This document shows, in pieces, positions 1 to 64,000 of a stretch of DNA of 64,000 nucleotides (its first letter is position 1; the number at the start of each line of letters is the position of its first letter). A program made the position numbers and the translations under genes. The stretch comes from an uncultured Desulfospira sp. (GTDB lineage: Bacteria; Desulfobacterota; Desulfobacteria; Desulfobacterales; Desulfobacteraceae): assembly GCA_963663165.1 (NCBI GenBank), contig OY760175.1, positions 4,704,001 through 4,768,000 of the forward strand, given 5' to 3'. The notes beneath the pieces are model-generated. The model saw nothing but the letters and a program-made list of their open reading frames with translations, made no database searches and was not told the DNA's origin.

Positions 1-2741
1 CTGGATCAGTGCGTTGTTTGGATAAAATTCTGCAAAATCACCTTCGTTGGCGGTCAGGATATAGGTTTTGCCGTCAACACTGAAGCTTGCCACGGCATCA
101 GGCATGTACATGCCGAATGCGGGAATATTTTCAAGGGTGATGTTCGAGTCTTCAATTACGTCCAGAGAATTTTCCGGCTGTCTTAAATCCTTGAAACCAA
201 GGCTCTTGACTGAAACCAGCGTCTTTGCCGCCACGTCAATAATAGCAATGGCGTTGTTTTCCTGGAGAGACACATAGGCTTTTCCGCAGTCTTCGGACAG
301 GGTGATGAACTCGGGTTCAAAGTCCGTAACCGCATCGGTTTTATCACGCGGTACCATAAAATAGCTGTCTTCCTGAGCTTCAACTCCTCGGACATGTACG
401 TCATCATCAATCTTTGATACATCGTCAAAATAGACATGGGTGACGGTGTCATCGTCCGTGCCGGATGTGCCCATGGTGTCCACAATGGTTACGGAACCTT
501 TGGGGTATAGGGAGATGTCGGACTGGGCGGCCCCTCTGGGTTCAGCCTCGTCAGCCGTGAGGATGTACCGTCCGTTTTGAGAGGCAACAACCATGTCCGG
601 ACCGAATCCTGCCTCATAGTGGTGGACATAGTTGCCGTCATAATCAAGAACCAGAACAATACCTTTTTTGCTGATGTAATCGTCTTCCTGTACTGACAAA
701 TAAATCCGGTCGTTAACGGTGCTGACGGACACGCAGCTCAGGTCGCCGTATGTAAAATCTGAAACGTTAGTTGCAAGAAGGCTTTCAATATTGATGGTTG
801 TTTTACTGGTAAGGTTTAAATAGCCGCTTGACGGATACCCGGTAGCCTGCAGGGTGACAATATCCAGGGTGGCGGGGCTTGTGGCACCGTTGACGATATA
901 GAATTTGCCGTTCTCCTTATTAAACTCAACCATCTCAGCCACGCCGCCGTCCGTATCCACGGTGCCGGCGCTGTATCCGGCGATTTTTCTGACGGTAATC
1001 ACATCCTCGGTATCCGGTCCCGGAGACTGGGTGGTGATGCCGCCTGAATAGACAGCCTCGCCTGATCCCACCGAATTCACCGCAGCAAGGGCAAAGTAAT
1101 AGGTGGTTCCGGAGTCAAGACCGTTGGCATAGCAATAGTCCGTCTTGCCGGAAAGAATCCGGGGCTCGGATGACAACAGGTTTGTTTTCGACTCACTCTG
1201 GTAAAAATAGTATTCATCGGCATCACCCGCACAGGTCCAGGTGAAGAGTACGGAAGATGTACCCGCCTCAACCGGCTGGGCTTCTGCTGTAAAGTCTTCA
1301 GGGGGTGTGGGGAACCCGCCGATCTCGATTTCTAGGATCTCACTGGTATTGCCCTGAAAATCCACGCCTGCAATGTAGACGTTGAGGGCATCCGGCTCAA
1401 GATCCGTCAGGGTAATGGTATTTCCTGCCACGCCATGTCGGCACTGGTGCCTGCCATGACGGTCTCTATGAACGGTGTTTCATCTCCTGCCTCATACACC
1501 ACGTAATAGAAGGTTCCTCCTTAATTTGCGGTAAACGTGACAGTGGCTTCGGTATAGCTGGTCCGGCTCCAGGAAGCATCTGAAAGCACTGGCGGTGTAA
1601 TATCATCGTATTCATGAATTTCCATAACCAGAATCGTGCTGACCATGTCGTCGGCATCCTTGGCGACAATGTAGACGTCCTTGGCACCGCTTGTGAGATC
1701 GGTAACGGTGAAGGCCACTTCGCCTGCCGTGCAGGCCGTGCCATCGACCGTGGTATCCAGTTCCGGCTGGTCAGCTCCGTCTTCCACCACGGCATAGTAG
1801 TACTCACACACCTCATTGGTAGTGAAGGTCACGACAGCTTGTTCCAGGCTGGTGCGTTCTGATGTTCCTGCGGTCAGAATGGGCGGCATCTCATCAATGC
1901 CCACAGCTTCAAAGTCGATGCCGGCTGTTGTGGCGAACTCCTCGGCTACCGAGCCGGGAACGCCGCGGATTAAAAGTGCGGTATTATGATTGTTGAACGC
2001 ATAACTGTTAATACATGTCACACTGTAGGGAATCGTGATTTCGGTCAGTTTTTCACAATTTTGAAATGCCCGGTTGTTGATCGTGGTCAGGCTGTTGGGA
2101 AGGTTGACCTCTCTTAGGTTGGTGCAATCGGAAAATGTATATTCATCAAGCAGAGTTACCCCGTATGGGATGGTAATGGATGTTAAGCCCGAACAATATT
2201 GGAATGCACTTTCTCCCATAACTTCAAGACCGTCCGGGAGGGTGATTCCCGTCAGGCCGATGCATTGGTAGAATGCATCCTCTCCGAGGGTTGTCACACC
2301 GGAGGAGATTTCGTAGATGCCGCTTCGGCCTTGGGGAAAAGAGACCAAGGTTGTCCCCGCTTTGTCGAACAATACGCCGTCCTGACTCATGAAAATCGTA
2401 TTTTCGCTGTCAACAATGATTTCCGTCAAGGACGTGCAAAAAGTAAATAAACGGTTAGTAAAATCTGTTATAGAGGCCGGTATTGTAATGGATGTTACGG
2501 TTGACCCGCTTGAAGAAAAAATAAATTTGTAATTGAGTTTTGTCACGGGCAGCCCGTCGATTTCGGCGGGGATTTCTACGGCACCACCTTCACCCTGGTA
2601 TTTTGTGAGGTAAATGTATGTACCGTAATTGTAGTAAGTCCAATCGCCGTCTTCCGTGGTATCAGCCAGGGCTGTCCCCGGAACAAGGCCCAAAAGTGCA
2701 AAAAGCACCAACATCATTGGTATCAATTTCAATTTTTTCAT
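1..2741 (-). pseudogene. Large secreted surface protein (signal peptide, BspA-type LRR_5 repeats, two Ig-like repeats, FN3, choice-of-anchor I / alkaline-phosphatase-associated domain), broken by a nonsense codon and a frameshift; 3' end runs off the window
   Basis: ORF 1521..2741 has a signal peptide and IxIPxSVTxIxxxAF repeats. After TAA at 1521-1523 the frame continues GGTFYYVVYEAGDETP, matching the previous repeat EVCEYYYAVVEDGADQP. A 1-nt shift near 1432 gives VAGNTITLTDLEPDALNVYIAGVD, then FN3-like GLDSGTTYYFALAAVNSVG, GGVAEMVEFNKENGKFYIVNG, PDMVVASQNGRYILTADEAEPR, EPEFITLSED, AYVSLQENNAIA and GMYMPD, open to base 1. Confidence 0.85.
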
Positions 2742-2861
2742 CAGTTCCTCTTTTTTAATTTTATTTTTCTGTCATGTGCAGTTCTGCTTTCCCATGGCAC
2801 TGCCCCTGGAAAGCCAGCCTGATGCTTCAATAGTTTGCATCGGTTAAGCCGGGCAGCCTGA

Positions 2862-3401
2862 CTAGCAGCTCCTGCGGCCCCGTCTTAAACCCGCCAGCCC
2901 CGCAAGGCCCGCGCCCAGCAGCAAGAGGGTGCCGGGAACCGGAACGGCGCTGATGTGGGTGCCGTTAACGGTAAAGGCGATGGCATTGCCGTCAACATCG
3001 GACAGGATAATGTTGGAAAGACTGATGCCGGAAAGGGCAGACTCATCCCCTGAAAAGGAGATGGTGGCCAGGGTGAAAGAGGCGGATTGAGTGCTGAAAT
3101 CCGCTGAATCGGTCAGGTAGGAAACAACCGCCAGATAAGCGGTTCCGGTTGCATATTCCTTATCACTCCTGTCTTCAGCATCATAAGAGTCAAAGCTGCC
3201 GAGTTCTTCAGTCAGGCTGTACTCATCAAAGGTGAGCAGAGTGCCATCATAGTTCACATCAAATTCAAACCCTGCCAGGTCCAGGTTTTCCAACCCGGAA
3301 ATGGTAATGTTAACTTCATAGGCGGTAGCAGATGTTGCCCCCATCACCACCAGACCAAAACAAAACATGATTGCTGCAATCAACTTCTTTGATAAAATCA
3401 T
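2862..3401 (-). CDS. Cohesin-like domain protein with a PEP-CTERM/VPLPA-CTERM sorting signal
   Basis: Signal peptide; LAGFEFDVNYDGTLLTF...LATISF...LSNIILSDVDGNAI cohesin-like pattern; C-terminal VPVPGTLLLLGAGLAGLAGLRRGRR. Confidence 0.8.
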   Translation of the reverse strand: MILSKKLIAAIMFCFGLVVMGATSATAYEVNITISGLENLDLAGFEFDVNYDGTLLTFDEYSLTEELGSFDSYDAEDRSDKEYATGTAYLAVVSYLTDSADFSTQSASFTLATISFSGDESALSGISLSNIILSDVDGNAIAFTVNGTHISAVPVPGTLLLLGAGLAGLAGLRRGRRSC

Positions 3402-3795
3402 GTGTCTTCTCCTTTTTTACGCTGTATTAAAATTATGCCCCGGACCTTTTGCCGGGGGCAGAAACCTAATAACACAGGTAAAAAAAATGATTGCCGCTGG
3501 ATTTTCAAAACCTGGCCCGAGATTTCCACTTTTAACATTTTAATCAAATTTTAACAAAAATACGGGGCTTTCCCGGGGCTCAAATTTCCGGGAAAACCCG
3601 CTAAGGACTGGGATGGCGTGGAAAATGCCGGGTCATTGGCCAAGGCAGGAAAGGATTCATTTGAAACGCTGACTTATCACATATTCAAAATCCCAGGTTT
3701 GACCCGAATATTTCAAGTTTTACTCTTGAATTTGAGTAAGGCGTGAACTAATATTTATAAAAGTGAAACATAAAGAAATAATTTGGAGATGAAAA

Positions 3796-4062
3796 ATGGA
3801 AAAAATGAAGTCAATTACTGTTCACGGTATTGAACCACCCCTGGCTGAGCTGATCAAATCCAGGGCGTTTTCAGAAGGATTGAGCATAAACAAGACCGTA
3901 AAAAAAATTCTTGAAGAAGCGCTGGGTATAAAACCTGCCAATTCAGATCGCCATCGGGATGATTTTAAAGCCTTTTGCGGTGTATGGACCAGGGCCGATC
4001 AAAAGGAATTTGAAAGCAACACTCAGTCCCTCAATGCCGTGGATCAAGAGGATTGGCAATGA
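3796..4062 (+). CDS. Type II antitoxin (ribbon-helix-helix, FitA/VapB-like)
   Basis: 88 aa, KSITVHGIEPPLAELIKSRAFSEGLSINKTVKKIL; stop overlaps the toxin start (ATGA at 4059-4062). Confidence 0.75.
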   Translation: MEKMKSITVHGIEPPLAELIKSRAFSEGLSINKTVKKILEEALGIKPANSDRHRDDFKAFCGVWTRADQKEFESNTQSLNAVDQEDWQ

Positions 4063-4451
4063 AAAACGTCCTGCTTGATACCAATGCATATGTAAGCCTT
4101 TTAAGTGGGGATGAAGCGGTGTTAAATGTCCTTGCCAATGCATCCTGCTGCTATATGTCGATTTTTGTTATTGGTGAACTTTATGCCGGTTTTGCCGGTG
4201 GCCGAAAAGAGAGGCAAAACCGGGAATTGTTAGGCCGCTTTCTAAACCGATCTACCGTTAAAATTCTTAATGCCACCATGGAAACTTCAGATCTGTTTGG
4301 ACACATTAAAAACAGCTTGAAAAAAAAGGGCCGGCCCATCCCCATTAATGATGTCTGGATTGCCGCCCATACTATGGAAACAGGCTCTACCATCATCACT
4401 TACGATCGCCATTTCATGGAAGTCGACGGCCTTCGCGTTTTTCAACAATAG
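4059..4451 (+). CDS. vapC: VapC family PIN-domain toxin
   Basis: LLDTNAY, IGELYAG, PINDVWIAAH and TYDRHF PIN acidic motifs; translational coupling to the upstream gene. Confidence 0.92.
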   Translation: MKNVLLDTNAYVSLLSGDEAVLNVLANASCCYMSIFVIGELYAGFAGGRKERQNRELLGRFLNRSTVKILNATMETSDLFGHIKNSLKKKGRPIPINDVWIAAHTMETGSTIITYDRHFMEVDGLRVFQQ

Positions 4452-4524
4452 CCATTTGGGGCAGGGTAAGGATATTCTCCAAAATAGTTGAATCTTGGAT
4501 TTTTATATTACATGTGATGACGGT

Positions 4525-4552
4525 GTAGGGGCGATTCATGAATCGCCCCTAC
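4525..4552. repeat. Perfect 28-bp GTAG-type REP-like palindrome
   Basis: GTAGGGGCGATTCATGAATCGCCCCTAC is its own reverse complement; it lies between convergent genes. Confidence 0.8.
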
Positions 4553-4609
4553 GGCCGACCCAACAGCACCGCCTCATCCGGTTTCCCGTCTCCTTTCTAT
4601 ACATTATTA

Positions 4610-5571
4610 TTATCCCTTCCGGCCCATACGCATCAGGTATTGTTTGGGGGAATATCCGGTATGGGCCCGGAACGCTTTGCCAAAATGGCTCAGGTTGGTG
4701 TAGCCCACAGCGCAGGCGGCCTGGGTGGCTGTCATTTCGTTCTGGTCAAGAAGTCTTTGGGCCGTTTCCATTCGTTTGTGTTTCAGATAATCAAAGGGGG
4801 TTACCCCGTATACCGCTTTAAAGCTTCGGTACAGGCCGCTTGGACTCATTCCGGCCTGGCCGGCCAGTTCCGGAATGCTGGGCGGGGCCTCCAGATGCTG
4901 TGCCAGCAGCTGCCCGGCGTGCCTGGCCTTGTCAATATTCTCAGCTTTAATGGCAAGCCGTTTGCCAGGGCGGGGCTTCCCGGCATTCAGCTGGTCCACT
5001 TTATAGACCATCAACTCCAGAATTTTGCTTTCCAGGAAAAATTCACGCACCGTTCCTTCATAAGGGCAGTTGATGATTTGCATGAGTACGCTGCGCATGT
5101 CCGGTGTCAGGCTATCCAGAAAAAGCTTGGAACGGGACCGGTGTTGAAGGGGGACCAGCCGGTTTTCCCAGGTTTCTCCCATCAGGGCCTGAAATTCCCG
5201 GGGTGCCATTATGAGGATAATCCGGCTCGTCCGTTGCGGGCCGTATAGGTCACGGATGGTTTGTTCCTGAAAATGGTAGGTGGCGCTCAGGTTTGGGCCA
5301 ACCATATCAGCTTTTTTTTCCCGTTGATGAAAAGGTCGGCCGTGCCGTGCAGAAAAAAGGCAAACCCAAAGGCCGGGGGGAAGTCTGTGTAATCGAAGTG
5401 GGTTGGCGCATTAAGGGTGAAATCCGACACTTTCACATGTACACCTGAGCGAAGGCACATAAATTTGATGGTTCCCCGGCCGATACAGCCCGGAAGGTTG
5501 ATCTGACTCTCGGCCCCGGGCCGGACCGCCGGGTAGGCAATTTTCTGGGCTGCATTCAGTTTCTTAACCAT
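4610..5571 (-). pseudogene. AraC family regulator (PchR-like), split by a -1 frameshift in an A8 run
   Basis: ORF 5287..5616 supplies the N-terminal domain (likely ATG at 5571). ORF 4610..5305 supplies FLESKILELM and the HTH (PPSIPELAGQAGMS...VGYTNLSHFGKAFR). The two join at GGG AAA AAA AAG (T8 at 5312-5319). Confidence 0.85.
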
Positions 5572-5660
5572 CTCTGCCTGCTTCGAATAGTTGAAAAGCA
5601 CATTGCTTGAAAACAACCTTGCATTCTATCCCAAGCTATTAACCCATAAAAATTAAAGCT

Positions 5661-5816
5661 TAATTAGTGTTTGAACGAAAAGTCACCCATCTGCTGTGTT
5701 GCAGGAAAAGTTGCAATCCTCACAACCCCATGGTTGCTCCGGTTGCAACTTTTCCTGCGCCTTGCACCTGGGCAACTTTTCGTCCAAACACGGGGTTTTC
5801 GTTCAGGCACTAATTA
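5661..5816. mobile_element. MITE-like non-coding element, copy 1
   Basis: Terminal inverted repeats TAATTAGTGTTTGAACGAAAA...TTTTCGTTCAGGCACTAATTA; internal hairpin GCAGGAAAAGTTGCAA...TTGCAACTTTTCCTGC; related copies at 43009 and 49102. Confidence 0.8.
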
Positions 5817-5930
5817 AAGACAGATTAGCTGTCCGTTAAACTGTGTGGTGATTGTGAATGCTTTGTGGTTGGTAAACAAAGCGTTAATGTGGTAAAAATA
5901 GGCTATCAATAATGAACAGGCAAAGACCAT

Positions 5931-7937
5931 ATGGGGTTGTTCGAGCTAAAATCATCTTTTTTACCCACCGGAGACCAGCCGGCGGCCATTGAGTATCTGT
6001 CCAAGGGCGTTCAAAAGGGTGAGCCCCACCAGGTCCTTTTGGGCGTGACCGGGTCGGGCAAGACTTTTACCATGGCCAATATCATTGCCCGCATGGAACG
6101 GCCGAGCCTGATCATTGCCCCCAACAAAACCCTGGCGGCCCAGCTTTATAATGAGTTCAAGGCCCTGTTCCCGGAAAACTGTGTGGAATATTTTGTCTCA
6201 TATTACGATTATTACCAGCCCGAGGCCTATATCCCCTCCAGCGACACCTATATTCAAAAAGACTCTTCCATCAACGAGGTCATTGATAAAATGCGCCACT
6301 CCGCCACCCGGTCGGTGCTGTCCCGGCGGGACGTCATTGTGGTGGCGTCGGTCTCCTGTATTTACGGTCTGGGGGCCCCTGAAGATTATCTGGATCTGCG
6401 GGTGACGTTGGAAAAGGACATGGAAATTTCCCGGGAGGAGGTCATCGCCAGGCTGGTGGATATCCAGTATACAAGAAATGATACGGATTTTCACCGGGGG
6501 GTGTTCCGGGTCCGGGGAGACCGTTTGGAGGTCTTTCCGGCCTATGAGGAGGACCGGGCCGTCCGCATTGATTTTTTCGGGGATATGATTGAAGAGATCA
6601 GTGAGATTGATCCGCTGAAGGGGGATGTCCTTAAACGCTTTGACCGGATGGCGGTTTATCCGGCCTCCCACTATGTGACCAAACAGCAGACCCGGCAGAA
6701 AGCGGTTAAATCTATCATCAAAGAACTTAAAGAGAGGTTGGCCTGGTTCCGGGAAAACGACCGGCTTCTGGAGGCCCAGCGCCTTGAGGAACGGACCCAG
6801 TATGATATTGAGATGCTCAATGAGATCGGGTACTGCAACGGGATTGAAAATTATTCCCGGCACCTCACCGGCCGCTCGCCGGGCCAGCCGCCGCCCACCC
6901 TTTTAGACTATATTGACGAAGATTTTTTATTATTTTTTGACGAAAGCCACATCTCCGTATCCCAGCTCGGGGCCATGTACAAGGCGGACCGGTCCCGAAA
7001 GGAGACCCTGGTGAAACACGGGTTCAGGCTGCCCTCCGCCGTGGACAACCGGCCTTTGAAATTTGAAGAGTTTCAGGAGCGGGTCCGCCAGATCATTTAC
7101 GTGTCCGCCACCCCGGCCGACTATGAAATGGAAAAGGCAGGGGGCCGGGTGGCTGAGCAGATTGTCAGGCCCACCGGGCTGCTGGATCCGGGCCTGGATG
7201 TCCGGGATGCCAAAAACCAGGTGGATGACCTTTATGAGGAGATCATCAAACGGGTGGAAGCCAATGAACGGGTCCTGGTCACCACCCTGACCAAGCGCAT
7301 GGCCGAGGATTTGACCGAATATTATGCGGACCTGGGCGTCAAGGTCAAATACCTCCATTCGGATATCGGCACCGTGGAGCGCATTGACATCATCCAGGAC
7401 CTTCGCCGGGGCCTGTTTGATGTCCTTGTCGGCATTAACCTGCTCCGGGAAGGGCTGGATATCCCCGAGGTCTCCCTGGTGGCCATCCTGGATGCTGATA
7501 AGGAAGGTTTTTTGCGCTCTTACCGCTCCTTTATCCAGATATTCGGCCGGGCCGCCAGAAATGCGTACGGCCGGGTGATCATGTATGCGGAAAACCAGAC
7601 CGGTTCCATGAAAAAGGCCATGGCCGAAACTTTGAGAAGAAGGGAGATCCAGAAGGAGTACAACAAGGCCCGCGGGATAGTGCCCTCTACCATCCAGAAA
7701 ACCATTAATTCGTTTGATTATACCATGAGCGATCTGCCGGGACGGAACCCGGCCGCAGCCGTAGATGAGGAGATTCAGGCCTATGAAGCCGAGGAACTGG
7801 AACTGGATGACCTCATCCGGGATCTGACAGACCGGATGAACCTTGCCGCAGAACAGCTTGAATTTGAAAAGGCGGCCCGGTTCAGGGATAAAATAAGAGA
7901 GCTGCAGAAGATCTCAACGGTTCAGGATAAGGTCTAA
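5931..7937 (+). CDS. uvrB: Excinuclease ABC subunit B
   Basis: [41 protein letters not shown] motifs; C-terminal UVR domain. Confidence 0.99.
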
Positions 7938-7942
7938 CCGGC

Positions 7943-9820
7943 ATGGATCAGGCTTTAAAGGGGCGCCAGACCAGAGAAAAGATCATGGAAAAGTACCGGC
8001 AGGCCCCGGCAGGCCCCGGGGTTTACCTGATGAAGGATGCCAAAAACAGGATCATCTATGTGGGAAAGGCCAAGAACCTTAAAAAACGGCTCTCTTCCTA
8101 TTTTGTCAAAAAGCAGCACCATGATCCCAAAACCGCTGTTCTCATTGATATGATCAAGGATTTTGACCTGGTGATTACCGGCTCGGATCATGAGGCATTC
8201 ATCCTTGAGTCCAATCTGATCAAGGAACACCGGCCTAAATACAATGTCATTCTCAAAGACGGGAAAAACTATCCCCTGCTGCGCATTGACATGAGCCAGG
8301 ATTATCCGTCCATCCAGCGGGTCCGGAATGTTAAATCGGACCATGCCCTCTATTTCGGCCCCTATTCATCATCCCGGAGTGTGAACCAGACCTTAAAGCA
8401 GATCCAGAAGATTTTCAAGTTAAGGCGGTGCCGGGATACCCAGTTTAAAAACCGGTCCAGGCCCTGTCTGAACTATCAGATTAAAGCCTGTTTAGGGCTG
8501 TGCTGCATGCCGGTTCCCAGTGAAGAATACAAGGCGCGGGTCAAGGATGCGGTCCTGTTTTTAAAGGGCAAATCCGGCCAGGTCCTCAAAAAGCTCAAGA
8601 CTGAAATGAAAGGGTATGCGGCGGCAACTCAGTTTGAAAAGGCAGCCCAGGTCAGGGATACGATTTTTGCCATTGAAAATGTCATGGAAAAACAGGTGGT
8701 GGTCTGTCCGGACATGCAGGACCGGGACGTGTTTGCCCTTTCCTGCGACCGGGGCCGGGCCATTGTCACCGTGATGATGATCCGGTCGGGCAGGCTCATT
8801 GATACGGCCCATTATCCGGCCGACTTAGGATTTAAGGACGAGGATGAAATTTTGTCCGCCTTTCTGGACCAGTACTATGAGAAAACCTCGTTCCTGCCGC
8901 CCCTGGTTTTGTTGAGCCGGGGCATTGAAAACCGGGACACCCTGGCACAGGAACTGTCAGAGCGAAAAGAAAAAAAAACCGCCCTTCATGTGCCGGTCCG
9001 GGGCGAAAAAAAGCAGCTGGTAGACATGGCCATGACCAACGCGGCCCGGGAGCTTGAAAAACAGCTGGGAAAAGAAGAGGAGGAACAGGCGGCCATGGAC
9101 ATGCTCCAGTCGCTTTTGGGATTAAAAAACCTGCCCCGGCGCATTGAGTGCTTTGACAACTCCAATTTGTCAGGCCGGGACCCGGTATCGTCCATGGCCG
9201 TGTTTACCAACGGCCGGGCCGATAAAAGCGCCTACCGAAAATATATTATAAAGGATATCCCTTTTCAGGATGATTACGCCTACATGTTTCAGGTCCTGGA
9301 GCGACGGTTTTCAGGGTCGGGAAAATCCGACCCTCACCCCGACCTTCTGGTGGTGGACGGGGGCAAGGGGCAGCTGGGCATGGCCCTGGCCGTGTTAAAG
9401 GAACTGGGCCTTGAGGGACGGTTTGCCCTGGCAGGCCTGGCCAAGAAAGACCAGGCCAAAGGAGAGGTCAGGGACAAGATCTATATCCCGGGCCGGTCCA
9501 ACCCCCTGAACACGGGCCAGGCCCCAAAGGCCCTTTATCTTTTAGAGCAGGTCCGGGATGAAGCCCACCGGTTTGCCGTAAGCTTTCAGCGAAAGCGGCG
9601 GGAAAAACGGGGCGGATTGTCGGTTCTCGATTCCATTGCCGGGATCGGGCCCAAAAGAAAAAAAATGCTCTTGACCCGTTACAAGGGAATCGGGAAAATG
9701 AAGCAGGCCGGCCTTGAAGAACTCAGCCGGCTGCCGGGAATGAATGCCGCAGTCGCAGCAGCACTTCTGGATGGTTTGAATGGTGAAGAAAAGGTAGAAA
9801 CTTCAAATTCAAAGGACTGA
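7943..9820 (+). CDS. uvrC: Excinuclease ABC subunit C
   Basis: GIY-YIG (PGVYLM...IYVGKAKNLKKR), RIECFDNS, VDGGKGQL, RDEAHRFA and HhH motifs. Confidence 0.98.
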   Translation: MDQALKGRQTREKIMEKYRQAPAGPGVYLMKDAKNRIIYVGKAKNLKKRLSSYFVKKQHHDPKTAVLIDMIKDFDLVITGSDHEAFILESNLIKEHRPKYNVILKDGKNYPLLRIDMSQDYPSIQRVRNVKSDHALYFGPYSSSRSVNQTLKQIQKIFKLRRCRDTQFKNRSRPCLNYQIKACLGLCCMPVPSEEYKARVKDAVLFLKGKSGQVLKKLKTEMKGYAAATQFEKAAQVRDTIFAIENVMEKQVVVCPDMQDRDVFALSCDRGRAIVTVMMIRSGRLIDTAHYPADLGFKDEDEILSAFLDQYYEKTSFLPPLVLLSRGIENRDTLAQELSERKEKKTALHVPVRGEKKQLVDMAMTNAARELEKQLGKEEEEQAAMDMLQSLLGLKNLPRRIECFDNSNLSGRDPVSSMAVFTNGRADKSAYRKYIIKDIPFQDDYAYMFQVLERRFSGSGKSDPHPDLLVVDGGKGQLGMALAVLKELGLEGRFALAGLAKKDQAKGEVRDKIYIPGRSNPLNTGQAPKALYLLEQVRDEAHRFAVSFQRKRREKRGGLSVLDSIAGIGPKRKKMLLTRYKGIGKMKQAGLEELSRLPGMNAAVAAALLDGLNGEEKVETSNSKD

Positions 9821-9952
9821 GTTTGAGAATGAATGTTTTTTTCCTTTACAGCTGGGACGTTAACGTATAGTACCTATCATCTGTATTGGCTGTTTAAGCG
9901 ATAACGGCAAAAAGGGACAACAACAACCCAAATGGGCATATGGAGAGGACCA

Positions 9953-11401
9953 ATGTCAGATAAACCGGATCAGGATGACACCATGGAGGAGATGAGCTTT
10001 GAACAGCTTTTTGAATCCTATGATGAAAAATTAAACCGGGACCTGAAACAGGGGGATATGGTGGAAGGAAAAATTATTTCCATCGGCAAATCCTCTGTTT
10101 ACGTGGATACCGGGACCAAAAGCGACGGGGTGGTGGAAAAGGTTGAGCTTTTGGATGAAAACGGCGAATTCCCCTTTCAGGCCGGTGATGTCCTTAAATT
10201 GTATGTTGTGTCCATGAGCGAAAGTGAGATTATCCTGTCCAGGGCCATTTCCGGTGCGGGCAAAGCCGCCATGCTCCTGGAAGCATACCAGGCCGGGACC
10301 CCGGTGGAGGGAAAGGTGACCGGCCAGGTCAAGGGCGGGTTCAGTGTGGACCTTCTGGGAAAACGCGGCTTTTGTCCGGTGAGCCAGATGGATGTCCGGT
10401 ATGTGGAAACCGGCGAGGATTATGTGGGGCAGACCCACACCTTCCTAATTACCAAATACGAGGAAAAAGGCCGGAATATTGTGGTTTCCAGAAAAGAGCT
10501 GCTTCTTGAACAGATCCGGGAAGAGCAGGAGGCCTTTCTGGCCCGGGTGGCTGCGGGCGACACGGTTCAGGGAACCGTCACCAAGATGATGTCCTTTGGG
10601 GCCTTTATCGAGCTTGCCCCCGGTGTGGAAGGCATGGCCCATATTTCCGAACTGAGCTGGTCCCGGGTGGAAAAACCCGAAGAGGTCCTCAGTGTGGGAG
10701 AACCGGTCACGGCAAAAATATTGAAAATCGACCACCAGGAGCAGGGGCCTCCCAAAATTTCCCTTTCCCTTAAGCAGACCCTGGGCAATCCCTGGGACAA
10801 TATGCAGGATTCCTTTCATGTGGGGGATCAGGTGAGTGGAACAGTGGTCCGGCTGGCCCCCTTTGGTGCGTTTGTCGAGCTGGCCCCGGGTGTGGATGGC
10901 CTGGTTCACATCAGTGAGATGAGCCATATCAAGCGGGTTCTCAGACCCGAAGACGTGGTGGAACAGGGGCAGACCGTTCAGGTGGTGATCAAGGCCATTG
11001 ATCTTGAGAGCAAACGGATTTCCCTGAGCATGAAAGATGCCTTGGGGGATCCCTGGACCGGTGCCAGTGCCAAGTACCCGGCGGGAACGGTCCTTGAGGG
11101 CCGCCTGGAAAAACGGGAGACATTCGGCCTGTTTGTCGTGCTTGAGCCTGGGGTGACCGGGCTGATGCCCATGTCCGGGATAAAAAATTCCCCTTCAGCA
11201 TCGGATTATGATAAACTCAAACCCGGCGACCCGGTGAATGCCCTGGTCCAGGAAGTAGACGAGGAAAAACGCAGAATCACCCTGGCACCGCCGGACCAGA
11301 AAGATCCGGATAATTGGAAACAGTTTGCCAAATCTGAAAAAACAAAGCCCATGGGTACGTTGGAAAGTGTGTTCCGGGAAGCCCTTAAAAAACAAAAATA
11401 A
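9953..11401 (+). CDS. rpsA: 30S ribosomal protein S1 (short form, about 5 S1 domains)
   Basis: SFEQLFESY N-terminus; repeated FGAFxELxPGVxGxxHISE S1 domains; ATG 9953 follows GGAGAGG. Confidence 0.9.
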   Translation: MSDKPDQDDTMEEMSFEQLFESYDEKLNRDLKQGDMVEGKIISIGKSSVYVDTGTKSDGVVEKVELLDENGEFPFQAGDVLKLYVVSMSESEIILSRAISGAGKAAMLLEAYQAGTPVEGKVTGQVKGGFSVDLLGKRGFCPVSQMDVRYVETGEDYVGQTHTFLITKYEEKGRNIVVSRKELLLEQIREEQEAFLARVAAGDTVQGTVTKMMSFGAFIELAPGVEGMAHISELSWSRVEKPEEVLSVGEPVTAKILKIDHQEQGPPKISLSLKQTLGNPWDNMQDSFHVGDQVSGTVVRLAPFGAFVELAPGVDGLVHISEMSHIKRVLRPEDVVEQGQTVQVVIKAIDLESKRISLSMKDALGDPWTGASAKYPAGTVLEGRLEKRETFGLFVVLEPGVTGLMPMSGIKNSPSASDYDKLKPGDPVNALVQEVDEEKRRITLAPPDQKDPDNWKQFAKSEKTKPMGTLESVFREALKKQK

Positions 11402-11413
11402 GCTTACCTTGTT

Positions 11414-11824
11414 ATGGAAACGGATATGAATGCCGGCCGGCCTGAAAAAGAGAACGCAAACCGCATCCTGTTGGTGGACGACGAGTCTTATATTTCTTCA
11501 GTGATCAGGGAGATGCTGGAGGACTATGGGTACGAGGTGGATATCATGAGCGATTCCGCCCAGGCCTTTGTGCATTTTAATGAAAACGGGGCCGACTATG
11601 GGATGGTGATCACCGATTATGCCATGTCCGGCATCAAAGGAGATGAGCTGATCCGGAAAATCCAGGAGATCCGGCCTGGTTTGCCCGCGGTTCTGTGCAG
11701 CGGCGTTCCCCTTCCCGTTCCAGTTACCCGTCAGATTACAACGGCCAGCATTTTGATTAAACCCTTTGATCTTGAAGAGCTTCTGGACCTTGTCCGTGAG
11801 TCGGTGACCCCTTCAATACCGTGA
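11414..11824 (+). CDS. Single-domain response regulator (receiver)
   Basis: ILLVDDE, VITDYAMS, LCSG, KPFD. Confidence 0.9.
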   Translation: METDMNAGRPEKENANRILLVDDESYISSVIREMLEDYGYEVDIMSDSAQAFVHFNENGADYGMVITDYAMSGIKGDELIRKIQEIRPGLPAVLCSGVPLPVPVTRQITTASILIKPFDLEELLDLVRESVTPSIP

Positions 11825-11853
11825 ATTTCCGGTCCGGCAGACCCGTGAGCGCT

Positions 11854-12705
11854 ATGGGAAAAAAACTGTTTGTTACGGATCTGGACGGGACCCTGTTTAA
11901 TGACGCAAGAACCATATCCGACCGGGACCGGCGCACCCTTGAAAAATTGCGAAAAAAAGGGGTGGCCACGGCCATTGCAACGGGAAGAAGCCTTTGGTCC
12001 CTTGTCCGGGCACTGGCGCATATCGGGATGGATTTAGAATCAATTCCCATTGATTACCTGGTGTTTGCCACCGGGGCCGGAACCATGGCGCTGCCGGGCA
12101 GACAGCTTTTAGAACAGCATGATATCCCCGAACCGGAAGTTGCGCAGCTCTGTGCCTATTTTACTGGTAAGGAAATGGATTTCATGGTCCATCGGGCCAT
12201 CCCCGATACCCATTATTTCTTATATAAACAGCATGGTCGAAAGAACCCGGATTTCTGGGAACGGGTGGCACTTTACCGGGAGTTTGCCGCGCCTCTGGAT
12301 GATCATGGGGCAATGGCCGGATCTGCCACAGAAGTGCTGGCGGTGCTGCCCGGGAAACCGGACCGGTCATGCCTGGAACAGATAAAAATTGATCTGGCCG
12401 GTTTCAGTGTAATCCATGCCACATCTCCTGTGGACCATGCGTCTTTGTGGGTGGAGGTGTTTCACCCTAAGGTTTCAAAGCGCCGTGCCATTCAACGGCT
12501 GGCCATGCGCCTGGACATCGGCCGGGAGCATGTCATTGCCGTGGGAAACGATTACAATGACCAGGATCTTCTTTCCTGGGCCGGCAGGGGATTTATCACG
12601 GCCAACGGCGCCGGGGATTTGCTGGATCGTTTTGAAAATACGGCATCCAATAATGACAGCGGGGTCAGCGAAGCCGCGCAGCTGGCCGGGTTAATAAAAA
12701 GGTAA
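11854..12705 (+). CDS. Cof-type HAD-IIB hydrolase
   Basis: TDLDGTL, ATGRS, VSKRRA, GNDYNDQD. Confidence 0.9.
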   Translation: MGKKLFVTDLDGTLFNDARTISDRDRRTLEKLRKKGVATAIATGRSLWSLVRALAHIGMDLESIPIDYLVFATGAGTMALPGRQLLEQHDIPEPEVAQLCAYFTGKEMDFMVHRAIPDTHYFLYKQHGRKNPDFWERVALYREFAAPLDDHGAMAGSATEVLAVLPGKPDRSCLEQIKIDLAGFSVIHATSPVDHASLWVEVFHPKVSKRRAIQRLAMRLDIGREHVIAVGNDYNDQDLLSWAGRGFITANGAGDLLDRFENTASNNDSGVSEAAQLAGLIKR

Positions 12706-12766
12706 TTAGGCTGAAGGTGGTTAGACTGAAGGCTGTGCAACCCTAAACTACTTCAGCCTAAATCCC
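12706..12766. repeat. AGGCTGAAG/CTTCAGCCT hairpin repeat, copy 1
   Basis: TTAGGCTGAAGGTGGTTAGACTGAAGG...CTTCAGCCTAAATCCC; inverted relative at 53365..53433. Confidence 0.7.
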
Positions 12767-12797
12767 CTACATTTTAGCGGTTTTTGATCCCCATTTG

Positions 12798-13796
12798 TTA
12801 ATAATCCGTCTCATCTTCTTCTGTCAGCGAAATGTTCAGATGGGGGTAAAGCTTGTTGGAGCAGGCCGGGCAGATCCCGTGGGAAAAGGTGATGTCATCG
12901 AGAAATTCTTCTATGGGAATCCACCCTTTCCGGTTATCCCGGATACTTTTGCAATTGGCACAGATGATTTTGATGTCGCTGGAGTGGCGGGTCTGTTCTT
13001 CCATAAATCTGCGGTAGTTTTCCCGAAGTTCGATTTGTCGTGAGATGTCCCTGACAACGGCAATGGCGCCGCTATACTGGTTTTTTTCATCAAATAAGGG
13101 GCTGCATGCCAGCTCGGTATGGACCGGATCTCCGCTGTGGTTGATCATCTGGATTTCGTACCGGCTGCTCTTGCCCTGGCGGCGGATCTGGGTCTGTTTT
13201 TTTATAATTTCGAAGCTTTCTGGGGTGGTCAGCTTCTTGATGTTCTGGTTGAGCAGGGAATCTTTTGGGTATCCGAGCATTTTATAAAAGGCCGGGTTGG
13301 CAAAGGTTAAAACTTCATTTTCATCTGCCGTTAATACGCCCTCAACGATTTGCTCGGTAATGGTTCTGTACCGGGCCTCGCTTTTCTCGAGGCGATCCCT
13401 GTACCGCTGGTTTTCCTCCACCAGGTATTTATTTTCCAGCACTTTTCGGATGACATGATGGATCATGTCAAGGTCTTCAATGGGCTTGGTGATATAATCT
13501 TTTGCCCCCATGCGCAGGGCCGCAATGATATCTTTTTTCTCTCCGTATCCGGAGATAACGATCATCGGGGTTTCAGGGCTTTGGGTGCTGATTTCTTCCA
13601 TGACCTGGATGCCGGTTTTTTCAGGCATTTTCAGATCGGTGATGACCACATCAACCTTGTTGTTAAAAAAGAAATGCAAACCGGCCTTTCCGTTTTTCGC
13701 CTTCAGGACCTGGTACCCCTCATCGGTAAGAAAGGAGGCCAGGCTTTCCCTTATCGAAGATTCATCATCTATAATTAATATGGTTTCCTGGCGCAT
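12798..13796 (-). CDS. Response regulator with receiver, PAS and C-terminal Cys-rich domain
   Basis: ILIIDDE...VITDLKMP receiver; PAS ending VVRDIS; ICANCKSIRD...FSHGICPAC. Confidence 0.88.
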   Translation of the reverse strand: MRQETILIIDDESSIRESLASFLTDEGYQVLKAKNGKAGLHFFFNNKVDVVITDLKMPEKTGIQVMEEISTQSPETPMIVISGYGEKKDIIAALRMGAKDYITKPIEDLDMIHHVIRKVLENKYLVEENQRYRDRLEKSEARYRTITEQIVEGVLTADENEVLTFANPAFYKMLGYPKDSLLNQNIKKLTTPESFEIIKKQTQIRRQGKSSRYEIQMINHSGDPVHTELACSPLFDEKNQYSGAIAVVRDISRQIELRENYRRFMEEQTRHSSDIKIICANCKSIRDNRKGWIPIEEFLDDITFSHGICPACSNKLYPHLNISLTEEDETDY

Positions 13797-13829
13797 GGTG
13801 TGATCCGCATTCGTTTTTTCTGTATCTGG

Positions 13830-14549
13830 CTATAGCGTTTCAATGAGTTGTTTCATGTCCCGTACGGCCCGGTCTATCCCTGTGAGAACCGCCCGTGAGA
13901 TGATGCTGTGGCCAATGCTGTATTCGGTGATTTCTTCAAGCCCTTTAAAGGCTTTGACGGTGTTGTAACAGATCCCGTGTCCGGCATGGACCCCTAACCT
14001 GAGTTTGCTCCCCATTTTAGCGGCGTCCGTAATTCTTAAAAACTCCATCTGCCGGCGGGATTCGGACCGGGCATCGCAAAAGGCGCCGGTATGGATCTCA
14101 ATGGCGTTCGCATCAATTCGATGGGCAATTCTGATCTGGTCCAGGTCGGGATCAATAAAAATGCAGGCCTTGATTCCGGCATTTTTCAGGGTAGACACGG
14201 CTTCATGGATGTGGTCCTGGTGGGTGATCAGGTCAAGTCCCCCTTCGGTGGTCAGCTCCTGCCGTTTTTCCGGCACCAGGGTAACGGTGTCCGGCTTGAT
14301 GTCCAGGGCAATACCCAACATTTCACTGGTGGCGGCCATTTCCAGGATGAGCCGGGTCTGAACCACCTGGCGCAGAAGCCGGACGTCCCTTTCCTGGATA
14401 TGCCTTCGGTCTTCTCGCAAATGAACCACGATGGCATCGGCCCCAGCGGCTTCAGCTGTTAGTGCGGCCGCTACCGGGTCCGGGTAGCGGGCACCCCTGG
14501 CCTGCCTTAATGTGGCCACATGGTCTACGTTTACGGCCAGTTCTGCCAT
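13830..14549 (-). CDS. pdxJ: Pyridoxine 5'-phosphate synthase
   Basis: LAVNVDHVATLRQAR, HLREDRRHIQ, LVPEKRQELTTEGG, HAGHG. Confidence 0.98.
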   Translation of the reverse strand: MAELAVNVDHVATLRQARGARYPDPVAAALTAEAAGADAIVVHLREDRRHIQERDVRLLRQVVQTRLILEMAATSEMLGIALDIKPDTVTLVPEKRQELTTEGGLDLITHQDHIHEAVSTLKNAGIKACIFIDPDLDQIRIAHRIDANAIEIHTGAFCDARSESRRQMEFLRITDAAKMGSKLRLGVHAGHGICYNTVKAFKGLEEITEYSIGHSIISRAVLTGIDRAVRDMKQLIETL

Positions 14550-14573
14550 TTTTTCTCCTTGTTATGAAAGTGG

Positions 14574-14601
14574 TTAGCTATTAGCCGTTAGCGGTTAGCC
14601 T
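14574..14601. repeat. Tandem TTAGCNN heptamers (4 units)
   Basis: TTAGCTA TTAGCCG TTAGCGG TTAGCCT. Confidence 0.7.
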
Positions 14602-14651
14602 TCAACCGTCGTGGGTATTCACACCCTGCCGGGGCCGGTTTTGCCCTGCTG

Positions 14652-15116
14652 TTAAAATGCGGTTAGATCCGGGTTGTTTTCTATCAGCCGCAGCAGTTCT
14701 ATGCTTTTTTTCTCCATGAGATCGGCCTCCCGGCCCCCTTTTTCATGGTCAAATCCGATCAGGTGAAGGACCCCGTGGACGAGCAGCTGGGACATTCTTT
14801 CTTCTAAGGTGATGCCAGCTTCACCGGCCTCCCTGACAGCGGTCTGGGCGGATATGACCACATCCCCTAAAAGCCCGGGGGTGATGTCGCCGAACTGCCC
14901 TTCCTGCATGGCAAAAGACAGCACATTGGTGGGTTTTGCAATCCCCCGGTAGGTCCGGTTAAGGTCTTCAATGCCTTGGTCATCCATGATGACCAGTGAG
15001 AGTTCATGGGCGTTAAAGCCCAAGGCGTTTAAGATCTGTTCGGTCTTTTTGTACAGGGGCGGGGTTGGGATTTTCGTTTCTTGCCGGTTGTCGATCAGGA
15101 TCTTTGGGGAGGCCAT
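14652..15116 (-). CDS. ybeY: rRNA maturation endoribonuclease YbeY
   Basis: LNRTYRG..PTNVLSF, LGDVVIS, HGVLHLIGFDH; probable ATG at 15116. Confidence 0.95.
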   Translation of the reverse strand: MASPKILIDNRQETKIPTPPLYKKTEQILNALGFNAHELSLVIMDDQGIEDLNRTYRGIAKPTNVLSFAMQEGQFGDITPGLLGDVVISAQTAVREAGEAGITLEERMSQLLVHGVLHLIGFDHEKGGREADLMEKKSIELLRLIENNPDLTAF

Positions 15117-17412
15117 TTTTCTCTTTTTTCTTTTCCTGGGGTTTTTCGATATACTCAATCCGGTTATGGTAGATGCTGGTCAGTATGGTATTAAAGCTTT
15201 TTGCGATCTCATGAAGGTCCTTTAAGGTCAGTTCACACTCTTCTAACTGGCCGTCGGCAAAAATGTCATTGATCAGCTCTTTTACCCGGCCTTTGATCCT
15301 GGCTGGCGTGGGCCGCTCCAGGGCCCTGACTGCCGCTTCCACCACATCGGCCAGCATGACAATACCGGCTTCCCGGGTCTGGGGCCTGGGGCCCGGGTAC
15401 CTGAAATCTTCTTCATTGATATTCTCATTGCCTGATTTCAGGCTCTTGTTGTAAAAATATTTGATCAAAGAGGTGCCGTGATGCTGGGCAATCCCTTCAA
15501 TGACCTCGCTTCCCAGTTTGTATTTTTTGGCCAGTTCCGCCCCTTTTTTAACATGCTGGATCAGGATCAGGGCGGACATGGACGGCGACAGCTTGTCATG
15601 CCGGTTTTTTCCGTCTGCCTGGTTTTCAATGAAATACATGGGCTTGTCCAGCTTGCCGATATCGTGGTAATACCCCATGACCTTTGCCTTGAGGCCCGAA
15701 GCGCTGATGGCCGATGCGGCCGCCTCGGCCAGTGTGGCCACAATCAGGCTGTGGTTATAAGTCCCGGGGGCCTCAATCATCAGTTTTTTAATCAGGGGCT
15801 GGTCCAGGTGGGAAAATTCCAGCAGCTTGGTTTCTGTGGTGTAGTCGAACAACAGTTCAATCAGGGGGGTAAACCCGATGGTCAGGGTGGCGGCCAGAAG
15901 TCCCCCGCAAAAGGCCAGCATCACCTCTTTGGCCAGCAGCAGTAGTTCGGTCTGGCTTTGGGTGTAAAACCCCAGGGTGATGGCCAGAACCGCATTGATA
16001 ATGGCCAGTTTAAATCCGGCCAGAATGAAGTTTTTGCGTTCCTGCCGTTCCCGGATCCAATAGGCGGCCGTGATGCTGCTTAAAAAGAAAAACAGGAAAA
16101 TCTGGAAATTGCCGCCAAAGGAGAGGCTGGCCAGGATGGACAGCACAATGGTAAAATAAAGGGCAATGTCAAACCCGAGAAACAGGCAGGCAATCATGGC
16201 TGCCCCGGGAACCGGAATGATCATGTAAAAGGATGAGGTGGCCACTTCCCAGGTGGTTTCCGGGTTGGCTGACTGGGCAAGGTAAATGGCGGTCTGGACA
16301 AAGCCAAGGTATAACATCAGCCCTAGCGCCAGGAACAGCATATGTTTGTTGTGGCTTTTCTGAAGCGCCTTGTGGGTTTTTAAAAACAGAAAGTAGACAA
16401 TCAGAATCAGGGAAAAGGTGGTCATGGCAACACCGGTTACGGCCATGGTCACATCCACCGTTTTTTCCTCGGTCTGCTCCTCAAGGGCATTGAGTTTCAT
16501 CAGCCTGAGTTTGTCCACCACATCCCCTTCCCTGAGAATGATTTCCCCTGACTTGATCTGGTACATCACCGGTTTAATGGTGGACTGGACATTCAGTATC
16601 CGTTTTTCGGTTTCATTTTTGTTCAAGGTGATGTTGGGCACAAGCAGGGCCTGGCAGATATCCACAATCAGGTTGGACAGGTTGTAATTTTCCTTTTTCA
16701 GGATAGGCTCGCCTTCGATCCTGACCATGGCCTTGGCCTGGTCAGGCCCGTAAAAGACTTTGAGGTTGGTGACGACCTTTTCTTCGTTGGTCTGGATGGT
16801 CCTTAAAATGATTCCCTTGCTTTCTTCTTTGAGCAGGATGTCTTTATTGGCCACAACACCGTTGGTCAGGATCTTTTCCACAATGGCTTTGATTTTGTCG
16901 CTGATATCCTGGGAGAATTTGTATTTATAAAGAATGTTGTAAGCCCCCTTGCTCAGTTCAATGCCGAGTTTCTCTTCAAAGGCCGGCTTGGTTTCCAGAA
17001 CCTGGGCAAAGGTCGGTTCTAAGGGGGCAAGACCCTGGGGATCCGCGGTAATGTCCGGGGAAGTAATGAACAGCTTCTGGCCAAGCGCCATTGCCTCATC
17101 TACATTGGACGAGATTTCCGTTAACAGCCCGGCATCAAAATCATAGACGATTTTTACTGATTCTCTGATCTCATTTTTTCGTTTCCGGGTGACCTCCTTA
17201 TCTTCAATAAAGAAGTCTTTGTGGGCCTTGACGTCTCGTTTTGCCACATCCCCGATCTGGTAGGAAAAGGTGATCTGTTTTTTTTCAGGCGGCACCTGGG
17301 ACAGGGTAAACAGGGCCGTCACTGTAAACAGCATGACCCACAAGGGGAAGGGTGAGGAAGATAAAAATTTGCCGGCCTGTTTGGTCCAGGCCTCATTTTT
17401 TGTTTTTTTCAT
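15013..17412 (-). CDS. 7TM-HDIG phosphohydrolase (PgpH-like cyclic-dinucleotide phosphodiesterase family)
   Basis: Extracytoplasmic domain, about 7 TM segments, APGTYNHS, YYHDIGK, HHGTS, MLADVVEAA; phoH-HD-ybeY synteny. Confidence 0.92.
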   Translation of the reverse strand: MKKTKNEAWTKQAGKFLSSSPFPLWVMLFTVTALFTLSQVPPEKKQITFSYQIGDVAKRDVKAHKDFFIEDKEVTRKRKNEIRESVKIVYDFDAGLLTEISSNVDEAMALGQKLFITSPDITADPQGLAPLEPTFAQVLETKPAFEEKLGIELSKGAYNILYKYKFSQDISDKIKAIVEKILTNGVVANKDILLKEESKGIILRTIQTNEEKVVTNLKVFYGPDQAKAMVRIEGEPILKKENYNLSNLIVDICQALLVPNITLNKNETEKRILNVQSTIKPVMYQIKSGEIILREGDVVDKLRLMKLNALEEQTEEKTVDVTMAVTGVAMTTFSLILIVYFLFLKTHKALQKSHNKHMLFLALGLMLYLGFVQTAIYLAQSANPETTWEVATSSFYMIIPVPGAAMIACLFLGFDIALYFTIVLSILASLSFGGNFQIFLFFFLSSITAAYWIRERQERKNFILAGFKLAIINAVLAITLGFYTQSQTELLLLAKEVMLAFCGGLLAATLTIGFTPLIELLFDYTTETKLLEFSHLDQPLIKKLMIEAPGTYNHSLIVATLAEAAASAISASGLKAKVMGYYHDIGKLDKPMYFIENQADGKNRHDKLSPSMSALILIQHVKKGAELAKKYKLGSEVIEGIAQHHGTSLIKYFYNKSLKSGNENINEEDFRYPGPRPQTREAGIVMLADVVEAAVRALERPTPARIKGRVKELINDIFADGQLEECELTLKDLHEIAKSFNTILTSIYHNRIEYIEKPQEKKKEKNGLPKDPDRQPARNENPNPAPVQKDRTDLKRLGL

Positions 17413-18337
17413 AGGCCTCAATAATATCGGAAACCAAGCGGTGTCTTACCACATCATCCTTTGAAAAATACAGAAAATCAATACCGTTTATCCGTGTCAA
17501 TATATTGCGCGCTTCAATCAGGCCGGACCGTTTCTTGTCCGGCAGGTCGATCTGGGTAATATCCCCGGTTACAATGGCCTTTGACCCGTAGCCAAGTCTG
17601 GTCAGAAACATCTTCATCTGCTGGGGCGTGGTGTTCTGGGCCTCGTCCAGGATGATAAAGGCGTTGTTTAAGGTTCTGCCCCGCATAAATGCCAGGGGGG
17701 CAATCTCAATGGCCTCCTGCTCAATATAGGCCCTGGCCTTTTCAAAATCAAGCATATCATACAGGGCATCATACAAAGGCCGAAGGTAGGGATTGATTTT
17801 ATCGGCCAGATCCCCTGGAAGAAAGCCCAATGCCTCACCGGCTTCAACGGCCGGGCGGGTCAGGATAATCTTTTTAACATCGCCATTGGTGAAAGCGGCC
17901 ACGGCCATGGCCATGGCCAGATATGTCTTTCCAGTGCCGGCCGGTCCGATGGCAAACAAAATATCATTGGTTTTAATGGCATTGACATAGGCGTTCTGGG
18001 CTGGATTTCTCGGGGCAACGGCCCGGTTTTTGGCCGTAACAAACACGGTGTTTAAAAAGATAGGCCGCAAGGATGCGTGGTTGTTTTTTTTGATGACGGC
18101 TGCGGCGGCATCCACGTCCTGGGGGGTCAGGTCAAAATTTTCTTTGAGCAGTCCGTAGAGCTCGCCAAGCAGGCGGGCCACCCGGTCGGCATCTTCCGGG
18201 TTTCCGGAAATGGTCAGTTCGTTTCCCCTGGAGTTGATATCCAGGTTAAACTGCCGTGACAATTTTTTTAGGTGAATATTATGAAATCCGAACAGCTTCC
18301 TGGCCAGGCCGGGGTTTTTAAACTCAAGGGTCTTCAT
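17393..18337 (-). CDS. phoH: PhoH family ATPase
   Basis: GPAGTGKTYLA, LTRPAVEAGE, AFMRGRTL, LDEAQN, DVVRH. Confidence 0.95.
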   Translation of the reverse strand: MKTLEFKNPGLARKLFGFHNIHLKKLSRQFNLDINSRGNELTISGNPEDADRVARLLGELYGLLKENFDLTPQDVDAAAAVIKKNNHASLRPIFLNTVFVTAKNRAVAPRNPAQNAYVNAIKTNDILFAIGPAGTGKTYLAMAMAVAAFTNGDVKKIILTRPAVEAGEALGFLPGDLADKINPYLRPLYDALYDMLDFEKARAYIEQEAIEIAPLAFMRGRTLNNAFIILDEAQNTTPQQMKMFLTRLGYGSKAIVTGDITQIDLPDKKRSGLIEARNILTRINGIDFLYFSKDDVVRHRLVSDIIEAYEKNKK

Positions 18338-18420
18338 GGGCTATAAGGTGCAACTTATTTAATAAAAGGTCAATAAAAATCTTGACTGAAAAATTGCTCC
18401 CCTGGTAATTATGGAAGCTG

Positions 18421-18462
18421 TTGGCTTTTAGCTTTTAGCCGTTAGCATTTAGCTGTTAGCCT
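18421..18462. repeat. Tandem TTAGCNN heptamers (6 units)
   Basis: TTGGCTT TTAGCTT TTAGCCG TTAGCAT TTAGCTG TTAGCCT. Confidence 0.75.
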
Positions 18463-18564
18463 TTGGATGATAGCTGATGCGCTTTGTTTTGGGGGTACTC
18501 TTGGTTCGGGCCTGGAACCGTTTTAAAAATGATTCAGTTGAATGGATAAAAAAAGGGCGTGTCA

Positions 18565-19086
18565 ATGAACGGATTTGATTTGCTGGTCCTGATGGTGCTG
18601 GGCGTCTGCCTGGTGTTGGGTTTTTTTAAAGGATTGATCCGTGAAGCGTCGGGGATTATCGGGGTGATTGCCGGGTTTTACGGGGCAAACACCTATTTTG
18701 GGCGGCTGATTCCTTATCTGGACCCGCTGATGGATTCTTTATGGCTGAAAAAACTGATCTGTTTTTTTGCCGTTTTTTGTGCGGTTCTCATAGTGGTGGC
18801 CTTGATTGCGGCCCTGATTCGAAAATTCCTCCATCTGGTGTTTTTAGGCTGGGTTGATCGGACCTTCGGGCTGGTATTCGGGGCGGCCAAGGGGCTGTTG
18901 ATCGTGTCGGTTCTCTTTATCATGGCCACCGTGTTTATCCCCAACAGCAGTGGATACCTGGCCGAATCCAGGACCGCCCCGTACATTGCCGCTGTCTCAA
19001 ATGCCATGGGGATTTTTGTTTCCCAGAATATTAAATCCGATTTTATAAAACAGATAAAAGGAATGAAACTCAATTGGAATCAATAG
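18565..19086 (+). CDS. CvpA family membrane protein
   Basis: MNGFD...GFFKGLIRE; LGWVDRTFGLVFGAAKG; hydrophobic segments. Confidence 0.88.
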   Translation: MNGFDLLVLMVLGVCLVLGFFKGLIREASGIIGVIAGFYGANTYFGRLIPYLDPLMDSLWLKKLICFFAVFCAVLIVVALIAALIRKFLHLVFLGWVDRTFGLVFGAAKGLLIVSVLFIMATVFIPNSSGYLAESRTAPYIAAVSNAMGIFVSQNIKSDFIKQIKGMKLNWNQ

Positions 19087-19913
19087 CCCCCATCCTGGAC
19101 ATTATCAGGACCCTCAGAGGAAAAAACGGCTGTTCCTGGGACCAGAAGCAGACGGCGCTGACCATGTGGCGTTGTCTGGCCGAAGAATTGTATGAGCTGG
19201 AAGAAGGCCTGGTAAAAGAAGATACGGCCAATATTTGTGAAGAACTCGGGGATGTTCTGTTCCAGGTCCTGTTTATCATGGAAATTTTCCATGATGCAGG
19301 GCAGATCCCCTTTGATCAGGTGGTTGAGGCGGTGGCCCAAAAAATGATCCGGCGCCATCCCCACGTTTACGGTGAAGCTATGGTAAACAGTGATGAAGAA
19401 CTTCACCGGCAATGGGACCGGATAAAGGTGCTTGAAAAGGCGGATCAGAAAAAAACTTCCGGACAGGGGCAGAAAGTGCCGCCAAAATCCGCCCTGGATT
19501 CCGTTCCCAAGGGAATGCCCGGTCTTTTAAGAACCATGAAAGTGTCCAAATGCGCGGTTAAGCAAGGGTTTGACTGGGACAGTATGGCCGGGGTTGTAGA
19601 TAAGGTAAAAGAAGAAATTCGTGAATTTGAGACCGCCGTGGCGGAAAATGATTCAGATAACGCCATGGTGGAGTTTGGTGATATTTTGTTTTCTCTGGTC
19701 AATGTGGCCCGGTTTGCCGGCTTTCACCCGGAAACGGCCCTGGGAAGGTCAACGGCCAAGTTTGAGGCCCGGTTCAGAACCATGGAGACCCTTCTGGAAA
19801 AAGACGGTCAGGTGCTGAAGACGCTTTCACCTCAGGCAAAAGATGAATACTGGAACCGGGCCAAACAGCTGACAGGCAGGCAGATTACAGATAATCCCCC
19901 CGCTGGAATTTAA
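19074..19913 (+). CDS. mazG: Nucleoside triphosphate pyrophosphohydrolase MazG
   Basis: GCSWDQKQT, EELGDVLFQ, KMIRRHPHVY, GFDW, EFGDILF. Confidence 0.95.
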   Translation: MESIAPILDIIRTLRGKNGCSWDQKQTALTMWRCLAEELYELEEGLVKEDTANICEELGDVLFQVLFIMEIFHDAGQIPFDQVVEAVAQKMIRRHPHVYGEAMVNSDEELHRQWDRIKVLEKADQKKTSGQGQKVPPKSALDSVPKGMPGLLRTMKVSKCAVKQGFDWDSMAGVVDKVKEEIREFETAVAENDSDNAMVEFGDILFSLVNVARFAGFHPETALGRSTAKFEARFRTMETLLEKDGQVLKTLSPQAKDEYWNRAKQLTGRQITDNPPAGI

Positions 19914-20078
19914 AATACTTCTCTTTTGCCATTGGAATCCAAGCTTTTGGTATTGTGATGGCTTCAAGCCCCTCCCTTGGAGTTGGGGCGATAACCAGCC
20001 GCAGTTTTCATCACTGGCCTGCAATGGATCCCGCCCTTTGATCTGCCGGACTGGCGGGTCCGGCAAAGATGCCGGCCG

Positions 20079-22178
20079 TTAAAACCGGAAAACGATATTG
20101 GCGCCGATGGTCCTGGGGCTGCCCACCATATATGAATTTCTGATGGTGCTGGTAAAGATACTGGAGAAATATTCCTCGTCAAATAAATTTTTAGCGTAAA
20201 CATAAAAATCCCAGTGGGAAAGCTCCATGCCCAGTTTCAAATTAACAACCGCATAAGGGTCACGCAATGAAGTGTCCCCGTTGGATTCGTTAAAATAGGT
20301 TTTCCCGTATCCCTGAACGTCTATGCCGGTGTAGACGCCGGACGAATGGCGGTATTGAACGCCGGCATTGATGGAGTATTCCGGGGTGTTTTTCAGTTTG
20401 TTTCCGGCATAGTCCTCCCCGCCATATCCCATATATTCATCATATTCGCCCTGGATCAACCCCAGGCCCGTATACAGAACAAGCCCCGGAAGCGGCCTGA
20501 ATTTAACCTCCAGTTCCCCTCCGTAGCTGTGTGCCTTGCCGGCATTGGAGGCCACCATGACATACGCTGAAGGATATTCGGTTACCTGCATATCCTTTAT
20601 GTCCATATAAAACAGGGAAAGGTTGCAGGCCAGGCGGTTGTTGAGCCAGGTGGTTTTGGCCCCCCATTCATAACTGGTTGAGGTCTGGGGATCATAGGCA
20701 GTGGCATCAGGGTCATCAATGGTGTTGTTGAATCCCCCGGAAAGATATCCCCGGGACACGCTCACATAGGTCATGATGTTATCTGAGATCCGGTAATCCA
20801 GAGCGGCTTTTGGCGTGAAACTGTCCCAGTCGTCCTCAATGGTATAGTCTGCTGTGCTGATAACGGTGCCGGTGTCCAGATTGGTGGTGGTTCGGTAATA
20901 ATCCATTTCCTTATTGACGGTTTCATACCGGGCGCCGATAGTGAATTTAAAGGCGTTAAAAAACGGGACGGACGCCTGTGCAAATACGGCTGTGGTTTTA
21001 CCGGTTGTGGTGCAGGGCCAGTCGGTTTTTCGGTTAAAGTTCATCATGACCGAAGGAAGGTACTGCATGGACATCTCATTGTCCTTGTCCTGGTCGTATT
21101 CAAAGTAACCACCGGCAATCCAGGCAATGCCTCCCTGTTCGTCAGGGGACTGAAGACGAAGTTCCTGGGAAAAGGTGGTGTTTTCGTAATCCAGAATACC
21201 GTGGGTAACCGAACGGCTGCCGTATGAATAATCCACATCATAGTCTTCGGTCGCTTTCTTATACGTGGTGGTTGATACAATATCGAATTTTTTGGTGTGG
21301 AAACGGGCATGAAGGGCATTGTTAAAATTGTCTGCATCTACATTATCATCCGGGTTTTTATATTCATGAAATCGGATTTGCGAGTCCCCGATCATGGGAC
21401 CGTCCCCTCCCTGCCGGACCTCTTTGCCTGAAAATAAATTGATCTCCAATTGTTCGGAAGGCACCCAGCGCAGCCGTCCCCTGATATTGAGAATATCCCT
21501 GTCATCGTAGTAGTCCTGGTCCGGATGGTCATTTTCCATATAGCCCCGGGTCTGATATTCAGAGGCCCAAAGACCGAAAAACAGGGTGTCTTTTTTAATT
21601 GGACCGCTGACGGCGGCCTTTAAAAAATAGGTTTCGTATTCTGAAATATCCAGGGACACCCGGCCGTCCAAATCATTGGATGGTGCTTTGGTGGTTATGT
21701 TCATGACACCGCCCATGGCATTTTTGCCGTAAAGGGTTCCCTGGGGACCTCTGAGAACTTCAATGGATTCTACATTGGTGAAGTCGGCCGTGTATCCGGC
21801 GATGTTATTAAAAGGGACCCCGTCCACATACATGACAAAGGGATTTCGACGATTCAACATATTGGGGCTGACACCCCGGCATCCCACATAAGTTACATTC
21901 TGGTTCTGGGAGCTTACAGACAGGTTGGGTATAAGATTGAACAAGTCTCTGACATCCCTGACATCCCGGTCCTGAATCTCAAGGTCGTTGATGACGGTGA
22001 CGGAAACCGGAACTTCTTTTAAGGCTTGTTTGCGCTTTTCCGCTGTGACCAATACCTCGTCTATAATTTCAGCATGTTCGGTTAGGGATTGGGCAAGTCC
22101 GGACCGGGCCATTGACAGTACGAGCAGTAACATTGCGGTGATCACAAGGTGAAAATCCGGGCGGTTCAATGTTTTCAT
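20079..22178 (-). CDS. TonB-dependent outer-membrane receptor (siderophore-receptor-like)
   Basis: Signal peptide, DEVLVTAEKR TonB box, IEVLRGPQGTLYGKNAMGG plug, C-terminal Phe. Confidence 0.93.
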   Translation of the reverse strand: MKTLNRPDFHLVITAMLLLVLSMARSGLAQSLTEHAEIIDEVLVTAEKRKQALKEVPVSVTVINDLEIQDRDVRDVRDLFNLIPNLSVSSQNQNVTYVGCRGVSPNMLNRRNPFVMYVDGVPFNNIAGYTADFTNVESIEVLRGPQGTLYGKNAMGGVMNITTKAPSNDLDGRVSLDISEYETYFLKAAVSGPIKKDTLFFGLWASEYQTRGYMENDHPDQDYYDDRDILNIRGRLRWVPSEQLEINLFSGKEVRQGGDGPMIGDSQIRFHEYKNPDDNVDADNFNNALHARFHTKKFDIVSTTTYKKATEDYDVDYSYGSRSVTHGILDYENTTFSQELRLQSPDEQGGIAWIAGGYFEYDQDKDNEMSMQYLPSVMMNFNRKTDWPCTTTGKTTAVFAQASVPFFNAFKFTIGARYETVNKEMDYYRTTTNLDTGTVISTADYTIEDDWDSFTPKAALDYRISDNIMTYVSVSRGYLSGGFNNTIDDPDATAYDPQTSTSYEWGAKTTWLNNRLACNLSLFYMDIKDMQVTEYPSAYVMVASNAGKAHSYGGELEVKFRPLPGLVLYTGLGLIQGEYDEYMGYGGEDYAGNKLKNTPEYSINAGVQYRHSSGVYTGIDVQGYGKTYFNESNGDTSLRDPYAVVNLKLGMELSHWDFYVYAKNLFDEEYFSSIFTSTIRNSYMVGSPRTIGANIVFRF

Positions 22179-22229
22179 GTTGTTTTAAATCTCCTTTATT
22201 TTTTGGGCTGACACCAGGGTGTTGTTTAA

Positions 22230-23768
22230 CCCTACAACGTGACTTATATTTAATATTATTGTTTTAGGTAACATAATCTGCTACACTCCGCAATATAACT
22301 TTTATATAGGAGGTAGAGTATGTTGCCTGAAATCCGAAAAGATGAGTACCTTTATCCTATCCCCAAATTTGATATCTGTGAAGGGGATGTAAAAAATTTT
22401 TTCAATGAACTTAAAGGGTTTCATGAAATTTTCCACGACTGTTTTCATCGTTCTGAGTCAAGGGAACATTTTTTCAGGTATATGGCTGGGCAATTTAGTG
22501 ACCTGGAAAGAAAATCAATTGAACCCATTGCTCTGGCCGTTGAAGATGGCAATGTTAGGGCAATGCAGCGTTTTATTAGCGATGCTGAATGGAATGACGC
22601 CAATATTATGGCCAAGTATCGTAATCTCATAAATGAAGATATGGGGACACCTGATGGCGTTCTTATTTTTGATGAAAGCGGTTTTGTTAAAAAAGGCAAT
22701 GAATCCATCGGTGTTGCCAGACAATATTGCGGGAATGTCGGCAAGGTTGAAAACAGCCAAGTGGGTGTTTTTGCAGCCTATGCTTCCCCAAAGGGCTACG
22801 GATTGATTGATAAACGACTGTTTATACCTGAACTATGGTTTAAAGACGATCACAAACAGGGAAGAAAAAAGTGCAAACTGCCTGAGTCTGTTTCGTTTAA
22901 GACAAAACCGCAATTGGCTTCCGAAATGTTGAACGAACTCGCAGAAGAAGCCATCGTGCCGTTTAAGTATGTTACCGCGGATTCATTGTATGGCAACAGT
23001 GATGATTTTATTGAAGCTGTTGAGCAACATCCGGATTTGACCTATTTTGTAGAAGTTCCTTGTAATACTCAATGCTGGTTTAACAGACCTATTACCGTTG
23101 AAAAAACTTACAAATACAAAGGAGAGCAGCGTACAAAAATAGTTGTTGAAAAATCCTCCAAAAAGCCGGTCGATGTCAAAACTATCGCAAAAAATATAAA
23201 TGATTTTTTCTGGTACCGCCGGAAAGTATCTGAAGGTACCAAAGGACCTATTGAATATGAATTTACCAAAAGACGAGTGGTACTTTCCAAAGGAAACACG
23301 CCTACAAAATCGGTGTGGCTGATCATGAGGCGAACCCTTGGGAAATCCCCGGATTATAAATTTTTCCTTAGCAATGCCGGGGTTAGTGCCAGATTAAAGC
23401 TTTTTGTATGGCTTAGTGGTATTCGTTGGGCAATTGAACAGTGTTTTGAGGAAACCAAGACTGAACTTGGCATGGATCATTATGAGGTCCGTAAATACCC
23501 AGGCTGGAATCATCATATAATAACGTGCATGCTTGCACATTTTTTCTTGTGGCACCTGAAAATCAGGATGGGAAAAAAAAGCTCCATCTATTACAGTGTC
23601 GCAGCTTAGAATACTAATGGAGGTGGTTTTGCCATTGAGACCTTGTCATTTTCATACCGTTATACAATCGGTTTTGTATTACCAAAGGCGCAATCACGCT
23701 GCATATCTATCGCATCGAAAAAGGAGGCTTCTTGATAGAAAGAATACACCCTAAGTTACGTTGTAGGG
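22230..23768 (+). mobile_element. IS701-family insertion sequence, 1539 bp, TTAA target duplication
   Basis: Ends CCCTACAACGTGACTTA / TAAGTTACGTTGTAGGG are inverted repeats; TTAA at 22226-22229 and 23769-23772; AT-richer than the flanks. Confidence 0.93.
22320..23754 (+). CDS. IS701-family DDE transposase (ORF stops at 23609; a +1 shift at the A8 run extends it to 23754)
   Basis: ERKSIEPIA, DESGFVKKG..SIGVARQYCG..GKVENSQVGV, ADSLYG, RWAIEQCFEETKTELGMDHYEVR; the shifted frame reads APSITVSQLR...YQRRNHAAYLSHRKRR. Confidence 0.9.
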
Positions 23769-24754
23769 TTAAATGGGTTCCGTCTTTGGCCGGCCGGACC
23801 CTGAACTCTGAGAAACCGGCCAGAGAAAGCGCCTGTTTTAATGTTGATTCATCCAGTGTGAGGGTGGGATACCCCTGGGTTCTGGCTAAAAGCTCAATGA
23901 TTGACTGGGTAGTATGGTCCTGGCCTTTGGCGGCATTGCCCAGATGGTTGGATACAAAGACCCCCCCCGGGCGCATGGCCCGGTTTACCTTTTTAAAAAA
24001 CCGGGACAGATGGCCTGCCGCTGCCCAGTGGTACAGAAAATGGGAAACAAAAAACAGATCATACCCCTGACCGAGATCCGGACAGGTGTCCATGTCGACC
24101 CCAACGAACTCCATGCGGTCCCCGGTTTCCCTGTCACCTGCCGTCTGTTCGGCAAGGGCGGTTACCCCGGGCATGTCATATATCCTTGATCTAAGGTTTG
24201 GATTTTTATTCAGCAACTCCCGGGAGTAGTACCCGGAACTTCCGGCAAAATCGCACATGAGCTTAAAAGATGCGAACCGGGGGAAGGCACAGATAAAATC
24301 CACCACCTCCTGTATCTGTCCGCCCCGGGCCCTTTGTTCAAGATCCACAAGGGCCTCCTTGCTGGCAAAAATGGCAGGATCCAACTGAGGCGCACCGTTT
24401 TTTAACCGGCCGGGCAGGTCGTCAAAAGGCCCGGGTTTCATGCAGAACGCCTGAATTTCCCTGATTTGGGCGGCAGGTGCGGATGCAAGAAGAAAGTGCC
24501 GGGCAGACCGGCTTAAGTGATACCGGCAATCCCTGTCACAGGCCAGAATCCCTACAGAGGCAAGGACCTCCAGAACGGCTGGAAGAATGCCGGGGTCTGC
24601 ATCAAGCTTTTTGGCTAAGGTGCTGGCATGTGCGCTTTCTTTTTCCAGGGCTTCAAAAATGCCGGCCTGTTGCGCACCGTTGACAATGGCGGGCAGATAC
24701 CCCAGGGTCAATTGATTGTAAATGGGTTTGAATTTAGGGGGCAATGATCTCAAA

Positions 24755-26053
24755 TTATTTACCTTTCTTGTTGGCAGTGAAAAATTTGGGGGGGTGGAAA
24801 TCGGGCTTAAAAATAGTTCTTAATTCTTTTTTCCCTGAATCCGGTGGAGCGGCATATATGGAAACCGCCATGGCAAGCCCGGTAATGGTGCTGGCGGCAG
24901 ACATTACGGCAAGGTAACTTGTCCGTCCGGCCAAAGCGGTGCCGGACACGGCGGCCAGGAACATGACGAAGGCATATACACTGTATTGAAGGGTGAAATC
25001 AGTGGCGGGGCTTTTTAATGAGGCATGGTCCATCATCAGGGTATTCATCAGGGCAAACAGTGCCCCCCGGCTCAGAAAATAAAGACCTGCTGCGCCATAA
25101 ACCCGGAAGGGTGTGCAGGGGCCTGTTAACAGCCATGCCATAGCCGAAAGCCCCAGAATCTGGGCCGCAGCCGTGCCGGTTGTCACGGCAAACCGGGTAT
25201 GGTCCCGCAAGAACCGGCCGGTTAAAAGCGCGGCCAGTACGCTTAAGGTTGCCCCCAGCATATTGACCAGCATGCCGATACGCGCCATGGGCCAGCCGGC
25301 ATCCACCAGTATGGGGGTGATCAAGGCATATCCCAGGGTATTGCCCACCGGGAAGATCAGGATCACCATCAGCCATTGTTTGTGCCCGGGGATCCGCCAG
25401 AAACTGTGGAGACGGCTCAAGAACACCTTGTTATTCGAGGTGTCCACAGGATGAGACGGTTCCCTGAAGCAGGCCACTTGAATCAGGGAGACCAGCGTGC
25501 CGGCTGCCAGTATCCCCATGCAGCCGGCCCAGCCCAGATAGGGATAGGCCATGATTATGGCCCCGCCTCCCAGCATGTTGCCGGCCATGCCGGCGGCCGC
25601 CTGGATTCCGTTGCCCATGCCCCGTTCCTTTTTTGACAGCAGGCAGCAGGAAAGCCCGTCAACGGCAATATCCTGGGTGGAAGACAGAAAGGCCAAGCCC
25701 ACACATCCTGAAAAAATTGCCTGAAACTGGGTTGCAATGTCAAAGAAAGCAATAAGAACAAGACAGGCCACCATGCCGGTTTGGGTAAACAGCAGCCAGG
25801 TTCGGTAATGGCCAAGCCGTTTAATGCTGAAGCGGTCAACCAGAGGGGCCCATAAAAATTTAACCACCCAGAACAGTGTGAGAGAATAAATGATCCCCAG
25901 TTTTTCAAGTGCAAGGCCCTGCTGCCGCATAATGACCACAAGGGCGATCCAGAAAAATCCCAGGCCCAGATACTGGGTCATATAGAGGCTGCCCAGAAGC
26001 AGCCAGGTGCTTAACGGTTTGCGCATTTCCTGTACGGTTGTTTCCATCTTCAT
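24755..26053 (-). CDS. MFS transporter, AmpG/RhtX/FptX siderophore-permease type
   Basis: LYMTQYL, WVVKFLWAPLVD, SSTQDIAVDG, ATDFTLQ. Confidence 0.88.
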   Translation of the reverse strand: MKMETTVQEMRKPLSTWLLLGSLYMTQYLGLGFFWIALVVIMRQQGLALEKLGIIYSLTLFWVVKFLWAPLVDRFSIKRLGHYRTWLLFTQTGMVACLVLIAFFDIATQFQAIFSGCVGLAFLSSTQDIAVDGLSCCLLSKKERGMGNGIQAAAGMAGNMLGGGAIIMAYPYLGWAGCMGILAAGTLVSLIQVACFREPSHPVDTSNNKVFLSRLHSFWRIPGHKQWLMVILIFPVGNTLGYALITPILVDAGWPMARIGMLVNMLGATLSVLAALLTGRFLRDHTRFAVTTGTAAAQILGLSAMAWLLTGPCTPFRVYGAAGLYFLSRGALFALMNTLMMDHASLKSPATDFTLQYSVYAFVMFLAAVSGTALAGRTSYLAVMSAASTITGLAMAVSIYAAPPDSGKKELRTIFKPDFHPPKFFTANKKGK

Positions 26054-26188
26054 CCCAAGGTTTGGTAAATGCCTGTGAGCTATCCGGGACAGATGTATAA
26101 GATTCCGGGATTTATTTCTAACGAACCCATCCCTTTTTTGAATGATTCCGTAATGGAACGGGGAAAAACAGATTTTTGGGGAAAAAAC

Positions 26189-27166
26189 TCAGACGCTTTT
26201 ATTCAGCTGGTATTGCTTTGGTGAAATGCCGTACTTTTTCTTAAAGGCTTTGGCAAAGTGGCTTAAGGATGCATAGCCCACATCCATGGCTACCTGGGTT
26301 ACATTGCCGGTCTTTGATTTGAGAAGGGTCCGGGATTTTTCAAGCCTCAGATCCCTGAGAAGGGCAAAGGGGGTGGTGCCGTAAACAGTCTGGAAGCCAG
26401 TGGAAAGGCGGTTGTGGGGCATCCCCACCATCCCGGCAAGGGTCAAAAAGGTCGGAGGGGTATCAATATACCGGACAAGGATTTCCCTGGCTGCCCGGAT
26501 TTTGTCGCGTTCCTCGCCGGAAAGCTTAGCCGGCGGCGGGGATGGCATAAGGTTGTGGAGCTGACAGGCGGCAAGCTCCAATGCCTTGCCTTCCAGAAAA
26601 GCTTTTTTCAGGCTTCCATGAAAAGCGCAGTTAAAGATGTCCAAAGCGGCGGTCTCCATGGCGGGGGTATTGGGACAAATATGGTAAAACGCCTTGTTCA
26701 ACGCCGGAACGGGCAGTTTTGAAAGCAGCCCGAAAGGGATGTCTTGAAACAGGGAAAGGAAAAAGGATGGGGCCATGGTGATGATCACAACTTTAACCTT
26801 GTCCCTTGAAATGCATTGGCCGGACCCTCTGGAAACGGGGAAAAATGAAAACCGGTTAAGCCCTCCGGCCATGACCATTTCCTGGTTGACGGCACAGTTC
26901 TGATATTTCATTTTTCCTGAAATAAAGAATTTGAATCCGAACCCGGCATTCCGGATCGAAGCATTCATGGTGAATCCTGGCCCGGGATCCCAGTCCATGA
27001 TGTAAATGGCGAGCCCGGGCTTTAAGCGGATTTTTTTCAGGTAGCCGTCTGCCATGGGCCAGCAGGATTCAAAGGAGGTGTCCATTTCATGGGCGCAGGG
27101 GCTCTCCCGGACAATCTCACACCGGTTGCTTGAGTCCCATAATTCAATATGAATATTGTTTTTCAT
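26189..27166 (-). CDS. AraC family regulator (PchR-like)
   Basis: FLEGKALEL, PPTFLTLAGMVGM, VGYASLSHFAKAFKKKYGISP. Confidence 0.92.
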   Translation of the reverse strand: MKNNIHIELWDSSNRCEIVRESPCAHEMDTSFESCWPMADGYLKKIRLKPGLAIYIMDWDPGPGFTMNASIRNAGFGFKFFISGKMKYQNCAVNQEMVMAGGLNRFSFFPVSRGSGQCISRDKVKVVIITMAPSFFLSLFQDIPFGLLSKLPVPALNKAFYHICPNTPAMETAALDIFNCAFHGSLKKAFLEGKALELAACQLHNLMPSPPPAKLSGEERDKIRAAREILVRYIDTPPTFLTLAGMVGMPHNRLSTGFQTVYGTTPFALLRDLRLEKSRTLLKSKTGNVTQVAMDVGYASLSHFAKAFKKKYGISPKQYQLNKSV

Positions 27167-27417
27167 CACGATCACACACAACAATAGAGGGTATGTCTCT
27201 TAAAATGAAAGCATACCCGATCATTGTTTTTGGATCAAGATTTTTTAAAATTGTATAAAAAATTATGTTTGACTTACCTGTTGAGGCTTGCAAATGGGGC
27301 CGGGTCTGTTTTCGGCCCGGCTTAAACTGTGGGAAGGGTGCCAGAAAAAGATATGGTCGGCTTTGGATAGGATTTCACCTGAAACAGAGGGGGAATACCG
27401 GGGCCTGGCCAGGCAGA

Positions 27418-27876
27418 TTACAGATAATCTCCCCGCTGAAATTTAAGATACTCCCCTTTGATGGTGGCCGCAGTCTGGGTGGCGATATCCTTGAGGCCTT
27501 CATCTTCCTGGGTCAGGGAGTGGGTTTCCGTTAACAGGGAAGAGGCATCGGTGTTCATCTGTTCAATGACTTCAGACAGGTTCTTTAATGACACCTCAGG
27601 GTCCTCAAGCTGGGCAATATAGGTCTCTAAAAGATCAAGCAGTTCACCGGTCTTTTCTGAAACCACCAGGGACGAGTCCTGGATCTGGACGTAGCTGGAC
27701 GCTATTTCTTCAAGAGCGTTGACCGCATCAGTTCCTTCAGCTGTCTCGCCGGACTGTCCAATGGCCCGGGAAAGGGCATTTTCAAAACCCCCGGCCTGGT
27801 CGTCAGACGTTGAAGCCTTTGAGGTTGCCGTCCCAAGGGACTGTATGGATTCATTAATTTGATTGATATTAACCAT
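27418..27876 (-). CDS. Hypothetical protein, flagellar-locus associated
   Basis: 152 aa with AAAGGAG RBS; ends KFQRGDYL; downstream of flgM with its own sigma-54 promoter. Confidence 0.75.
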   Translation of the reverse strand: MVNINQINESIQSLGTATSKASTSDDQAGGFENALSRAIGQSGETAEGTDAVNALEEIASSYVQIQDSSLVVSEKTGELLDLLETYIAQLEDPEVSLKNLSEVIEQMNTDASSLLTETHSLTQEDEGLKDIATQTAATIKGEYLKFQRGDYL

Positions 27877-27908
27877 GTTGATCTCCTTTATATCTTAACA
27901 GAAGATAA

Positions 27909-27924
27909 AGCAAGAGATATGCCA
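27909..27924 (-). promoter_or_regulatory. Sigma-54 promoter
   Basis: TGGCATATCTCTTGCT on the minus strand (GG-N10-GC), 33 nt upstream of the ATG. Confidence 0.8.
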
Positions 27925-27978
27925 GTGGGCTGCTGTTGTGAAGGGTATATGAAATGACTTTAAAAAACAAGTCGTTAT

Positions 27979-28016
27979 AAAAAAAAGGCAGGCAGCCTGA
28001 TTCAGGTCTGCCTGCC
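27979..28016 (-). terminator. Rho-independent terminator after flgM
   Basis: GGCAGGCAG...CTGCCTGCC stem followed by a T run on the minus strand. Confidence 0.7.
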
Positions 28017-28037
28017 AAGTGGGAAAATATTGCTCCC

Positions 28038-28346
28038 TTATCCCAGTTCGTTCATGATAGAGCCGATCATTTTTTCCGCTATCTGCTCAGCATTGATGTT
28101 GTATTGTCCGGCCTGGATCTGGTCTTTGATTTCCTGGAGCCGTTCGGTTCTTTCTTCAGGGTCAGTTTCCATTGCCTGACTGATTTTCTGGAGATCCCGG
28201 GTGGTTTCAGATAAATTGATACTGTCCGTTTTGGTTTCAGCAGCATCAGATTCAACAGCCGGTTTCTCTACCTTGGTCTGGGCATTGGCCACCTGATTGG
28301 TATAGGTCTGATTGATATAATCAGGGGTTGAATTTGATATTTGCAT
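28038..28346 (-). CDS. flgM: Anti-sigma-28 factor FlgM
   Basis: DSINLS...RTERLQEIKDQIQAGQYNINAEQIAEKMI. Confidence 0.92.
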   Translation of the reverse strand: MQISNSTPDYINQTYTNQVANAQTKVEKPAVESDAAETKTDSINLSETTRDLQKISQAMETDPEERTERLQEIKDQIQAGQYNINAEQIAEKMIGSIMNELG

Positions 28347-28360
28347 GAGTTTGTCCTCCC

Positions 28361-28783
28361 TTAAGATTCCATATTGTTGTCGGCAACCTGCCGGGCCAGT
28401 TCCGTCATTCTCTTTAATACAAACTGGGAATCTTCAACGGAAAGGGTTTTGGTTACTTTGTTGTTGTCCTTATCAACGGAAGTGTAAGTGAACTGGTTTT
28501 TGTCCTTGGTAAAATTAATTTTTTTGCCAAGCTCCTTTTCAATTTGATCCGTTATCTGCTCTTCGTTTTCTTCTCTGGGACCTTCGGTAACAATCCGGTC
28601 AACAATATTTGAGGCAACCTTATCAATAATGGTCTGGCGCTTTCCCTCCGAGGAGATGGTGACACTGTCTGCAGACGTGCTTTGATCAGCGCTGAGTCTG
28701 TTCCGGCTGAGCATCTTGCCCTGGCTTAACTGCCTGGAATAGACTTTCATGACATTCTGTATTTGATAAGAGGGTATCTGCAT
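28361..28783 (-). CDS. DVU0524-family FlgM-associated protein
   Basis: IPSYQIQNVMKVYSRQL...DSVTISSEGKRQTIIDKVASNIV; directly upstream of flgM. Confidence 0.8.
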   Translation of the reverse strand: MQIPSYQIQNVMKVYSRQLSQGKMLSRNRLSADQSTSADSVTISSEGKRQTIIDKVASNIVDRIVTEGPREENEEQITDQIEKELGKKINFTKDKNQFTYTSVDKDNNKVTKTLSVEDSQFVLKRMTELARQVADNNMES

Positions 28784-28804
28784 TTAATTTTCTCCTTAAA
28801 CACT

Positions 28805-28832
28805 TTATCGGTAGGGGAAAATTAAAACTTTA
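28805..28832 (-). promoter_or_regulatory. Sigma-28 (FliA) promoter
   Basis: TAAA-N16-ACCGATAA on the minus strand upstream of the DVU0524-flgM pair. Confidence 0.7.
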
Positions 28833-28873
28833 GCGTTTTTTAATGTTTTTTTAGTGAATTTCTTTTTCATTCC

Positions 28874-30166
28874 TTAATCGTCGAAATTCCCTTCAGGTCC
28901 TTTGTCTGAGTTTATCTTTGCGGCGTTTTCAATGATTTTTTCTTTGGTCCAATCTTCTTTGGCTTCGATCTGGGTCCCTTTGGCCCCCGGGGTATGGGAT
29001 TTTGAATTTAGAATTTCTTCAATGACAATATCGGCGGTATCTTTGGCATTAAATACGTCTGTCAGAAGGGTGTAAACAAAGTCCTCGACGTCTTTGGCCA
29101 TCCGGTCCCTGATCTTTTTGGGTTGGGCTACCAGGCTGTTTTCAAAGGGAAGGTTGAGTTTTTTAAAGTTCCCGCCTTTCAACCCATTGGCCTTGGCATA
29201 ATCCAGCATTTTGGCCCAAATTTCTTTAGAGGCCCCTTTGGTATCCTCTTTAATAAAGTTTCCGTCATCATCCTGAATGGCATTCCCATAATCATTGACC
29301 TGAAGTCCCCAGGAAATCATCTGGAGGGCCGTGGCCACGTTGGCCTTTGTGGTCCGGGTTTTGGAAGCAATTTCCCGGAGCCTGTCAGAGTTGTTTCCTG
29401 ATGTGCCGTGCTGGGCACCTGAGACATGGTAAGGGGAAAGGGCCTCATGGATCTGAGCAGTCAACGGCACGCTGATTCCGGTGCCGCTTTGTTCAATACC
29501 GTGGGTGGTGCCGTTGTTCAGGGCAATCCAGTCGGGGAAAATGCCGTGGGCATTCAGTCCCTGGATCAGAAACAGGGCTTCCTGGGCCGTGGAAAGGCCA
29601 AGCTTTCCTTTAATTTCACCTACCTCTGTTTCAAGGCCGGCCCAGTCGGGAACATAGGGGTTTAGCTCAAGGTTGGCCAGCAGGTTCTGGTCGTCGGGCA
29701 GGTGCGAGGCATCAATGGCGATGGAGGTCATGCCGGCATCAAAAATAGACGTAATCTCATTTTTGGCCGGTTCAATATCATCCACGGACTTGATGCCGAA
29801 ATGGTCAGCATGAATGGCAACGGGGATGGTAATGTTCATCTCGTTCATGAAGGCATCGGTAATTCTGGCAATGTTCCAGAAATTGACCGCACAATAGGCA
29901 CCGGTGCCGCCCTCGGAGCGTGCGATTTCAATGATAATGGCGGCATTGGCCCTCTGGGCTGCGGCCAAAGCCCCCCGAATGCAAAAAGAGTTTCGCCCGT
30001 TGGCGGCAATGGTCATGCAGTTCCCCTTTTTTAACATGGCCTGATCAATGTATTTTCCACTGACAATCAGGGCTTTGGAGTTGGGAAACAGCGCTTTCAC
30101 CGTGGGAGGTCTGCCAAAATCAAGGGCGTGTTGAAAATTTTCTGAATATGTGGCGGTTGAAGTCAT
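28874..30166 (-). CDS. Class II fructose-bisphosphate aldolase
   Basis: AIHADH, SIAIDASH, ETEVGEI, NGTTHG, AQHGTSG, KANVATAL. Confidence 0.9.
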   Translation of the reverse strand: MTSTATYSENFQHALDFGRPPTVKALFPNSKALIVSGKYIDQAMLKKGNCMTIAANGRNSFCIRGALAAAQRANAAIIIEIARSEGGTGAYCAVNFWNIARITDAFMNEMNITIPVAIHADHFGIKSVDDIEPAKNEITSIFDAGMTSIAIDASHLPDDQNLLANLELNPYVPDWAGLETEVGEIKGKLGLSTAQEALFLIQGLNAHGIFPDWIALNNGTTHGIEQSGTGISVPLTAQIHEALSPYHVSGAQHGTSGNNSDRLREIASKTRTTKANVATALQMISWGLQVNDYGNAIQDDDGNFIKEDTKGASKEIWAKMLDYAKANGLKGGNFKKLNLPFENSLVAQPKKIRDRMAKDVEDFVYTLLTDVFNAKDTADIVIEEILNSKSHTPGAKGTQIEAKEDWTKEKIIENAAKINSDKGPEGNFDD

Positions 30167-30418
30167 TCTATCCTCCTTTCAAATTGTAGGTTTGGGTTGG
30201 TCCGGTATGTTTCTTTGCATGAAATCCGCTTGAAATCAAGGAGAATCCATTTATGAATATACATTCATGTTGCCTTTTGGGGATAAAACTTAAAAATTAA
30301 TTTGCCCGTCGTTCTGGATGTTTGTTTTAACGATCTAAAAATATTGAATTATGGGTAGTAAGCAGGGATATTGTTAGAGGTATATTGGACTTGACAACTG
30401 CAAAAATTTTCTGGTAGA

Positions 30419-30442
30419 TAATGAATGATTATTCATTCATTA
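30419..30442. promoter_or_regulatory. Palindromic TetR/FadR-type operator next to the promoter
   Basis: TAATGAATGATTATTCATTCATTA, downstream of TTGACA (30391) and overlapping the -10 region. Confidence 0.75.
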
Positions 30443-30449
30443 TCGCAGG

Positions 30450-31088
30450 GTGACTGAACCTAAGGTTCGAGCCAGGAAAGGTTATAGGAGATTGCAGAAA
30501 AATAAAACAGAAAAATATCATAAAATCCTGAACAGTGCGGGCAGCGTGTTTGCGGAATTCGGCTTTCACAAGGCAACCATATCCCAGATTGCCAGCAGGG
30601 CCGGCGTGGCCGACGGAACCTTGTATCTGTACTTTAAAAATAAGGATGACATTTTATATCAATTCGTCAGCTTTAAAACAAAAATTGTTTTCCAGAAGAT
30701 GAATGAGGCCGTTAAATCGGGCCGGAATGCAGAGGAAAAGTTGCGGAATCTGATTCGGTGCCATCTTCAGGAATTCCAGAACGACAAGAACATGGCCATT
30801 ATTTTTCAGTCTGAAGTCCGGTATCTGCGGGATATTGAATCCCAGATCAAACATATCTCAAAGATGTATCTGGATTTGTTATCCGATATTATCGAGCTTG
30901 GCCAGATTGAAGGGACCATGCGCCAGGATCTTTTCGTGGGCCTGGTAAAACGGTTTATTCTCGGGGCCGTTGAGGGGGTGATCAACACCTGGGTCACGGC
31001 GGAGGGCCGGTATGACCTGCTGGCCATGGCGGATCCCCTGGTCGATCTTTACATGAACGGGGTTCGGGGCAGAATAAATAACAATTAG
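30450..31088 (+). CDS. TetR/AcrR family regulator (FadR/YsiA-like); start may be TTG at 30492
   Basis: GFHKATISQIASRAGVADGTLYLYFKNKDDIL HTH. Confidence 0.92.
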   Translation: MTEPKVRARKGYRRLQKNKTEKYHKILNSAGSVFAEFGFHKATISQIASRAGVADGTLYLYFKNKDDILYQFVSFKTKIVFQKMNEAVKSGRNAEEKLRNLIRCHLQEFQNDKNMAIIFQSEVRYLRDIESQIKHISKMYLDLLSDIIELGQIEGTMRQDLFVGLVKRFILGAVEGVINTWVTAEGRYDLLAMADPLVDLYMNGVRGRINNN

Positions 31089-31230
31089 TATATAAATCCA
31101 ACAATAATATATGAATTGGGTAAATTCGGTGAATTTGGCTTTTCCCTTGACTGAAACCATCATGTTTATTAAAGCAATTTGAACTCGAGGTTATTAACTC
31201 TTAGGCAAAATCATTTTGGAGGTGTAACGC

Positions 31231-33294
31231 ATGGAAGCAATCATTGGTCCGGCAAGTTTTAAATTGTTCGGTTTTTTCCCAACAATTATTCTGTCTGTAA
31301 TTATTCCCATTATCGGTGTGGGTTATTTTGCCTATATCATGGCAAGACGGATCGCCCCTCTGGTCAGGGCCGCACCGGACAACCGGTTTGATCATCTGGC
31401 CTTGCGCATTAAAAATTTAATTGTGGTCTGGCTGGGTCAGATCCGGCAGCCGCGGTATATGCTGGCCGGTGTGCTGCATATTGTGATCTTTGCCGGCTTT
31501 TTAATTTTGTCCATCCGCTCCACCTCCCTGGTGATCATTGGTATATCCGACGGGTTTGTGCTGCCCGGTTTTGGCGGCGGTCTCGGGGCGGTGTATAACT
31601 TTATTAAGGATTACGCAGCCACCTTTGTTCTGATCGCCTGTATTATCGCCGCCATCCGCCGGGGATACTATAAACCCAAACGGTATGCGGTACCGGCCAA
31701 ATACGGAAAAGATCACACGGCCGAGGCCGTATTTGTTTTAGGGATTATTTCAACCCTGATGCTGTCAGAGAGTCTATTTGAGGCATCTGAAATCGCCTAT
31801 GCCGCCACCATAGATGCCGGGCATACCCACTTTCTGGCCCCGTTGTCTTTGGTATGGATTTTCAGCAAAATACTTAAGATGTTCACCCCTGAATCCCTCC
31901 AGGGGATTCACATCGTCATGTATTATGTCCATGATCTGTCCTTTTTCTTTTTCTTATGCTTTCTGCCCATGGGCAAGCATTTTCATGTTATCACATCGAT
32001 TTTTAACGTCTTTTTCATGCGGGTTAAAAAAGGGAATATCAAGCCGGTCCGCCACGGCGTTAAAGACGAAGACCTGGACAGCCTCGAATCTTTTGGGGTT
32101 AAAACCCTGGAAGACTTTACCTGGAAGCACATGCTGGACTTTTACTCCTGCGCCGACTGCGGCCGGTGTTCAGACCAGTGTCCGGCCAATGCAGTGGGAA
32201 GGCCCCTGTCTCCCCGGTTTATCACCATTAAGGCAAGGGACTTGATCTTTAAAAACTATCCCCTGTCAGGAGAAATTTACAAGAGCAAGCTGCTGGTGGC
32301 GGATATTTATACAGAGGATGAAATCTGGTCCTGTACCACCTGCGGCGCCTGTGAACAGGAATGCCCCTTAGGGATTGAGTACATCGACAAAATCGTGGAC
32401 ATGAGGCGGGGCATGGTGGATGAAGGCATGGTGCCCCAGTCCCTGCAAAAGCCGCTCAAGGCCCTTGAAAAACGCGGCAATCCCTACGGCAAAATGGAAA
32501 AGAAACGAGCCGAGTGGGCAGAGGAAAAGGAGTTTGCGGCAGCCCATACCGTAAAAGACCTGGGTGCAGACAAAGCCGATACCCTTTATTTTGTTGACAG
32601 TATCTCCTCATATGACGATAACATCCAGGATATTGCCAGAAAGACCGCCATTATCCTGGAAAAAGCCGGTGTGGATTTCGGTATTCTGGGCAAGGACGAA
32701 AAGGATGCCGGTAATGAAGTTCTCCGGTTTGGAGAGGAAATGCTGTTCCAGGACCTCAAGGCACAGAATACGGAAGCGATTTTGGAATCCGGGGTTACCA
32801 GTATTGTCACGGCGGACCCCCATGCGTACAATGCCCTGAAAAACGATTACAAGGGGCTTCCCCCGGTCCGCCACATCAGCCAGGTGGTGGCCGAAAAAAT
32901 CACCAAAGGACAACTGAACCTTAAACCCTGTATTGACAGGGATAAGGTCTACGTTTACCATGATCCCTGCTATCTGGGGCGGCACAACGGGGTATATGAA
33001 GACCCGAGAGCCGCTCTTGACGCCATTGAGGGCTTGACCCGGGTGGAACTGGAAAAGAGCCGGGACCGCTCTTTCTGCTGCGGCGGCGGCGGGCTCATGC
33101 TGTTTTATGAACCTGAAGAAGAGACCCGCATGGGGGTTTTGAGGGTGAACATGGCGGCCGAAGCCGGTGCCAATGTCATTGTCACGGCCTGTCCTTTCTG
33201 CCTGGTCAATATCCAGGACGCCATCAAAGTGGCCGGCAAGGAAGGGGAGATGGAGGCAATGGATTTTACGCAACTGATTGCACAACATTTATAA
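31231..33294 (+). CDS. Membrane Fe-S oxidoreductase (FadF / ETF:quinone oxidoreductase-like; TM domain, 2x4Fe-4S, CCG domains)
   Basis: TM His residues, CADCGRCSDQCP, CTTCGACEQECP, HDPCYLGR, CCGGGGG, TACPFC; upstream of etfBA. Confidence 0.9.
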   Translation: MEAIIGPASFKLFGFFPTIILSVIIPIIGVGYFAYIMARRIAPLVRAAPDNRFDHLALRIKNLIVVWLGQIRQPRYMLAGVLHIVIFAGFLILSIRSTSLVIIGISDGFVLPGFGGGLGAVYNFIKDYAATFVLIACIIAAIRRGYYKPKRYAVPAKYGKDHTAEAVFVLGIISTLMLSESLFEASEIAYAATIDAGHTHFLAPLSLVWIFSKILKMFTPESLQGIHIVMYYVHDLSFFFFLCFLPMGKHFHVITSIFNVFFMRVKKGNIKPVRHGVKDEDLDSLESFGVKTLEDFTWKHMLDFYSCADCGRCSDQCPANAVGRPLSPRFITIKARDLIFKNYPLSGEIYKSKLLVADIYTEDEIWSCTTCGACEQECPLGIEYIDKIVDMRRGMVDEGMVPQSLQKPLKALEKRGNPYGKMEKKRAEWAEEKEFAAAHTVKDLGADKADTLYFVDSISSYDDNIQDIARKTAIILEKAGVDFGILGKDEKDAGNEVLRFGEEMLFQDLKAQNTEAILESGVTSIVTADPHAYNALKNDYKGLPPVRHISQVVAEKITKGQLNLKPCIDRDKVYVYHDPCYLGRHNGVYEDPRAALDAIEGLTRVELEKSRDRSFCCGGGGLMLFYEPEEETRMGVLRVNMAAEAGANVIVTACPFCLVNIQDAIKVAGKEGEMEAMDFTQLIAQHL

Positions 33295-33354
33295 TATGTT
33301 AAGACGGAACAGTTTAATTTTCTTAACTGAGCCGTAAAATCAAAGGAGGCAATA

Positions 33355-34143
33355 ATGGAAATTTTGGTATGCGTCAAACGGGTTCCGGATACTGCTGAAA
33401 ACGAATTTGAGCTGAATTCGGCCGGCAACGACCTGGACCGGGATGACCTGGTTTACTCGGTTAATGAATGGGACAACTACGCAGTTGAAGAAGCCATCCA
33501 GATGGTGGATGACAAGGGCGGAAATGTTACCGTGGTCACCGTGGGCGATGATGAATCCGAAGAAGTCCTTCGCCGGGAAATGGCCATGGGCGCCAACAAC
33601 GGCGTGCTTCTCACGGATGATGCATTTGAAGGCTCTGACGGCAAAGGCATTGCCGCCATTCTCAAAGCAGAGATTGAAAAGGGATCTTATGACCTGATCA
33701 TGACCGGTGCCCAGGCCGATGAAGGGGCCGGACAGGTGGGCGGTATGCTGGCTGCCATGCTGGATCTTCCCTATGCGTCCCTGGTGAACAAGATTGAGGT
33801 TGTGGATGACAAGACCATTAAGGTCGGCCGTGAAATTGAAGGCGGAAATCAGGAAATGAATGAAATGAGCCTGCCGGCAGTTCTGTCCATCCAGACCGGT
33901 ATCAATGAGCCCCGTTATGTGGGGATCCGCGGTATCCGGAAAGTGGCCCAGGTTGAAATTCCGGAAAAATCAGCCGGTGATCTTGGCATTGATGCGGGCA
34001 GCGTAGGGGCCGCCGGCGCCAAAACCAAACGGGTGGATTACTTTGTACCGGATCTCGGGGAAGGGGCCGAAATGCTGGAAGGCTCCACAGAAGAGATCAT
34101 TGAAAAGCTCATTGAAAAGCTCAAAGCCAAAGGAGGACTCTAA
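33355..34143 (+). CDS. etfB: Electron transfer flavoprotein beta subunit
   Basis: VCVKRVPD, NEWDNYAVEEA, GAQADEGAGQVG, NEPRY. Confidence 0.95.
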   Translation: MEILVCVKRVPDTAENEFELNSAGNDLDRDDLVYSVNEWDNYAVEEAIQMVDDKGGNVTVVTVGDDESEEVLRREMAMGANNGVLLTDDAFEGSDGKGIAAILKAEIEKGSYDLIMTGAQADEGAGQVGGMLAAMLDLPYASLVNKIEVVDDKTIKVGREIEGGNQEMNEMSLPAVLSIQTGINEPRYVGIRGIRKVAQVEIPEKSAGDLGIDAGSVGAAGAKTKRVDYFVPDLGEGAEMLEGSTEEIIEKLIEKLKAKGGL

Positions 34144-34145
34144 TC

Positions 34146-35111
34146 ATGACACAGATCTATGCATATATTCCTTTTAAAAACGGGGTTGCAGAGGATGTGG
34201 CCCTGGAGTTCCCCACGGCGGCAAAGAAAATAGATGACGGCGCTGCCATCACGGCCGTGGTGACCGGTTCCGGCGGTGATCTGGACAAGGTGGCCCAGGA
34301 ACTGACCAAAACTTATGCCAATGTGATTAAAATCGACAATGCCGAACTGGCATATCCCAATGGTGAAATCGTCCGCAAAGCCCTGCTTAATGTCCTTGAG
34401 GCCGATTCTATCGTTCTGGTTGCCCATGATACCCTGGGCATGGACATGGCCCCCGGCCTGTCCGTTAAAATGGATTCCGCCTATGCCGCGGACATCGTTG
34501 ATTTTGAAGGCATGGACGGTTCTGTTATTAAAGCCGTCCGCCAGGAACTCGGCGGTGCCGTCTCCACCCATGTGACGGTGGATGCGTCTGCCGGTGCCGT
34601 CATGACCATCCGTCCGGGCGCTTTTGCACCGGTTGATGGTGCTGCCGGCGGGTCCGTCACGGATAAATCCGCAGATGCCGGGGACCTTTCCGCTAACCGG
34701 AAGTTCCTTGAGATTGTAGAAGCCGAAGTGGGTGATGTGGATATCACCAAATCCGACGTCCTGGTCTCCATTGGCCGCGGTATTGAAGATGAAGACAATA
34801 TTGAACTTGCCCAGGAACTGGCCGATGCCATGAGCGCGGTGGTCTCCTGCTCAAGACCCATCGTGGACGCCAAATGGCTTGAAAAATCCCGTCAGGTCGG
34901 CACCTCCGGCCAGACGGTTAAACCCAAAGTTTACATGGCCATGGGCATTTCCGGTTCTTTCCAGCACATGGGCGGCATCAAGGGAAATCCCTTTATCGTT
35001 GCCGTAAACAAGAACCCCAAAGCCCCGATTTTTCAGGTGGCTGATGTGGGCATCGAAGCCGACATCCTTGAGTTCATGCCTGAACTGACCGAAGCCATCG
35101 GCGACCTTTAA
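34146..35111 (+). CDS. etfA: Electron transfer flavoprotein alpha subunit
   Basis: SIGRGI, SRPIVD, QVGTSGQTVKP, GISGSFQHMGG, NKNPKAPIF. Confidence 0.95.
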   Translation: MTQIYAYIPFKNGVAEDVALEFPTAAKKIDDGAAITAVVTGSGGDLDKVAQELTKTYANVIKIDNAELAYPNGEIVRKALLNVLEADSIVLVAHDTLGMDMAPGLSVKMDSAYAADIVDFEGMDGSVIKAVRQELGGAVSTHVTVDASAGAVMTIRPGAFAPVDGAAGGSVTDKSADAGDLSANRKFLEIVEAEVGDVDITKSDVLVSIGRGIEDEDNIELAQELADAMSAVVSCSRPIVDAKWLEKSRQVGTSGQTVKPKVYMAMGISGSFQHMGGIKGNPFIVAVNKNPKAPIFQVADVGIEADILEFMPELTEAIGDL

Positions 35112-35137
35112 GCCGCAGCTTTTTGACCAGCCCATAC

Positions 35138-35173
35138 AAAGGGCCCTGGGGTTTCCCCCAGGGCCCTTTTTTT
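35138..35173 (+). terminator. Rho-independent terminator
   Basis: AAAGGGCCCTGGGG...CCCCAGGGCCCTTTTTTT. Confidence 0.85.
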
Positions 35174-35212
35174 AATGCAAAAGCGAATATGGGGCACTGC
35201 TGAACAGTTACC

Positions 35213-35686
35213 TCATTTGTTTAAAAGGCAATCGGCAATTACAGCACAAAGGATAATGACCACCTGAATGCTGCAAATATGTGCATGGGTTGTGAACAGA
35301 CGGATACAGCCGTTTAAACAGGCATTAAGAGGACTGTCTGACTTTTTGGGGCACGTTTCGTCCGTTGGCCTTTGCTCTGTTTCACCCAAGCCGTTATCAA
35401 TGCTGCTGGTTTGCCCTAAAAACCAGTTTAGCAAAGTGATATCAAATTCAACCCTGATGGCGTACACCATTTCAAGGATGCCGGACAGGACAATGACTGA
35501 AAGGCAGCAAAGCCTGTATAAATTCAGAGACGACGAGGAAAAAACAAGGCCCAATAGAACGACCGCCGCTCCAAAGGTCAGGGCCATGGAAAAAAAATGG
35601 GGTTTTTTGAACTGTTTAATAAAGGCGATACAAGAGATGACCGCTTCCCTGTCATTTTCTGTAAAAGCTTGACTGGTGTGTTTCAT
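35213..35686 (-). CDS. Hypothetical membrane protein
   Basis: 157-aa ORF with about 3 hydrophobic segments; no family recognised. Confidence 0.5.
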   Translation of the reverse strand: MKHTSQAFTENDREAVISCIAFIKQFKKPHFFSMALTFGAAVVLLGLVFSSSSLNLYRLCCLSVIVLSGILEMVYAIRVEFDITLLNWFLGQTSSIDNGLGETEQRPTDETCPKKSDSPLNACLNGCIRLFTTHAHICSIQVVIILCAVIADCLLNK

Positions 35687-36156
35687 TGTGAAAGCCTTAA
35701 TATCTTGAAATTGTTAAATATTTTACTTTCAAAGCGCCGGCATGATTCGGGTTGCCTGCCGCGACACTTTGCCAACCCTCCCTGCCGGCTGATTACTGAA
35801 CCTATGGGCGAAGAAATGCCTGAAATTTAGGTGTGATCCTGCAAAGGATCACAGAAGTCCCTTTTCGTAATTTTAAAGACGAAAATGATAATTGGTGTGT
35901 TGATTTAAGTTTCTGATACTCTATCACGATTTTGGCTGAAAGCACAAACCCTTTTGTTTCGGGTTGCCCGGGGCAGGAATCGGGGGACATATAGGGAAAA
36001 TAAGTTAAATCTCCAATCAACCTGAACGGCGATCGGAATGCGAAACCCCTAAGGCTGCGCGATCTGGTCTCCCGGCTCCTTTTCTCCGGTTTCCGTTTTT
36101 GCATATCGAACAGACGGCAGGTGACATGCCCCTGCCCAAATCCCAGACGGTAACGA

Positions 36157-37464
36157 TTAACCCTCCTGGTTTTCAAGGTTGTTCACCAGTTCGTCAAAAC
36201 TATCCTGGATCTGATCGGCTTCTTTCCTGACGGCGGCTTCTATTTCACTGAGGGAAACGTCCGGATTAAGGGAAGCCGTCATGGGGCTTGGGGGCATCAC
36301 CACAAAATCTCCGGCTGTCTTTGCCACTTCAGGCCGCTTGCTGGCGCGCCAGAGGGAAAACGCAGAAATGGACGCCAGCATGGCCGCAATGCTGCCATAA
36401 AATGCATTCTGCCCGAAAATGTCCATGGCTGCTGCGGTTAACGGAGAGCCGATGGCTGCCCCCAGAGAGCTTAAAAGAACCAGGGTCCCGCTGGCCGCCA
36501 CCATTTGGGTGGGATTGAGATAGTCGTTAATGTAAACGCCGCAAAGGGCATATAAGGGCAGGGAAAATCCCCCGACGCATGCAACGGTAAAAAAGAAAAC
36601 AGTCTCATCACCCGACAGCCGAATGGCAAATATGGAGATGCAGGTCCCTAAAATACAGCTTAAAACAATCACTTTTCTTCGGCCGATGGTATCGGACAGC
36701 CAGCCAAGGGGATACTGAAACAAAAACCCGCCGAAAATGATGACGGCCATGAAAATCGAAATTTCTTTGACCGACATGCCGGCATCGGCGGCAAAGACCG
36801 GTCCCATGGCATAAATGGCGCCGATGGCCATGCCGCTGACCGTCATCCCCATAACGCCAAGGGGGGACACCGTATATAACTGGGTGATGCTGACCTTTTC
36901 CATAATTTCAAACGGCGGGGGCATGGATACGGAAATCAAGATGGGAATGACGGCAAGGCTGATCATCAGCGACACCAGCAGGAACAATTCAAAACTGGAC
37001 GGGGCGGACAGGTTCAGCATGATCTGGCCGCCGGCCATGCCGCTAAAGGAAATCAGCATATAAAGGCTGAACAGTTTGCCCCGGGTCTGGTTGGTTGCCG
37101 ATTCGTTCAGCCAGCTTTCGACCACGATATAAAGGCCGGCGTAGGAAAAACCGGTGATCAGTCTCATAATCCACCAGGTGAGCGGGTCTATAAATATGGC
37201 CTGCAACAAAATAGAGGTCGAGGCAAGGGACGCCAGTGCCCCGAAAATCCGGATATGTCCCACCCGTTTAATGAGCTGTGGGGTGATATGGCAGCCAAAA
37301 ATTAGGCCCACGAAATATCCGGCCATCACCACCCCTGTAATGGTCGTGCCAAAATTTTCCATGGAGGCCCGGACCCCTAAAAGGGAAGTTTGCAGGCCAT
37401 TGCCCAGCATGATTAATCCCATGCCGAGCAACAGCGCCCAGCTGTTGGAAATTATTTGAATCAT
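36157..37464 (-). CDS. MFS transporter (YcaD-like)
   Basis: LGNGLQ..LLGVR, VVESWLNE, QYPLGWLSD.IGRR; about 12 TM segments. Confidence 0.9.
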   Translation of the reverse strand: MIQIISNSWALLLGMGLIMLGNGLQTSLLGVRASMENFGTTITGVVMAGYFVGLIFGCHITPQLIKRVGHIRIFGALASLASTSILLQAIFIDPLTWWIMRLITGFSYAGLYIVVESWLNESATNQTRGKLFSLYMLISFSGMAGGQIMLNLSAPSSFELFLLVSLMISLAVIPILISVSMPPPFEIMEKVSITQLYTVSPLGVMGMTVSGMAIGAIYAMGPVFAADAGMSVKEISIFMAVIIFGGFLFQYPLGWLSDTIGRRKVIVLSCILGTCISIFAIRLSGDETVFFFTVACVGGFSLPLYALCGVYINDYLNPTQMVAASGTLVLLSSLGAAIGSPLTAAAMDIFGQNAFYGSIAAMLASISAFSLWRASKRPEVAKTAGDFVVMPPSPMTASLNPDVSLSEIEAAVRKEADQIQDSFDELVNNLENQEG

Positions 37465-37481
37465 GTTTATTTCGGTCCCGA

Positions 37482-38087
37482 TTAATCGGATTTCAAAAGC
37501 AGGAGGCTTTCTCTAAGGTTTATGGGCCCAAGGCAGAAGCGGTTGCTCAACGTCTGTTCAAACCATTCCCGTTTTATTTTTAAGTTGGGTGTCCTGCCAT
37601 CCGGGCTTTCTAAAACAACAGCATTTTTTTTCATCCCCCGGATACGGGTTCTTCTATAGGAATCAAAACAATAAACCCAGTTGTCATCTGCCTGGATCAC
37701 CATGATATAGTGTTCCTCGCCTTTGGTTAACAGTATATTGCACAAAGCAACCCCGCCCTGGTCAAGGCAGGTTTGAATGGGGCCGTCAGGATTGAGGTTG
37801 ACCTTTTCTTCTTTAAGAAAATTGGTCTGCACGGAAAAGGATTTTATTTTATAGGAGTTCAGCCAGTTGCCGACCAGTTGGATGGCATACCGGCTGGTGC
37901 CGCCGATGCCGAACCTGGCATTCCGGCCCACTGTATCCAGGCAGTAAAGGAAAATATGCCGGATAACCATGGGCGGAATTTCTTTGCGGTGAAACAGGTA
38001 TGAGATCCCGTTAATTAGAGCGGTTGGAACGCAGTCATATTCTGAGACCTGGTAGTGGAGCGGTGAGTACATAATATCCTTTTTCAA
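37482..38087 (-). CDS. Papain-fold / peptidase C39-like protein
   Basis: QVSEYDCVPTAL (Q-x5-C nucleophile motif), EHYIMV, VYCFDS give a Cys/His/Asp arrangement; no signal peptide or ABC domain. Confidence 0.65.
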   Translation of the reverse strand: MKKDIMYSPLHYQVSEYDCVPTALINGISYLFHRKEIPPMVIRHIFLYCLDTVGRNARFGIGGTSRYAIQLVGNWLNSYKIKSFSVQTNFLKEEKVNLNPDGPIQTCLDQGGVALCNILLTKGEEHYIMVIQADDNWVYCFDSYRRTRIRGMKKNAVVLESPDGRTPNLKIKREWFEQTLSNRFCLGPINLRESLLLLKSD

Positions 38088-38190
38088 AACAGGCCGGTTT
38101 TTATGTTTCCCGGCATTTCAATAGGGATGATTTTAGACAAAAACATGGTATTAATAAAGGAATATTACCGTTTTTTGCATGGGAGGAAAA

Positions 38191-39435
38191 ATGAAGCCAA
38201 AAAGAACAGTGATCAGGGCCGAACAGCTCTATACCGGAAAGAAATTGTTAACGGATCAAACCATTGTCATTGAAGAAGACCGCATTGTTGAGGTGACGGG
38301 CCGGTCCTGCAAAGCCGCTTATTCAGGGGTTGTCACCCCCGCATTCATTGATGCCCATTCCCACATCGGAATGGAGCGGCAGGGGGAGCCGGCCGCTGAA
38401 TCCGAGACGGATGATAGGCAAACCACCTTTGCGCCGCTGCATAATCCCGTGAACAGCATCTATTTTGATGACCGGGCCTTTGAGGAAGCCGTTGATTTCG
38501 GGGTTCTTTATTCCTGTGTCGTGCCAGGCAGCGGCAATATCTTAGGGGGCCAGGCCATGCTGATCAAAAATTTCAGCCAGACCTGTAAAGATGCGGTGAT
38601 CGGCCATTATGGGTATAAAATGGCACTGGGATTTAACCCCCGGTCGGATTCCAGGCGCAAAGGGCAGCAGCACAATACCCGCATGGGGAATGCCGCCTTT
38701 CTTGAAAAACAGTTTGAAGAGGTGACCCGGCAGGAGGCCAAGGCCCGGGTTAAACGGGACCGGTCGCTTTGGGACCTTGATAAGGGCCCGGGCAGTGCAA
38801 AACAGTCAACCCAGGAGAGGCTCAAAAAGAAATCCTGGATCAAGACAGAGTATGAACATGCGCTTTCGTCGGAGCAATGGGCCGTGTTCGGGATGCTGAA
38901 CGGTCAAAAGCCCATAAAGGTTCATGTCCATAAAGAAGATGATGCCCTGTTCCTCGTTGACCTTAAAAAAAGATTCGGCCTGGCGGTGACGGCAGAGCAT
39001 ACCTGCGGGGTTCGCAGCACCGAGGTGTTCAATGAGCTGGCCGACAACGGTATTCCCATTGTTTACGGCCCTCTGGCCTCCCTGGATTACAAAGTGGAAT
39101 TGAAAACCGCATCTTATAAAAACGTGGGCAGCCTTCTGGCTTCCCGGGCTCAGTTCGGATTGATGACGGATCATCCGGTCATTCTGGCCCATCATTTAAG
39201 GGATTCTTTGAAATATTTTCTCATCGCCGGCATGGCGCCGGAAACCGCTGTCGGGCTTGTCACCCATGAAAATGCAAAAATTCTTGGCCTGGACGACCGG
39301 ATCGGGGAAATCAAGCCCGGGATGCTGGCAAGCCTGGTGGTCTGGAACAAAGACCTGTTCCACCTGTCTGCGTTTCCAAGCCTTGTGGTGGCCGAAGGAA
39401 AAATTGTCCGGGGAGGGCCGGAAGCTATCGTTTAA
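38191..39435 (+). CDS. Metal-dependent amidohydrolase
   Basis: PAFIDAHSHIG, KMALGFNP, KVHVH, AEH, TDHPV, GEIKPG..ASLVVW; ATG 38191 follows GGAGG. Confidence 0.9.
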   Translation: MKPKRTVIRAEQLYTGKKLLTDQTIVIEEDRIVEVTGRSCKAAYSGVVTPAFIDAHSHIGMERQGEPAAESETDDRQTTFAPLHNPVNSIYFDDRAFEEAVDFGVLYSCVVPGSGNILGGQAMLIKNFSQTCKDAVIGHYGYKMALGFNPRSDSRRKGQQHNTRMGNAAFLEKQFEEVTRQEAKARVKRDRSLWDLDKGPGSAKQSTQERLKKKSWIKTEYEHALSSEQWAVFGMLNGQKPIKVHVHKEDDALFLVDLKKRFGLAVTAEHTCGVRSTEVFNELADNGIPIVYGPLASLDYKVELKTASYKNVGSLLASRAQFGLMTDHPVILAHHLRDSLKYFLIAGMAPETAVGLVTHENAKILGLDDRIGEIKPGMLASLVVWNKDLFHLSAFPSLVVAEGKIVRGGPEAIV

Positions 39436-39460
39436 ACCAGGTTTTATCAAGCCCCAACTT
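39425..39460. repeat. 36-bp direct repeat, left copy (duplicate of the regulator's 3' end)
   Basis: CTATCGTTTAAACCAGGTTTTATCAAGCCCCAACTT, 32/36 identical to 43126..43161. Confidence 0.85.
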
Positions 39461-39472
39461 CTATATTCAGGT

Positions 39473-39506
39473 AAAAAAAGGGGCAGCCATTTTGGGCTGC
39501 CCCTTT
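39473..39506. terminator. Terminator between convergent genes
   Basis: A7-GGGGCAGCC...GGCTGCCCC-TTT. Confidence 0.75.
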
Positions 39507-39568
39507 GAGGGTTTAAATTAAAACATCAGCAGCCGGGCTGCGTAACAGCCACGGCTTTACCGGGCCGC

Positions 39569-40867
39569 TTACATAAAACCGACCAGGAACAGTGAGATCT
39601 GTGGAAAAGCGATCAACAGAATCACCCCAACCACCATGGCGATCCAGAAGGGGGTGACCCCTTTGAAGATCGTCACCAGGGGCACATCCTTAGCCACTCC
39701 GGCGACCACATAGACGTTGATGCCCACAGGCGGCGTGACCATACCGATGTTCAGAAGCGTAACCAGTACTACGCCGAACCAGATGCCGTCAAATCCCAGA
39801 TCAATGATCAGCGGGTAGAGGATGGGCACTGTCAGCACCATCAAAGAGATGCCTTCAATAAAGCATCCCAGAAAAACCAGCGCCGCAGCAATGATACCGA
39901 CAATGACGTAAGGCGATACATCAAGGGCGGCAATATAAGCGGAGAGTTGATACGGGATGGTGGAGATCGCCAGAAACCGGCCAAAGACAATGGCTCCGAT
40001 AAGGATGACGAACAGCATGGCCGTTGTACTGGCGGCTTCTTTCAGGGAACCGACCATGGCATCACGGCTGAACCGCTTGGATGCCACTGAGACGATCAGG
40101 GAGATAAACGCCCCCACTGCCGCCGCCTCTGTCGGTGTGAAAAACCCCAGGTAGATTCCGCCCATTACCAGCACAAAGATGACAATGACGGCCCAGATGG
40201 ACTTTAACGATGAGATCTTTTTCTTGAATGATGCCTTTGGCTGAACCGGTGCTGCATTTGGGTTGATCTTGACCCATACCAGGATCGCCAGCGAAAAGAG
40301 GATGGCCAGGAGAAGGCCTGGGAGAATGCCGGCAATGAGCAGTTTACCGATGGATTCTTCAGTGAGCAGGCCGTAGAGAACCAGGACCGAGCTGGGGGGG
40401 ATCAGGATGCCCAGGGTCCCCCCGGCAGCCACGCAGCCGGTGGCCAGGGCGTCACTGTATTTATGGCGTTTCATTTCCGGCAGCACAACAGATCCGAGAC
40501 TTGCGGCGGTTGCCGTGGCGGAACCGGAAACGGCCGACCACATGGCGATGGCCGCGATGGTGGCCATGGCCATGCCCCCTTTTACGTGTCTTACCCAGGT
40601 ATTGGCCACTTCAAAAATATCCTTGCCCAGGCCGCCATAGGATAGAAATAATCCCATCATGATGAACAAGGGGATCACACACAACCCGTATGAGGCGGCC
40701 GTGGCATAGGGAACCATTCCCAGGAGGGTCAGTCCGGCTGACGTGTCAGACAGAATCACAAATCCCACAAAGCCGACGATCAGCATCGACATGCCGACCT
40801 GCATGCCCATTGCAAACAGGCCCAGCAATGCAAAAATTCCAAGAATACCTACTAGTTCAGGGCTCAT
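39569..40867 (-). CDS. dctM: TRAP transporter large permease
   Basis: SGSATAT, GGTLGILIPPS, FTPTEAAAVG, TPPVGIN. Confidence 0.95.
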   Translation of the reverse strand: MSPELVGILGIFALLGLFAMGMQVGMSMLIVGFVGFVILSDTSAGLTLLGMVPYATAASYGLCVIPLFIMMGLFLSYGGLGKDIFEVANTWVRHVKGGMAMATIAAIAMWSAVSGSATATAASLGSVVLPEMKRHKYSDALATGCVAAGGTLGILIPPSSVLVLYGLLTEESIGKLLIAGILPGLLLAILFSLAILVWVKINPNAAPVQPKASFKKKISSLKSIWAVIVIFVLVMGGIYLGFFTPTEAAAVGAFISLIVSVASKRFSRDAMVGSLKEAASTTAMLFVILIGAIVFGRFLAISTIPYQLSAYIAALDVSPYVIVGIIAAALVFLGCFIEGISLMVLTVPILYPLIIDLGFDGIWFGVVLVTLLNIGMVTPPVGINVYVVAGVAKDVPLVTIFKGVTPFWIAMVVGVILLIAFPQISLFLVGFM

Positions 40868-41385
40868 TTTTTTATGGCCTTTCTAAAAGACTTTAAGAAA
40901 GTGGACAAAATCGCCAGGCAGAACAAAAAACTTCCGATGGCAACAAGGATTAAAAATGGATACTCCGGCACCCTTAACACGCCTGACACGTCATTGGAGG
41001 CATAGAGCAGTTTTGCATATTTGGCTGACTGCCAGGTGACCAGCGCAAACATGATCAGGCCGAGAAAGTCGGTGATACTGTCAAGAATGTGCCCGACACG
41101 TTCAGGAAGCAGATTAAGGACAATATCGATTCTGATATGCCCTTTTTGCATCTGGGTGTGGCCGATGGCCGTGAGAACAGCCACGGCCAGCATAAATTCA
41201 GTCAGCTCAAAGGTGCCTGGGATGGGTCCGAGAAACGGGATAAATCCCACCAGGTAACGGCCGAGAACGTCCCCTACGGAGAGGAGCATCATCATCATCA
41301 TCACGACCATGGAAACCCAATGCAACCATTTGCATGGTGGAGCGGCAATCCGCTCCACAGTTTTGTCGATTGATTCAATATTCAT
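40864..41385 (-). CDS. dctQ: TRAP transporter small permease
   Basis: DVLGRY, ELTEF, HIRID; 4 TM segments. Confidence 0.9.
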   Translation of the reverse strand: MNIESIDKTVERIAAPPCKWLHWVSMVVMMMMMLLSVGDVLGRYLVGFIPFLGPIPGTFELTEFMLAVAVLTAIGHTQMQKGHIRIDIVLNLLPERVGHILDSITDFLGLIMFALVTWQSAKYAKLLYASNDVSGVLRVPEYPFLILVAIGSFLFCLAILSTFLKSFRKAIKK

Positions 41386-41388
41386 GGT

Positions 41389-42423
41389 TTACTCGTATTT
41401 TTTAATCAGTTCGTTGGTCTTGTCATAAAATTCCTGACCGGGCAGACCCTTTGATTTCATGTCTGCAATCCAGTCCTGGTAAATCCCGGACACGGCTTTT
41501 TTCCATTTGGCCATTTCAGGGTCAGGCATGGGGACAATCTCAACCTTGGCGGCCTTGGCGTCTGAAAGCCCGACTTCGGCCTCTTTATCGTAGCTGTCTG
41601 CCATGATTTGGGCCAGGCGCGAACCGGAAAGATCCTGGATGATTTTTTGGTCTTCCGGTGAGATTTTTTTCCACGACCTTTCATTGATCCCCATGGCCTG
41701 GGCATTCACAAAGAAATTTCCAATGGTCAATCCTTTCATGATATCCGCAAGTTTGAAGGTCCGGATGGCGGATGTGCCCAGCAGGGTACCATCAACCACA
41801 CCTTTTTGCATGGCGTCGAAAAGTTCTCCGATCCCCATGAGAATTGGAACCGACCCTAAGGCCTCAGCCGTGGGTTTCAAGGTGTCTGAACCTATCCGCA
41901 GCTTCAATCCTTTAATGTCTTCGACGTTGCGCACCACCTTGCGGGTGGTCATCAACTGGCCGGCATCCACGGTCCAAAGGGACAGGATCTTGACGCCTTT
42001 ATATTCAGCCTGCATTTCGGGGCTGGTTTCGTAAAGGTCCCACAAAGCCAGGCTCCCCTGAACGGCCGAGGTGGTCATAAACGGCAATTCGATGACTGAG
42101 GTTAACGGGAACTTGCCGGGCGTATATCCCTGGATAAACCATACCAGGTCAACGACACCGAGTTTGGCAGTGTCATAGAGCTGCTTTGCCGTTGAAAGCG
42201 CACCGCCGGGGAAAATCTGAATTTTAACCCTTTCATCGGTGGCTTTTTCTACATCCTTGGCCCATTGATCAAGATGGGCATGGATGTGGTGTTTGGTGGA
42301 CCACCCATGGGCCATTTTAAGTTTGACGGGTTTGGTTGAGGCTGCTGTCACGCCAGATGGGATACTCACCATCAATACGGCAAACATAAGGGTGGAAAAC
42401 AAAATACAACATTTTTTAGTCAT
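41389..42423 (-). CDS. dctP: TRAP transporter substrate-binding protein
   Basis: Signal peptide, FPGGAL, YTPGKFPL...ELPF, DIKGLKLR, MQKGVVDG. Confidence 0.92.
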   Translation of the reverse strand: MTKKCCILFSTLMFAVLMVSIPSGVTAASTKPVKLKMAHGWSTKHHIHAHLDQWAKDVEKATDERVKIQIFPGGALSTAKQLYDTAKLGVVDLVWFIQGYTPGKFPLTSVIELPFMTTSAVQGSLALWDLYETSPEMQAEYKGVKILSLWTVDAGQLMTTRKVVRNVEDIKGLKLRIGSDTLKPTAEALGSVPILMGIGELFDAMQKGVVDGTLLGTSAIRTFKLADIMKGLTIGNFFVNAQAMGINERSWKKISPEDQKIIQDLSGSRLAQIMADSYDKEAEVGLSDAKAAKVEIVPMPDPEMAKWKKAVSGIYQDWIADMKSKGLPGQEFYDKTNELIKKYE

Positions 42424-42531
42424 GGGTTTAGCTCCTTTTTGTTTTTAAATAATTCCCTGTCTATCTTGTCGGGTCACGATCTGTCCCGTGTTCAATGCCA
42501 CGGGCCTTTTTATTGCCTATTCCTTACTATT

Positions 42532-42603
42532 TATATGAAAGACTCAGCAACCTGTTGAGTGCTTTCAATATTTGTTGTGGGCAGTTCTTGGTTGGATAAC
42601 CAA
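42532..42603. repeat. ~72-bp structured repeat, copy 1
   Basis: TATATGAAAGACTCA...TGAGTGCTTTCAATATTTGTTGTGGGCAGTTCTTGGTTGGATAACCAA; inverted copy at 49027..49100. Confidence 0.8.
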
Positions 42604-43008
42604 GGCGGCCCGTGGCCGTTAGTGGCCGGGTTATTGTATGTCCTGTCCATAAATTCGTATACCGCATTCGGTATACAGCATTCAGTATTTATGATGCAAT
42701 ATCCATACCGACCCAATATTTTTTTCTTTTTGTATAATTATTTGAAATTATAAATATTTTTTTATAACCAGGCAGGTTGTTACGGGCTGAACTGTTATGA
42801 TATATAATAATTTTATTTGATTTTATAATTCATTTGCCAGGGTGATCCGGTGGGTTGTACCCCCCGGACGGTTTTTTAAATCAGCATGATAGGGATGGTG
42901 ACTTGTTTTTTTGCCAAAGAAAATATTGAAAATCCCCAACATTAAAAATATTACGCCTCCCCTGATGCAGTCAAGGTAAAATTCAGATATCCGGGGCAAA
43001 CAGACTTA

Positions 43009-43110
43009 TATTGGTGTTTGAACGAAAAGCCACCCATCTGCTGTGCTGCAGAAAAATTTGCATCTGGGCAACTTTTCGCCCAGACACGGGTGTATGTTCA
43101 GGCAATATAT
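43009..43110. mobile_element. MITE-like element, copy 2 (internally deleted, decayed)
   Basis: GTGTTTGAACGAAAAGCCACCCATCTGCTGTG...CTGGGCAACTTTTCG...CACGGG...GTTCAGGCA matches both ends of 5661..5816 but lacks the central hairpin. Confidence 0.78.
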
Positions 43111-43125
43111 TATGGTTGGCGGGCA

Positions 43126-44541
43126 CTATCGTTTAAAGCGGGTTTTATCAAGCCCCAGTTTTTTCATTTTGCCGTACAGCCCCCGTGGGTGAATCCCGGC
43201 AATTTCGGCGGCTTCCCCGATCCGGCCGCTGGTCTTTGTTAACACGACCTCAAAGTATCGCTTTTCAACTTGATCCAGAATGGCCTGTTTGACCTGTGCC
43301 AGTGTTTTGGTTCCCCAGGCTTCTATGTCTTCGGGCAAAAGAGAAAGGGCGTTTTTGGCCTGAGATTCTTTATCATGGAGGGTAGAGGGAAGATTTTCAA
43401 TGGAGATTTCACCTGATTTGCACAGCAGGACCGCCCGTTCAATGACATTCATGAGTTCGCGAATATTGCCCGGCCAGGCATAGCGGCCGAGGGCTTTCAT
43501 GGCCGATGGGGAAAACCGGTTGATCTCCCGGCCCAGTTTTTTGGCATAGACATTAAGGAAATGACTGGCCATGGCCGGGATGTCTTCTTTTCGTTTTCTT
43601 AAGGGGGGCAGGGTCAGGGTGACCACGCCGAGCCGGTAAAACAAATCCTGTCTGAAATTGCCTTTCTCCACCTCTTTTTCAAGATCTTTGTTGGTGGCGG
43701 CAATGATCCGGACGTTTACCCAGACGGATTTTTCACTGCCCACGGGCGTGAATTCAAAATCCTGAAGGACCCGCAATAGCTTGGACTGCATCAGTAGGGG
43801 CATTTCGCCGATTTCATCCAGGAAAAGTGTGCCCTGGTGGGCCATTTCAAAGGCCCCCCGCCGGGACCGGACCGCACCGGTAAACGCCCCCTGTTCATGA
43901 CCGAATAATTCACTTTCCATGAGCTGGTCCGGAATGGCGGCCATGTTAACGGGAATAAACGGGCCGGATGACCGCGGGCTTTCAGCGTGTATGGCCTTTG
44001 CCAGGTGTTCTTTGCCGGTGCCGGTCTCCCCTAAAATCAACAGGGTGGCATCACTGGAGACCACCTGCAATGTCTCGTCAAGGAATATCTGCATCTCTTT
44101 GCTGTTGGATGTGAAGTCATTGAGCCGGGGCAAAAACCGGCCCCGCTGATCAAACCGGTGGGCATAGTGAAATATCCGCCTGGATTCGATGGTACTCTCA
44201 ATGGCTTCGCAAATGCTGTCAAACGGGACCCCTGAGTAGAGAACCACATCAGAGCCCATGGCCAGGAGCGCCGCATGTTCCTCGGAGGATTCCCTGTCAT
44301 CCAGTATGATGGTGACCGGTTTTTCGGGCAGTTCGTTGAGTATGGCGATGTTGGATTCTATGGGGGGGGGGATCAGCCGTCTGCTGACGATGAAGATGTC
44401 TGCACAGCTTCTGACCATTTCCTGCCAGGGTATTTTTTGCTCCCGGGTAATTTCCAGCTGGACATCAAGCTGGGATAATCGGTTTTTCAATTTCGGCAAC
44501 AGTTTTTTTTCGCTGATGGCACAGATGACACGGATCAGCAT
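43126..44541 (-). CDS. Sigma-54-dependent enhancer-binding protein with an atypical receiver-like N-terminus
   Basis: [36 protein letters not shown], Fis-type HTH. Confidence 0.95.
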
Positions 44542-44589
44542 CTGTCCGTCCTCCCGTTGATAATGTCTACTGATAATTTCGACCGATAA

Positions 44590-44724
44590 TTTCGGTAAAA
44601 AACTACCGAAATGATGAAAACATACTTATTTGTATGGGGAATATTCCCATCATGTCGACCCTATGTATCACATTTTTCAGAAAATTAATACCGAAAATAT
44701 TATTTGTCGGTAATTTTATACCGA
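44590..44724. promoter_or_regulatory. Two TCGGTA-N6-TACCGA palindromes (candidate enhancer sites)
   Basis: TTTCGGTAaaaaacTACCGAAA at 44590-44611 and TCGGTAattttaTACCGA at 44707-44724; extra half-site TACCGAAA at 44689. Confidence 0.7.
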
Positions 44725-44810
44725 AAAAAGCGGTGAAATTTATGGGCTGTTTATCTTATAAGTAGTTGTTTTTATATGATTTATTAAAAAGTTATGATTT
44801 TTATTTTCCA

Positions 44811-44826
44811 TGGCACAATAGATGCT
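44811..44826 (+). promoter_or_regulatory. Sigma-54 promoter of the decarboxylase/ATP-grasp operon
   Basis: TGGCACAATAGATGCT (GG-N10-GC), divergent from the enhancer-binding protein gene, after an AT-rich spacer. Confidence 0.8.
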
Positions 44827-44879
44827 GAAGGGGGGGGTGAAGTCCAATTCGGGCTGAACGTCTAAAAAAGGATCTTAAG

Positions 44880-45038
44880 ATGAACAGGGAAAAGATTGGA
44901 AAGACAAACCACAAGGCCCCCAGATTCAAGGATTACAGTGACGACTCTCTGGGGTGGGAAGAACGGCTGAATATGAAAAAAAACCGTAAGAAAAGAAAAT
45001 CCAAACGAAAAGATTTTGAGTTTAAGAACGAATATTAA
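44880..45038 (+). CDS. Unannotated 52-aa Lys/Arg-rich small protein
   Basis: AAGGA 7 nt before ATG; MNREKIGKTNHKAPRFKDYSDDSLGWEERLNMKKNRKKRKSKRKDFEFKNEY; fills the gap between the promoter and the speD-like gene. Confidence 0.65.
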   Translation: MNREKIGKTNHKAPRFKDYSDDSLGWEERLNMKKNRKKRKSKRKDFEFKNEY

Positions 45039-45066
45039 CCCCATCAGGGAAAGGAAACAAATAAAA

Positions 45067-45480
45067 ATGAATACATCTGCTGCAACGGCTTTAAAAATTG
45101 ACCCTTCAAATTTTCAGAATAGCGCGCCGGATGTCTGGGGGATTGCTTCTGCCATTGACATATACGAGTGCGATCCTGAAAAAATCAGAGATGCCGAGTT
45201 CATCAAACAATTTGTCGTGGAATTGTGTGATCTCATTGAGATGAAACGTTTTGGGGAAACCCAGGTTGTCCATTTTGGCGAGGATGAAAAAGTGGCCGGC
45301 TTTTCCATGATTCAGCTCATTGAAACCTCTCTGATTTCGGGTCATTTTGCCAACCTGACCAATGCGGTCTACCTGGATGTATTCAGCTGTAAAGCCTATG
45401 ATCCCGCAGTAGTCCGGGAATTTTCCCAAAAAGCCTTTGGCGGGGCCTGGTCCCATATCAATGTCACCTACCGGAAGTAA
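45067..45480 (+). CDS. Pyruvoyl-dependent decarboxylase proenzyme, S-adenosylmethionine decarboxylase (SpeD) family
   Basis: IDIYECD, GFSMIQLIETSLISGHF, YLDVFSCK; ATG 45067 follows AAAGGA. Confidence 0.85.
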   Translation: MNTSAATALKIDPSNFQNSAPDVWGIASAIDIYECDPEKIRDAEFIKQFVVELCDLIEMKRFGETQVVHFGEDEKVAGFSMIQLIETSLISGHFANLTNAVYLDVFSCKAYDPAVVREFSQKAFGGAWSHINVTYRK

Positions 45481-45488
45481 GGTGGAAT

Positions 45489-46511
45489 ATGAAACTTAAG
45501 ATCTATACCGATATCCGGGACTGCCAAACCCTGTGGGAGAGGCTCTGGCCGGAAAAAGAACTCTTTGACCTCTGGCAGGTCAGGGCCTGCTTCCATGAGC
45601 AGTTTCAGCGGCCGCTCAGATTTCATACGGTTGAATCCGACGGCCGGGTCCTGGGATTTTTGCCCTTAAGCTGGTGCGAAGAGTCAAACCAGTATGTTAT
45701 TTTTCCGGGAGAAACCTGGCATGGCAAGACCTGGATAGAGCAAAACCGGATCATTGCCCGGGACAAAGAGATCTTCGAGATGCTGATCCAGGCCGTGCCG
45801 GGACCGGTTCATCTAAGGTATCTGAGCCCAAGCCCGTTACTGGATACCCTGGGCCGGGCAACCGAGGACGAAAAGGGATACCTGTTTTATCCGGGCATCT
45901 TCAATTATAATTTTGAAAATTACTGGCTGGGGTTTTCCGGCAAATCCAGAAAAAACATTAAAAAAGAGATGGCCGCCCTTGAGGCCCTTAAGGTGAGTTT
46001 CAGGATCAATGAACTGGCGGATCTTGAAGACCTGTTCCGCCTGAACACCACCTCTTTTGTGGCCAATTCCTATTTTCATGACCCGCGGTTTCATGGGGCA
46101 TTCCAGCGGCTTGCCGTGCTGCTCAAAGAAATGGGTTGCCTGAGAATGACGGCCATCCGCATTGGCGGCCAGACAGCGGCAGTGGATATGGGCGCGGTGT
46201 TCAACAATACCTACACCCTCCTGGCAGGGGGCACCAGCCCCTGTTTTAAAGGGGTCGCAAAGCTGATTAACCTTCATCACATCGAGTGGGCCTGTAAAAA
46301 CCAAATCGGCACAGTGGATTTCCTTTGTGGCGATTTTAACTGGAAAGAACGGTTTCATCTTACCCCGAGACCCTTGTTTCTCATCGACGGCCAGGGCCCG
46401 GCCTGCCCGGTGCAAAATTTAATAGATCCCAAAGACTTTTATATCCGGGAAGCCGGGAACCAAACGGTTTCAGGTCCGGCACACGGCCATGAAGAACGCA
46501 TCTGCGCGTAG
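45489..46511 (+). CDS. GNAT-fold transferase (Acetyltransf_6 / CelD-BcsL / FemAB-like)
   Basis: FENYWLGFSGKSRKNIKKE; GVAKLINLHHIEWAC...VDFLCGDFNWKERF. Confidence 0.8.
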   Translation: MKLKIYTDIRDCQTLWERLWPEKELFDLWQVRACFHEQFQRPLRFHTVESDGRVLGFLPLSWCEESNQYVIFPGETWHGKTWIEQNRIIARDKEIFEMLIQAVPGPVHLRYLSPSPLLDTLGRATEDEKGYLFYPGIFNYNFENYWLGFSGKSRKNIKKEMAALEALKVSFRINELADLEDLFRLNTTSFVANSYFHDPRFHGAFQRLAVLLKEMGCLRMTAIRIGGQTAAVDMGAVFNNTYTLLAGGTSPCFKGVAKLINLHHIEWACKNQIGTVDFLCGDFNWKERFHLTPRPLFLIDGQGPACPVQNLIDPKDFYIREAGNQTVSGPAHGHEERICA

Positions 46512-47772
46512 CAAGGATCAAGTGCTGGTTGTCGGCACAACACCGGATTATATTCACTTTATACGGGAGAATTATCCCGGCAGGGCCCTGTTCCTGACAG
46601 ACCCAAAGGCCAGGCGCGGTGCCGCCGAGCCTGCCCCTTGTGCCGGTGAAGAGATCCTGGTGGGGCTATATAATGAACAAGTCGTCTTGAAGGTCCTTTC
46701 CTCGCATTTGAGAACCCACGGGATAAAGATTTCCGGGGTGGCCTGTTTTGACTGTGAGGCCTTGGAGCTGGCTGCTGTGATCGCATCAGAGTTTGGCCTG
46801 GGCTTTGTGAGCGTCGAAGCGGTCCGCAACTGCCGGGACAAGTTTGTGTGCAAACAGATCTGGCAGGAAAATCAGATCCCGTGCCCTGAAATCCAGCCGG
46901 TGAATACCCTGGAACAGGCCCAGGCGTTTCTTAGGGAATGTCCCCGCGGGATTGTCCTCAAGCCCTTTTACGGCAGCGGCAGTGAGCTGGTGTTCCGATG
47001 CAAAACAGCAACAGACTGTGAAACCTCGTTTAACACCATCCGGGAAGGGCTTGGCAAAAGAAAGTCCCACCCGCTGTTTAAAAAACAATCTTCAACCCGG
47101 TTTCTCATGCTGGCCGAGGAATTTGCAGAAGGCCCCGAGTACAGCTGTGACATGTTCATCGACAACGGCGCGGTTAGAATGATTCGCCTGGCCAAAAAAA
47201 TAAAGCTGCCATACCAGCCCTTTGGCACCATTGCCGGATATATCCTGCCGGCCAGACTGCCCGAAGGCATGGATGGCGGCCAGTTTGAAGCCATGCTGCT
47301 GAAGAGCGCCCGGGTTCTCGGGGTCAACAAAGGGATTTGTATGGTGGATTTTGTGGTTAATGATCTCGAGGCAAAGCTCATTGAGCTGACCCCCCGCCCG
47401 GGCGGGGACTGTCTGCCCGAGCTCATGAGGACGGCCGGGAACCTGGATATGATCGGGTTAACCCTGGATTTCGCACAGAAAAGGCCCATCAATTTAAATG
47501 ATACCAAAGGTTTCCCCGTTCATATCGGGTTAAGAATCCATGCCCATAAAGCCGGGGTTTTAAAATCCTTTAACATGGATGAACTGGCATCTGACAGCCG
47601 GATTAAACGAATCAATATTACCCGGAAACCCGGCCATCGGATTACCATGCCGCCGGAGGATTATGACTCCTGGCTTCTTGGCCACATGATTATCAAGCCT
47701 GAAAAGTCCAGCCATCTGGAGTCCCAGAGCCTTTTGATCGGCAAGCGTTTGAAAGTGGAGATCGCGTCATGA
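46489..47772 (+). CDS. ATP-grasp ligase (L-amino-acid-ligase-like)
   Basis: CRDKF, VLKPFYGSGSELV, EEFAEGPEYS, IELTPRPGGD. Confidence 0.88.
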   Translation: MKNASARSKDQVLVVGTTPDYIHFIRENYPGRALFLTDPKARRGAAEPAPCAGEEILVGLYNEQVVLKVLSSHLRTHGIKISGVACFDCEALELAAVIASEFGLGFVSVEAVRNCRDKFVCKQIWQENQIPCPEIQPVNTLEQAQAFLRECPRGIVLKPFYGSGSELVFRCKTATDCETSFNTIREGLGKRKSHPLFKKQSSTRFLMLAEEFAEGPEYSCDMFIDNGAVRMIRLAKKIKLPYQPFGTIAGYILPARLPEGMDGGQFEAMLLKSARVLGVNKGICMVDFVVNDLEAKLIELTPRPGGDCLPELMRTAGNLDMIGLTLDFAQKRPINLNDTKGFPVHIGLRIHAHKAGVLKSFNMDELASDSRIKRINITRKPGHRITMPPEDYDSWLLGHMIIKPEKSSHLESQSLLIGKRLKVEIAS

Positions 47773-49025
47773 CCCCGGCCTGTGAAAGCACGGTATTGTC
47801 TAAACCTTATTTAAACGACTTTATTGACGGGTTTCTGGCAAGGCGGCAGCTTTTCTGCCGCCTGACGGAACAATTCGGCTCTCCCCTTTATGTACTGGAA
47901 ACCCCGGTGCTTCAACGCCGGGCCCAGCAGTTTAAAACTGCCATGAGCAGCCGGCTGCCGGACTGCGGGTTTTATTTTGCCGTGAAAAGCAACGCCATGC
48001 CCGAGATTTCCAGGGGCCTGCTGGGCCAGGGCTTTGGACTGGATGTTTCCAGCGGGGTGGAACTATCCCTGGCGCTTGGTCTTGGCGCTAAGGCCATTGT
48101 ATTTTCCGGCCCGGGAAAAACCCGGGCCGAACTTGAACAGGCCGTGGACCATGCCGACAAGGTAACGGTGCTGCTGGACAGTGAAGGTGAGCTTGGCCGG
48201 CTAAACGCCGTTGCCAAAGAAAAAAACAAACCGGTTCATGTGGGGCTGCGGCTGAACACCAACCCTGAGGGGGTGTGGAGAAAATTCGGTATCCTTTTGG
48301 AGGAGCTTGGGCCGTTATACGATCAGATCAGGGATTCCGATTACCTTAAGTTTTCTGGATTGCAGTTTCACTCTTCATGGAACCTGGGCCCGGAACGGCA
48401 GACAGCGTTTATCAAACAGCTTGGCGAGCATTTGAAAGCCATGCCGGACCGCTTTTTTGAGGATTTGAATTTCATTGATATCGGCGGGGGATACTGGCCT
48501 TCCCAGGGGGAGTGGCTGGTTTCTGAAAACCCGCTGGTTCACACCCATATCCAGGCGGCATCCATTGAGATATTTGCCGACTGCCTGGCCTCGGCTTTAA
48601 CGGCGCATATTTTCCCCTTGAAGCCCTGCCGGATCTGTTTTGAGCCCGGCCGCTGGATCTGCAATGATGCCATGCATATCCTCATTACCGTGGTGGACTG
48701 CAAAACCAAAGATCTGGTGATCACAGACGCCGGGACCAATGCCATCGGCTGGGAGCGCTTTGAAACCGACTATTTCCCGGTGATCAACCTGACAAGGGCC
48801 AGTCTTGAGGAAAAACCCTGCCAGATCTTAGGGTCATTGTGTACCCCCCATGATGTCTGGGGCCAGGCCTATTTTGGAAAAGAAATTTTAGAGGGGGATG
48901 TGCTGATGATCCCCACCCAGGGCGCCTATACCTACAGTTTAAGGCAAAATTTTATCAAACCGTTGCCTCACATTGTTGTGGTTGATGAGAACAATCCCCC
49001 CTTTTGTATAACAGCCACGGGCTGA
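47769..49025 (+). CDS. PLP-dependent decarboxylase, Orn/DAP/Arg family (LysA-like)
   Basis: SPLYV, YFAVKSN, DVSSGVEL, SGPGK, IDIGGG, FEPGR, GSLCTPHD, GAYTYS. Confidence 0.9.
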   Translation: MTPACESTVLSKPYLNDFIDGFLARRQLFCRLTEQFGSPLYVLETPVLQRRAQQFKTAMSSRLPDCGFYFAVKSNAMPEISRGLLGQGFGLDVSSGVELSLALGLGAKAIVFSGPGKTRAELEQAVDHADKVTVLLDSEGELGRLNAVAKEKNKPVHVGLRLNTNPEGVWRKFGILLEELGPLYDQIRDSDYLKFSGLQFHSSWNLGPERQTAFIKQLGEHLKAMPDRFFEDLNFIDIGGGYWPSQGEWLVSENPLVHTHIQAASIEIFADCLASALTAHIFPLKPCRICFEPGRWICNDAMHILITVVDCKTKDLVITDAGTNAIGWERFETDYFPVINLTRASLEEKPCQILGSLCTPHDVWGQAYFGKEILEGDVLMIPTQGAYTYSLRQNFIKPLPHIVVVDENNPPFCITATG

Positions 49026-49026
49026 T

Positions 49027-49100
49027 TTGGTTATCCAACCAAGATCCGCCCACAACAAATAATGAAAGTCCTCTCAAGATGTTAGTGAGACTTTTATATA
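49027..49100. repeat. ~72-bp structured repeat, copy 2 (inverted)
   Basis: TTGGTTATCCAACCAAGATCCGCCCACAACAAATAATGAAAGTC...GACTTTTATATA. Confidence 0.8.
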
Positions 49101-49101
49101 A

Positions 49102-49275
49102 AATTAGTGTCTGAACGAAAATCCGTGTTTGGGCGAAAGGTTGCTTAAGATGCAAGGCGTAACCAAAGGTCAGAAACCAGAAAAATTTGCAACTGGAGCA
49201 ACCATAAGGGTTGTGAGGATTGCAAATTTTTTTTGCAACACGGCAGATGGGTGACCTTTCATTCAAACACTAAAT
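49102..49275. mobile_element. MITE-like element, copy 3 (opposite orientation)
   Basis: AATTAGTGTCTGAACGAAAA...GGTTGTGAGGATTGCAA...GCAGATGGGTGAC...TTCAAACACTAA; reverse complement aligns with 5661..5816. Confidence 0.8.
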
Positions 49276-49289
49276 TAAAGGAGCAAGCC

Positions 49290-49463
49290 ATGAGTTATGA
49301 TTTCTGCTTAAGCTGCGGTGTTCTGCTGGCACCCGGGGTTGTTCAATGTCCGGTGTGCGGCTTTGACAACGCATTTGATGAACAAGAGGACCCCGTCATT
49401 GATGACCGGTTTATTCATCATTTTAATGATGAGTTTATCCTGGACGGTGATTATCCGGATTGA
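49290..49463 (+). CDS. 57-aa acidic zinc-ribbon protein
   Basis: AAAGGAG RBS; CLSCG...CPVCG followed by a D/E-rich tail. Confidence 0.7.
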   Translation: MSYDFCLSCGVLLAPGVVQCPVCGFDNAFDEQEDPVIDDRFIHHFNDEFILDGDYPD

Positions 49464-49504
49464 TCAGAACAACCATTTGAAACCATAAGAAAAAGGGTAT
49501 CATC

Positions 49505-49864
49505 ATGGAAGAACAACAATTGAATTGGTTCAAGGAGATCCTTGAGCGGCAACTTGAAATCCTGCTGGTTCAATCCGGACATGCGGTTTCAGAGCTGCTG
49601 TCCGAAAATTCCCGGGAAATTGACGATTTCGATCAGGTGCTTGTTGCCGCAGACCGGGCGTTGAAGCTGCGGATCAAGTCCAGAGAGAGCCATTTGATTA
49701 AAAAAATCGTAAAGGCCCTTAAAAGTATTGAAGACAAGACCTTCGGCACCTGTGAAATATGCGGGGATGAGATCGGCATCCGAAGGCTTGAAGCCAGGCC
49801 GGTGGCCACCAAATGTATCCGCTGCAAGACAGAAGAAGAACGGCTTGAACGGCTGGCCGGGTGA
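49505..49864 (+). CDS. DksA/TraR family C4 zinc-finger protein
   Basis: RESHLIKKIVKAL, FGTCEICGDEIGIRRLEARPVATKCIRCK; coiled-coil tip DDFDQV. Confidence 0.9.
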   Translation: MEEQQLNWFKEILERQLEILLVQSGHAVSELLSENSREIDDFDQVLVAADRALKLRIKSRESHLIKKIVKALKSIEDKTFGTCEICGDEIGIRRLEARPVATKCIRCKTEEERLERLAG

Positions 49865-49902
49865 GATGTATGTAAAACATCTCGTTGCCTGACGGTAATG
49901 AT

Positions 49903-49933
49903 AAAAAAGGCCCTGGTTTTCCAGGGCCTTTTT
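49903..49933. terminator. Bidirectional terminator
   Basis: AAAAAAGGCCCTGG-TTTT-CCAGGGCCTTTTT. Confidence 0.85.
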
Positions 49934-49934
49934 G

Positions 49935-50417
49935 TTACATCTTGTATCCGATAGTTCTCAAAAAGCCTTTCCGCCGTTTGATATCTTCTTCATTTTCAAT
50001 GCCTTTGGGAGAGAATCCGTCAATAATGCCAAGGACCCCCCGCCCCTGTTCGGTTTCCGCGATGATGACCTGGACCGGGTTGGCCGTGGCGCAGTGGATC
50101 CGGCAGACTTCAGGCACGTTCTGGATGGTGTTCAGGATGTTGATGGGAAACATATCTTTCATGAAAATGATAAACGAGTGGCCGGCACCAATCTCCCAGG
50201 CATTTTTTCTGGCCAGTTCAATCAGGGCCTCGTCAGTGCCGCTGTAGCGCACCAGCTGTTCAATAGACGCCTCGCAGAAAGCCACGCCGAATTTGGCATT
50301 GGGCACGGTGTTGACAATGGCTTCGTGGATATCTTCTATGGTTTTGATAAAATGGGAATGGCCAAAGATCATGTTCAGCTCATCCGGATTTTCAATGGTT
50401 ACGGTTTTCAGTTCCAT
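49935..50417 (-). CDS. Adenosine-specific kinase family protein (DUF355)
   Basis: GHSHFIKTIED, FGVAFCEAS, IGAGHSF, CATANP, GRGVLGIIDG. Confidence 0.85.
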   Translation of the reverse strand: MELKTVTIENPDELNMIFGHSHFIKTIEDIHEAIVNTVPNAKFGVAFCEASIEQLVRYSGTDEALIELARKNAWEIGAGHSFIIFMKDMFPINILNTIQNVPEVCRIHCATANPVQVIIAETEQGRGVLGIIDGFSPKGIENEEDIKRRKGFLRTIGYKM

Positions 50418-50531
50418 GGGACGCTCCTTTCTTGGTTAAGGTTGGTGCCGGGCAGGGCATATCTGTTATGGCAAGTTTTCTTTGTATACAACAAATATTG
50501 AAACCTATCCAACGATTTGCTGTTATTGAGG

Positions 50532-52673
50532 TCAGCTTTTTATCAGCAGCTCCGTGTTGAAGGGCAGCCGGGTAAGCCGTATGCCTGTTGCGCTGAATAC
50601 GGCATTGGCCACAGCAGGTGCCACCGACGGGAACACCGGTTCACCAATACCGCCGGCCTTAAGGTTGCTGGGGACAATATGGACTTCTATTTCAGGGACA
50701 TCGGACATGGTCAGCAGGGAATATTCATCAAAATTGGTAGTTTTGACGCCGCCGCCGGCAAACCGCACTTTTTCATAAAATGCAACGCTAAGCCCCATGA
50801 TCACCCCGCCTTCGGCCTGGGCCCGGATGGCATCCGGATATACGGCGGTGCCGCAGTCTATGGCACAGACCATCTTATGGACGGTTATGCGTCCCTTTTT
50901 ATCCACGGATACTTCGGCCATGTGCGCGGCATGGGACTCAAAACAGGAGGTGACGGCCACCCCTTTTGCCCGGCCCTCTGGCGCCGGGGTCTTCCAGCCG
51001 CCTTTTTTCGCTAACAGTGACAACAGCTTGTGGGGCCGGCTGTCCGGCTTCATGTGGTCAAGACGGAACTGGACCGGGTCTTTGCCGGCGGCGTGGGCCA
51101 GTTCATCCATGGCGGATTCAACGGCAAAGACATTGGTGGAAAAGCCCACGGACCGCCAGAATCCCACCCATATGGGCAGGTCTGCCATCACATATTCCAC
51201 CAGAAGGTTGGGCAGATCATAGGGCATATCCCGGGTGCCGGATACCGCGTCCGGATCAATGCCGTCTTTGACAAAGTCCGGCATGACCCGGGTCATGACA
51301 GACTGGGCGGCCACCTTGTGGGACCAGGCCGTAATCCGGCCGTTTTTGTCCAGCCCGGCCCGGACCCTGGAACGGTTTGCCGGGCGGAAATAATCATTTT
51401 GGAAATCATCCTCACGGGTATTGACCACTTTGACCGGCCGCTTCAGCTCTTTGGAGAGCAGGACCGCATCCATCACCGGGTATACCTCGGCCCGCAGGCC
51501 AAACCCGCCGCCGGCCGGCAGGAGGTTGACCTCCACTTTCTCCGGCGGCAGGCCGGTCAGCTTTGCCCCGGTCATCTGAAAGGCGGTGGCCCCCTGGGTC
51601 GGGGCCCAGATCCGGCACCGGTTAGTTTCCACAAATGCCGTACAATTGATGGGCTCTGCCGGTGAATGGGAAACATAATGGGTTTTGTAAATCCGGTCCA
51701 GGGTCTTTGATGCCGTTTTAAGGGCTTTGGGTGCATCCCCCTTGTTTAAGGCTACCGCCCCCTGTTTATCCAGATATGCATCATAGGCCCGGTCAATGGC
51801 CTCATCGCTTAGATCCGGCATCACGGCACCGGACCATTTGACTTGAAGTGCATCCCGGCCGCTGATGGCCGCCCATGTGGTGGTTGCACAGACCGCAATC
51901 CGGTCATCAAAGGCAACCACCTTTACCACCCCTTTGACCGCCATGGCGGCATCGGTATTAAAAGATACCGGCTTAGCGCCGTATGAAGGGGTCCGGGCCA
52001 CCACCGCAATGCACATATCCGGCAGGGTGAAATCAAAGCCAAACACGGTTTTGCCGTTCACCTTGTCCGGGATATCCAGCCGCCTTTTTTCTGACCCGAT
52101 AATGGTGTATTCTTCCGGGGTCTTAAATGGCGGGGGGGCCGGCACCGGAAGTTTGCCCGCGGCCTGGGCCAGGCTGCCGTAATCCAGGGACCGGCCGTCC
52201 GGACAGGTGACCCTTCCGGAGGCGGTAGAACATTTTTCAACCGGGATCCCCCATTGACCTGCCGCTGCCTGCCTAAGCATCTGTCTTGCGGCGGCCCCGA
52301 CCCTTCGCAGCATATCCCAGCGATGGCGGATGCTGGTGCTCCCGCCGGTTATCTGGGCATGCCACACCGGATCTTTAAATGCTTCTCCGGCCGGTGCCGG
52401 CTTTACACGGACCGTTTCCCAGGCCGCATCAAGTTCATCGGCAATGATCATGGGGATGCCGGTATGGGTCCCCTGACCGAGATTGGTCTGGCCAACCCAG
52501 ACGGTGATCCGGTTATCCGTGGCGATTTCCAGAAATGCGTGGGGCTTAAAAGAGGGATCTGCCATGGCCTGGGCAGACCAGTTCAACAGGGTTATGTGAT
52601 CGGACAATGCACTGACGGCAATCACCAGGCTGGTGTTCTTTAAAAAAGATCTTCTCGAGATTTTGGTTTTCAT
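50532..52673 (-). CDS. Xanthine dehydrogenase family molybdopterin subunit (IorB-like), Tat-exported
   Basis: SRRSFLK, GQGTHT, TGGSTSI, GGGFG, WRSVG, GGIGEP. Confidence 0.92.
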   Translation of the reverse strand: MKTKISRRSFLKNTSLVIAVSALSDHITLLNWSAQAMADPSFKPHAFLEIATDNRITVWVGQTNLGQGTHTGIPMIIADELDAAWETVRVKPAPAGEAFKDPVWHAQITGGSTSIRHRWDMLRRVGAAARQMLRQAAAGQWGIPVEKCSTASGRVTCPDGRSLDYGSLAQAAGKLPVPAPPPFKTPEEYTIIGSEKRRLDIPDKVNGKTVFGFDFTLPDMCIAVVARTPSYGAKPVSFNTDAAMAVKGVVKVVAFDDRIAVCATTTWAAISGRDALQVKWSGAVMPDLSDEAIDRAYDAYLDKQGAVALNKGDAPKALKTASKTLDRIYKTHYVSHSPAEPINCTAFVETNRCRIWAPTQGATAFQMTGAKLTGLPPEKVEVNLLPAGGGFGLRAEVYPVMDAVLLSKELKRPVKVVNTREDDFQNDYFRPANRSRVRAGLDKNGRITAWSHKVAAQSVMTRVMPDFVKDGIDPDAVSGTRDMPYDLPNLLVEYVMADLPIWVGFWRSVGFSTNVFAVESAMDELAHAAGKDPVQFRLDHMKPDSRPHKLLSLLAKKGGWKTPAPEGRAKGVAVTSCFESHAAHMAEVSVDKKGRITVHKMVCAIDCGTAVYPDAIRAQAEGGVIMGLSVAFYEKVRFAGGGVKTTNFDEYSLLTMSDVPEIEVHIVPSNLKAGGIGEPVFPSVAPAVANAVFSATGIRLTRLPFNTELLIKS

Positions 52674-53137
52674 GGCTTATCCTCCCTGTTGCCCGTTATC
52701 TGGGCCGCAAGCACCATGGCCTCTTTTATCCTGGGATGGGTCCCGCAACGGCAGATCACGTTATCCATGGCCTCATTAATCTGGGCTTTGGAAGGATTTT
52801 TTACCGTTGAAAGAAAATCAGCTGCCTGGAGCATGATGCCGGGCTGGCAGTAGCCGCACTGGGGTACCTGTTTTTCAGTCCAGGCCACCTTGACCGGGTG
52901 ATCTTCGGCAAGCCCCTCAATGGTGGTAATCTCACTTTCCGCCGCGTCTGCCACATCCATCACACAGGACCGCCGGGCTGTGCCGTCAATGAGGACCGTA
53001 CACATGCCGCATTCGGCAATGCCGCAGGTGTATTTCACGCTGGTAAACCCTAAGGTGTCCCGCAGCACCCATAAAAGCGGGGTGCCGGGTTCGGCATCTA
53101 CCGTCATGGTTTTTCCGTTAACCTTCAATGAAATCAT
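52670..53137 (-). CDS. (2Fe-2S)-binding subunit (IorA-like)
   Basis: PLLWVLRD, CGIAECGMC, QCGYCQPG, CRCGT. Confidence 0.93.
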   Translation of the reverse strand: MISLKVNGKTMTVDAEPGTPLLWVLRDTLGFTSVKYTCGIAECGMCTVLIDGTARRSCVMDVADAAESEITTIEGLAEDHPVKVAWTEKQVPQCGYCQPGIMLQAADFLSTVKNPSKAQINEAMDNVICRCGTHPRIKEAMVLAAQITGNREDKP

Positions 53138-53364
53138 TGATCATTCCCCCCTTTGGCTATCTGTTAAAGAAAAATGACGGTACCATTGCATGAACAGCCC
53201 GCCGGCCTTAAGTTGAAAATGGAACAGAATTGTTTAATCTGAGATGAAGGCCAGTTTACCACCGGCAAAACATCATTGCCACTTATTTTCATCCTAAAAA
53301 CAATCTGCTAATAAATTTATGCCGATTTCGTCTGGAATAATAACCTTAACTCCAATATGATACA

Positions 53365-53433
53365 GGGATTTAGGCTGAAGGCTGAAGGGATTTAAGGTCG
53401 CGCATCCCTTCAGCCTAACCACCTTCAGCCTAA
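53365..53433. repeat. AGGCTGAAG/CTTCAGCCT hairpin repeat, copy 2
   Basis: GGGATTTAGGCTGAAGGCTGAAGG...CCTTCAGCCTAACCACCTTCAGCCTAA. Confidence 0.7.
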
Positions 53434-53520
53434 GTACCTTTTTTACGGCCTTGAAAACAGGCTTGCCTTCTTTTAAGCTATGGGTTGCAATATTAGCCTT
53501 TAACCTTAAGGAGATCAAAA

Positions 53521-54162
53521 ATGACAGATAAAACAGCGGTGCTGGCAGTGGATGTCCAGGGGGATTTTACCCAGTTAAAACAAGGCGCCCTCGCCGTTGA
53601 GGGAACCGGGAAGGCGTATCTGGATGAGGTTGTGGCTTGCGTTGAAAAATTCAAAAAGGCCGGATACCCCGTCATTGCAACCCAGGACTGGCACCCCGGG
53701 GACCATATTTCCTTTTATACCAATACACCCGGGGCAGCCGTGTTAGATGTCCTGGATATTGACGGCAGATCCCAGGTGTTGTGGCCCCCCCATTGTATCC
53801 AGGAAAGCGAAAATGCCGGTATTCTGATGGATGGTGCCCTGGTTGACCAGGTCATTCAAAAGGGAACCCACCCCAAATACGATTCCTACTCCGGTTTTTT
53901 TGATGACGGCGGGGAACCCACGGGTTTGGAAGCCGCCCTTAAAGAAAGGGGAATTGAGACCATCGTGGTTTTTGGCCTGGCAACGGATTACTGTGTTAAA
54001 GCCACGGCCATGGATGGGTTGGGTCTCGGATTTAAGGTGGTGCTGGTGTCAGATCTATGCCGGGCCGTTTCAGAAGATACCGGTAAAGCGGCTTTGGAAC
54101 AGATGGCCAAAGCCGGTGTCCGCATTCTCCCCCGGCTGCCTGAAAATTTATCACAGATCTGA
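53521..54162 (+). CDS. pncA: Nicotinamidase/pyrazinamidase
   Basis: VDVQGDF, TQDWHP..HISF, WPPHC, KG...DSYSGF, GLATDYCV. Confidence 0.93.
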   Translation: MTDKTAVLAVDVQGDFTQLKQGALAVEGTGKAYLDEVVACVEKFKKAGYPVIATQDWHPGDHISFYTNTPGAAVLDVLDIDGRSQVLWPPHCIQESENAGILMDGALVDQVIQKGTHPKYDSYSGFFDDGGEPTGLEAALKERGIETIVVFGLATDYCVKATAMDGLGLGFKVVLVSDLCRAVSEDTGKAALEQMAKAGVRILPRLPENLSQI

Positions 54163-54344
54163 ATCCTTCCGTTCTTGTTTGGTTGCATTGCCCCCGTCTT
54201 TTCTGGTATATCAGACGGAATATATTTCTCCGGGGCGGTCCGGTTTATCAAACTGCAGCGTCGGAAAGCCTTGCCGGAGAGAGTATACCAAATGATATGG
54301 TGAGTTTGATGCGCCGGGCATCCGGGCAGAACAAAGGAGTTCAC

Positions 54345-54812
54345 ATGGGAAGATGCATAACCACATACAGATGTAAATACTGGGTTGCCGGTCTTCTTGG
54401 GTTAATGCTGGTCCTGGCCTGGCCGGTTTTGGGTCTGGCCGAAGAAAGGGTTGCCATTAAAGCGGCCATCGCGAACATCAGGTCCGGCCCCGGGACCAAT
54501 TATGAAGTCCTATGGCAGGTGGAACAATACCATCCTTTTCTGGAGGTTAAAAAATCCGGAAAATGGATTAAGGTCAAAGATTTTGAAGGGGATGCGGCCT
54601 GGATACATGAATCCCTTGTGGACAAAATCGAAAGCGTAATTACCAAAAAGGCCAAGTCCAATGTCCGGTCCGAACCCTCAACCAAGTCCCGTATTCTGTT
54701 TACGGTTGAGCGGGGTGTCCCGTTTAAGGTCCTCAAACGGCAGGGCGACTGGATTCAGATAGAGCATGCAGATGGAGAAAAGGGGTGGATTTACAAAAGC
54801 CTTGTCTGGTGA
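54345..54812 (+). CDS. Secreted tandem bacterial SH3-domain protein
   Basis: AGGAG RBS, signal peptide, ANIRSGPG...WI and SNVRSEPS...GWI. Confidence 0.88.
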   Translation: MGRCITTYRCKYWVAGLLGLMLVLAWPVLGLAEERVAIKAAIANIRSGPGTNYEVLWQVEQYHPFLEVKKSGKWIKVKDFEGDAAWIHESLVDKIESVITKKAKSNVRSEPSTKSRILFTVERGVPFKVLKRQGDWIQIEHADGEKGWIYKSLVW

Positions 54813-54878
54813 TTTAAAACAAAAGTAAGTACTTAAAAAACCATAAATTTGACTTAACAACAATTGTAAAGGTGGGGC

Positions 54879-55571
54879 ATGGCAGAGCAGCGGGTTTCAA
54901 ACGAGAGAAAAAGAGAGTTGGAGCAGATAGACCCTTTCCAGGAAAACGTGTTAAAAACGGCGGCCTGGGCAAAGGCCCATAAAAAACCGATTTTGATCGG
55001 CATAGCGGCAGTGGTTGCCGTTATCGCGATATTTTCCGGTATTATGGCCAGTTTAAAAAATTCGGAAAACACGGCCTCGGAACTGGTTGCCCAGGCCATT
55101 TCCAAATATGTGACCGAGGCCGGCAAAGACCAGAAAAAAGGATATGAGGCGGTTAAAGACGACTTTAACACCATTTTTGAAGATTACGCCAACACCAGTG
55201 CCGGAAAGACGGCCAGGGTTCAGTTCGCAAAAATTTGTTATGATGCGCAAGATTATGATACGGCCTTTGCCATGTACAGCCATGCCTATGATATCTTTAA
55301 AAAAGATAAAGGCCTGAAAAATTTTTTGCTGACAGCCATGGGCAACGTCTGTCTGGCCAAGAAAGAGACGGAGAAGGCGCAGTCTTATTTTTCCAAAGTG
55401 GAAAAGTCTGATTCAGATCTTTCCAAAGACGGGGCACTGTTCGCTTTGGCCGGCCTTTACGAGGCAGAGAATAAATCTGATCTGAGCCAGAACCTGTATG
55501 AAAAGATTGCTTCCGATTACAAGGACTCTATTTATGGGCAGATAGCAAAAAACAAATCGGCGGCCCGATAA
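54879..55571 (+). CDS. Membrane-anchored tetratricopeptide-repeat protein (YfgM-like)
   Basis: Single TM helix followed by TPR-like helices. Confidence 0.8.
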   Translation: MAEQRVSNERKRELEQIDPFQENVLKTAAWAKAHKKPILIGIAAVVAVIAIFSGIMASLKNSENTASELVAQAISKYVTEAGKDQKKGYEAVKDDFNTIFEDYANTSAGKTARVQFAKICYDAQDYDTAFAMYSHAYDIFKKDKGLKNFLLTAMGNVCLAKKETEKAQSYFSKVEKSDSDLSKDGALFALAGLYEAENKSDLSQNLYEKIASDYKDSIYGQIAKNKSAAR

Positions 55572-55596
55572 CCGTCCGTAAAGATTTCCTGTAAAA

Positions 55597-55679
55597 CTGA
55601 AAAAGGCTGTAAGCTTTACGCTTACAGCCTTTTCCAGAAAAGGAAAAAAAGATGAAAAAACTAACCGAGGTCAGTTGAA
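55597..55679 (-). ncRNA. Candidate sigma-54-dependent small RNA, about 80 nt
   Basis: Bounded by a sigma-54 promoter and a terminator, with no ORF between them on this strand; 5' hairpin AACUGAC-CUCG-GUUAGUU and a pyrimidine-rich linker. Confidence 0.6.
55600..55633. terminator. Bidirectional terminator, perfect 14-bp stem
   Basis: AAAAGGCTGTAAGC-TTTAC-GCTTACAGCCTTTT. Confidence 0.88.
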
Positions 55680-55689
55680 AATTATATAA

Positions 55690-55705
55690 TGCAAAAGCCC
55701 TGCCA
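55690..55705 (-). promoter_or_regulatory. Sigma-54 promoter
   Basis: TGGCAGGGCTTTTGCA on the minus strand, near-consensus. Confidence 0.8.
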
Positions 55706-55836
55706 TTGATCAAAATAAAACTTCATTTTCCCTCTTTTCCTTTTTAACAGCCCGCCGGTCAACGATTTTCTCGTTTTAAAAATTTTTACGCCCTTTATTG
55801 GGGACCAGTTTGCAGCCCTGAATGGGGGAGGTAACA

Positions 55837-55996
55837 GTTCAAAAATTTGAACACTTCCATATCCGTGGCGGGGCGGATTATAGTTAAGTATAAGAGATAA
55901 TAAGGTTTTATTCAGAGTTCAAAATTTTGAACTTTTTTGAATGGGATTTGGATTGGCTTTTATTTCAATGTGTTGGGGAAGTTTAAAATTTTGAAC
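55837..55996. promoter_or_regulatory. Three GTTCAAAATTTTGAAC palindromes (candidate enhancer sites)
   Basis: 55837-55852 GTTCAAAAATTTGAAC; 55917-55932 GTTCAAAATTTTGAAC; 55981-55996 GTTTAAAATTTTGAAC. Confidence 0.8.
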
Positions 55997-56014
55997 CCCA
56001 TGTCCTCTCAAACC

Positions 56015-57388
56015 CTATTTATCAAGGTCATATTTTTTGAGCTTCTGGTTCAGCCCGCTTTTCCCAATCCCCAAAATCCGGGCGGCCTTTGTCTGAACAT
56101 TGCCTGACATTTCCATGGCCCGCTGGATCATCCATTTTTCAACGGCGGCAAGGGTCTCAGACAGGCCTGATTCCTGGGATATCCCTTCCAGGCTGAAACC
56201 CGGGGCGCAGCTTTCACGGATCTGAGGGGGCAGATCCGTTAAGGAGATCATATCCCCGGTGGAGAGGATGGCCGACCGTTCAATGACATTTTCAAGCTCC
56301 CGGACATTGCCGTTCCAGGAATGGTCATACAGTACCTGAATGGCCTCTTTGTTTATCCCCTTAATGGGCCGGTTGGCGGATTCCGGGCCATGGGTGTACT
56401 TTTCGATAAAATGATTGATCAGCAGAGGGATGTCCTCTCTTCGTTCCCGCAGCGGGGGAAGGACGGCCTTGACCACATTGAGACGGTAATACAGGTCTTC
56501 CCTGAAATTTCCTTTTTGAACCTCTTGTTCAAGGGTTTTATTGGTGGCGGCAATGAGCCTGAAATCAACCCGGATGGGCTCGGTCCCGCCCACCCGCTCA
56601 ACCGTTTTTTCCTGGAGAACCCTGAGCAGCTTGACCTGCAGCGGCATGGGCAGTTCGCCGATTTCGTCTAAAAACAGGGTTCCGCCGTGAGCCAGCTCAA
56701 ACCGCCCTTTTTTCATGTTGGCCGCGCCCGTGAACGCCCCTTTTTCATGGCCGAACAGTTCGCTTTCAAGAAGGGATTCGGCAAAAGCCGAACAGTTCAC
56801 CGCCACAAGGGGGGCTTTGCTTCTGGCGCTGTTGTAATGGATGGATTTGGCCACAAGCTCCTTGCCTGTCCCGCTCTCCCCCTCAATCAGCACTGAGGCA
56901 TTGGTGGGGGCCACCTTCTTGATGGTTTCATACAACTCCTGCATGGGCTTGCTTTTTCCGATGATATGATCGAACTGGTACCGGCTGTGCATGGCATCCC
57001 TTAGCAGGTTGTTTTCTTCAACGATCTTATACAGGGCCAGGGCCTTGGCAATATGGGCAATCAGGGCTTCGTTTTCAAAGGGTTTTTGAATAAAGGTGTG
57101 GGCCCCCTTGTGCATGGCTTCAACCGCTTTTTCAACACTGCCGTGAGCCGTCATGACGATGACCGGCAGATCCGGTTTCAATTTTTTGGCCTTTTCAAGC
57201 AGGTCAATGCCGCTCATCCCGGGCATTTTAACGTCGGTGAGAACCAGGTCAATGAGCTGGGTATTTAATATATCCAAGGCTTCCATACCGCTTGAGGCAG
57301 TCAAAGATGCATACCCCTCCTCTTCAAGAACTTCGCTTAGAATCAGGGGGTAATGTTTTTCATCGTCAACAATTAATATGGTTTCCAT
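56015..57388 (-). CDS. Sigma-54-dependent response regulator (NtrC/PilR-like)
   Basis: ILIVDDE, LTDVKMP, GESGTGKE, GAFTGA, WNGNVREL, HTH. Confidence 0.95.
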   Translation of the reverse strand: METILIVDDEKHYPLILSEVLEEEGYASLTASSGMEALDILNTQLIDLVLTDVKMPGMSGIDLLEKAKKLKPDLPVIVMTAHGSVEKAVEAMHKGAHTFIQKPFENEALIAHIAKALALYKIVEENNLLRDAMHSRYQFDHIIGKSKPMQELYETIKKVAPTNASVLIEGESGTGKELVAKSIHYNSARSKAPLVAVNCSAFAESLLESELFGHEKGAFTGAANMKKGRFELAHGGTLFLDEIGELPMPLQVKLLRVLQEKTVERVGGTEPIRVDFRLIAATNKTLEQEVQKGNFREDLYYRLNVVKAVLPPLRERREDIPLLINHFIEKYTHGPESANRPIKGINKEAIQVLYDHSWNGNVRELENVIERSAILSTGDMISLTDLPPQIRESCAPGFSLEGISQESGLSETLAAVEKWMIQRAMEMSGNVQTKAARILGIGKSGLNQKLKKYDLDK

Positions 57389-58821
57389 TCAAACTCCTGA
57401 ATCGGTAGAAAAATTTCAAAAACCGCGCCTGAAGGAACGGCATTGGACACCTCAATCCGGCCATAATGGGCTTCAATAATATTTTTAACGATCCCTAAAC
57501 CAAGGCCGGTGCCGGTGTCCTTGGAGGTATAGAAAGGGGTCCAGATTTTTTTTAACAGGTCCGGGTCTATTCCGTCTCCGTTGTCGGCAAAGCAGATGTG
57601 GATCTGTTCGTCCTTAACACCGGTTGAAATGGTAATGGTTCCGTTTCCCTTTACCGCCTGGAAGGCGTTGAGCAGGATGTTTAAAAACGCCTGGTAGAGC
57701 ATGGGCGGATCTGCCGGAATTTCAGGGATATCCGGGTTAAGCATCTGGATAATTTCAATGCCGGATCCCTCCATCCGGGGGGAAAGAAAGGTAAGGTTTT
57801 TCTCAATCACATCATTGATCTGGCAGGGCCTTAAATCTGGTTTCCTAGGTCTTGCAAAATCAAGGAAATCCGTGATGATATTGTCCAGTCGGGTGGATTC
57901 CTCCACAATAATGTCCGGGATATTGCTGTTGACTTCCAGACGGTCTAATTTCTTTTTTAAAAGCTGGGCACTGCTTTTAATGATCCCCAAAGGATTTCTG
58001 ATTTCATGTGATACGCCGGCGGTCATTTCTCCGATAGCGGACAGGTGTTCTGCCTGCCGGAGTTTCTCCTCAAGTTTTAGCCGTTCTTCCGCCCGCTGTT
58101 CAAGGGTTTTTTCTCCCTGTTTGACAATGTATCTTAAAATGAGAAATAAAATCGCCATTACCCCGGCGCAGGAGGCCACAATCAATCCCTGTAGTTTGAA
58201 CACCTGCTGGTAATCATGGGATATATCCCGGACGATTTCAATGACGCCGATAACGGTCCGGTTATCTGATTTGGAAAGCAGAATTTCCTGCATGAGGGGA
58301 GCAAAGGTGACAATTTTGGTTTCCTGGGGATACCAGAACAAGAGTTCAAGAAAACTGCCTTTCTGGATCAGCTTTGAAGAGGCTTCTTTGTTCATGGCTT
58401 TTTGATAGTAGACCCCACCGGCATCTGTTTTACCGATTTTGGACTCATCAAAGCTGTATCCAATGACATTATCGGTACCATATATATTGACCATGTCTAC
58501 ATGAAAACTGTGGAGCGTGGATTTAATCACCGCATCCAACAGCCTGCTCTGCTCTTTTTCCCTTAATTTGATTTCACCCTTACGCAGGGCCACCGGGGCA
58601 ATAAATCTTAAAAAGATCTGATGGTTAAGGTTTTCAACCAGGAGCATGTTATACTCTTTGCTCTTTTCTAAGAGAATATTTCTTACCCAGTGGGCATTTA
58701 AAGCGGCAATAATTATGGTGGCCGTCAGCATGACGATCATGCTGGAGAAAGTAAATGCCTTGACCAGTATAAATGGTCTTGTCCCTTGTGCGGCGGGGGT
58801 GGGGGAATACCTTTTTTTCAT
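57373..58821 (-). CDS. Membrane sensor histidine kinase (PilS/NtrB-like)
   Basis: 2 TM segments, HEIRNPL, NILLNA, DNGDGI, PFYTSK.TGTGLGL. Confidence 0.95.
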   Translation of the reverse strand: MKKRYSPTPAAQGTRPFILVKAFTFSSMIVMLTATIIIAALNAHWVRNILLEKSKEYNMLLVENLNHQIFLRFIAPVALRKGEIKLREKEQSRLLDAVIKSTLHSFHVDMVNIYGTDNVIGYSFDESKIGKTDAGGVYYQKAMNKEASSKLIQKGSFLELLFWYPQETKIVTFAPLMQEILLSKSDNRTVIGVIEIVRDISHDYQQVFKLQGLIVASCAGVMAILFLILRYIVKQGEKTLEQRAEERLKLEEKLRQAEHLSAIGEMTAGVSHEIRNPLGIIKSSAQLLKKKLDRLEVNSNIPDIIVEESTRLDNIITDFLDFARPRKPDLRPCQINDVIEKNLTFLSPRMEGSGIEIIQMLNPDIPEIPADPPMLYQAFLNILLNAFQAVKGNGTITISTGVKDEQIHICFADNGDGIDPDLLKKIWTPFYTSKDTGTGLGLGIVKNIIEAHYGRIEVSNAVPSGAVFEIFLPIQEFEWKPY

Positions 58822-59034
58822 GGTTGGTCCATATCCGGTTGATCCGTATGGGGATTAAAAACTGCTTTTTTTTTGCTCTTCATAGTCATAACTGGCGATA
58901 ATCCTTGACTTTAGAGCCGTATAGTACCAAAATAAGAAAAAAATTGGTATGATTTATTCTTATCTTACCAGAGTAAAAAGATATTATGTTCTGTTCATAT
59001 CGGCCCAAATGCCGGCCCCCAAGGATGGTAATTT

Positions 59035-60081
59035 ATGAGATTCAGTGGAAATAAGCATCTTGTCGGCCTGGACATCGGTTCAACCTTTATCAAGGTGGCT
59101 GAACTCAAAATTTCTAAAAAGAGAACAAGTCTTAAGAAATTCGGCCTGGCAAGAATTCCTCATGGTGCCATTATAGAAGACCGGATCAAAGATAAGGATA
59201 CGGTTGCCGGCATCATCAAAAAACTGTTTAAAGATCATAAAATAAAAGAAAAGAACGTGGCCATATCCACGGGCGGGCATTCTGTGGTGATCAAGACCAT
59301 CAGCACGGCCAAGGTGCCGGCCAAGGAACTTCACAAAACCATATTTTCCGAAGCCGAACAGTATATCCCCTATGATGTGGAAGACGTCAATATCGACTAC
59401 CAGATTCTCGGGGACAGTGAATATTCATCGGAACAGATGAATGTCCTTCTGGTGGCGGCCAAAAAAGATCTGGTGGCCGAATATATTGACCTGATTCAAA
59501 CGGCCGGCCTGAACCCCAAAATCATTGATGTGGATACTTTTGCCCTTCAAAATGTTTACGAAACCCTTCCCGGGCTTTCTCCGGACACGGTGGCCCTGCT
59601 GGTGGATGTGGGAGCCTCCAAGACCTCTTTGAATATTCTTAAAGGCAGCAATTCGCTGATGATGCGGGACGCGGTGTCGGGAACCAACCAGATTCTTGAG
59701 GCCTTGTCTGACAGGCTCGGGATCGGGATTGAAGAGGCCGAAACCCTTTTTAGAGGAAAAAAAGAGGAAGCCCTGATCCGGGAGGTTTCAGATCAGGTGT
59801 CCAGTGCCTGGTGTTCACAGATCTGTGAGGTGGTCAACAGTTTTCGCTCTAACGCCAGTGAAAAGGGGCTTTCAAAAGTGCTGCTCAGCGGGGGAGGGGC
59901 GTCTGTCAGAGGGTTTGCCCAGAAACTTCAATCTGAGATTGATGCGGCTGTCAGCATTATGGAGCCTTTCAGCGGACTGGAAATAGACGAGAAAATGTTT
60001 CCGGCTTCCCAAATCAGAGAACTTGGCCCCCAGGCACCCATTGCGTTGGGACTGGCCATGAGACGGGTGGATGACAAATGA
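59035..60081 (+). CDS. pilM: Type IV pilus assembly protein PilM
   Basis: VGLDIGS, EAEQYIPY, VLLVAAKK, VDVGA, LSGGGA, LGLAMR. Confidence 0.95.
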   Translation: MRFSGNKHLVGLDIGSTFIKVAELKISKKRTSLKKFGLARIPHGAIIEDRIKDKDTVAGIIKKLFKDHKIKEKNVAISTGGHSVVIKTISTAKVPAKELHKTIFSEAEQYIPYDVEDVNIDYQILGDSEYSSEQMNVLLVAAKKDLVAEYIDLIQTAGLNPKIIDVDTFALQNVYETLPGLSPDTVALLVDVGASKTSLNILKGSNSLMMRDAVSGTNQILEALSDRLGIGIEEAETLFRGKKEEALIREVSDQVSSAWCSQICEVVNSFRSNASEKGLSKVLLSGGGASVRGFAQKLQSEIDAAVSIMEPFSGLEIDEKMFPASQIRELGPQAPIALGLAMRRVDDK

Positions 60082-60668
60082 TACGAGTCAATCTGTTACC
60101 TTTCAGGCTTGAGCGCAAAAAGGAAAATATCCGCCGCCAGGTGTCCGTATTTTTTCTGGTGATTGTCTTTTCACTGCTGCTGTTAACCTGGTATACCCTT
60201 GGCCTTGGCAAAAAAATTGAACAAACCCGGCTGGATATTGAAGCGGTTAACCGGCAGATTGCCCTTTACAAGGGGAAGGCAGACCGGGTGGCCCAAATCA
60301 AAAAAGACCTGGAAGTTCTCAGGAATAAACTTGCGATCGTTGACTCCCTGAAGAACAAACGAAACGAACACTTTGATCTGGTCGCGGAACTGCCCGGCCG
60401 GCTGGTGCCTGAAAAGATGTGGATTGAAGCCTTGAAAGCAGACAGCACAAAGGTTGAGATCAAAGGGGTGGCCTTTGACAATCCCACCATTGCCGAGTTT
60501 ATGAAAAATCTTGAGGCCTTAGGCTGGTTTACCCAGGTTGACCTGAAGCAATCCGTGGTCAGAAAGCTTAACGACGGCCATATGCTCAAGGCATTTGAAC
60601 TGTCCTGCATGAAGCCGGTTACCCCGGAACCTGAAGAAACCGATAAGAAAAAGAAAAAAGGTAAATAA
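60078..60668 (+). CDS. pilN: Type IV pilus assembly protein PilN
   Basis: MIRVNLLP, TM segment, IAEFMKNL; operon order. Confidence 0.92.
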   Translation: MIRVNLLPFRLERKKENIRRQVSVFFLVIVFSLLLLTWYTLGLGKKIEQTRLDIEAVNRQIALYKGKADRVAQIKKDLEVLRNKLAIVDSLKNKRNEHFDLVAELPGRLVPEKMWIEALKADSTKVEIKGVAFDNPTIAEFMKNLEALGWFTQVDLKQSVVRKLNDGHMLKAFELSCMKPVTPEPEETDKKKKKGK

Positions 60669-61321
60669 TGGCGCAAAAAGCAACTGAGACGTTAAAGACC
60701 CGGGTTGCCCAGGCATTTGAAAGGGTTGGCCGGTTAACCCAGAAACAGCGCCTTTTAATCTGTGCCGGTGTTTTCCTGGCCATAGGCGGCGGCTATTATT
60801 ATCTGGTTTATAGCCCTAAGGTTCAGCAGTTAAGCCAGCTGACCGAAGACCATGAACGGGTGGCCAAGAATCTGGATGTTTATAAGGCCAGGGCAAAGGC
60901 TTTGCCCAAATGGGAAAAGGAAATGCAGGCGGTTGAACAGGAGTTCAATTTTGCCATGGAGGCCCTTCCGGACAAGCGGGAAATTCCCGCCATGCTTACC
61001 GGGATTTCCCAGGCCGGAAGCATGGCCGGGCTCGATTTCCTCCTTTTTCAGCCCACAGCCGAAGTGAACAAGGAATTTTATAAAGAGATCCCCTTGTCCA
61101 TGAAAGTGGAGGGGGGGTATCACCAGATGGCCGATTTTTTCTTCCGGATTGCCCATATGGGCCGGATTATCAATATCAATGACCTGGATATGGTCCGGCC
61201 CCAAAAGGGAGAGGGTGACATTCAAATGAGTTGTACAGCGGTCACCTATATGTTTGTAGAGCCTCAAGATGAGGGCAAGGATAAAGACAAGGGCAGCAAA
61301 AAGGGCCATAAAAAGGGATAG
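60668..61321 (+). CDS. pilO: Type IV pilus assembly protein PilO
   Basis: LPDKREIPAML, FYKEIP, GGYHQMADFF, RIINI. Confidence 0.92.
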   Translation: MAQKATETLKTRVAQAFERVGRLTQKQRLLICAGVFLAIGGGYYYLVYSPKVQQLSQLTEDHERVAKNLDVYKARAKALPKWEKEMQAVEQEFNFAMEALPDKREIPAMLTGISQAGSMAGLDFLLFQPTAEVNKEFYKEIPLSMKVEGGYHQMADFFFRIAHMGRIININDLDMVRPQKGEGDIQMSCTAVTYMFVEPQDEGKDKDKGSKKGHKKG

Positions 61322-61355
61322 CCCTAGTATTTAAGATCATATATTAGGAACTGGC

Positions 61356-62036
61356 ATGGGAACAGGTATGAGAATTAAAAAAATATCAGCTGTGATGGTT
61401 GTTCTGGCCGTATGTTGTGCTGCGGTTTTATGTTCATGCCAGGAAGAAACAACGGCCCAAAATCAGCCGGCCACCCCTGAGGTGGTGTCGGCTGCCATCC
61501 CAAAGCAGCCGGCCGCTCCTGAAAAAATAGAACTGCCGCCCCCTGAAAAGATACCGCCTTTGGCGCCTGGCCGGGATGTGGAAAGTGCTGTGGGCCAACC
61601 CCCGCCCCCCCAGTTGGATCCAGACCAGAAAGAGCTTGTGGCCAATCTGATCATGGGCCAGGGCAAAAAATATGAGCCAAAGGTGAAAACCGACCCCTTT
61701 GCCCCCCTGGTGCAGGAAGAACCTTTGGACGGCACCGGCCGAAAGGTTGAGATAAGGGCCCCGTCCCGTCCCTTGACCCCGTTGGAAAAAATGGAGTTAA
61801 GCCAGCTTAAGCTTGTGGCGGTCCTTGAAACGAACCACCAGAAACTGGCCATGGTCGAGGAATCCTCAGGCAAAGGGTATGAGGTCAAGGTGGGAACCTA
61901 TATCGGAAAAAACTCAGGCAAGGTGACACAGATTAAATCCGGCAGCATTGTCATAAAAGAAGTGATTAGAGATTATAAAGGAAAGCCGAAAGAGCGTTTC
62001 CAGGAAATGAAACTTCACAAAGAAGATGGGGAATAA
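61356..62036 (+). CDS. pilP: Type IV pilus assembly lipoprotein PilP
   Basis: LCSC lipobox, DPFAP, PLEKMELSQLKLV, VGTYIGKNSGKV. Confidence 0.9.
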   Translation: MGTGMRIKKISAVMVVLAVCCAAVLCSCQEETTAQNQPATPEVVSAAIPKQPAAPEKIELPPPEKIPPLAPGRDVESAVGQPPPPQLDPDQKELVANLIMGQGKKYEPKVKTDPFAPLVQEEPLDGTGRKVEIRAPSRPLTPLEKMELSQLKLVAVLETNHQKLAMVEESSGKGYEVKVGTYIGKNSGKVTQIKSGSIVIKEVIRDYKGKPKERFQEMKLHKEDGE

Positions 62037-62037
62037 T

Positions 62038-64000
62038 ATGCCTTTTTTTCAGTTTAACATGATTATTTCCAGGATGATAATGGGAGGCCTCATTATCGTT
62101 TCATCCCTGATTTGCGGCTGTGTTTCCCAAAACGGCCAGACCGCGTCCATGGAAGATCAGCCGGCCGTGGTTGAATCAACAGAGGCTGCCGGCGGCAAAA
62201 CCGTGGCAGCCACCGGTGATGACGCGGCCGGACAGGGCATGATTACAGCGGTTGATGCCAGGGAAACCGATACCGGGGTTGAAGTGTTGATTCAGGGGGA
62301 CGCCTCCCTGAAGCGGTATACCACCATTAAGCAGGCATTTCCCTTTGGCGTTGCCGTGTACCTGTCTGAAACCGGTATTTCAGAAGGGCTGGCCCCGAAT
62401 TCCTCAGGGGTTGATATGGTCCAGGACATCAAGGTGGGATACGCAGATCAGGCCAACACCACGGCCAAGGTGGAAATCCTGCTAAAACAGGATGTTTCCT
62501 ATACGGTTGAACAGGATGACAGTTTGTTGAAGCTGGATTTTACCGGGGAACAGGATCGCAGCCAGGTGCTCTCCCTGACCGGGAACTCAGGCCAGTCCCC
62601 TAAGACCGCTCAATTTGTTTCAGAAACAACCGGTTCCCAGACAGCCTTTTCCGGCGGCCAGGCCCGGTTAACGGATATTTCATTTGATACGGAGCAGACC
62701 GGAAGGTCCACCGTTTTTGTGGAAACCAGCAGCCCGGTAAGCTACGATCTCGTCGCCAAATCAGGCAACCTCTTGTCCCTTAACCTGTATGATACCCTTA
62801 TCCCTGAAGTTCACCAGCGACCCCTGTCCACCCGTTATTTTGATTCAGCCGTTGAACAGATCCTTCCCGGACAGCTGAGCCCGGGCTCCAAAGACGGGGC
62901 CATTACCATTCAGGTCAGAGAGCAGGTGCCCTACCGGGTATTTCAGGAGCAAAACCGAATTTTTGTTGTGTTTGAGCCGTCTTCGGTCAGACCCCCGGCT
63001 TTCAGCAAAGCCAAGGTTGATTTGAATTCGGATGTTCCCGTACAGCAAGCGTCGTCGGGGCCGGCAAAAGACATTGATGACGGCCGGCAGCTGGCAAGTT
63101 CTTCAGAGGGGGACTCGGTAACGGAGGATATTGATTCCCTAACCGGTTCCGGAGAAAGGCAGTACACCGGAGAGAAAATCAAGCTGGATTTTTTTGATAC
63201 AGATATCAGAAATGTATTTAAAATAATAAAAACGGTTTCAGGCTATAATTTTGCCATTGATAATGATGTCCGGGGAAGGGTGACCCTGAGCCTGGAAGAT
63301 CCGGTTCCCTGGGATCAGGTTCTGGACCTGGTATTGAAAATGAATCAGCTGGGCAAGAAAAGAGAAGGAAACGTCTATCGAATCGCTACCCTGGAAACCA
63401 TTAAGGATGAAGAAGAAAAATTACAGGCCGCCATTGATGCCCGGAAAAAATCCCTGGAAGATAAGAAAAGCCTTGAGCCCATTTATACCGAGTTCATCGC
63501 CATCAATTATGCCGATGCCCTGGAAATCAGCAAGCATATTTATCCTGTCTTAAGCAAGGACGAAGAAGATAAGGATGTCGACTGGAAAACAAAGCCTGAA
63601 ATTACGGACCGGATCCGCGGGGCCATGACCATAGATACCAGAACCAATACCATCATCATTACCGATATCCGGGAAAAACTGGACCACGCCTATGAAATTA
63701 TCAAACAGCTGGATCGGGTCACCCCGCAGATTATCATTGAAGCCAGGGTGGTTGAGGTTTCCAAGAGTTTTGTCAGAAGCCTTGGCATTGGATGGAATCT
63801 GTCCAATGCCTCGGGCACCACATCGGGGTTTGTGGATGACTTTGATCTTTCCTTGAACAGCTCCGGGGTTGCCGGGAAGTTTTCCTTTTTTAATATCGCG
63901 GGATCATCGGTGGCCGCCTTAAACGCCCAGTTAGAGGCCTCTGAGGAGCAGGGGGATATAAAGATAGTCTCCTCTCCCAGAATCTTAACCCTGGACAATA
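62038..64000 (+). CDS. pilQ: Type IV pilus secretin PilQ (3' end outside the window)
   Basis: MPFFQFNMI...LICGC lipobox, AMIN-like domains, YTGEKIKLDFFDTDIRNVF, VPWDQVLD, QIIIEARVVEV, SSPRILTLDN. Confidence 0.93.
   Translation, partial: MPFFQFNMIISRMIMGGLIIVSSLICGCVSQNGQTASMEDQPAVVESTEAAGGKTVAATGDDAAGQGMITAVDARETDTGVEVLIQGDASLKRYTTIKQAFPFGVAVYLSETGISEGLAPNSSGVDMVQDIKVGYADQANTTAKVEILLKQDVSYTVEQDDSLLKLDFTGEQDRSQVLSLTGNSGQSPKTAQFVSETTGSQTAFSGGQARLTDISFDTEQTGRSTVFVETSSPVSYDLVAKSGNLLSLNLYDTLIPEVHQRPLSTRYFDSAVEQILPGQLSPGSKDGAITIQVREQVPYRVFQEQNRIFVVFEPSSVRPPAFSKAKVDLNSDVPVQQASSGPAKDIDDGRQLASSSEGDSVTEDIDSLTGSGERQYTGEKIKLDFFDTDIRNVFKIIKTVSGYNFAIDNDVRGRVTLSLEDPVPWDQVLDLVLKMNQLGKKREGNVYRIATLETIKDEEEKLQAAIDARKKSLEDKKSLEPIYTEFIAINYADALEISKHIYPVLSKDEEDKDVDWKTKPEITDRIRGAMTIDTRTNTIIITDIREKLDHAYEIIKQLDRVTPQIIIEARVVEVSKSFVRSLGIGWNLSNASGTTSGFVDDFDLSLNSSGVAGKFSFFNIAGSSVAALNAQLEASEEQGDIKIVSSPRILTLDN

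Follow-up and report, generated by a model that had tools for sequence, protein, structure and literature searches.

Organization of the locus

The window, i.e., the whole stretch of 64,000 nucleotides that was analysed, carries a minus-strand pair of genes for a sensor kinase and a sigma-54 activator. A gap of 443 bases, downstream of that pair, separates the activator gene from a convergent gene for a TPR-domain membrane protein. The features are as follows (no strand is assigned to the palindromes and the terminator).

59035..63999, plus strand: pilM to pilQ, divergent neighbours of the kinase gene, for which no connection with the RNA was found
57373..58821, minus strand: sensor histidine kinase, 482 aa (HisKA and HATPase_c)
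56015..57388, minus strand: NtrC-family sigma-54 activator, 457 aa (REC, AAA+, Fis-type HTH)
55981..55996: distal palindrome, predicted activator site, one mismatch
55917..55932: 16-bp palindrome without mismatch, some 225 bases from the promoter, predicted activator site
55837..55852: proximal palindrome with one mismatch, some 146 bases from the promoter, predicted activator site
55690..55705, minus strand: sigma-54 (−24/−12) promoter, GG-N10-GC spacing
55593..55679, minus strand: predicted small RNA of some 85 nt, its ends estimated from the spacing to the promoter and from the terminator
55659..55676, minus strand: 5' hairpin, 7 bp, found in family copies and missing from most copies outside the family
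55636..55663, minus strand: seed, an unpaired pyrimidine tract complementary to the RBS, start and first codons of a porin gene
55597..55637: intrinsic terminator, bidirectional
54879..55571, plus strand: TPR-domain membrane protein gene, convergent, a conserved neighbour that has the terminator in common with the RNA

The kinase has a periplasmic domain between two membrane segments (residues 16-46 and 207-234). Its close homologues bear generic labels only; those from named organisms place the source within the Desulfobacteraceae. We infer that the 457-aa NtrC-family protein is the activator of the small RNA.

Three other regions may be mentioned. An exported protein with tandem bacterial SH3 domains is encoded upstream of the TPR gene (window 54342-54812) and is kept nearby in several relatives. 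Downstream of another sigma-54 activator, window 45016-49025 contains S-adenosylmethionine-decarboxylase-like, GNAT-like, ATP-grasp and diaminopimelate-decarboxylase-like genes (labels read from the translations); polyamine-related synthesis is possible. Elsewhere in the genome, a likely major pilin gene (G000:C1:690372-690764) is preceded by a separate sigma-54 site, and no gene for an activator lies within some 30 kb of it.

Palindromes and promoter

The sequence-only reading of this DNA had described three 16-bp palindromes and a near-consensus sigma-54 promoter in the gap. All are present: one palindrome is perfect and two have one mismatch, and the promoter lies at 55705-55690 (minus strand). 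The GG-N10-GC motif of the latter has the spacing of the sigma-54 consensus; its position places +1 near 55679. Within one mismatch, the 16-base palindrome occurs in the 6.74-Mb genome as these three copies only, and the gap palindromes are the sole cluster within three mismatches. No other convincing promoter with the same palindrome was found in the genome; the RNA is therefore likely the main output of the system.

Anatomy of the predicted RNA

The predicted fold begins with a 7-bp 5' hairpin, continues with an unpaired tract and ends in an 18-pair terminator (z = −8.1; none of 200 shuffles folds as well), i.e., the order 5' hairpin, anti-RBS tract, terminator that had been proposed. The terminator, previously called perfect, is indeed there but consists of 17 Watson-Crick pairs plus one G-U. 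It is bidirectional and therefore also serves the convergent TPR gene, which ends at 55571. The absence of an ORF was likewise borne out, none of 45 aa or more being found in the gap. An 8-codon frame on the plus strand mirrors the tract; its length in relatives is 3 to 40 codons.

Rfam has no match in the window, and the best score of a local scan is 26.5 bits vs. a threshold of 50. The families checked include Qrr, Pxr, GlmY, MicF, MicC and RybB, and the gathering threshold is reached for none of them. Nothing on this RNA was found in a search of mainly open-access literature. It is almost certain that a real, conserved and uncatalogued regulatory RNA gene lies here.

Conservation of the module

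Among the 30 best regulator loci of the family (own locus included), the module is directly downstream in 22. One of the remaining 8 ends at a contig edge and 7 have no module there; in each of the 7 genomes concerned a copy is located elsewhere. At least one copy is found in 34 of the 36 family relatives, and the two misses (G009 and G015) are genomes 80-81% complete. Several genomes carry the RNA gene two or three times, always with a separate promoter.

In the alignment of 30 copies, pairing is kept in 91.8% of cells, and both sides have changed in 19 of the 23 pairs. Both stems covary; none of 500 shuffles reaches 19/23 two-sided pairs and every slid control is lower, figures that are not to be read as a probability since the structure was derived from one aligned sequence and the genomes are kin. 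The most constant portion of the RNA is the unpaired tract. Conservation in relatives had been named as a check on the idea of a small RNA, and a protein gene in its place (e.g., a pilin) as the finding against it: the module is kept with covarying stems, and in the 30 loci inspected neither a pilin nor any other conserved ORF takes its place.

A pattern scan with one genome per species gives at least 120 loci and at least 121 matches. Desulfonema magnum, Desulfobacter latus, Desulfamplus magnetovallimortis and Desulfatitalea alkaliphila are cultured organisms among the carriers. Among the matches listed, 73 of the 80 titled loci are Desulfobacterales or unspecified deltaproteobacteria-type records, and 113/121 have a terminator-like hairpin. 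The palindrome is upstream of 101 of these 113 hairpin copies vs. 3 of 76 control stretches, at 100-250 bases from the promoter with peaks near 140 and 225 (again among the matches listed). A regulator is within 2.5 kb in 27/76 only of the matches listed; the palindromes therefore travel with the RNA gene. Across copies the −24/−12 promoter is conserved, and its spacing to the RNA is constant. An IHF-like motif was considered and rejected: it is seen in 34/75 upstream stretches vs. 12/75 controls, but the A+T content (0.69 vs. 0.56) confounds the comparison; none is found within this window.

Outside the family the distribution is patchy. Of 20 regulators examined from the order's other families, 10 are followed by the module, and two further copies are elsewhere. 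The strict pattern is present in 4/15 genomes of the same order and in 3/386 outside it, a pattern that misses the shortened form. Outside the order, 86 genomes have a regulator match, the best-scoring 22 of which (52-58% identity) were read by eye. All three elements, a promoter, a pyrimidine tract and a terminator, are recognized in sixteen of these 22, and a related palindrome in 14 of the sixteen; five have no module and one has no DNA at that place. The copies outside the order have a reduced length, and their tract is mainly anti-Shine-Dalgarno. With a covariance model of the family, one copy in the own genome scores high (86.9 bits; the next match reaches 32.2), whereas scores are low for distant copies, with 20 matches at E<=1 among 31 loci.

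Some loci have particular arrangements. Tandem RNA copies with separate sigma-54 promoters occur in Desulfonema magnum (L169:2501-2852), where the two seeds differ slightly, and at L318/L323 (G310:C1:4038576-4039134). Outside the order, a convergent Era-like GTPase (a label read from a visible P-loop) often replaces the TPR gene (L370, L375, L376, L377, L379, L381, L382). In Neomoorella stamsii (Bacillota; L153:2501-2559) and at the untitled L218, a sigma-54-like promoter, an anti-start tract and a hairpin are found with no palindrome, either by chance or as an independent RNA.

Candidate target

The complement of the tract, within one mismatch, has one further site in the genome, over the RBS and start at G000:C1:6618317. 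The gene there encodes 409 aa with a signal-peptide-like beginning and a terminal phenylalanine. The predicted structure is a beta-barrel (pLDDT 75.6) and the best fold matches are AlgE and the C. jejuni MOMP (E 5e-16). Porin_4 of Pfam scores 25.8 bits, below the cut-off of 27, and a sequence search of the PDB with the protein gives no match. From this modelling the product is predicted to be an outer-membrane beta-barrel porin.

The perfect match between seed and porin start is 23 bases (55638-55660), vs. 15 for the next best start, and the predicted duplex reaches 28 contiguous pairs when G-U is counted. The porin start ranks first (−30.2 kcal/mol) of 4681 starts, which are simple gene calls made in this analysis, in a near tie with that of a 156-aa exported protein (−30.1). 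With 12 shuffled seeds the porin ranks 230-2362. Co-folding of the RNA with the porin message gains about 25 kcal/mol over the separate folds and the terminator is retained. The start of this 409-aa porin is a concrete candidate target. The starts of the regulator and kinase messages rank 3074 and 2400, respectively, and feedback on them was rejected.

An exact 21-mer was searched in 37 genomes and found at 23 places (reversed control: 0), i.e., 18 RNA copies, one of them a contig-overlap duplicate, and five porin-like starts. The five genes encode 390-432 aa, and three of the products are 18-32% identical to the porin of the window genome. In a selected set of near-matching candidate target stretches, 7/16 are porin-like. 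It must be kept in mind that seed and target are both low in sequence complexity.

Hfq (PF17209) was not found in any of the 6 genomes searched, with a search that detects it in 5 of 14 control genomes. This result fits the long, nearly perfect duplex. A FadL/TodX-type outer-membrane transporter gene (L062:4789-6087) follows the target porin and itself ranks 13 among the predicted targets.

Seed and porin across genomes

Own seed and own porin start were compared by eye. The match is 25 bases in G059 and 20 in G026; the G047 seed matches its own porin over 19 bases and a second porin over 15. A lysine-codon variant of the seed in G046 and G047 is matched by one porin each, and not in G054. With porins taken from the protein search, the pairing is bulged or mismatched in G003, G013, G016, G028, G031, G033, G037, G045, G051, G054, G056 and G058. 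In G007 the seed is one base shorter than the porin start. In G050 a porin start matches 20 bases, yet no copy is seen behind the regulator; porin starts may thus share this form independently. The single-protein porin search finds relatives in only 10/36 genomes, a number too small to compare the whole set. By eye, seed-target covariation appears partial.

G037 has two porin-like genes within 7 kb of regulator and RNA (G037:C1:618983-627810; L111, L326, L332). Divergent pairs of two porin types are also seen in G047 and G054.

Comparison with known systems

In enterobacteria, MicF, MicC, MicA and RybB pair in trans over the RBS and start of porin messages. The action predicted for the present RNA is MicF/MicC/RybB-like, i.e., an unpaired seed against a porin translation start. 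In the Hfq-less Campylobacter and Helicobacter, CJnc190 and RepG direct a C/U-rich tract to a purine-rich translation start. The likeness is a pyrimidine tract set against a translation start without Hfq, while promoter type and targets differ; sequences were compared through Rfam only. NcS25 of Burkholderia also pairs in trans at the start of a porin message and has a bidirectional terminator in common with a convergent gene, and no sigma-54-like motif was found upstream of ncS25 (PMC10117139). Compared with NcS25 and the MicF group, the system here has a predicted sigma-54 promoter, dedicated activator sites and a long near-perfect duplex, and no Hfq was found. No sequence relationship to either was detected.

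Sigma-54 RNAs encoded beside their activators form the second group of comparison. Qrr with LuxO and GlmY with GlrK/GlrR are of this kind, and the extra copies in some of our genomes recall the Qrr paralogues. Qrr requires Hfq, which was not found here. Pxr of Myxococcus xanthus is likewise a sigma-54 RNA beside its activating two-component system, PxrK/PxrR (PMC10217877). Size, structure and predicted target of the present RNA differ from those of Pxr, Qrr and GlmY, and there is no Rfam match.

A similar layout is known from a sulfate reducer. In Desulfovibrio vulgaris the sigma-54 regulators DVU0679 (with Dv_sRNA2) and DVU0653 drive ncRNAs just downstream (PMC3333781, PMC4641369). As predicted here, the regulator acts at 2-3 palindromic sites to control an ncRNA encoded behind it. 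The binding sites and DNA-binding domains are unlike ours (compared by eye with rows of the supplement), and no target is reported for these RNAs, in contrast with the porin predicted here. DseA was considered as the RNA behind DVU0679 and rejected, since it is a SAM riboswitch RNA (10.1101/803072). Our palindrome resembles the sites listed for DVU3381, whose system bears the label envelope stress response. This is a lead only, and that system controls protein genes, unlike the RNA here.

Proposed function and alternative explanations

In the sequence-only reading, the two-component system has as its output a small RNA that is made from a sigma-54 promoter and carries an anti-RBS tract; the conserved module and predicted target lend support to this. 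Judged from sequence, the sigma-54 RNA probably blocks translation of the porin at its RBS and start, likely without Hfq. The steps would be: (i) the kinase would sense a periplasmic signal (the envelope state is a guess); (ii) the phosphorylated regulator would bind the upstream palindromes; (iii) the sigma-54 promoter would be opened and the RNA made; (iv) the RNA would pair with the porin message over its RBS, start and opening codons; (v) ribosomes would be excluded and the porin level would drop. Similar starts of other exported proteins are likely weaker targets.

A broader reading is considered unlikely: the RNA would be a general damper of exported proteins, reading a strong Shine-Dalgarno, an A-rich spacer and the opening lysine codons of signal peptides, and the porin would be the best-fitting member only. 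It is favoured by the top 25 predicted starts, 21 of which are signal-peptide-like by a crude rule vs. 887/4681 (19%) overall and 3-12/25 with shuffled seeds, and 6 of which belong to barrel-like proteins vs. 45/4681; the shorter, nearly pure anti-Shine-Dalgarno tract outside the order points the same way. However, the 23-base perfect run exists in the porin alone, and each of the five sites where the exact 21-mer lies outside an RNA copy is porin-like. Moreover, signal peptides are enriched with either half of the seed by itself (14/25), and the enrichment is therefore partly compositional.

It is quite unlikely that the RNA is real and acts other than by occlusion, i.e., by protecting or activating the porin message, or by using its tract to titrate another RNA or an RNA-binding protein as a decoy. 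Decoys are known among sigma-54 RNAs beside activators: CrcZ is one, and so is GlmY. CsrA, which binds GGA at ribosome-binding sites, is present, and the duplex would cover the GGA at the ribosome-binding site; the imperfect pairing in many genomes would also be in line with such a role. Against it, the pairing spans Shine-Dalgarno and start codon, an arrangement that as a rule prevents initiation, and the RNA has an anti-GGA tract rather than repeated GGA loops.

It is very improbable that no functional RNA exists and that what is conserved is the TPR gene's terminator together with the remnant of a promoter, a micro-ORF or the scar of a deletion. The terminator is bidirectional and one is needed by convergent genes, and the tract on the plus strand reads as an RBS and start codon, but promoter, palindromes and seed are conserved jointly, also away from both neighbours and in the extra copies. 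The plus-strand frame lies behind the terminator and has 3-40 codons, and a scar is opposed by the 30 loci, which have neither a pilin nor a common ORF.

The identification of the pair as PilS/PilR, with an RNA acting on type IV pili, had also been put forward; it is hardly credible, the divergent pilM-pilQ genes adjoining the kinase and the sigma-54 site of the best pilin gene (no activator beside it) being outweighed by a kinase with two membrane segments around a periplasmic domain, by the lack, in front of that pilin gene, of any palindrome copy at up to four mismatches and by pilA and pilMNOPQ starts ranking 878-3484 of 4681. PilS is a multi-pass sensor without a large periplasmic domain. 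The PilR model is absent from the best 25 NCBIfam rows of the search, and the best pilin gene is 4 Mb away, so that a pilA-pilR linkage is not observed.

Beyond porin silencing in this genome, a more tentative and rather doubtful scenario is that of an ancient unit of the phylum: a short anti-Shine-Dalgarno RNA whose seed would have been extended later, in Desulfobacterales, over the start and lysine codons, silencing a whole class of exported and outer-membrane proteins without Hfq. If true, the extended-seed RNA would be an envelope-stress brake built independently of sigma-E/RybB, with the export tag read as RNA.

Significance

Desulfobacterales are major sulfate reducers in marine sediments, and no described base-pairing regulatory RNA was found for them in the literature searched. 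The RNA here is uncatalogued, is laid out like Pxr, Qrr and DVU0679 and, by analogy, likely works like MicF/MicC. A likely output is assigned to a widely conserved two-component system with generic labels only. The predicted circuit is complete and testable, leading from the kinase through the activator with its binding site to the promoter, the RNA and finally the porin. If true, it would be a case in which a sigma-54 RNA controls a porin and Hfq is not needed. The porin level would in turn set substrate uptake and the entry of biocides in these organisms.
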